This document shows, in pieces, positions 1 through 32,000 of a stretch of DNA of 32,000 bases. The position numbers and the translations under genes are program-made. Each line of letters begins with the position of its first letter. Position 1 is the first letter of the stretch. The notes below the pieces were generated by a model. The model searched no databases and was not told the DNA's origin. It worked only from the letters and a program-made list of their open reading frames with translations. Source of the stretch: Haloferax volcanii DS2 (GTDB lineage: Archaea > Halobacteriota > Halobacteria > Halobacteriales > Haloferacaceae); NCBI RefSeq assembly GCF_000025685.1, contig NC_013967.1:450001-482000 (forward strand). The letters run 5' to 3'.

Positions 1-342
1 AACGGAAACCTCTCGGCGCAACTCACGTTGCTCGGCACCGAGGACGCACTGAGCCACGCGATTGCGACCATCCCGGCCGAAATCGACGTCTCGCTCGTTC
101 GCACCGGCCGATACGAGGCGTCTGTCCACGACCCGTTGTCGTCGCTCACAGACCGCCAACGCGAGGTTCTCGACGTCGCAGTCCGGGCTGGCTACTACGA
201 GGTCCCCCGAGAAGCGACACACCGGGAAATCGCCGCCGAACTCGCCGTGGCACCCGGCACTGTGAGTGAGCATCTGCAACGAATCGAAGCCAATCTCGTG
301 TCGGCACTGGTCGGTGCGACCGGAGCCGACGGCGAGCCGTAA
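1..342 (+). CDS. HTH_10 (Bat/bacterio-opsin-activator-like) DNA-binding protein, C-terminal part; the 5' end lies outside the window
   Basis: The frame is open from base 1. The C-terminus ...LTDRQREVLDVAVRAGYYEVPREATHREIAAELAVAPGTVSEHLQRIEANL is the typical haloarchaeal HTH_10 signature. Confidence 0.75.
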   Translation, partial: NGNLSAQLTLLGTEDALSHAIATIPAEIDVSLVRTGRYEASVHDPLSSLTDRQREVLDVAVRAGYYEVPREATHREIAAELAVAPGTVSEHLQRIEANLVSALVGATGADGEP

Positions 343-348
343 CGAGAG

Positions 349-960
349 TCAATCGAACAGGCCGCTCACGTCGTCTTCGCGGCGTCGCCGCCGGCGGACG
401 TGCTCGCTCAATCGCTGAAACACCAGTCCGCGCTGGGCTTCGTTCCGCACGAAGTCGAACACCATCGCCGTGAACTGCGTCTGTTCCCCGTCGGCGACCT
501 CTTCGTGGGCGTACCCGACCGCGTCGGCGACGACCGACTCGTCGTAGCCGTCCAGTTCCTCCGCGAGCGTCTCGGCCGCGACCGCGACGGCGTCGAAATC
601 GAGGTCGTCGTACGTGACGACCCGGTCGTCGAGTCGGAGCGCGGGCGGGTCGGCGGCGACGCCGGGGTCGGCTTCGAGGCGCGCGAGAGATTCTCGAACG
701 CCGGCGAGGTCGACGCCGCGGTAGTCGTCTGCGAGGCCGTCAAGGTACTCCCGCGCGCTCCGAGCGAGGCCGACCGCGCCGGAGTCGTTGCCGTCGCGGG
801 CGTGGTGGACCGCCGCGGTGAATTGGATAAGCCCGTGGAGAAACCGCTCGTCGTCGGTGTCGCGTTCGAGCGACAGCCACTTCGACTCCCACGCGCCGTG
901 GGCCGCCCGGTACGCGCCCGCGTTGTAGATGGCGACGCCTGCGCGAAGCGAATCGTCCAT
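349..960 (-). CDS. DUF309-like conserved protein
   Basis: ORF track 349..1191, trimmed to the ATG at 960 (MDDSLRAGVAIYNAGAYRAAHGAWESKWL...FLHGLIQFTAAVHH). The 77 upstream codons are Arg/Thr-rich and look non-coding. A TTTAC-like box lies about 26 nt upstream of 960, consistent with a leaderless mRNA. Confidence 0.7.
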   Translation of the reverse strand: MDDSLRAGVAIYNAGAYRAAHGAWESKWLSLERDTDDERFLHGLIQFTAAVHHARDGNDSGAVGLARSAREYLDGLADDYRGVDLAGVRESLARLEADPGVAADPPALRLDDRVVTYDDLDFDAVAVAAETLAEELDGYDESVVADAVGYAHEEVADGEQTQFTAMVFDFVRNEAQRGLVFQRLSEHVRRRRRREDDVSGLFD

Positions 961-1056
961 GCGAACCGTTCGCCGTCCACGAGTAAAGATTCCGCGAAGG
1001 GCGCGCTCCCGCGGCGTAGGGCTTGCATACTTATCCCTCTCGGGAACATATGAGGT

Positions 1057-1329
1057 ATGATAGCACATGAATACCCTCGAAACCCTCGTCCGAGGTGTCG
1101 AACGATGACCCAGTCCCCGGTTTGTATCCGCTGCGGTGAGCAGTATCTGTTCACGCGGGCGTACAAAGGCAACTACTGTCGGGACTGCCACGGGTCGTGG
1201 GCCGCGAAGCCCCGGTCAGAGGAGGCGCCTCGCCCCCGTCCACAGCGGTCGCGCACGACCTCGTCGGTCCGCCGCCGCGAGGACGACGAGCGGTCGCCCG
1301 GCCTCGAACCGCCGTACGACGAGGCGTAA
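1057..1329 (+). CDS. Small zinc-ribbon protein (CxxC-x14-CxxC) with a basic/acidic tail
   Basis: The ORF carries CIRCGEQYLFTRAYKGNYCRDC. An alternative ATG lies at 1105 (MTQSPVCIRCG). A CATACTTATCC box about 26 nt upstream of 1057 favours the longer, leaderless form. An oligo-T run (cattttt) follows the stop. Confidence 0.5.
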   Translation: MIAHEYPRNPRPRCRTMTQSPVCIRCGEQYLFTRAYKGNYCRDCHGSWAAKPRSEEAPRPRPQRSRTTSSVRRREDDERSPGLEPPYDEA

Positions 1330-1493
1330 GTTCATTTTTCGGTCCGGACTGCCGAGTGCGCTCGGCGCTCCGTCGGTCGGTCCAACGCCACGTCCCGGCG
1401 GGTAGGCACCCGTTAGCGACGGTTAGGCGCTGATTTTTCCGTCGACTGACCCGACCGGAGTCACTATACGTCGCCCGGACGGGCGCTATCGAA

Positions 1494-2177
1494 ATGTCGT
1501 CCGAGTCGATTACCGTCCATCTCGTCGGGGATTCCACCATGGCCGACAAGGAGGCGCACGAACGCCCGGAGACCGGGTGGGGAATGCCCTTTGCCGACCG
1601 CTTCGACGACGCCGTCACGGTGGCGAACCACGCCCGAAACGGTCGCAGCACCCGCACGTTTCTGGAAGAGGGTCGCTGGCGTCCCGTCGCCCGCCAGTTG
1701 ACCGAGACCGACTACGTGTTCGTCCAGTTCGGCCACAACGACGAGGTGCCGTCGAAAGAACAGCACACGACCGAGGCGGCGTTCGTCGACAACCTCCGGA
1801 AGTTCGTCGGTGAGACGCGCGAACAGGGGGCGACGCCCGTGTTTCTCACGCCCATCGCGCGCCGCCAGTTCGACGACGGCGGCGTCCCGAAAGACACCCA
1901 CCGCGCGTACGCCGACCTGACGAGAACCGTCGCGCTCGACCGCGACGTGCCGCTCATCGACATGGACGAGCGAACGCGGGCGCTCTTGGCTGAACTCGGC
2001 CCCGACGCGTCGACGGCGCTCTACAACCACCTCGAACCGGGCGAACACTCGAACTATCCGGAGGGAATCGCTGACGACACGCACTTCAGCGAGCACGGGG
2101 CGCGCCGCATGGCCGACGTGGTGCTCGGCGGGGTCGCAGAACTGGACCTCGGACTGGCCGCCCACGTCGAGTCCTGA
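1494..2177 (+). CDS. SGNH/GDSL hydrolase, rhamnogalacturonan-acetylesterase-like
   Basis: It has the N-terminal block VHLVGDSTM, then ARNGRST, GHND and C-terminal DDTHFSEHGA (Ser-Gly-Asn-His blocks). A TATA-like ctatac lies about 28 nt upstream of the ATG. Confidence 0.85.
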   Translation: MSSESITVHLVGDSTMADKEAHERPETGWGMPFADRFDDAVTVANHARNGRSTRTFLEEGRWRPVARQLTETDYVFVQFGHNDEVPSKEQHTTEAAFVDNLRKFVGETREQGATPVFLTPIARRQFDDGGVPKDTHRAYADLTRTVALDRDVPLIDMDERTRALLAELGPDASTALYNHLEPGEHSNYPEGIADDTHFSEHGARRMADVVLGGVAELDLGLAAHVES

Positions 2178-2350
2178 CGAGCGGTGAACCCGGTCGCGAC
2201 GATATCGCTCGCTGTTCAGGTCTCCGTAGAGACGGTGTACCGCCCCGAGAGCGCAGAAGGCTCTCGAAGGTCGGTTCCAAAGAGAAACGTCCACAGAGCT
2301 TCGGTGAAGACGGACCCTCGCTTCGCTCGTCGTGTAGTTCCTCGTAGAAA

Positions 2351-2423
2351 CGTCCTGACGGAGATTTGAACTCCGGTCCCTGGCTCCGCAAGCCAGGAGG
2401 ATAGTCCACTACCCTATCAGGAC
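2351..2423 (-). tRNA. tRNA-Arg (anticodon GCG)
   Basis: The reverse complement GTCCTGATAGGGTAGTGGACTATCCTCCTGGCTTGCGGAGCCAGGGACCGGAGTTCAAATCTCCGTCAGGACG folds by hand. The acceptor is GTCCTGA/TCAGGAC, the anticodon stem CTGGC/GCCAG with loop TTGCGGA, and the T-loop GTTCAAATC. Length is 73 nt and no CCA is encoded. Confidence 0.9.
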
Positions 2424-2570
2424 TGTCTTGCTGCATCCTTCGGTACTCGACGGTTACTTAAGACGGTTACGATGTGAACTCCCAGTGAACCGCGGGACCA
2501 CGGCACGAGGCGGGCGTCGGTGTGCGTGTCGTACGCAAGGACTTTTTCGCGAGCGGGCCTAGTTTCGCAC

Positions 2571-3080
2571 GTGAATCGACGCGCGCTCCTCCTCGGAACA
2601 GCCGGGCTGTGCGCCTCGCTCGCGGGGTGCGCGAGCGGCGGCGACGCGGCGGAGGGGTCGACGGCGAGCACCGGCACCGAGACCGGAACCGCGTCGCCGA
2701 CGGCGACGGGGACGTCCCGCCGCCCGCGACTCGTCGGGCGGTCGTTCACTCCCGTCCGCGCCGACGCCTGCTCGGCGGACGGCGGGGCGCTCGCGTCCGA
2801 GACCGAAACCGGCGTCTCCGTCGTCGGGTGCGTCACGGGGGCGACCGACTGTTCTATCGCCCGACTCGCGCGCGCCGACTACGACGCGGCGTCGGACACG
2901 GCCACGCTCGTCGTCGAGACCGTCGAGCGAGCCGACGCGGAGAACTGCGCCGAATCGCCGGTCGTCCGCGGCTACGAGGCGACGCTCCGATTCGAAAGCG
3001 GCCTCCCCGGCCGGGCGGTCGTCGTCCACGACGACGCGGACGGTCGTCGAGAGGTCGCCCGCATCGATATGGACGCCTGA
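2571..3080 (+). CDS. Secreted lipoprotein of unknown function (Tat-type signal plus lipobox)
   Basis: A GTG at 2571 gives VNRRALLLGTAGLCASLAGC (twin-Arg, hydrophobic core, LAGC lipobox) followed by a Thr/Gly/Ser linker. The ORF track starts at the GTG at 2520. Confidence 0.6.
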   Translation: MNRRALLLGTAGLCASLAGCASGGDAAEGSTASTGTETGTASPTATGTSRRPRLVGRSFTPVRADACSADGGALASETETGVSVVGCVTGATDCSIARLARADYDAASDTATLVVETVERADAENCAESPVVRGYEATLRFESGLPGRAVVVHDDADGRREVARIDMDA

Positions 3081-3254
3081 GGCGTCCGAAGGTTCAAATC
3101 CGAGGCCGCGACCACCCCCGTTATGTCGCTCGATTCGCGCGGTCGGTTCGGCGGTCCAATTCGGAGGAAAACAACGCTTAAGCGCCGCCCTTCCCTGTTC
3201 GTCCATAGTATGAGTACGACGCTCGGTCTGCCGCGACGCGCGCGCTTCGTTCCG

Positions 3255-3262
3255 GGAGGTGA
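3255..3262 (+). promoter_or_regulatory. Shine-Dalgarno-like GGAGGTGA, 6 nt upstream of the rpa2 ATG
   Basis: An 8-nt match to the complement of the haloarchaeal 16S rRNA 3' end (..GAUCACCUCCU). An ATAGTAT box at about 3205-3211 could be the TATA element. Confidence 0.5.
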
Positions 3263-3268
3263 CGCCTG

Positions 3269-4720
3269 ATGGGCGTCATCCGGGAGGTCTACGACGACCT
3301 CGACACCGATGTCGAGTTCGAGGAGTTCGAAGCGGCGGTCAACGACAAGGTCGAACAGATGGGCGGCCTCGCCGACGAGGAGACGGCGGCGATGCTCATC
3401 GCCCACGAACTGCGCGACGAGGAGGTCAACGGCATCGCCGACATCGAACCCGGCATGGAGGACGTGAAGTTCCTCGCCAAGGTCGTCAGCATCGGCGAGG
3501 TTCGGACGTTCGAGCGCGACGGCGAGGACGAAGACGGGCGGGTCGTCAACATCGAGGTCGCCGACGAGACCGGTCGCATCCGCGTCTCGCTGTGGGACGA
3601 GATGGCCGCCGGCGCGAAGGAGAACCTCGAAGTCGGCACCGTCCTCCGCATCGGCGGTCGCCCGAAGGACGGCTACAACGGCGTCGAAGTCAGCGCCAGC
3701 AAGGTCGAAGAGGACCTCGACGCCGAGGTCGACGTGCAGGTGCTCGATAGCTACCGCGTCGAGGACCTCGCGCTCGGCCTCTCGGACGTGAACCTCGAAG
3801 GCAAGATTCTCGACGCCGGCACCGTGCGAACGTTCGACCGCGACGACGGCACCGAGGGCCGCGTCTCGAACCTCTCGGTCGGTGATCCGACCGGTCGCGT
3901 CCGCGTCACGCTCTGGGACGAGCGGGCGGACCTCGCCGAAGAACTCGAACCCGGCCAGTCGGTCGAGGTCGTCGACGGCTACGTCCGCGAGCGCGACGGC
4001 TCGCTCGAACTCCACGTCGGCTCCCGCGGCGCGGTCGAACCCATCGACGAGGACATCGAGTACGTCCCCGAGACGACCGACATCGGCTCGCTCGAACTCG
4101 GTCAGACGGTGGACATCGCCGGCGGCGTCATCGAGGCAGACGGGAAACGCACCTTCGACCGCGACGACGGCTCCGAGGGGCAGGTCCGAAACATCCGCGT
4201 CAAGGACGGCACCGGCGATATCCGGGTCGCCCTCTGGGGCGAGAAAGCCGACGCCGACGTGGACCTCGCGGACTACGTCGTCATCACCGACGCGGAGATA
4301 AAAGAGGGCTGGCAGGAGGACCTCGAAGCCTCCGCCGGCTGGCGGTCGTCCGTCGCCGTGATGGACGAGGCACCCGAGGGCGCGGCCGGCACCGACGCCG
4401 GCGGGTCGGCACCGACGCCGCCCAGCGACGAAGGCCTCGGCGCGTTCTCCGGCGACGGGTCGTCCGACGACACGTCCGCCGCGAACGGCGGGTCCTCGTC
4501 GGACGCGTCCGCGGCCGAGTCCACCGGCGAGGCGGTCGAGTTCACCGGGACGGTCGTACAGGCCGGGACGCCGGTCATCCTCGACGACGGCACGCAGACC
4601 AAGACCGTCGACACCGACGCCGACCTCGGCCTCGGCGACGAGGTGACCGTCTCCGGGACGGAGACCGACGGCCGCATCAGCGCCGAGTCGGTCGAAGTCC
4701 ACACTGGCGCACAGCAGTAG
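3269..4720 (+). CDS. rpa2: Replication protein A (ssDNA-binding, three tandem OB folds plus an acidic Gly/Ser/Asp linker and a C-terminal small OB-like domain)
   Basis: It is 483 aa with a thrice-repeated pattern: G.VRTF.RDDG.EGRV.N..V.D.TG.IRV.LW.E.A. This matches my memory of the stand-alone haloarchaeal Rpa2. Confidence 0.9.
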   Translation: MGVIREVYDDLDTDVEFEEFEAAVNDKVEQMGGLADEETAAMLIAHELRDEEVNGIADIEPGMEDVKFLAKVVSIGEVRTFERDGEDEDGRVVNIEVADETGRIRVSLWDEMAAGAKENLEVGTVLRIGGRPKDGYNGVEVSASKVEEDLDAEVDVQVLDSYRVEDLALGLSDVNLEGKILDAGTVRTFDRDDGTEGRVSNLSVGDPTGRVRVTLWDERADLAEELEPGQSVEVVDGYVRERDGSLELHVGSRGAVEPIDEDIEYVPETTDIGSLELGQTVDIAGGVIEADGKRTFDRDDGSEGQVRNIRVKDGTGDIRVALWGEKADADVDLADYVVITDAEIKEGWQEDLEASAGWRSSVAVMDEAPEGAAGTDAGGSAPTPPSDEGLGAFSGDGSSDDTSAANGGSSSDASAAESTGEAVEFTGTVVQAGTPVILDDGTQTKTVDTDADLGLGDEVTVSGTETDGRISAESVEVHTGAQQ

Positions 4721-4880
4721 GACGGATAGACCGCCGGTCGCCGGTCACCCACCGCCCCGCCGTCGGCGGGCCGTCGAACCTGACTCATCGTTCGCCCGGT
4801 TTTCGCGGCTCTTCGGCGCGAAATCCGACCGCTCGGGAGCGCTCCGTGCGATAAAATACAGAAGGGGCCGCGACGGAAAG

Positions 4881-4888
4881 GATTATAC
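4881..4888 (+). promoter_or_regulatory. TATA-like box (gattatac) for the histone/hdaI operon
   Basis: It is centred about 28 nt upstream of the ATG at 4913, the spacing expected for a leaderless haloarchaeal transcript. Confidence 0.4.
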
Positions 4889-4912
4889 GCCGCACGGACC
4901 CGATATGTGGGT

Positions 4913-5344
4913 ATGAGTGTCGAGCTACCGTTCGCCCCGGTAGACGCGATTATCCGGCAGAACGCAGGTGAGTTGCGAGTGAGCGCCGGCGCCGCCGAGG
5001 CGCTCGCCCGCCGGATTCAGGACCGCGGCGCGGAACTCGCGATAGACGCCGCCGACCGGGCGACGGCGGACGGTCGCAAGACGTTGATGGCCGAGGACTT
5101 CGGCGTTCAACAGGTCGTCGACCGCGACGAACTCTCCCTCCCTATCGCCCCCATCGACCGCATCGCCCGCCTCCGAATCGACGACCGCTACCGCGTCGCG
5201 ATGGACGCTCGAATCGCCCTGGCCGATATCCTCGAAGACTACGCCGTCAACGTGGCGGACGCCGCCGTCAAACTCGCCCACCACGCCGACCGGCGGACGG
5301 TCCAATCCGAGGACATCGAGACCTACTTCTCCCTCTTCGAATAA
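4913..5344 (+). CDS. hpyA: Archaeal histone, tandem double histone-fold (haloarchaeal type)
   Basis: MSVELPFAPVDAIIRQNAGELRVSAGAAEALARRIQ...LPIAPIDRIARLRIDDRYRVAMDARIALADILEDY...: two histone-fold halves in one 143-aa chain. The ORF track starts two codons earlier at the GTG at 4907. Confidence 0.85.
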   Translation: MSVELPFAPVDAIIRQNAGELRVSAGAAEALARRIQDRGAELAIDAADRATADGRKTLMAEDFGVQQVVDRDELSLPIAPIDRIARLRIDDRYRVAMDARIALADILEDYAVNVADAAVKLAHHADRRTVQSEDIETYFSLFE

Positions 5345-6357
5345 TGCAATTCGGCTACAGCGAAACGTGTCTCGACCACGACACCGGGCCGCGGCACCCC
5401 GAGACGGCCGACCGACTCCGGGCCATCCGGCGCGGGTTGGCGAAGCGCCACGGCGTCGAGTACGTCGACGCCTCGCCCGCCGAGAAATCCACTGTCGCGG
5501 CCGTCCACGACGACGGCTACGTCGACGAGTTCCACGAGTTCTGTCGCGACGGCGGCGGCAACTGGGACCCCGACACCGTCGCCGTCGAGGCGTCGTGGGA
5601 CGCCGCGCTCACATCCGCCGGCCTCGCGGAGTGGGCCGCCCGCGCCGCGCTCGACGGCGACGACGGCCGCAACACGCCGTTTTCGCTCGGTCGCCCGCCG
5701 GGCCACCACGCCGTCGAGGACGACGCCATGGGCTTTTGCTTCTTCAACAACGCCGCCGTCGCCGCGCAGGCGGTCATCGACGACGGCCTCGCCGAGCGCG
5801 TCGCCATCTTCGACTGGGACGTTCACCACGGCAACGGCACGCAGGACATCTTCTACGACCGCGGCGACGTGTTCTACACGTCCATCCACGAGGACGGCCT
5901 CTACCCCGGCACGGGCGAGGTCGACGAGACCGGCGAGGGCGACGGCGAGGGGTCGACCCTCAACGTCCCGCTCCACGCCGGCGCGGGCGACGCCGACTAC
6001 GTCTACTCGTTCGACGAGGCCATCGCGCCCGCCGTCGAGCGGTTCGACCCCGACCTGTTCATCGTGAGCGCCGGCTTCGACGCCCACCGCCACGACCCCA
6101 TCTCGCGGATGCGCGTCTCCACCGAGGGCTACGCGATGCTCACCGAGTGCGTGCAGGAGCTCTGCGAAGAGACCGACGCCGCCATCGCCTTCGTCCTCGA
6201 AGGTGGCTACGGCCTCGACACGCTCTCCGAGGGCGTCGCGACCGTCCACGAGACGTTCGACGGCCGCATCGCCATGGATCCCGAGGAAGACCCCGACGAG
6301 AAGAACGTCGAGCTAGTCGACGACGTGCGCGCCGCTCACGGCCTCGGCGCGAAGTAG
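5344..6357 (+). CDS. hdaI: Zn-dependent histone/protein deacetylase (class II HDAC / AcuC family)
   Basis: Motifs RPPGHHA, FCFFNN, DWDVHHGNGTQ, SAGFDAH and EGGY are present. The start overlaps the histone stop (TAATG). Confidence 0.9.
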   Translation: MQFGYSETCLDHDTGPRHPETADRLRAIRRGLAKRHGVEYVDASPAEKSTVAAVHDDGYVDEFHEFCRDGGGNWDPDTVAVEASWDAALTSAGLAEWAARAALDGDDGRNTPFSLGRPPGHHAVEDDAMGFCFFNNAAVAAQAVIDDGLAERVAIFDWDVHHGNGTQDIFYDRGDVFYTSIHEDGLYPGTGEVDETGEGDGEGSTLNVPLHAGAGDADYVYSFDEAIAPAVERFDPDLFIVSAGFDAHRHDPISRMRVSTEGYAMLTECVQELCEETDAAIAFVLEGGYGLDTLSEGVATVHETFDGRIAMDPEEDPDEKNVELVDDVRAAHGLGAK

Positions 6358-7715
6358 CGACCCAACTCGGCACCGAACGCCTCCGCGAGCGCGGCCACGT
6401 CGCCGCCAACGAGCACGTCGTATCCGTCCTCTCTGAGCGTCGATTCCACGTGTTTTCCGAGGGCCACGTCGAACAGCGCGTCGCTTTCGAGGAAGCCGGC
6501 CGCCGTGGTGAACTCGCGCTCGCGCTCGACCACGTAGCGGTCGCCGTCGAGGAACGGTCCGTAGTGGTCCTCGCGGTCCTCGTACGCGCCGTAGAACCCC
6601 TCAGCGTGCTGGCGGACGTGGACCGGCGGCCCCTCGTGGCGCTCGACCGCCGGGCGCTCGGCCACCGAGAGTTCCGCGAACAGGGCGGCTTCGCCCTGCC
6701 CCTCGCCGTCGGTGTCGGCGAACGCCGCCCGCCGGAACACGTCGAAGCCGCGTCTGTCGAGGCCGTCGGCGACGCCGGTCAGCGACTTTCTCAGCTGCGG
6801 GTAGAGCTGGTCGTCCACGAGGTCCGGGCAGTCGAAGACGACGGCGACGGCCGTGGTCCCGCGGCGGTCGAGGTGGCTCCGAACGCCGTCGGCGTCGAGC
6901 GCCGGCGGGTCGGGCCGGAAAAACAGCGATTCCCGCGGGTCGGAAAGCAGGTCGCGAGCGTAGTGCTGGAGACGGGCGACGTTCTCCGCCGAGCAGACCG
7001 CCGCGACGTTCCGCTCGGGGTCGGTCGGGTCGATGACGACGAGCGGGTCGGAAAACCGCCGCGTTCCGTGGTCTTCCGGGTCGAACTCGACCTGCGGGCT
7101 CCAGTCGGCGGCCGCCCGGAGCAACGGTTCGAAGCCGCCGTGTCCGACGACGAGAAGCTCGGCGAGATAGCCCGAGAACCCCTCGGTTCGGAGGTCGCTC
7201 CCGTAGGCATCGATACCCTTCAGGAAGCGCTTGAAGACGCGAACGTCCGCCGCGAGGTCGTCGTCGAGGCGCTCGGTCAGGTAGGCGTTGTGAAACGGCG
7301 TTCGGTCGACCGCCGAGCGGATGTCCGAGGCGGACGGCACGTCGTAACAGGGGACGAGGTCCACGTCGAAGCCGTCGTAGTCGCCTTTCACGTAAGGGTG
7401 TTCGGCGTACTCCTCGTGGCCGTCGGGGAGGACGGCGTGACCGACTTCGAGGCCGTACGCTTCGAGTTCCTCGCGGTCGAGGTCGGCCGGAAAGCGCACG
7501 AACAGGTCGATGTCGCGGTCGCCCGAGAGCCACGTGCCGCGGGCGGTGCTGCCGACTTGCAGCGCGTCGGCGTCCACCGGCAGGTCCGCGAGGGCGTCGT
7601 ACACGCGGGATTCGAGGGCCGCCGCGGCGTCCGCGAGCGCCCGACGCTCCGCCTCGTCGGGGTCGATGCGCTCGCGGACCGCGGCGACGACCGCGGCGAG
7701 GTCCGAGTTCGTCAT
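6336..7715 (-). CDS. cca: CCA-adding enzyme (archaeal class I tRNA nucleotidyltransferase)
   Basis: It is 459 aa with ..LQVGSTARGTWLSGDRDIDLFVRFP.. (the GS..G..DxD nucleotidyltransferase motif) and ..RTPFHNAYL... The 3' end overlaps hdaI convergently by 22 nt. Confidence 0.9.
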   Translation of the reverse strand: MTNSDLAAVVAAVRERIDPDEAERRALADAAAALESRVYDALADLPVDADALQVGSTARGTWLSGDRDIDLFVRFPADLDREELEAYGLEVGHAVLPDGHEEYAEHPYVKGDYDGFDVDLVPCYDVPSASDIRSAVDRTPFHNAYLTERLDDDLAADVRVFKRFLKGIDAYGSDLRTEGFSGYLAELLVVGHGGFEPLLRAAADWSPQVEFDPEDHGTRRFSDPLVVIDPTDPERNVAAVCSAENVARLQHYARDLLSDPRESLFFRPDPPALDADGVRSHLDRRGTTAVAVVFDCPDLVDDQLYPQLRKSLTGVADGLDRRGFDVFRRAAFADTDGEGQGEAALFAELSVAERPAVERHEGPPVHVRQHAEGFYGAYEDREDHYGPFLDGDRYVVEREREFTTAAGFLESDALFDVALGKHVESTLREDGYDVLVGGDVAALAEAFGAELGRYFAPRP

Positions 7716-7851
7716 GCCCGCTGGTTTCCCGCGGGCGGGCGAAAGCGTGACGGTGCGCTCGCGACCGCGTCAGGCGGTGGCATCCGCCAGCCGTCGGTTA
7801 AAAACGAAAGCCCTATCAAGAAACATCGAATACGAGAGAGTGCAGACGAAA

Positions 7852-7924
7852 GCCGCCGTAGCTCAGTTGGTAGAGCACCTCGCTGTTAACGAGGTTGTCC
7901 CAGGTTCGAGTCCTGGCGGTGGCG
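7852..7924 (+). tRNA. tRNA-Asn (anticodon GTT)
   Basis: GCCGCCGTAGCTCAGTTGGTAGAGCACCTCGCTGTTAACGAGGTTGTCCCAGGTTCGAGTCCTGGCGGTGGCG. The acceptor is GCCGCCG/CGGTGGC, the anticodon loop CTGTTAA, and the T-loop GGTTCGAGTCC. Confidence 0.9.
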
Positions 7925-8020
7925 CTTCTCCGTTTCTCATCCCGACGGGCGGTTCGTCTCCGGTTCGTCGGCGACGGTTCTGATAAGACATAAGAGGGAC
8001 GACGGGAAAGAATCGGCCGA

Positions 8021-8095
8021 GGGCCCCTAGCTCAGTCTGGTCAGAGCGCTCGGCTCATAACCGGGTGGTCATGGGTTCGAACCCCATGGGGCCCA
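8021..8095 (+). tRNA. tRNA with anticodon CAT; G1:C72 rules out an initiator, so it is elongator Met or tRNA-Ile2 (agmatidine type)
   Basis: GGGCCCCTAGCTCAGTCTGGTCAGAGCGCTCGGCTCATAACCGGGTGGTCATGGGTTCGAACCCCATGGGGCCCA. The acceptor is GGGCCCC/GGGGCCC, the anticodon loop CTCATAA, and there is no intron. Confidence 0.9.
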
Positions 8096-8266
8096 TAATA
8101 ATTTTAGCCGTTTTGTTGCTGGTGGAAAAGTCGACTACGGACCCTAACGCGCCTAAATTCGCCGTTTCCGCGAAATCTCAAAACGCCCGAAAATTCCAAT
8201 TGCATAAGCTCTGCTTACGGACCGGCTCGCGGTCGGGCGATAACTTTAGCCGGGGGTGTTCGGTAG

Positions 8267-8583
8267 ATGTCGCGGGCTCGTCGAGAGACGAACCTGTGGC
8301 GGTACGTCCGCTACGTCTGCGGCAGCTGCAAAGCCTGGTGTCTCGTCGACCACGCTGAGCGCGCGGCGATGCCGTCGTCTGGAACGACGGGCGCGGCCCC
8401 GACGTAGTGTGCGCGTGCTGTAACTCCGGCTGGGCCATTGACCAGGAATGGCTCGACGAACCGGTTTCTGACGACAATCTCTCCGAAGCCCTCGCTGATG
8501 GTGGCGAGTCGGACGCCTCGAGTTCGGAACGCTCGCTGGCTGAACGCTGGCCGAGTGCCAAAGCAGCGGCGAGTGTCGGTTAA
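8267..8583 (+). pseudogene. Broken small zinc-ribbon ORF: 46 codons from the ATG at 8267, continued in the -1 frame from 8359 to 8583
   Basis: Frame A reads MSRARRETNLWRYVRYVCGSCKAWCLVDHAE.. and stops at 8405-8407. Frame B, open from 8359, reads ..GDAVVWNDGRGPDVVCACCNSGWAIDQEWLDEPVSDDNLSEALADGGESDAS.. and stops at the TAA at 8581-8583. Together they give CxxC...CxxC plus an acidic tail. The antisense ORFs in the track are Arg/Ser-rich. Confidence 0.3.
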
Positions 8584-8652
8584 TCACCGACAAAGACGCG
8601 GATACGGAAGCGCGTAGAAACGGAGCTGAAGTACAGCGACGAGACGCTTTCG

Positions 8653-9087
8653 GTGGCGTCGATACTCGGCCGGAACATGATTGACCCGAAGCATGCCGAG
8701 TTCGTCGAATCAGTGATGAACGGGGAGGACGACTCCGAACCGGAGTCGTTCCGCCGGGCTTCACTCTCGTCTGAGTGGCGACTGGAAGCGATTATCGACC
8801 GTGACGGCGAGGAGCACCTGCCCGGAGGTGGCGGCGTCGACATGGCTCCGCTGAAACTCCCCGTCCAGCGGGTGCTGCAAGAGACGCGACTTCAGTACAC
8901 CCTACAGAAAGGCGAGATGTGGCGCTGTTCCGAGTGTAACGTCGGTATCTACCAGACGGAGTGGATGGCTCGCCACTTGGTCGAACAGCACGGCCTCGAC
9001 CGACCGGAGAGCGCTGACCACGTGCTGCACGTAGAGGACTACTTCGACAAGGACCGCGAGTGTATGCGGCACCCAGGTTGCGGCTAG
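8653..9087 (+). CDS. Hypothetical protein with one classical C2H2 (beta-beta-alpha type) zinc-finger motif
   Basis: WRCSECNVGIYQTEWMARHLVEQH at nt 8926-8991 fits C-x2-C-x12-H-x4-H with the conserved hydrophobic positions. The start is the GTG at 8653 or the ATG at 8677. The frame is open back to the TAA at 8581. Confidence 0.55.
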   Translation: MASILGRNMIDPKHAEFVESVMNGEDDSEPESFRRASLSSEWRLEAIIDRDGEEHLPGGGGVDMAPLKLPVQRVLQETRLQYTLQKGEMWRCSECNVGIYQTEWMARHLVEQHGLDRPESADHVLHVEDYFDKDRECMRHPGCG

Positions 9088-10027
9088 TCTTTGAATTTGA
9101 TACTTGATCTTGGACTCATCGAATAGAACCTTTTAAAATCATCATTATCTGAACCCAATAATTGATTTCGTAATATTCGTTTTAGTAATACTAGAGTCGC
9201 TTCTAGCGAGTCAATCAGGTCCGCAGATGAGACATCTGGATCACCGTGAACAACGTAGTTTCGCTCTTTCCTCCAAAAATACTCGGGAGTGTCAAGTATA
9301 CTTGTATATGGAACTACATTATTGGCTAAATCGTCTGTTTCTACGTCCAGTTTTTGATTAAATTCTTGATTTTTGGATCTGTTTTTTCAGATATGCAATC
9401 TTCTCTTGCGTGCCATAGAGCAAGCATTTCGATGGCGCTGCAAGCACTCAGCATCTTTCCTTCGACTGGCCTGTGGGGGTCACGTGCGTCAATATAGTAG
9501 CCGAGTGTCTGCTTAACTCGAAGTTGATCGCGGATCCGCGGCGTGTAATTAGCATACGATTCAGAAATATATTTGTGGAAGTCACCCCACAACACTTTCT
9601 TCGGAAACTGTGTAAATCTGGCACCTGCGTTTGCTGGCCCCCCTGTTTTCAAGATTTCATAATGAGCTTCTATCTCTTCGACTGGTTTTCCTCCGATAGC
9701 AATTATTTTCGAACGGATCTGTCTCGGCGTGACGTCTTGTACGAGCTGAGATAATTCGAGAACTTTGACGACTTCTTCTGTGGCTAAGTTCACTTGGTGG
9801 CACAGGTCGCCGTTCACATCCTGCTTAACTCTGATTTTTGCTGTCCTAATGGGTTGGCTAGTAGACCTGATGTGGTCTCGGCGATCGGTGGTGTCTGTGA
9901 GTGAGATGCCATATATTTCTAGTTCGTCCGTCTCTACGTATGGTATCTCGACCTCATCAGGAATTTCAAATTCGGAATGGCCTTTCTGCTTAGCAAGAAG
10001 CTCTAAGTTCAGTACCTCACAAAGCAT
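9084..10027 (-). pseudogene. HEPN-like (Rx4H) protein gene split by a -1 frame change in an A-run: N-part 9341..10027 (228 codons) plus C-part 9084..9350 (88 codons)
   Basis: The second frame was hand-translated. It has no start codon, so it is absent from the ORF track: LDVETDDLANNVVPYTSILDTPEYFWRKERNYVVHGDPDVSSADLIDSLEATLVLLKRILRNQLLGSDNDDFKRFYSMSPRSSIKFKD*. RNYVVH lies at nt 9246-9263. The gene coincides with the AT-rich patch (two 60-nt lines counted by hand gave 27% and 38% GC). Confidence 0.55.
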
Positions 10028-10127
10028 CCTCGCCTAGCTGTTTCTGAAGCCTGAGTTCTGTGGCGGAGCGGTTGGACTGGCGGTTTCGACGAGAGAATCA
10101 TGGACGGATCGGCGGAGAGCCGTCGCT

Positions 10128-10149
10128 GTCGGCGGCGGCTGCCGCCGAC
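10128..10149. repeat. GC-rich hairpin GTCGGCGGC-ggct-GCCGCCGAC (9-bp stem)
   Basis: A perfect inverted repeat seen directly, about 45 nt downstream of the transposase stop on the minus strand. Confidence 0.6.
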
Positions 10150-10193
10150 GCGACAGCGTCGCCACTCCCACCGTTGGCTAGCCCGGTCGGGAG

Positions 10194-11384
10194 TTACCGG
10201 CTAAACCGGTCGTCTGGTGGTCGGTTCGCGGGGACGGCCCGACGCACCGCGAGGGCCGTCCACGCTGCTCGACGGACCATATTGATGAACTCCTTGAACG
10301 ACCACTCCCAGAGGCGACGCCCCCCACGGCGGGGCGTCGCCACGTACTCCCAGTGCAAATACCGCCAGACGTTCTGTAACAGCAGGCTCACCACGACGTA
10401 CAACAGCCGTACGACCGGATTTTGTGTCGAGGTCGTCGCGATACTTTGCTCGGAGAGTCGATAGCTTGCCTCGATACCGAAGCGTTTCGCGTAGTGGTAT
10501 CGAGCGTCCCGTGGTGAGTCGATGAACGGCGCGTCAGCGGCGTAGCCGTGACGCGCCACCCCATGTTCGTCGTACCGTCCGTTTTGGTAGGTACAGTCGA
10601 TGTAGACGGGAAACTCGACGGTCCAGCTGTGACCGTCGAGTTTCGCTGTCAGACTGTGCTGAATCACGCGACTCCACCCTTCTGAGAGTTCTTGCTTGAT
10701 CGTCCGTCCCCAGCGGACGATCGGCATGACGTAGGCGTGGTTGTGCGCCTGAAGCAGCGTCAAACACTTGCTGTCGTAGAATTCGCGGTCAAGATAGACG
10801 GCCTTGACACCGAGGTCAAGGCCGTCGAGAATACCGAGGAACTCTGCGAGGACACTGCTGGCGGTGTCGCCGTCTTCGAGACGGCGCACCGCCAGCGTGT
10901 AGCGTTTGTTCTTCACGCGTGCGTACAGCGTCGCGTACGCGTGAAACGCGGTGGTTCCACGCTTCGCTTGTGAGTGATACAGGCCGTCTGTATCGTCTTC
11001 GTCGCCGTAGTAGGGCCGCAGGTGGAGGTCTGCGCAGACCTCCACCTGCTGGGGAAGGACGTCGAGAACGTCTTTCTGGAGGAGCATGTTGCCAACCTGT
11101 TCGAGCGTTTCTAGACCGAATTTAGTGCGGAGATGGTAGAGAACGGAGTTTTCGTGGGGTGCATCTTCGCTTCTCTCACAGAGCGTTGAGACCGAGGTCC
11201 CGTCGGCGCAGGCGCCGACGAGGACCTCGTAGATGTCTTCAGCATCGAGTTCAGCGTTTTCAGCGAGTGAGAGAGCAACTTCCTCGTCAAGAGAGTTGAC
11301 GAGGAAGTTAAGGAGCTGGTCCTCGTGGATTTCATCGTCTGTTTGCTGGTTGTTGGACACATCTTCAGCAAGCAGACGTCTCAA
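10194..11384 (-). CDS. DDE transposase, haloarchaeal ISH3-family-like (IS4-related)
   Basis: It is 396 codons. The N-terminus ..EIHEDQLLNFLVNSLDEEV.. and the block YHSQAKRGTTAFHAYATLYARVKNKRYTLAVRRLEDGDTAS match my memory of ISH3-family transposases. Candidate DDE residues are ADLHLRPYYGD, VYLDREFYD and YAKRFGIEASYR (Y-x2-R-x3-E). The first codon after the upstream TAG is TTG, and no ATG lies near the N-terminus. Confidence 0.85.
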   Translation of the reverse strand: MRRLLAEDVSNNQQTDDEIHEDQLLNFLVNSLDEEVALSLAENAELDAEDIYEVLVGACADGTSVSTLCERSEDAPHENSVLYHLRTKFGLETLEQVGNMLLQKDVLDVLPQQVEVCADLHLRPYYGDEDDTDGLYHSQAKRGTTAFHAYATLYARVKNKRYTLAVRRLEDGDTASSVLAEFLGILDGLDLGVKAVYLDREFYDSKCLTLLQAHNHAYVMPIVRWGRTIKQELSEGWSRVIQHSLTAKLDGHSWTVEFPVYIDCTYQNGRYDEHGVARHGYAADAPFIDSPRDARYHYAKRFGIEASYRLSEQSIATTSTQNPVVRLLYVVVSLLLQNVWRYLHWEYVATPRRGGRRLWEWSFKEFINMVRRAAWTALAVRRAVPANRPPDDRFSR

Positions 11385-11408
11385 CTAACCGGCTTTGTGA
11401 TGTACTGA

Positions 11409-11756
11409 ATGTCGTTTGACGACTTCGAAGAAACGCAAGTCGAGGACGACTACGACGACGGAGTAGAGGAAATCAAGTTTGACGTGGACGAACCGGTCAT
11501 CGGCGTTATCGTCGACATCGAGGTCTATCTCTACTGTCCGTGCCCGTTTGCCGAGTCGGAGTCCCGGCAACCGAGGCGCGAACTGGCGCGACTGTCACTC
11601 TCACAACGGTTACGTTGCCCCCGCTCACGTCAACTTTTCAACTTCCCTGCGTTCGTCGCTGATAGCGACGACGAACCCACAGTGGGAGGACGGCGATTGC
11701 GTCCGGGAGCGCTTTCTGACTCTTTAAGGCTTCTAAACTCGGAATCACGGCGATAA
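11409..11756 (+). CDS. Hypothetical ORF; the acidic N-terminus is credible but the rest is doubtful (possible gene fragment)
   Basis: MSFDDFEETQVEDDYDDGVEEIKFDVDEPVIGVIVDIE looks haloarchaeal. After about residue 40 the sequence becomes Arg/Ser/Leu-rich and unlike a real protein. Confidence 0.25.
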   Translation: MSFDDFEETQVEDDYDDGVEEIKFDVDEPVIGVIVDIEVYLYCPCPFAESESRQPRRELARLSLSQRLRCPRSRQLFNFPAFVADSDDEPTVGGRRLRPGALSDSLRLLNSESRR

Positions 11757-11837
11757 GATACGTCTGGGAATTTTTATTATTATACCGAGTAAATGAATAT
11801 CAATCGTTAAGTACGGTGCGTTCGACAGTGTCTATGT

Positions 11838-13211
11838 ATGTCACGCGATAGCCAGTCTAACGACAATCGGCTCAGTCGGCGTCAATACGTCGCTGGGGCG
11901 GGAGCGCTTGCGACGATGGGGCTCGCCGGCTGCTCCGGTGGCGGCGGTTCCAATGACGGCGGCGACGGCAGTACTACTGAAGCGGGCGGCGACGGTAGTA
12001 CTACTGAAGCGGGTGGCGACGGCGGTGACGGGGGAAGCAGCGCCCCGGTTGAGGTGCTTCACGGCTGGACCGGCGGCGACGGCGCCGCGGCAGCTGAAGC
12101 GCTCGAAGCGGCGTTCAACGAGGCCTATCCCGATGTCGGCCTCGACATGAACCCCATCGGCGGCGGCGGGAATCAGAACCTCGACGCCGTCGTGGCGAAC
12201 CGGCTCCAGAGCGACGACCCGCCGGGCGCGTTCGCCAACTGGCCGGGTCCGAACCTCCTCCGCTACGAGGGCGTCCTCGGCAGCGTCGACGACGTCTGGG
12301 AGGAGAACAACTTCGAGGAAGTAATGATCGACGAGGCGGTCGAGCTTCACCAGCAGGGCGGCAGCTATCGAGCCGTTCCGCTCGGTTCGCACCGCCTGAA
12401 CTGCCTGTTCTACAACGTCTCGGTCGTCGACGAGGCGGGCATCGACGTCGACTCGCTGAACAGTCCCTCGGCGCTCATCGACGCGTTCGAGACGGTCCAA
12501 AGCGAGACCGACGCGGTTCCGATGACCCACGCGATGTCCGGGACGTGGACGACGACGCAGCTGTGGGGCGCCGTGATGCTCGCCGTGAACGGCTACCAGC
12601 CGTACATGGACTTCCTCAACGGAGAGGGCTCCGAGAGCGCGGTTCGCTCGGCCTTCGAGACGACTGCGGAGATGCTCGAAAACTACATCTCCGACGACGC
12701 GGCGTCGCTCAACCTCACCGCGTCGAACCAGAACATCATCAACGGCAACGCCGCCTTCATCCATCAGGGTAACTGGGCGGCTGGTGCGTTCCGGAACGCC
12801 GAGAACTTCGCGTACGACGAAGACTGGGGCTTCAAGACGTTCCCCGGCACGGAGGGCATGTACACGCTCCACATGGACTCGTTCCTCTACCCGGCCGACA
12901 ACCCGACGCCGGAGGCGTCGAAGACCTGGGCGGCGTTCGTCGGCAGCCCCGAAGCGCAGATCGCGTTCAACCAGTACAAGGGCTCGATTCCGACGCGAAC
13001 CGACGTGAGCATGGAAGAGTTCGGACCGTACCTCCAGGAGACCGCCGAAGACTTCGCCAACGCGGAGTACCGTCCGCCGAACCTCCAGCACGGCCTCGGT
13101 GTCCCCTCCGAGACGATGACGGCGCTCAACGAAGTCATCTCCTCGGAGTTCACCGGCCCGTACAACGTCGACGCCGCGACGCAGGGGTTCCTGGACGCGG
13201 TCTCGAACTGA
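11838..13211 (+). CDS. Sugar ABC transporter substrate-binding lipoprotein (family 1 solute-binding protein)
   Basis: It has a Tat signal plus lipobox (SRRQYVAGAGALATMGLAGC) and a Gly/Asp/Thr linker. The body is typical of carbohydrate SBPs. It is the first gene of a four-gene ABC operon, and an AT-rich promoter region lies upstream. Confidence 0.9.
   Translation: MSRDSQSNDNRLSRRQYVAGAGALATMGLAGCSGGGGSNDGGDGSTTEAGGDGSTTEAGGDGGDGGSSAPVEVLHGWTGGDGAAAAEALEAAFNEAYPDVGLDMNPIGGGGNQNLDAVVANRLQSDDPPGAFANWPGPNLLRYEGVLGSVDDVWEENNFEEVMIDEAVELHQQGGSYRAVPLGSHRLNCLFYNVSVVDEAGIDVDSLNSPSALIDAFETVQSETDAVPMTHAMSGTWTTTQLWGAVMLAVNGYQPYMDFLNGEGSESAVRSAFETTAEMLENYISDDAASLNLTASNQNIINGNAAFIHQGNWAAGAFRNAENFAYDEDWGFKTFPGTEGMYTLHMDSFLYPADNPTPEASKTWAAFVGSPEAQIAFNQYKGSIPTRTDVSMEEFGPYLQETAEDFANAEYRPPNLQHGLGVPSETMTALNEVISSEFTGPYNVDAATQGFLDAVSN
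11961..12014 (+). repeat. 27-bp tandem repeat, 2 copies plus a partial third, encoding GDGSTTEAG in the SBP linker
   Basis: ggcgacggcagtactactgaagcgggc is followed by ggcgacggtagtactactgaagcgggt (25/27 identical), then ggcgacggcggtgac. Confidence 0.85.
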
Positions 13212-13221
13212 GCCCCAAGAA

Positions 13222-14286
13222 ATGTCGAATTTTTACCAACGAGTGCGCCGCGCGATTACTCCCGGCTCGGCTGACGACCAGCGGGTCAACGATGCCGGCG
13301 GCGAGCGCGATGCAGTCCGCACCGACGGCGGCGTCGTGAACGAGGACTCCCGGAGTCCGGACTCCGAATCGGGGTCGTTGGACCGCCTCGCCGCGGGAAT
13401 CGACGGACTGCTCGGGAGCGACTTCCTCGAATCGTCGATTTTTTGGGTCCCGCCGTTCCTGCTGATGGGGCTTTTCGTCTACGGCGCGGTCATCTGGAAC
13501 TTCCTCATCTCGCTGACCGACTACCAGCGGTTCGCGAACGCGCCGGACTACTCGAACCTCGACTTCGAGATGTACACGCGGGCGCTCGCGGACTCGGGAT
13601 TCATCGACGCCGCGGTCAACACGTTCATACTGCTCGTCGCGTTCACGGCGGGAACGCTCGCGGTCGGTCTCATACTGGCGATTCTCATCGACCGCGGAAT
13701 CCGATTCGAGAACTCGTTCCGGACGATCTATCTGTTGCCGATGAGCCTCTCGTTCGTCGTGACGGCGCAGTTCTGGCTGTGGATTTACAACTACAACAAC
13801 GGAATCGCCAATCGCGTCATCGGTCTCGTCGGCGTCGGCCCGATTAGCTGGCTCGGTAATCAGACCATCGTCCTCTGGGCGGTCATCTTCGCGTTGATGT
13901 GGCAGTTCTCCGGGTACGCGATGGTCGTGTACCTCGCCGGACTCCGCGCGATTCCGGACGAACACTACGAGGCGGCAAAAGTCGACGGCGCGTCGACGCT
14001 GAAGATGTACTGGCGGGTCATCATCCCGCAGTTGAAGGGCGCGACGATAAGCGCCGCCGTCGTGCTGATGGTGTTCGGCATGAAGGCGTTCGACTTCCTT
14101 TACTCGCTGGTCGGCGGCTACCGGCCGCCGAACGGTGCCGACATCTTAGCGACGAAGATGGTCCGCGAGGCGTACGCGAACCTCAACTGGGCGTACGGCG
14201 CGGCGATTGCTATCGTCCTGTTTGCGATGGCGCTCGGCGTTATCGGCCCGTACCTCGTCTACGAGTACCGGAGGAACAACCTATGA
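13222..14286 (+). CDS. Sugar ABC transporter permease (MalF/UgpA-like)
   Basis: It is a multi-TM protein with the EAA-loop region YEAAKVDGASTLKMYWRVIIPQLK. Confidence 0.9.
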   Translation: MSNFYQRVRRAITPGSADDQRVNDAGGERDAVRTDGGVVNEDSRSPDSESGSLDRLAAGIDGLLGSDFLESSIFWVPPFLLMGLFVYGAVIWNFLISLTDYQRFANAPDYSNLDFEMYTRALADSGFIDAAVNTFILLVAFTAGTLAVGLILAILIDRGIRFENSFRTIYLLPMSLSFVVTAQFWLWIYNYNNGIANRVIGLVGVGPISWLGNQTIVLWAVIFALMWQFSGYAMVVYLAGLRAIPDEHYEAAKVDGASTLKMYWRVIIPQLKGATISAAVVLMVFGMKAFDFLYSLVGGYRPPNGADILATKMVREAYANLNWAYGAAIAIVLFAMALGVIGPYLVYEYRRNNL

Positions 14287-15227
14287 CAGACGACACGCTT
14301 CGAACGGACGGCGGAACGGCGACGTTCACGGCCCGACTGCGCCGGAACGTCGAGCAGATGACGATAGAGGACGCCGGTCTGTACGTCGTCCTGCTGTTGG
14401 CGGCGGGGTTCTATCTCGTCCCCATCGAGTCCGGATTGGTCACGTCGATCAAGACCGGGACCGCAATCGTCGAGACCGCTCCGTTCGCCCCGCCCGGGCC
14501 GTCCGGGTTCACGCTGGAGAAGTGGCAGGCGGCGGTCGAAGCCCTGCTACGCGGGATAGGCAACAGCATGCTGTACGCCGTGCCCGCGACGGTCATCTCG
14601 GCGTTCGTCGGCAGCATCACGGCGTACGGGCTGACGATTCCCGACTGGAAGCAGTCGTACAAGGCGCTGGTCTTGGCGCTCATCATCGCGGGCATCTTCA
14701 TCCCGTATCAGGCCGTGTTGGTGCCGCTGACACAGTTCTGGTCGCAGTGGGCCCAGCTCACCGACCTGCTGTCGTTCGTCTGGGCGCTCGGTGTTCCGAA
14801 CGACTACGTCGGCATCGTCGAACTCGTGGTGACCCACGTCGCCTACGGGATTCCGATCTGTACGCTCCTGTTCCGGACGTACTACAAGACGATGAGCGAG
14901 GAGATGATCGAGTCCGCGCGCCTCGACGGGGCGACGCTCCGGCGGGTGTACCGGCGGATCGTCTTCCCGCTTTCGGGACCGATGTTCGCCGTGGTCCTCA
15001 TCTACCAGTTCACCCAGATTTGGAACGACCTCCTGTTCACGCTGGTGCTCGTCTCGACGGAGTCGAGTCCGGCGGCCCCCGTCGTGTTGATTCTCGCGGG
15101 GCTCGGCACCTCGCTCGAGGGACAGGACTTCGCGCTCCGGATGGCCGGGGCGTTCTTCGCGGCGCTCCCGACGCTCGCGGTGTACATCTTCTTCGGCGAC
15201 GAGTTCGCCGAGGGGGTGGCGGCGTGA
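14283..15227 (+). CDS. Sugar ABC transporter permease (MalG/UgpE-like)
   Basis: The ORF track gives 13899..15227. I trimmed it to the ATG at 14283 (MTDDTLRTDGG..), which overlaps the upstream stop as ATGA. The EAA loop is IESARLDGATLRRVYRRIVFPLSGP. Confidence 0.9.
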   Translation: MTDDTLRTDGGTATFTARLRRNVEQMTIEDAGLYVVLLLAAGFYLVPIESGLVTSIKTGTAIVETAPFAPPGPSGFTLEKWQAAVEALLRGIGNSMLYAVPATVISAFVGSITAYGLTIPDWKQSYKALVLALIIAGIFIPYQAVLVPLTQFWSQWAQLTDLLSFVWALGVPNDYVGIVELVVTHVAYGIPICTLLFRTYYKTMSEEMIESARLDGATLRRVYRRIVFPLSGPMFAVVLIYQFTQIWNDLLFTLVLVSTESSPAAPVVLILAGLGTSLEGQDFALRMAGAFFAALPTLAVYIFFGDEFAEGVAA

Positions 15228-15347
15228 CGCGTCGTCACGGCGACGCGACCGCCGTCGAGACCGTCTCGCACGGCGACCGCGGCCACCGGCGGCGACTCCC
15301 GGCGCGGCGCGGAACCGACAGCTCACCAACGATACCTACTCAGAGAT

Positions 15348-16499
15348 ATGGCAACGCTTGAACTCGATTCGATAACGAAGACGTTCCAGGACGGCGACGA
15401 CGAAATCGTCGCTGTCGACGACATCTCGATGTCGATTGACGACGGGGAGTTCCTCGTCGTCGTCGGTCCGTCGGGCTGTGGCAAGTCGACGACGCTCCGG
15501 ATGATTGCGGGCCTGGAGACGATTACGTCGGGCACGATTTCGCTCGGCGACCGCGTCATCAACGACGTGGCCTCTCAGGACCGCGACATCGCGATGGTGT
15601 TCCAGTCGTACGCGCTGTACCCGCACATGACCGTCCGCCAGAACATGTCGTTCGGTCTGGAGGAATCGACCGACCTCCCGGACGACGAAATCGGTCGGAT
15701 GGTCTCGGAGACGGCCGACCTGCTCGACATCCCGAGCCTGTTGGACCGGAAGCCGAGCGACCTCTCGGGCGGCCAACAGCAGCGCGTCGCACTCGGCCGC
15801 GCCATCGTGCGCGACCCCGAGGTGTTCCTGATGGACGAACCGCTCAGCAACCTGGACGCGAAGCTCCGCGCGCAGATGCGGACTGAGCTCCAGCGACTCC
15901 AAGACGACCTCGGCGTCACGACCGTCTACGTCACCCACGACCAGACGGAAGCGATGACGATGGGCGACCGCATCGCCATCCTCGACGGCGGGGAACTCCA
16001 GCAGATTGCGACGCCGCTGGAGTGTTACCACGAGCCCGCAAACCAGTTCGTCGCGAGCTTCCTCGGCGAGCCGTCGATGAATTTCTTCGACGTGACTCGC
16101 GAGGGCGACCGCCTGGTCGGTGACTCCTTCGAGTACCCGGTCGGCGCGGAGATACGCGACGACATCGGCGACGTGACCGACCTCGTCCTCGGGATTCGAC
16201 CCGAGTCCGTCGAACTCGTCGAGGCCGCGAGCGGCGACCACGACTTCGAGATGACGGTCGACGTCGTCGAGCCGATGGGCGACGAGAACACGCTGTACCT
16301 GTATTTCGAGCCCGACGCAGACCCCGAGACCGCAGAGACGCTGGTCGCGACCACGGACGGCCTCACGCGCATCAGTCCGGGCGAGACGGTCGTCGCGCAG
16401 ATTCCGGAGGAGGCAATCCACTTCTTCGACGGCAGGACGGGCGAAGCGCTCCACAATCGGTCGATGGAAGAAGCCGCACAGCAGATCGACCTCGGCTAA
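15348..16499 (+). CDS. Sugar ABC transporter ATP-binding protein (MalK/UgpC-like)
   Basis: It has Walker A GPSGCGKST, the signature LSGGQQQRV, Walker B VFLMDEPLS, and a C-terminal TOBE-like regulatory domain. Confidence 0.95.
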   Translation: MATLELDSITKTFQDGDDEIVAVDDISMSIDDGEFLVVVGPSGCGKSTTLRMIAGLETITSGTISLGDRVINDVASQDRDIAMVFQSYALYPHMTVRQNMSFGLEESTDLPDDEIGRMVSETADLLDIPSLLDRKPSDLSGGQQQRVALGRAIVRDPEVFLMDEPLSNLDAKLRAQMRTELQRLQDDLGVTTVYVTHDQTEAMTMGDRIAILDGGELQQIATPLECYHEPANQFVASFLGEPSMNFFDVTREGDRLVGDSFEYPVGAEIRDDIGDVTDLVLGIRPESVELVEAASGDHDFEMTVDVVEPMGDENTLYLYFEPDADPETAETLVATTDGLTRISPGETVVAQIPEEAIHFFDGRTGEALHNRSMEEAAQQIDLG

Positions 16500-16544
16500 C
16501 CGCCCCGTCTTTTTCGGTCGTTCGACCCCGCGCCGTTTCTCTTC

Positions 16545-17234
16545 TCACCAGGGGGTGGTCCGGCCGACGCCTTCGGCGACGAGCGCCGCGGCGGCGACGT
16601 GAGCGTACGCACACCAGCCGAGCGCCAGGAGGGCGGCGACGCTCCGCGAAATCGTCGCCGCGAGCGCGCTCCACGCGAGGACGACGAGGACGGCCGCGCC
16701 CACCCACGCGAAGAAGTACGTCCCCGAGGCCGCCCCGCGAAGGGCGTCTCGCCGGAGCCCCGCGCGGAGTCCCTCGTGAACGCTCACGGCGGTCGCGGCC
16801 GGAAAGAGATACGCGCAGACGACCGTGACGAGCAGCGCGACGGTCGCGAGCATCGCCGTCGTCACGCCGGTCAGCACGGCCGGAATCGAGCCGGTCGCGG
16901 TCACGTAGCCGACGGCGACGACGGTGACCGCGGCCGGGAAGAGGTAGACGGAGGCGACGCCGACCACTCGCCCGGCGAGTCTGAGCGTCTCGGTCGTCGC
17001 CAGCGGGGGAAAGCCGTCGCCGGCGAGCACGCCGCCGACGAGGCCGAGGAAGACGACGAGGGGGACGACCGCGGCGAGCGCCGGGGCCAGAAACGTGAGG
17101 TCTGGCCAGAGTCGCGCTGCGAGTCGGAGGAGCGTCCCACCGACCAGCAGCGCGACGAGACACGTCGCGGTGCCGTCCACTCGCGCCCGGTCCGCGAACG
17201 GGTACCGGAGGGCGTCGACGAACACGTCACTCAC
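16545..17234 (-). CDS. Integral membrane protein (resembles DUF4013-type haloarchaeal proteins)
   Basis: It is 229 aa with a GTG start, an N-terminal ..ALRYPF.. segment, and about 6 hydrophobic segments. Confidence 0.65.
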   Translation of the reverse strand: MSDVFVDALRYPFADRARVDGTATCLVALLVGGTLLRLAARLWPDLTFLAPALAAVVPLVVFLGLVGGVLAGDGFPPLATTETLRLAGRVVGVASVYLFPAAVTVVAVGYVTATGSIPAVLTGVTTAMLATVALLVTVVCAYLFPAATAVSVHEGLRAGLRRDALRGAASGTYFFAWVGAAVLVVLAWSALAATISRSVAALLALGWCAYAHVAAAALVAEGVGRTTPW

Positions 17235-17701
17235 TCCGCGCGCGGTCGGTGACGCCGCGCGCCGGCAAGTCGTCGGCCGGGCTGAGCACAGGTCGGAACA
17301 CGGCTATTCGCTCGACGGCACCGCGCAAAAGGGTGTTGATCGCACGCCTGAGCGCATCCGACGCCGTCGCGCTCACGATGCGCGACGAGGGCGGAACGGT
17401 CCCGCGAGACTGGGACTCCGTTCGCGGTGACCGCGCCAGCGTGCGAGTGCGCCCCCCTTCTGACAGGCTCCCACGAGGCAGCTCCCGGCCGACGGACAGT
17501 ATCGTAATGAATATGATAGTTACTGCGACACGGTCGCCACCTCACGGTCGCCACGACCGAGTCCGTGCTGCCACTTCACACGCTTCAGTCGCCGTTTTAG
17601 AAGCGATAATCCGATATCGACAAACGTGATTTTAGGCCACACGAAAAATTGTTCGTTCTCGGATAAGTATTAAGTGCTCGCAGTCCCAACTACCAGTCGA
17701 G

Positions 17702-18232
17702 ATGAGCACACAGAAGTCAGTCCTCAAGGAAGCAGGCAGCGTCGGCGACAACCCGGTTCGACTCGACACCGAGAAAGCCGAGCAGATTATCGAAGCGCTG
17801 AACACCGACCTCGCGGACGCGTACGTCCTCTACCACCAGCTCCACAAGCACCACTGGAACGTCGAAGGTGCCGAGCACCTCCGCATCCACGAGTTCCTCC
17901 AGGAGGCCTACGAGGAAGTCGAGGAGGCCGCCGACGAAATCGCGGAGCGCCTCCAGTCCATCGGCGGCGTCCCCCACGCCAGCATGCCCGCGCTGAGCGA
18001 GGCCGCGACGGTCGAGCCCGAAGACGAGGACGTCTACGACATCCGCACCTCGCTGTCGAACGACCTCGAAATGTACGGCGACATCATCGAGAGCTACCGC
18101 GAACACATCGAACTCGCCGCGGGTCTCGGGGACCACACGACGGCGCACATGCTCCGCGAGCAACTCATCGAAATCGAAGAACACGCCCACGTCATCGACC
18201 ACTACCTCGAAGACGACACGCTCGTTCAGTAA
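17702..18232 (+). CDS. dpsA: Dps-like ferritin (DNA protection during starvation protein)
   Basis: ..ALNTDLADAYVLYHQLHKHHWNVEGAEHLRIHEFLQEAYEEVEEAADEIAERL.. carries the ferroxidase-centre His/Glu/Asp pattern of Dps. It is 176 aa. Confidence 0.9.
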   Translation: MSTQKSVLKEAGSVGDNPVRLDTEKAEQIIEALNTDLADAYVLYHQLHKHHWNVEGAEHLRIHEFLQEAYEEVEEAADEIAERLQSIGGVPHASMPALSEAATVEPEDEDVYDIRTSLSNDLEMYGDIIESYREHIELAAGLGDHTTAHMLREQLIEIEEHAHVIDHYLEDDTLVQ

Positions 18233-18353
18233 GCGCCGCCGCCGACGCGTCGGAGGACGCCGTTTTCGTTCCGACGTTCGACGCTTTTTCCCGCGACGCG
18301 TAGCTCCCGTACTCGTCGCGCTCGCGTCCCGAGCGCGCCCGTTCGAACGGGTA

Positions 18354-18521
18354 CTATCGCGTCACGTCGATAGTCACGTCGCTCGAAATCCAGCCGTCGC
18401 TGTTGCCCGACTCCATGAACACCGACTTCCCCGGTCCACCCTTGCAGACGGATATCTCGGGGGAGTCGGGTCGGTCGGGCTCCGACACGGATTCAGAGTT
18501 CGACTGCGTACCAGCGGCCAT
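18354..18521 (-). CDS. Small (55 aa) acidic hypothetical protein, not in the ORF track
   Basis: Hand translation gives MAAGTQSNSESVSEPDRPDSPEISVCKGGPGKSVFMESGNSDGWISSDVTIDVTR*. The composition is haloarchaeal-like, whereas the overlapping track ORF 18374..18595 is Arg/Pro-rich. The ATG lies 8 nt from the palindrome at 18530-18545. Confidence 0.45.
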   Translation of the reverse strand: MAAGTQSNSESVSEPDRPDSPEISVCKGGPGKSVFMESGNSDGWISSDVTIDVTR

Positions 18522-18529
18522 TGCGACGC

Positions 18530-18545
18530 TTTAGGGGGGCCTAAA
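18530..18545. promoter_or_regulatory. Perfect palindrome TTTAGGggggCCTAAA (candidate operator, copy 1)
   Basis: Seen directly. It overlaps the presumed promoter of the 55-aa ORF, and a T-rich box (TTTTTGTTTT on the minus strand) lies adjacent. Confidence 0.55.
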
Positions 18546-18629
18546 ACAAAAAGGGTACGGTTCCGTCGCGGCAAATTAGTGCCATTTGTTGACAAGCATC
18601 AAGGATCGTTCGGATTTACGCCGATGCGT

Positions 18630-19064
18630 TCAGCTCGCGGGGTTGTCCGGGGACGACGTCGATTCCGACCCAGCCGCCTGACGCGCTCCGTCGCGGTCGC
18701 CGTCGCCGCGAAGCAGCGTCGCCGAGAGGCGCTCGGCGACCGTCGGGCTGACGTTTCCGACTAGTTGCATCGCCTCGCCTTCGTGGTCGTTGACGCCGAG
18801 CACGTCCCGGCAGAACCGCGAGAGGATTTGGTAGGTGTCGTAGAGGTCCGCGGCGGCGTCGCGCCCCTCCGCAGTGAGCGTCGCGCCCTCGTAGGGCTCG
18901 TAGTCCACGAGTCCCTTGGCATCGAGGTTCTGGAGGCGCTCTGTCGCCGCGGGCGGCGAGCGGTCGAGCGCGTCTGCGACGTACCCCGGCGAAATCGGTG
19001 ACTCCTCGTCGTCCTCCCGCTCGGCGATGTACAGCGTGAGGAGATACTGCGGCGCGCCGATCAT
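18630..19064 (-). CDS. DtxR/SirR/Idr-family metal-dependent transcriptional regulator
   Basis: MIGAPQYLLTLYIAERE..SPISPGYVADALDRSPPAATERLQNLDAKGLVDYEPYEGATLTAEGRDAA...: a wHTH followed by a dimerisation/metal helix typical of DtxR-type proteins. It sits near dpsA. Confidence 0.85.
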   Translation of the reverse strand: MIGAPQYLLTLYIAEREDDEESPISPGYVADALDRSPPAATERLQNLDAKGLVDYEPYEGATLTAEGRDAAADLYDTYQILSRFCRDVLGVNDHEGEAMQLVGNVSPTVAERLSATLLRGDGDRDGARQAAGSESTSSPDNPAS

Positions 19065-19891
19065 ACGCGGCGGACGAGGTGGTCGCGCACGGCTCGCTGA
19101 CAGTCCGCGCAGCTGTCGTCCACGCGGGTCGCGGCCGCCAAGACCGGGTAGTCGGTCGCGCGGTCCTCGTAGAGGTACGTCGCGAGAAATCGGTGGTCAA
19201 CTTCGACCGCCGCGGTGTGGTGGGTCGCCCCGTTGAGGTGTCGCTGTCGCTCGCGGACCAGTCGGTCGCACGCCTCGCGGTGGCCGGCGAGCGTCTCGTG
19301 ACGCCGCCGGAGGGCGTCGAACCCCAGCTCCGAAAGCGGCGTCTCGTCCGCCCGTGCCACCCAGTCTTCGCACTCGTCCAGCACGGCGAGCGCCGCCCGA
19401 AGCGACCGCTCTTCGCCGTCGAGCGCCCGGCACATCCCGTCGAGACCTCGCTGTCGCTCCGTCGCCGCCGACACGACCGCCTCTTTGGCCGCCGGCGTGA
19501 ACCGGCTCCCGGCGTCCGGGGAGAGCGCCGTCGCGACCTCCGGGCCGAACTCCTCGCGTATCGTCACCGCGAGCGGTTCGGACTCGCTCACGTCGGAGAC
19601 GCTGTGCGGGCGTATCGTCTCCGCGAACAGCTCGCGGACCCGCCGTCGACCCTCGTCGGCGGCGTCGTCTCGTCGGGTCGCCGCTGCCACCGACGCGGTC
19701 CCGCACGCGGTCGCCCGGGTGGTCCCGGCCGGGGGGCGCGCCGACTGCGCGGCGAGCTTTCGCACGCGGCGTTCGAACCGCTCGACGGCCCGTCGCTTCG
19801 CCAGCACCTGTTCGCGCTCGCTCGCGACGCGGTCAAGCGCGTCTCGGACGTCCGCGGCGCAGTCAGCAACCACGTCTGCACCTCCGAACAT
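19061..19891 (-). CDS. Conserved haloarchaeal hypothetical protein (helical, Arg/Glu/Ala-rich; C-terminal Cys pair)
   Basis: The ORF track gives 19061..19918 with a GTG start. I prefer the ATG at 19891 (MFGGADVVADCAADVRDALDRVASEREQ..). Its stop overlaps the regulator start as ATGA. Confidence 0.65.
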   Translation of the reverse strand: MFGGADVVADCAADVRDALDRVASEREQVLAKRRAVERFERRVRKLAAQSARPPAGTTRATACGTASVAAATRRDDAADEGRRRVRELFAETIRPHSVSDVSESEPLAVTIREEFGPEVATALSPDAGSRFTPAAKEAVVSAATERQRGLDGMCRALDGEERSLRAALAVLDECEDWVARADETPLSELGFDALRRRHETLAGHREACDRLVRERQRHLNGATHHTAAVEVDHRFLATYLYEDRATDYPVLAAATRVDDSCADCQRAVRDHLVRRV

Positions 19892-20051
19892 CCGGCGCGT
19901 CCGACCGCGACAGTACACTCGGACCGGCGGGTTCGACGCCGAGGCAATCGCGCATGGTCAACACTCACCCGCGACGGTTCCGCCGCCGCACGCGAGCGCG
20001 CCGTGTCGGTTCGGTCTCGACGACCGGTGCGACTCCTTGTCGGCCATACCA

Positions 20052-20067
20052 TTTAGGCCAACCTAAA
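20052..20067. promoter_or_regulatory. Perfect palindrome TTTAGGccaaCCTAAA (candidate operator, copy 2)
   Basis: Seen directly. It lies 4 nt from an ATG at 20047 (minus strand) and about 160 nt upstream of the hypothetical/DtxR operon start. Confidence 0.55.
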
Positions 20068-20087
20068 ACAACATAGTGTCTTCGGTT

Positions 20088-20103
20088 TTTAGGGCATCCT
20101 AAA
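20088..20103. promoter_or_regulatory. Perfect palindrome TTTAGGgcatCCTAAA (candidate operator, copy 3)
   Basis: Seen directly. It is 36 bp centre-to-centre from copy 2 and overlaps the last codons and stop of the membrane-protein ORF. Confidence 0.5.
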
Positions 20104-20577
20104 CAGAGCTCGCACGGCGGTCGCGCGGTCACTCTTCGGGCCCGTCCGGTCGGTTCCCTTCGGGACGCCCCACCCGAGTTCGGTGAGCGACGCCACGCAG
20201 ACCGCCGCAACGACGACGTGCATCAGCATCAACACGAGGACGCCCGGCACGGTCGCTCCGGGGTCGACGTACAGGAGCCCGATGTCGGGGAGGAACGACG
20301 CCACGAGCACCGCAACCGCGACCCTGAAAAACGTCCGGTCCGCGTCGGTGACGCGGCCCGTGAGCAGTCCGTAGACGAGCGTCGCCGCGACCGCGCCGGC
20401 GGCCGAGAGGAACACGACCGGCGGGTACGAAAGTGGTGCGAACGGCTCGACGAGCCCCGTTCCGAGGACGAGCGTCAACAAGAGCGCGTTCGCGACGCTC
20501 GCGACCGCCGCGGTCGCCAGCCCGCGACGCGCGAGGTCCGTCCACGTCGGGCGGACCGAGGGTGTCACGGTTACCAT
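20089..20577 (-). CDS. Small integral membrane protein (4 predicted TM segments)
   Basis: This is the tail of track ORF 20089..21852, trimmed to the ATG at 20577 (MVTVTPSVRPTWTDLARRGLATAAVASVANALLLTLVL..). The upstream part of that ORF is antisense to aconitase and Arg/Pro-rich. Confidence 0.6.
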   Translation of the reverse strand: MVTVTPSVRPTWTDLARRGLATAAVASVANALLLTLVLGTGLVEPFAPLSYPPVVFLSAAGAVAATLVYGLLTGRVTDADRTFFRVAVAVLVASFLPDIGLLYVDPGATVPGVLVLMLMHVVVAAVCVASLTELGWGVPKGTDRTGPKSDRATAVRALFRMP

Positions 20578-20735
20578 GCTATGATGTAGCACGCAACGGG
20601 TGATGAATCTACGCGTCTTCGGTGACTCGTGACGCTCCGCGAGTCCGACGCGTGGGTCGAACGCGGTCGGGGTGGTACCCCGACTCAGTTCCCCGATTCG
20701 GCCCCCCGATGCAGTCCGCTGACTGCCTCCCGGCG

Positions 20736-23552
<2,817 letters not shown>

Positions 23553-23682
23553 GGTCGACCGATAGGGTCTCCGCGGGCTTGAATGCGGGACTCGTTCTCA
23601 CACCGTCGGAATCGGGGCGAACGCGGGGCGTCGCGGCTCTCGGAACCGTTTCGACGCCGGGGGTCGGCCGCCGCGACGCCGG

Positions 23683-24102
23683 CTACTCCTCGGGGACGCC
23701 CGCGACGCCGACGAACTCGTCGACCTCGTCTTGGACGTACCGGCGGACGCGCTCGCAGTAGTCCCACAGGAGGTCGTTGAACTGCTCGCGCTCCGGCTCG
23801 GTCAGGCTCTCGCCGCCCCGCGACCACGACGACGGAATCTCCGGGTGGCGGGTGCAGACGACCGAAATCGGGTGGTTCTTCGGATGGCCCATGACGACGG
23901 CGTACTCGTCCGTCCCCCAGAGCCCGTCGTCGCCGTCGCCCGCGAGTTCCGCGTCCACCTCGTCGAGAAGCTGCCGCTCCTCGGCCGTGACGGCGGCGTC
24001 GTCACCGGCGAACAGCTCGCGGTACGCCCGGTCGCGGGCCGTGTACGTCCACCCGTCGAGTCGCTCCCGCGCCTCGCGGAGGAGTCGTCTGTCAGCTTCC
24101 AT
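23683..24102 (-). CDS. Conserved hypothetical acidic protein
   Basis: Track ORF 23683..24420 trimmed to the ATG at 24102 (MEADRRLLREARERLDGWTYTARD..); an alternative ATG lies at 24129. The upstream part of the ORF is Arg-rich and overlaps the glutaredoxin gene. Confidence 0.6.
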   Translation of the reverse strand: MEADRRLLREARERLDGWTYTARDRAYRELFAGDDAAVTAEERQLLDEVDAELAGDGDDGLWGTDEYAVVMGHPKNHPISVVCTRHPEIPSSWSRGGESLTEPEREQFNDLLWDYCERVRRYVQDEVDEFVGVAGVPEE

Positions 24103-24200
24103 GCGTATCAAAAGGCGCGCCGAGGCCATAGGCGTACGCCCGCCTGAAGCGCGCGACCCCGGCGTCGGGTGGACCGCACCCGACGACGACTGTGCGTCGC

Positions 24201-24461
24201 TCACTCCCGCGCCGCCGTCAGCTTCTCCCCGAGTCGGTCGGCGTCGACGCGGAACTTGAACGCCGGTCGGCCGTCGACGTAGACGTAGGGCACGCGCTCC
24301 CCGTACTTCTCGCGGAGTTCCTCGTCGCTGTCGACGTTCACGAGGTCGATATCGACCGTGACATCCACCTCGTCTGCGACCTCGCGAACGGTCGCTTCGG
24401 CCTCGTCGCAGAGGTGACACTCCGTGCGCGTGTAGATGACGATGGGGACGGCGTCGCTCAT
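24201..24461 (-). CDS. Glutaredoxin-like small thioredoxin-fold protein
   Basis: It is 86 aa. VIYTRTECHLCDEA carries the CxxC active site and ..VPYVYVDG.. is typical of the glutaredoxin-like family. Confidence 0.8.
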   Translation of the reverse strand: MSDAVPIVIYTRTECHLCDEAEATVREVADEVDVTVDIDLVNVDSDEELREKYGERVPYVYVDGRPAFKFRVDADRLGEKLTAARE

Positions 24462-24716
24462 CGTCCGATGTCGTCGCCGCGGCCTGTTGAGTCTTCTCGT
24501 CGTATCTTATCAGATCACAAATTTGTTTCTGAATCGGGTCTGTTTGAGTTTTTAATCTAACAGTATCGGGTGTCAGAGTCAGAACTCGTCCGAGAAAACG
24601 GCTGACACCGGCGTCGTATACGTCTCACCGAATCGAATATGTTAATTTTCGTCTGTTGATAATACGTCGTAAATTTTCTAACTCAGAACCGAATACATAA
24701 CGAACGAGTACAATTT

Positions 24717-26132
24717 ATGACAGTCGATACTGACGCACCCGAGGCGGACGGTCGAAACCGGTTCGTCTACGTGACGGCCGCGCTCGCCGCCCTCAACGGA
24801 CTGCTGTTCGGGTTCGACACGGGCATCATCTCGGGCGCGTTCCTCTACATCAGAGACGCGTTCACGATGACGCCGCTGGTGGAGGGCATCGTCGTCAGCG
24901 GCGCGCTGGCGGGCGCGGCACTCGGCGCGGCGCTCGGCGGTTACCTCGCAGACCGATGGGGTCGCAGGCGGCTCATCCTCGTCAGCGCCGTCGTCTTCTT
25001 CGTCGGCTCGCTGGTGATGGCTATCGCGCCGACCGTCGAGGTGCTCGTCGTCGGGCGACTCATCGACGGCGTCGCCATCGGCTTCGCCTCTATCGTCGGC
25101 CCGCTGTATCTCTCCGAAATCGCGCCGCCGAAGATTCGCGGTTCGCTGGTCTCGCTGAACCAGCTCGCGGTCACGGTCGGCATCCTCTCGTCGTACTTCG
25201 TCAACTACGCCTTCGCCGACGGCGGGCAGTGGCGCTGGATGCTCGGCACCGGCATGGTGCCCGCGGTCATCCTCGCGGTCGGGATGGTGTTCATGCCCGA
25301 GAGCCCCCGCTGGCTGGTCGAACACGACCGGGAGTCGAAGGCCCGTGACGTGCTCTCGCGGACCCGCACCGACGACCAGATTCGGGCCGAACTCGCAGAG
25401 ATTAACGAGACCATCGAGGCGGAAGACGGCGGCCTGCTCGACCTCCTCGAACCGTGGATGCGCCCGGCGCTCGTCGTCGGCGTCGGCCTCGCCGTCCTCC
25501 AGCAGGTCACCGGCATCAACACGGTCATCTACTACGCGCCGACGATTCTCGAATCGACCGGCTTCGAGTCCTCGGCGTCCATCCTCGCCACGGTCGGCAT
25601 CGGCGTCGTCAACGTCGTCATGACCGTCGTCGCGGTCGTTCTCATCGACCGTCGGGGCCGCCGCCCGCTGCTTTCGGTCGGCCTCGCGGGGATGACGCTC
25701 ACGCTCGTCGCGCTCGGCGCGGCGTTCTACCTGCCGGGCTTTTCGGGATTCGTCGGCACGGTCGCCACCGGGAGCCTCATGCTCTACGTGGCCTTCTTCG
25801 CCGTCGGTCTCGGCCCGGTGTTCTGGCTTCTCATCTCCGAGATTTACCCGCTGAAGGTCCGCGGGACGGCCATGGGCGTCGTCACGGTGTTCAACTGGGT
25901 GGCGAACCTCGCGGTATCGCTCGCCTTCCCCGTCATGGTCGCAGAAATCACGACCGCGGGGACGTTCTGGGTGTTCGCGGCGCTGAGCGCCGTCGCGCTC
26001 GCGTTCACCTATCGGTTCGTCCCCGAGACGAAGGGGCGGTCGCTGGAGGCCATCGAATCCGACCTCCGGGAGAACGTGCTCGGCGGGTCGCCGGACGGGT
26101 CGTCGGCCGGGACCGTCTCTGACGACGACTGA
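24717..26132 (+). CDS. MFS transporter, sugar porter family (sugar:H+ symporter-like)
   Basis: It is 471 aa with 12 TM segments and the motifs GFDTGIISGA, DRWGRRR, PESPRWL, VIDRRGRR and PETKGRSLEAIE. Confidence 0.9.
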   Translation: MTVDTDAPEADGRNRFVYVTAALAALNGLLFGFDTGIISGAFLYIRDAFTMTPLVEGIVVSGALAGAALGAALGGYLADRWGRRRLILVSAVVFFVGSLVMAIAPTVEVLVVGRLIDGVAIGFASIVGPLYLSEIAPPKIRGSLVSLNQLAVTVGILSSYFVNYAFADGGQWRWMLGTGMVPAVILAVGMVFMPESPRWLVEHDRESKARDVLSRTRTDDQIRAELAEINETIEAEDGGLLDLLEPWMRPALVVGVGLAVLQQVTGINTVIYYAPTILESTGFESSASILATVGIGVVNVVMTVVAVVLIDRRGRRPLLSVGLAGMTLTLVALGAAFYLPGFSGFVGTVATGSLMLYVAFFAVGLGPVFWLLISEIYPLKVRGTAMGVVTVFNWVANLAVSLAFPVMVAEITTAGTFWVFAALSAVALAFTYRFVPETKGRSLEAIESDLRENVLGGSPDGSSAGTVSDDD

Positions 26133-26451
26133 GGGGACGCCGACGCGCGGCCCGACCTCTCGCGCGCTGGGCGGCGCGCCGCGGTCCGTCCTCAGCCTCG
26201 ACGATGCCCGTAACGTCGTCGCTCGCAGCACCGAGTCGTCGACGCTCGGGGGTCGCGGGTCGTGCGAATCTCCCAGTAGATGGTTCTTGTGGCCGACGCC
26301 CGGCTGACAGCTGTCGCCAATCCGCCCCGAAACGCGGGTGACGGGAGTCCTGTCGGGTGATTCGGTCGCGGTCGACGTTTTTGATTTCGATACCGGAGGC
26401 GAACCGTTGATATAGGAGAAGCGACCAGTCACAAACCGATCGAATCCTCGT

Positions 26452-26949
26452 ATGGCGACAACATCCGAACCCGGACTCTCCGAGACGCGTATTCACGAGG
26501 TACTGAGTAACGACCGCCGTCGGATGGCCATCGAGTACCTCCAAGACAGCGACCTGACGCTCCGCGAACTCTCGGAACGCATCGCGGAAGCCGAGACCGG
26601 AGAGTCGCCGCCCCCGCGGAACATCCGGCAGAGCGCCTACGTCTCGCTGCAACAGACCCACATCCCGAAACTCGCTGAACTGGATATCGTGAACTACGAC
26701 GAGGAGTCGAAAGTCGTCTCGCTGGCCGAGGCGGGCGACGTGACGGTCTACATGGAGGTCGTCCCCGAGGGCGAACTCTCGTGGAGCGAGTACTACGCCG
26801 CTCTCGCCGCGCTCGGCATCGTCCTCATGATTGCCGTCGCCGTCGGCGTCCCCGTCATCTCGGCCGTCGGCGCGCCCGGTCTCGGCTCGCTCGTCTTCGC
26901 CGTCCTCGGCGGCTCCGCGGTCTACCAGCGCTGGACCCAAGAGGACTGA
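26452..26949 (+). CDS. Winged-HTH protein with a C-terminal membrane anchor (haloarchaeal ArsR-like family, function unknown)
   Basis: ..HEVLSNDRRRMAIEYLQDSDLTLRELSERIAEAETGE..RQSAYVSLQQTHIPKLAELDIVNYDEE.. is followed by two hydrophobic segments. Confidence 0.7.
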   Translation: MATTSEPGLSETRIHEVLSNDRRRMAIEYLQDSDLTLRELSERIAEAETGESPPPRNIRQSAYVSLQQTHIPKLAELDIVNYDEESKVVSLAEAGDVTVYMEVVPEGELSWSEYYAALAALGIVLMIAVAVGVPVISAVGAPGLGSLVFAVLGGSAVYQRWTQED

Positions 26950-27059
26950 CGCGCCTCGTCGCCCGGCTTTTCTGCCGAGCCCTTCGAACTCGACCGGCCG
27001 CTCTCCCGTCGGTATCGGTCGGCGGTGAGATTTAGGTCGCAGCCGCCACGATTCGGCGT

Positions 27060-27224
27060 ATGCGCGACGCTCCCGACCCGGCCGGACCGCCGACGGTCTG
27101 CGACGACTGCGGCGCGAGACACTCGTTTCGACGGCGGTTCGTCACCGGCGGCGGCTGGCGAACCGTCTACCGGTGTTCCGAGTGCGGTTCCCGCGCGTCG
27201 AGCGACGGCGACGGCGACGAGTGA
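27060..27224 (+). CDS. Small (54 aa) zinc-ribbon protein, not in the ORF track
   Basis: Hand translation gives MRDAPDPAGPPTVCDDCGARHSFRRRFVTGGGWRTVYRCSECGSRASSDGDGDE* (CxxC-x20-CxxC). The overlapping track ORF 27025..27282 is Arg/Ala/Thr-rich and less protein-like. Confidence 0.45.
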   Translation: MRDAPDPAGPPTVCDDCGARHSFRRRFVTGGGWRTVYRCSECGSRASSDGDGDE

Positions 27225-27272
27225 CCGAGTGGACCGCGGCGGGTCGGCGTCGCCGCCCGCGACGCTGCGGCG

Positions 27273-27917
27273 TCAGCAGTAGGTGTCGCGCATCGTCCGC
27301 GCGAACAGCCCTTCGCGGTCGAGCGCGATGGCGACGAGGACGAACTCCTCGTCGAGGGGGCGCAGGACGAACATCTCGCGGGGCGCGTCCGGCGCGTCGG
27401 TCTCGTCGTCGAGGCGGTCCAAAAGCGGGTCCACGGGGACGACGCCGTCGCCGAACTCGTCGAACAGGTCGCGCGCGCCGGGCTGTTTCGCGAAGACGTA
27501 GAGCACGGCGTTGGGGTCGCCGTCGGTCCCGTAGGTGACGCGCGACCCGATGGCCTCGCCGTCGCCGGTCGCCCGCCACGTCTCGCGGGCGGCCTCGAAC
27601 AGCCCCGTCGCGGCCCCGACGAACCGGAACCGGGTTCGGTCGCGGACCGACAGTTCCTCGAACCGCGGGTCGCCGTCGTCCCAGCGCAGCGTGGCCTCGA
27701 TTTCGTTGCCGGGTTCGAGCGCCGACACGCGCGCTTCGAGGTCGCCGTCGTAGCCCGTTCGCGGGACGTAGGTCGGAGAGTAGGCGTCGTCGGCGTCGGT
27801 CTCGACGGCCGGGTCGGTCCAGTCGACGCGCTCGTCGGGGAGTTCGAGCAAGAGGAGTTCGTCTCCGTCGCGCGGACTGCGATAGACCCGAAATCGGCCG
27901 GCCGTCGTGACCTCCAT
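27273..27917 (-). CDS. Conserved haloarchaeal hypothetical protein (acidic, cytoplasmic)
   Basis: Track ORF 27273..28136 trimmed to the ATG at 27917 (MEVTTAGRFRVYRSPRDGDELLLLELPDERVDW..). The upstream extension overlaps the nhaC 3' end and is Arg/Pro-rich. Confidence 0.65.
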   Translation of the reverse strand: MEVTTAGRFRVYRSPRDGDELLLLELPDERVDWTDPAVETDADDAYSPTYVPRTGYDGDLEARVSALEPGNEIEATLRWDDGDPRFEELSVRDRTRFRFVGAATGLFEAARETWRATGDGEAIGSRVTYGTDGDPNAVLYVFAKQPGARDLFDEFGDGVVPVDPLLDRLDDETDAPDAPREMFVLRPLDEEFVLVAIALDREGLFARTMRDTYC

Positions 27918-28044
27918 GTCCGCGGCTACTGGACGAACGGAAATACGCCTGCCGGTCGCCCGGCGACCGCGGGGGGTCGTCGTCGGTGGGTCGCCGCCGG
28001 AGGTCGCCGCCGGCGGGTCGTCGCCCGCGCACCTCGGCGCTCGC

Positions 28045-29526
28045 TCAGTCGTCGTCGCCGAAGGACGCGACCGCGCCGCGGAGACCGGCGTCGGTGTCGG
28101 AGCCCTGTTCCGTGACTCGCCACCCCGACAGCCCAATCGCCACGAGGATGAGCGGCGAGAGGAAGCCGAGGAAGTAGTAGGGCGCGTACTGGAGCGTCGG
28201 CACGCCGAGCACGTCGGCCATGTACGCGCCGCCGGTCCCCCAGGGGATGAGCGCGCTCGTGGTCGTCCCCGCGGACTCGATGGCCCGCGAGAGGTTCCGG
28301 CTTTCGAGGTCGAAGTCGTCGTAGAGGCCGCGGAAGCTCATGCCGGGGACGACGATGCTCATGTACTGGTCGGCCGCGATGGCGTTCATCGCAAGCGACG
28401 AAGCGGCCGTCCCGACCGTCAGCGAGGCGACCGAGGTGAGCACCCGCCGGAGGTGGTGTGCGAGGACGGCGATACAGCCGGTCCGTTCGAGAATCCCGCC
28501 GAGCGACAGCGACGCGAGGATGACCGTCATCGTCCACGCCGACCCGAGCAGGCCGTCGGAGGCGAGCAGCGAGTCGACCGTCTCGACGCCCGTCGAGGGC
28601 GCGGTGCCCGCGAAGGCGACGTTCCACGCGCCGACGAAGGTGTCGACCGAGACGGGGCCTTGGACGAACAGTTGGGTGAACGTCCCGGCGACCACGCCCG
28701 CGACGATAGACGGTAAGGCGGGATACCCCCGGAGCGCGAGGACGAACGTCACGACGAGCGGCGCGAACACCAGCGGGGTCACGGCGTACGACCCGGCGAT
28801 GGCCGCCTGCATCTCCGCGACGCGCCCGGCCGGGATGCTCCCGCTCGCCGTGAGGCCGAGGGCGGCGTAGGCGACGAGCGAGATTGCCAGCGCGATGGCC
28901 GTCCCGACGCGCATCGTCCGGACGTGGGTCAGGAGTTCGGTGTTCGTGACGGCGGCCGCGAGGTTCGTCGTGTCGGAAAACGGCGACACCTTGTCGCCGG
29001 TGTACGCGCCCGTCAGAACCGCGCCGGCGGTCATCGCGTCGGGCATCCCCAGCCCCGAGCCGATGCCGATGAAGGCGACGCCCAGCGTCGCGGCGGTCGT
29101 CCACGACGAGCCGATGGCGAAGGTGACCACGGCCGAAAGCAGCGTCGCCACGGGGAGGAACACCGCCGGCGACAGGAAGTCGAGGCCGTAGTAGATGAGC
29201 GCGGGAATCGTCCCCGCGGCGGTCCACGTCGAGATGAGCATGTAGACGACGAGCAGGATGAGAAGCGCCGACAGTCCCATGTTGATGCCGTCGCGGATGC
29301 CCGCCGAGAGCCGGGTCCACGGCAGCCCCAGCCAGTAGCGACCCACCGCGCCGGTGAGGATGATGCCCCACAGAAGCGGCAACTGCGGGTCGAGCCCGAG
29401 CCAGATGACGCCGACGCTCAGGAAGACGAGCATCCCGACGACGGGGACGAGCGCCTGCGCGAGCGACGGCCGCTCAGCCTCCGGGATGTCGTCGTACGTC
29501 AGCGGTTCGAACGAGAGTGTTGCCAT
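28045..29526 (-). CDS. nhaC: Na+/H+ antiporter, NhaC family
   Basis: It is a 493-aa polytopic membrane protein. ..GSSWTTAATLGVAFIGIG.. and ..TGDKVSPFSDTTNLAAA.. are typical NhaC blocks. Confidence 0.85.
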   Translation of the reverse strand: MATLSFEPLTYDDIPEAERPSLAQALVPVVGMLVFLSVGVIWLGLDPQLPLLWGIILTGAVGRYWLGLPWTRLSAGIRDGINMGLSALLILLVVYMLISTWTAAGTIPALIYYGLDFLSPAVFLPVATLLSAVVTFAIGSSWTTAATLGVAFIGIGSGLGMPDAMTAGAVLTGAYTGDKVSPFSDTTNLAAAVTNTELLTHVRTMRVGTAIALAISLVAYAALGLTASGSIPAGRVAEMQAAIAGSYAVTPLVFAPLVVTFVLALRGYPALPSIVAGVVAGTFTQLFVQGPVSVDTFVGAWNVAFAGTAPSTGVETVDSLLASDGLLGSAWTMTVILASLSLGGILERTGCIAVLAHHLRRVLTSVASLTVGTAASSLAMNAIAADQYMSIVVPGMSFRGLYDDFDLESRNLSRAIESAGTTTSALIPWGTGGAYMADVLGVPTLQYAPYYFLGFLSPLILVAIGLSGWRVTEQGSDTDAGLRGAVASFGDDD

Positions 29527-29662
29527 TACCGAAAGCGGGTATCGTCGTGGCGGGTTTGAATCTGACCCTTCGACTGTGACGGAAAATCGTTATCGTCGGT
29601 GGGTCGTCCGATTTCGCTGACGGGTCGGCGTGCGACTGCGAGCTACCGCGGGTGACTGCGCG

Positions 29663-30625
29663 CTACCGCGAGATGCCGTCGCCCTCCTCCGCGACGACGC
29701 GCTCGACGTCCTCGGGGGTGACGACGGCGATGTCGCCCTCGACGGTCCGCTTGAACGACGCCGTCGCCGAGGCCCACTCCAGCGACTCGGTCACGCTCCC
29801 GCCGTCGAGGTGCTTCGCGAGGAAACCGCCGACGAAGGCGTCGCCGGTGCCGATGGCGTCGTACGTCTCCGTTTCGTAGACGCCCTGTTCGGACACCGCG
29901 CCGTCGGACACCGCGAGCGACCCTTCCTCGCCGCGGGTGACGACGACGGTTTCGATGTCGTAGTCATCGGCGAGCCCGCGGGCGACCGACTCGGCGTCGC
30001 CGTCGCGCCCGAGGACGGTCGCCGCGTCGCGCTCGGCGGCGAAAAGCAGGTCGACCGAGTCGAGCAGGTCGCGGTAGACTTCGGCCGCCTCGTCGGGCGA
30101 CCAGAGTTTCGTCCGGTAGTTCAGGTCGAAGGCGGTCGTCGTCCCGGCGTTCTGGGCCTCGTCGAGCACGTCGGCGGTGGTCTCGGAGAGCGTCTCGGAG
30201 AGCGCGGGCGTGATGCCGCTCGTGAAACACACCTCGGCGTCGCGGACGGCGTCGAGGTCGAACTCGCCCGTCTCCAGCGTCGTCACGGCCGCGTCGGCGC
30301 GGTCGTAGACGACGTTCGTCGGGCGCGGTGACGCCCCGTGTTCGAGGTAGTAGACGCCCTGTCGGGCGTCCGCGTCGTCGGTCCAGACGACGCCGTCGGT
30401 GTCGACGCTGTGGCTCCGGAGTTCGCTGACGATTCGCCGGCCGAGCGGCGAGTCCGGGAGCTTCGAGAACCACGCGGCGTCCCGGCCGAGTCGGGCGGCG
30501 GCGACGGCGACGTTCGACTCCGCGCCGCCCGCCTGCACTTCGAGTTCGCGGGCGGTTTCGAGTCGCTCGCCACGCGGCGGCGACAGCCGAAGCATCGTCT
30601 CGCCGAAGGTCACGAGTGCTGTCAT
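29663..30625 (-). CDS. kdgK: 2-keto-3-deoxygluconate kinase (PfkB/ribokinase family)
   Basis: [32 protein letters not shown].. and the C-terminal [14 protein letters not shown] (PfkB signature 2) are the KDG-kinase type N-terminal and C-terminal motifs. Confidence 0.85.
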
Positions 30626-30713
30626 GGACGGCCGTTCGCAGGCGCGATATAAACGTCCGGCGTTGCCGACGAGGTTCGCGCCCGCGGTTGATTCGGTCGC
30701 CCTTCCGGCCGGC

Positions 30714-31016
30714 TCACGCGGCCGTCAGCCGCCGGACGAGATAGATGAACGCGATGGGGATGCTCAAGAACGGAACCGCAATCAGGTAGTAGACGGGCGA
30801 GGGAACCCAGTCGCTCTCGCGGGCGAGGTCCAGTCGGTCGGCGTGCAGCGCTAGCGGGCCGACGACCACGGCGGCCACGGTCCCGTAGAGCCGAATCGCC
30901 TGTCCGGCCGCGTCGGCCCACGGGGGGACGCTCGGCCCCGTCGCCGCGGTGAAGAGATACGAGACGACGAGCACCAGCGGCCCGAAGCAGACGCCCAGAA
31001 CGACCAGCGGGTTCAT
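30714..31016 (-). CDS. Small membrane protein (3 hydrophobic segments)
   Basis: The ATG at 31016 gives [22 protein letters not shown]... The track uses an upstream GTG at 31103. Confidence 0.5.
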
Positions 31017-31149
31017 CGCCTCCACCGTCTCGGTGCCCGGACTTGAATCCTCGCCGCGGCTATCGGTTCCAAGAATCGGGATCGGTGGCGAGACCAGCGT
31101 CACGAGACGGCCGACCCGACTCGACCCGCCCCAACGCGACCCGCTCGGA

Positions 31150-32000
31150 CTACTCCTCGCGTCGCCGCCCGCCGTGGCCGGGGTAGTCGCGCTCGAAGCG
31201 CGAGGCGATTTCGTCGCGGTCGAACTCGACGATGACCGGGCGGCCGTGGGGGCAGGCGTAGGGGTTCTCGCAGTCGTCGAGCGCCGCGAGCAGGTCGAGC
31301 ACGGAGCCCTCCCGCAGCGACGTGTTGCCCGTAATCGAGGGGTAACACGCGAGGTCCGACAGCAGTTCGTCGGCGACGGCGTCGACGGTCTTCCGGCCGC
31401 CGTCGACCTCCTCGCGGACGAACGCCGTCAGCGCGTCGCGGAGCAGTTCGGGGTCGAGCGCGGCGTCGAACACCGCCGGGACGGTGCGCACCGAGACGGT
31501 CCGCTCGCCGGTCCGCCCGGCGTGGAAGCCCACCTGCGCCAGCGCCTCGCGGTACTCCTCGAACAGCGCCGCCTCCCGCGCGGTGAGTTCGAGGTCGACC
31601 GGCTCGGCCAGCGCCTGCGTCGGCGTGTCGCCTTCGACCTCGCCTCTCAGGCGCTCGTAGTTCACGCGCTCGTCGGCGGCGTGCTGGTCGACGAGCACCA
31701 GTCCCTCGTCGGTCTCGGCGACGATGTAGGTGTCCGAGAGTTGGCCGATGATTCGCATCGACGGCAGCGAGTCGAACTCGGGTGAGAGGTCCGCCTCCTC
31801 GCCGGAGAGGTCGCGCTGGGTCGTCGGCGCGGCGATGCGCGAGGGAGGGCTTCGGGGCGCGTTGTCGTCCGCCCCCGAGTCGACCGACGACGCCTCGTCC
31901 GGTGTCGACCTCGATTCGCTCCCGTCGTCGGTCGAAAGCGACGACTGCTCGGTCGTCTCCGGCCCCGGCGCGAGGTCGTACTCGCGGGGCGGCGTCGGCG
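31150..32000 (-). CDS. mutL: DNA mismatch repair protein MutL, C-terminal part; the 5' end lies outside the window
   Basis: The frame is open to base 32000, checked by hand. The C-terminal dimerisation/endonuclease domain has GQL.DTYIV.E...GLVLVDQHAADER and ACPHGRP. An acidic Ser/Pro linker lies upstream. Confidence 0.9.
   Translation of the reverse strand, partial: PTPPREYDLAPGPETTEQSSLSTDDGSESRSTPDEASSVDSGADDNAPRSPPSRIAAPTTQRDLSGEEADLSPEFDSLPSMRIIGQLSDTYIVAETDEGLVLVDQHAADERVNYERLRGEVEGDTPTQALAEPVDLELTAREAALFEEYREALAQVGFHAGRTGERTVSVRTVPAVFDAALDPELLRDALTAFVREEVDGGRKTVDAVADELLSDLACYPSITGNTSLREGSVLDLLAALDDCENPYACPHGRPVIVEFDRDEIASRFERDYPGHGGRRREE

What the first reader, a model, noticed from the sequence alone, without database searches (positions are those of the whole stretch)
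9084..10027. AT-rich single-gene cassette encoding a HEPN-like (RNYVVH) protein, split by a -1 frame change in an A-run
Seen: the minus-strand ORF 9341..10027 stops at a TAG. The -1 frame is open from 9386 down to a TAG at 9084-9086, giving 88 more codons that are invisible in the ORF track because they lack a start codon. The switch region contains the A-runs GAAAAAAC, CCAAAAATC and TCAAAAAC. The joined product of about 315 aa ends ...EYFWRKERNYVVHGDPDVSSADLIDSLEATLVLLKRILRNQLL. The gene matches the extent of the only strongly AT-rich patch in the window. Established: R-[N/H/D]-x3-H (Rx4-6H) between helices near the C-terminus is the catalytic signature of HEPN RNases (Abi/ApeA-like toxins, Csm6, Cas13). 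Inference: this is a horizontally acquired HEPN toxin or abortive-infection type gene. It could be inactivated by a 1-nt deletion, mis-assembled at a homopolymer, or (least likely) expressed by -1 slippage at C AAA AAC. The N-terminal ~230 aa match nothing I recognise.
Basis: partly seen in the sequence, partly recalled or inferred. Interest (0 to 1): 0.7.

Follow-up and report, generated by a model that had tools for sequence, protein, structure and literature searches.

The report
Broken relic of HEPN-like gene
This AT-rich stretch of the Haloferax volcanii chromosome is the dead remnant of a foreign gene of about 440 codons whose end probably encodes an RNA-cutting (HEPN-like) domain; an insertion sequence removed its first third and a one-base loss split the rest, so the locus is an ordinary pseudogene, though the intact family it comes from has not been described.

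Summary
The sequence features are real: minus-strand ORF 10027..9341, TAG at 9343-9341, -1 frame open to 9084, A-runs and RNYVVH. The gene model is wrong at its 5' end. The window is H. volcanii DS2 (locus HVO_0527). The ATG and first 6-7 codons lie inside the terminal inverted repeat of an ISH3-family (ISH51-like) insertion sequence at 10008-11408. Homology to the real gene starts at 10006-10007, at residue ~135 of intact homologues of 420-444 aa. The missing N-terminal third is not in the window, and the IS has no target duplication. All homologues read through the junction in one frame; one base is missing from the A-run 9351-9355. The lesion is identical in three independent assemblies and 97 contigs, so it is not an assembly error. 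The site is not a canonical slippery heptamer and no downstream structure follows it. The family is small, unannotated, always AT-rich, and sits alone beside integrases, TnpB, a resolvase/provirus and a defence island. Its R and H (Rx4H) and a helix-2 Glu are invariant, and the only credible fold hits are HEPN proteins, but no profile or fold match is significant. Verdict: decayed relic of a probably HEPN-type, mobile, toxin- or defence-like gene. The locus is ordinary; the family deserves modest interest.

The parts
9084..9350 (-). 3' segment of the relic, in the -1 frame relative to the upstream part. It corresponds to residues 353-440 of the intact homologue P0001: the end of the inserted helices, helix 3 with RNYVVH (9263-9246), and the long last helix. 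The stop is TAG 9086-9084.
   Evidence: Translation. tblastn to P0001 residues 353-440 at 70% identity. Alignment A1. No start codon in this frame.
9351..9355 (-). A5 run where one base has been lost (ancestral AAA AAR, Lys-Lys). This puts everything downstream out of frame.
   Evidence: tblastn segments abut at 9350 with query residues 352/353 contiguous. Codon-level comparison with five homologous genes.
9341..9343 (-). Premature TAG created by the frameshift. It ends the 228-aa ORF.
9356..10007 (-). 5'-truncated body of the relic, corresponding to residues ~135-352 of the intact homologue. It covers the alpha/beta middle domain and the first helices of the C-terminal helical domain, including the invariant Glu of CSAIE (codon 9430-9428).
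   Evidence: tblastn 10006..9350 to P0001 residues 135-352. Alignments A1 and A4. Structure model of P0001.
10008..11408 (-). ISH3-family (ISH51-like) insertion sequence of about 1.4 kb that cuts off the gene's 5' third. Inverted repeats are 10008-10025 and 11392-11409. The transposase ORF is 10194-11384 (-). The ATG at 10027-10025 used by the 228-aa ORF lies inside this element. There is no target-site duplication.
   Evidence: Inverted repeat I1, 17/18 complementary. NF033541 ISH3 transposase, E=3.6e-115. Sixty plasmid copies align to window 10008/9-11408/9 at 86-93% identity. IS-free strains resume at 11408.
8677..9087 (+). Convergent neighbour, a C2H2-type hypothetical protein. Its last ~13 nt fall beyond the breakpoint (~9075) where the relic's DNA begins relative to strain L012. 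Its stop shares the CTAG with the relic's stop.
11409..11756 (+). HVO_0529A (115 aa), native sequence on the far side of the IS. It is unrelated to the relic, and it shows that the two IS flanks are not the two halves of one gene.
   Evidence: No family homology here.
7852..8095 (+). tRNA-Asn(GTT) 7852-7925 and tRNA-Met(CAT) 8021-8095, at the conserved edge of the strain-variable segment that holds the relic. This is a possible integration hot spot.
   Evidence: Strain comparison.

Best explanation
Region 9084-10007 is HVO_0527 of Haloferax volcanii DS2. It is a non-functional relic of a horizontally acquired single gene.

The intact gene (420-444 aa in other haloarchaea) encodes three parts:
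- an N-terminal beta-rich domain of about 120 aa;
- an alpha/beta middle domain;
- a C-terminal helical domain that most likely is a divergent HEPN RNase domain. It has an invariant Glu in a long helix, an invariant R-N-x3-H at the end of the next core helix, and then a long final helix.

By analogy with single-protein HEPN defence toxins such as ApeA, the intact protein probably uses its N-terminal domains as sensor or regulator and cuts RNA through a composite R/H site in a dimer. This would arrest growth on infection or on invasion by a mobile element.

In DS2 two lesions destroyed the gene:
1. An ISH3-family (ISH51-like) element sits at codon ~135. Because there is no target duplication and unrelated DNA lies on its far side, the promoter and first third of the gene were removed by an IS-associated deletion or rearrangement.
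2. One base was lost from an A-run. This separates the Glu-bearing part from the RNYVVH-bearing part, which has no start codon.

The 228-aa ORF that gene callers report is an accidental fusion that starts inside the IS inverted repeat.

Shown: the pseudogene anatomy, the strain identity, the conservation pattern and the mobile contexts. Inferred: the HEPN fold, the RNase activity and the defence role.
For: Anatomy:
- ORF, stop and open -1 frame.
- 23 close homologues, of which the complete ones are 402-454 aa, reading through the junction in a single frame.
- Homology starts at 10006, residue 135 of P0001. The N-terminal third is absent from the window.
- IS limits and family.
- Codon-level 1-nt loss.

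Reality of the lesion: 100% identity in L009, L010 and L011. The identical 228-aa product is on 97 contigs, and the older call is HVO_0527.

Foreign and mobile character:
- GC 0.435 versus 0.663. Family genes are AT-rich relative to their flanks in all 6 other loci.
- The segment between cca/tRNAs and the ABC transporter differs between Haloferax strains.
- Intact homologues lie beside a resolvase and pleolipovirus-like genes, next to an Orc1/Cdc6 gene and TnpB in a stretch that also carries DndE, helicase and AAA_23 ATPase genes, beside integrases, and on two haloarchaeal plasmids. None has a conserved partner gene.

HEPN-like character:
- R382, H387, E326, Y376 and F377 (P0001 numbering) are invariant in 31 sequences down to 23% identity.
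- The residue after R is N, Q or H in nearly all members.
- E is followed at +4 by K in many of the distant members (ELLAK). This matches the Rx4-6H and Ex3[KR] hallmarks, and the placement at the end of helix 3, described in PMC3710099.
- The AF2 model of P0001 has pLDDT 89.4 and pTM 0.88. Its helices are 314-336 (Glu), 379-387 (motif) and 394-417.
- Foldseek: the only hit with probability above 0.5 for the full model is the HEPN protein 2hsb (prob 0.77, TM 0.54). For the C-terminal model the top hit is the HepT toxin 7bxo_F (prob 0.57, TM 0.51). It is followed by 7ae6, 4nqf and Las1/LAS1L, which are HEPN or HepT-family entries by their PDB titles or by my own knowledge.
- There are weak HEPN_Apea and Cas13-ApeA hits over the motif in one member.
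- HepT is also the closest structural neighbour reported for the ApeA HEPN domain.
Against: - No HEPN assignment reaches significance. All Foldseek E-values exceed 0.3.
- There are no Pfam, NCBIfam, PADLOC or PDB sequence hits at threshold.
- hhalign against 30 genuine HepT/PF01934 proteins aligns R with R and H with H, but with probability 0.27% and E 0.23.
- No experiment shows RNase activity, toxicity or virus protection for any member.
- No family member is present in the phage collection.
- I could not search the rest of the DS2 genome, so the missing 5' part may survive elsewhere beside another ISH51 copy.
- The order of the two lesions is unknown.
Confidence: 0.75

Rival explanations
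1. The gene is functional and is expressed as one polypeptide by programmed -1 ribosomal frameshifting, or by transcriptional slippage, at the A-run C AAA AAC.
For: An A5 run lies exactly at the frame junction, and the two frames overlap by 15 codons.
Against: - All homologues are single-frame at this site.
- C AAA AAC is not a canonical X XXY YYZ heptamer.
- The 85 nt downstream fold no better than shuffles (z = -0.17).
- Even a corrected product would lack the ~134 N-terminal residues and would start inside an IS.
Confidence: 0.02
2. The frameshift is a homopolymer sequencing or assembly error, and the reading frame is really continuous.
For: The lesion lies in a homopolymer, the classic error site.
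Against: - Three independent assemblies (NCBI GCA_018419995.1, SRR19410019, SRR6491592) are 100% identical over the site.
- The same truncated 228-aa product is called on 97 contigs.
- A 5-base run is short for Illumina error (my own knowledge).
- The 5' truncation would remain in any case.
Confidence: 0.03
3. The locus is a relic as described, but the C-terminal domain is not a HEPN RNase. The conserved E, YF, R and H would serve some other helical enzyme or binding function. The family could then be a mobile-element or provirus accessory protein of another kind.
For: - There is no significant profile or fold match to any HEPN family.
- Small helical bundles give TM ~0.5 matches easily.
- The N-terminal and middle domains match nothing.
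Against: - Invariance of exactly R-x4-H with a polar residue after R, plus an upstream helix Glu, fits the published HEPN signature.
- HEPN proteins are the only PDB hits with appreciable probability, in two independent models.
- Weak ApeA-HEPN hits fall precisely on the motif.
Confidence: 0.25
4. The IS-fused 228-aa ORF (middle domain plus half of the helical domain) is expressed by read-through from the transposase gene and has acquired a new role, for example as a decoy or dominant-negative partner.
For: - The transposase gene and the relic are co-oriented, with about 170 nt between the transposase stop (10194) and the ATG (10027).
- PGAP calls the ORF a protein in some assemblies.
Against: - No intact partner copy of the family was seen in the window or on any Haloferax plasmid in the plasmid collection.
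- The start codon is an accident of the IS repeat sequence.
- No paper mentions HVO_0527.
Confidence: 0.04

Closest known systems
ApeA (single-protein HEPN anti-phage system; Pfam HEPN_Apea PF18739)
   Same: - One self-contained protein, with no partner gene.
- Three-part build: N-terminal domain, middle domain, and a C-terminal HEPN-type domain with insertions.
- An Rx4H motif.
- Location in islands or mobile elements.
- The closest solved structural neighbours of the catalytic domain are the minimal HepT toxins in both cases.
- One family member gives weak HEPN_Apea and Cas13-ApeA hits over the motif.
   Different: - No hit at threshold to ApeA models in Pfam or PADLOC.
- Size of about 440 aa. 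The Ec2ApeA HEPN domain alone ends at residue 583.
- The N-terminal domain here is beta-rich, whereas E. coli ApeA is predominantly helical.
- Distribution is almost entirely haloarchaeal.
- Oligomer state, ligand and tRNA cleavage are untested.
HepT/MntA (HEPN-MNT) type II/VII toxin-antitoxin toxins (PF01934/DUF86; PDB 7bxo, 7ae6, 5yep)
   Same: - Best Foldseek neighbours of the C-terminal domain.
- R-[ND]-x3-H followed by a short loop and a long last helix. hhalign's only alignment puts R on R and H on H.
   Different: - The alignment is not significant (Prob 0.27%).
- No adjacent nucleotidyltransferase antitoxin in any of the 12 distinct genomic contexts examined.
- The family carries about 260 extra N-terminal residues.
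ISH3-family insertion sequences (ISH51 / ISH3B-like) of haloarchaea
   Same: - Transposase matches NF033541 at E=3.6e-115.
- 18-bp terminal inverted repeats.
- About 1.4 kb long.
- 86-93% identical to annotated ISH3B or 'ISH51' copies on haloarchaeal plasmids.
   Different: This copy has no flanking target-site duplication, and its two flanks are unrelated. It therefore marks a deletion or rearrangement junction rather than a simple insertion.
Decayed toxin or defence genes in variable genomic islands (generic pseudogenisation by IS plus homopolymer indel)
   Same: - AT-rich foreign gene in a strain-variable segment next to tRNA genes.
- Two independent disabling lesions.
- Other metagenomic members of the family are also frameshifted fragments (P0054, P0055, P0057).
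   Different: Nothing unusual. This is the ordinary fate of such genes.

Membership tests
HEPN superfamily | Conserved Rx4-6H motif with a polar residue (N/D/H) right after the Arg | tested here: met
   RNYVVH at 9263-9246. R and H are invariant in 21 close and 31 distant homologues. The residue after R is N, Q or H in nearly all. Definition from PMC3710099.
HEPN superfamily | Second conserved acidic residue in helix 2, typically Ex3[KR], near the motif | tested here: met
   The Glu of CSAIE (P0001 E326; window codon 9430-9428) is invariant. It lies in the long helix 314-336 of the model. The +4 position is K in many of the distant members (ELLAK) but L in the clade nearest the window. Spatial proximity to R/H could not be measured.
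HEPN superfamily | [quoted passage not shown] | tested here: inconclusive
HEPN superfamily | Significant profile match to an established HEPN family | tested here: not met
   No Pfam, NCBIfam or PADLOC hit at threshold. The best is HEPN_Apea at 15.3 bits against a cut-off of 24.4, in 1 of 10 members. hhalign versus HepT/PF01934 gives Prob 0.27%. PDB sequence searches were negative.
HEPN superfamily | Metal-independent RNase activity from a composite dimeric active site | not testable with these tools
   Needs biochemistry or multimer modelling.
ApeA defence system | Match to HEPN_Apea / ApeA N-terminal domain models (Pfam, PADLOC) | tested here: not met
   Only one sub-threshold hit, restricted to the motif.
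ApeA defence system | Single protein: N-terminal and middle domains plus C-terminal HEPN, no partner gene | tested here: met
   Model domains. No conserved neighbour in 12 distinct genomic contexts. This shows resemblance of design, not homology.
HepT-MntA toxin-antitoxin | Adjacent minimal nucleotidyltransferase (MNT) antitoxin gene | tested here: not met
   No NTP_transf_2-type neighbour next to any homologue.
ISH3-family insertion sequence | ISH3 transposase, terminal inverted repeats, multiple near-identical copies | tested here: met
   NF033541, 384 bits. IR 17/18. 60 plasmid records with copies.
ISH3-family insertion sequence | Short target-site duplication flanking a simple insertion | tested here: not met
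   The flanks are CTAAG (10003-10007) versus ATGTC/TGTCG (11409-11414). The flanks are unrelated sequences.
Programmed -1 frameshift site | Slippery X XXY YYZ heptamer, downstream stimulatory structure, and the frameshift conserved in homologues | tested here: not met
   C AAA AAC is non-canonical. The downstream fold has z = -0.17. All homologues are single-frame.

The most novel reading that the evidence does not exclude
The intact family may be a previously undescribed single-protein abortive-infection or defence RNase of haloarchaea. It has about 40 clusters at 50% identity, is almost all haloarchaeal, and has one relative in a Candidatus Dojkabacteria (bacterial) genome. It would combine two sensor domains with no detectable structural relatives and an extremely divergent HEPN effector, and it would be carried as cargo by integrative elements, proviruses and plasmids. 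HVO_0527 would then be the fossil of such a system in the standard laboratory strain. This suggests DS2 lost a toxin that can be resurrected and tested in its own host.
Probability: 0.4. Interest if true: 0.55.

Novelty: new variant of a known kind. Interest (0 to 1): 0.3.

Why it matters
- **For the locus itself, little.** It corrects an annotation. HVO_0527, the 228-aa 'hypothetical protein', is an IS-fused, frameshifted fragment that should be flagged as a pseudogene. It also documents an ISH51-type rearrangement junction in a strain-variable segment next to tRNA-Asn and tRNA-Met in the model archaeon.
- **For the family, somewhat more.** Few archaeal anti-virus toxins have been characterised. 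This is a compact, rare, unannotated family with a high-confidence structure model, an invariant E...Rx4H signature and mobile-element or defence-island contexts. An intact homologue could be tested directly in H. volcanii, which naturally lacks a working copy.

Tried and rejected
- **Known-family searches.** I scanned the repaired 314-aa protein, 20 full-length homologues and 10 isolated C-terminal domains against Pfam, NCBIfam, PADLOC and PHROGs. Nothing reached threshold.
- **PDB sequence searches.** Both family profiles and one member found nothing relevant.
- **Profile-profile test against HepT.** I wrote a DUF86-like consensus from memory, used it only as bait to fetch real PF01934 proteins, and ran hhalign. 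The result was in register but not significant.
- **Bridging search.** A word-indexed search with the C-terminal profile at E<=10 returned only family members.
- **Missing N-terminal third.** It is not in the window. No Haloferax plasmid in the plasmid collection carries a family member. The rest of the chromosome could not be scanned.
- **att-like direct repeats.** I looked for repeats of the tRNA 3' ends across 7800-12000 and found none.
- **Giant BACON-repeat protein.** P0056 gave 14 weak matches to the middle domain. I rejected this as a beta-strand repeat artefact.
- **Literature.** A search for HVO_0527 returned no paper.
- **HEPN paper supplement.** The supplement of the 2013 HEPN paper holds only links, not alignments.
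Full report
**1. Observation**

- The minus-strand ORF 10027..9341 encodes 228 aa and ends at TAG 9343-9341.
- The -1 frame is free of stops from 9386 to the TAG at 9086-9084. Given the local composition, 101 stop-free codons have a chance of about 4e-4.
- This frame contains no ATG, GTG or TTG upstream of the motif.
- RNYVVH is encoded at 9263-9246.
- The three A-runs are present.
- GC is 0.435 over 9084-10007, against 0.663 for the window.

There are small corrections. The product continues 24 residues beyond ...RNQLL. A second short AT-rich patch exists at 24461-24780.

**2. Where the window comes from**

Exact look-ups place the window on the Haloferax volcanii DS2 main chromosome.
- The CCA-adding enzyme at 6336-7715 is ADE03282.1 / D4GS58_HALVD.
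- An older 158-aa call of the ORF is HVO_0527.
- The 115-aa ORF at 11409-11756 is HVO_0529A.
- No paper in the library mentions HVO_0527.

**3. The gene is 5'-truncated by an insertion sequence**

A search with the frame-repaired 314-aa product found 23 homologues, all annotated 'hypothetical'. They come from haloarchaeal genomes and hypersaline metagenomes, are 33-63% identical, and the complete ones are 402-454 aa.

In the alignment, the window copy lacks their first ~134 residues. tblastn places the start of homology at 10006, which is residue 135 of P0001. It finds no trace of the N-terminal third anywhere in the 32 kb.

The cause is the neighbouring element.
- ORF 10194-11384 (-) is an ISH3-family transposase (NF033541, E=3.6e-115).
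- An 18-nt inverted repeat pairs 10008-10025 with 11392-11409.
- Sixty haloarchaeal plasmid records hold copies, annotated ISH3B or 'ISH51'. The best copies are 86-93% identical, and their alignments stop at window 10008/9 and 11408/9.

The ATG at 10027-10025 and the codons 'MLCEVLN' therefore belong to the IS terminal repeat. The 228-aa 'protein' is an accidental IS-gene fusion.

In Haloferax strains without the IS, native sequence resumes exactly at 11408 (AATGTCG..., the start of HVO_0529A). What lies to the left there is unrelated to this gene. The five bases flanking the IS differ: CTAAG versus ATGTC/TGTCG. So this is not a simple insertion with the other half of the gene next door. It is a deletion or rearrangement junction.

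**4. The frameshift is a real 1-nt deletion, not an error or a recoding signal**

All homologues read ...KI-x-[HN]-L-[IV]-x-K-L-x-V-E-T-x-D-L-A... in one frame.

At the DNA level, homologues have GAA AAG TTA GAT, GAT AAG CTT GAT, AAT AAA CTC AAT or ACG AAG CTG GAT. The window has AAA AA- CTG GAC. The two tblastn segments abut at 9350 with no residue lost. One base is therefore missing from the run at 9351-9355.

The lesion is real.
- Three independent assemblies (GCA_018419995.1, SRR19410019, SRR6491592) are 100% identical to the window across the site.
- The same truncated 228-aa product was called on 97 contigs.

This argues against mis-assembly.

Programmed frameshifting has no support.
- No homologue is frameshifted.
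- C AAA AAC is not X XXY YYZ.
- The 85 nt downstream fold no better than shuffled sequence (z = -0.17).
- The corrected product would still be truncated.

**5. What the intact protein looks like**

AlphaFold2 on P0001 with 20 homologues gave mean pLDDT 89.4 and pTM 0.88. The model has three parts:
- a beta-rich domain (about residues 1-120);
- an alpha/beta domain (about 130-255);
- a helical domain (276-430).

A profile search of 1.84 billion representatives found only 40 clusters, so the family is rare.

In an alignment of 31 members down to 23% identity, the invariant residues are G261, E326, Y376, F377, R382 and H387. These are the Glu of CSAIE, the YF just before the motif, and the Arg and His of R-N-Y-V-V-H.

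In the model, the Glu sits in the long helix 314-336. The motif sits in helix 379-387, followed by a loop and the long helix 394-417.

This matches the published HEPN description (PMC3710099):
- a polar residue follows the R;
- a conserved acidic residue lies in helix 2, often as Ex3[KR].

In this family, many of the distant members read E-L-L-A-K.

**6. How strong is the HEPN call?**

It is suggestive, not proven.

Foldseek of the full model against PDB gave no significant hit. The only match with probability above 0.5 was the HEPN protein AF_0298 (2hsb: prob 0.77, TM 0.54 normalised to the target).

A separate model of the C-terminal 180 residues (P0023, pLDDT 70.7) had these hits:
- its top hit was the HepT toxin 7bxo_F (prob 0.57, TM 0.51);
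- further hits were 7ae6, 4nqf, and Las1/LAS1L, whose nuclease domain is a HEPN domain by my own knowledge;
- all had E>1.

One of ten members gave a sub-threshold HEPN_Apea hit covering the motif (E=0.028, 15.3 bits versus a cut-off of 24.4). The same member gave a PADLOC Cas13-ApeA hit (E=0.019).

A profile-profile comparison with 30 genuine HepT/PF01934 proteins produced a single alignment. It puts R on R and H on H, but with probability 0.27%.

I put the HEPN assignment at about 0.65.

**7. Context and likely biology**

Family genes are AT-rich relative to their flanks in every locus examined: 0.31-0.51 against 0.41-0.63.

They have no conserved neighbour, and they lie in these settings:
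- beside a resolvase and pleolipovirus-like provirus genes in Halococcus sediminicola;
- next to an Orc1/Cdc6 gene and TnpB, in a stretch that also carries DndE, a cysteine desulfurase-type gene, an SNF2-type helicase and an AAA_23 ATPase;
- between or beside integrases;
- next to TnpB in Halarchaeum;
- on two haloarchaeal plasmids.

None is in the phage collection. Several metagenomic members are themselves frameshifted fragments.

In H. volcanii the relic lies in a segment between cca/tRNA-Asn/tRNA-Met and an ABC-transporter operon. This segment carries different cargo in other Haloferax strains, including pleolipovirus-type genes in one.

The design is a single protein with two N-terminal domains and a C-terminal HEPN-type effector. 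That is the design of ApeA, an abortive-infection tRNA anticodon nuclease whose HEPN domain also has HepT as its closest structural neighbour.

The most likely mechanism of the intact protein is therefore a sensor-gated, dimeric, metal-independent RNase that stops growth on infection. This is an inference by analogy. Membership in the ApeA family itself was tested and not met.

**8. Verdict**

The locus is an ordinary pseudogene. It is a foreign toxin- or defence-type gene disabled twice, by an IS-associated 5' truncation and by a homopolymer deletion.

The parent family is undescribed and worth a modest follow-up.

Noticed in passing
window 7852-7925 and 8021-8095: tRNA-Asn(GTT) and tRNA-Met(CAT) sit between cca and the strain-variable segment. 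Other Haloferax strains carry quite different genes between these tRNAs and the ABC-transporter operon. One has DUF8063/DUF8125/DUF8126/DUF7961, which look pleolipovirus-type (L013). The site looks like an integration hot spot, but I found no att-like repeat.
   Followed up: partly
window 24461-24780: A second short AT-rich patch (minimum GC 0.395). It appears to be the intergenic region upstream of the ORF that starts at ATG 24717. No tRNA or Rfam hit.
   Followed up: no
window 8298-9087 (+): The C2H2-type hypothetical protein is 136 aa in DS2 (8677-9087). A 263-aa version (WP_239527723.1) exists in other H. volcanii/alexandrinus genomes. The last ~13 nt of the DS2 gene lie beyond the breakpoint with strain L012. 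DS2 may therefore carry an altered or shortened allele.
   Followed up: no
window 11409-11756 (+), HVO_0529A: The first 114 nt of this 115-aa ORF match the start of a 302-aa gene in strain L014 (94.7% identity). The window then lacks L014's following ~5 kb. HVO_0529A may itself be a truncated remnant.
   Followed up: no
L002 1-7842 and L003 (metagenome contigs carrying intact homologue P0005): An apparent defence island lies upstream of the family gene. It contains DndE, a cysteine desulfurase, an SNF2/DEAD helicase, an Sp-CxC protein and an AAA_23 ATPase, followed by an Orc1/Cdc6 gene. A TnpB gene lies downstream.
   Followed up: no
P0054, P0055, P0057 (metagenomic fragments); L008 102-290 (Halapricum hydrolyticum): Other members of the family are also frameshifted or reduced to short fragments. 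This suggests frequent decay of this gene family.
   Followed up: partly
L007 3040-4380 (Candidatus Dojkabacteria MAG): A full-length relative (about 31% identity) occurs in a candidate-phyla-radiation bacterium, outside the haloarchaea. It is followed by a 445-aa ORF of similar size with no detectable family.
   Followed up: no
P0045 residues 1-70: One distant member carries an extra N-terminal IclR-like winged-helix domain fused to the family core.
   Followed up: no
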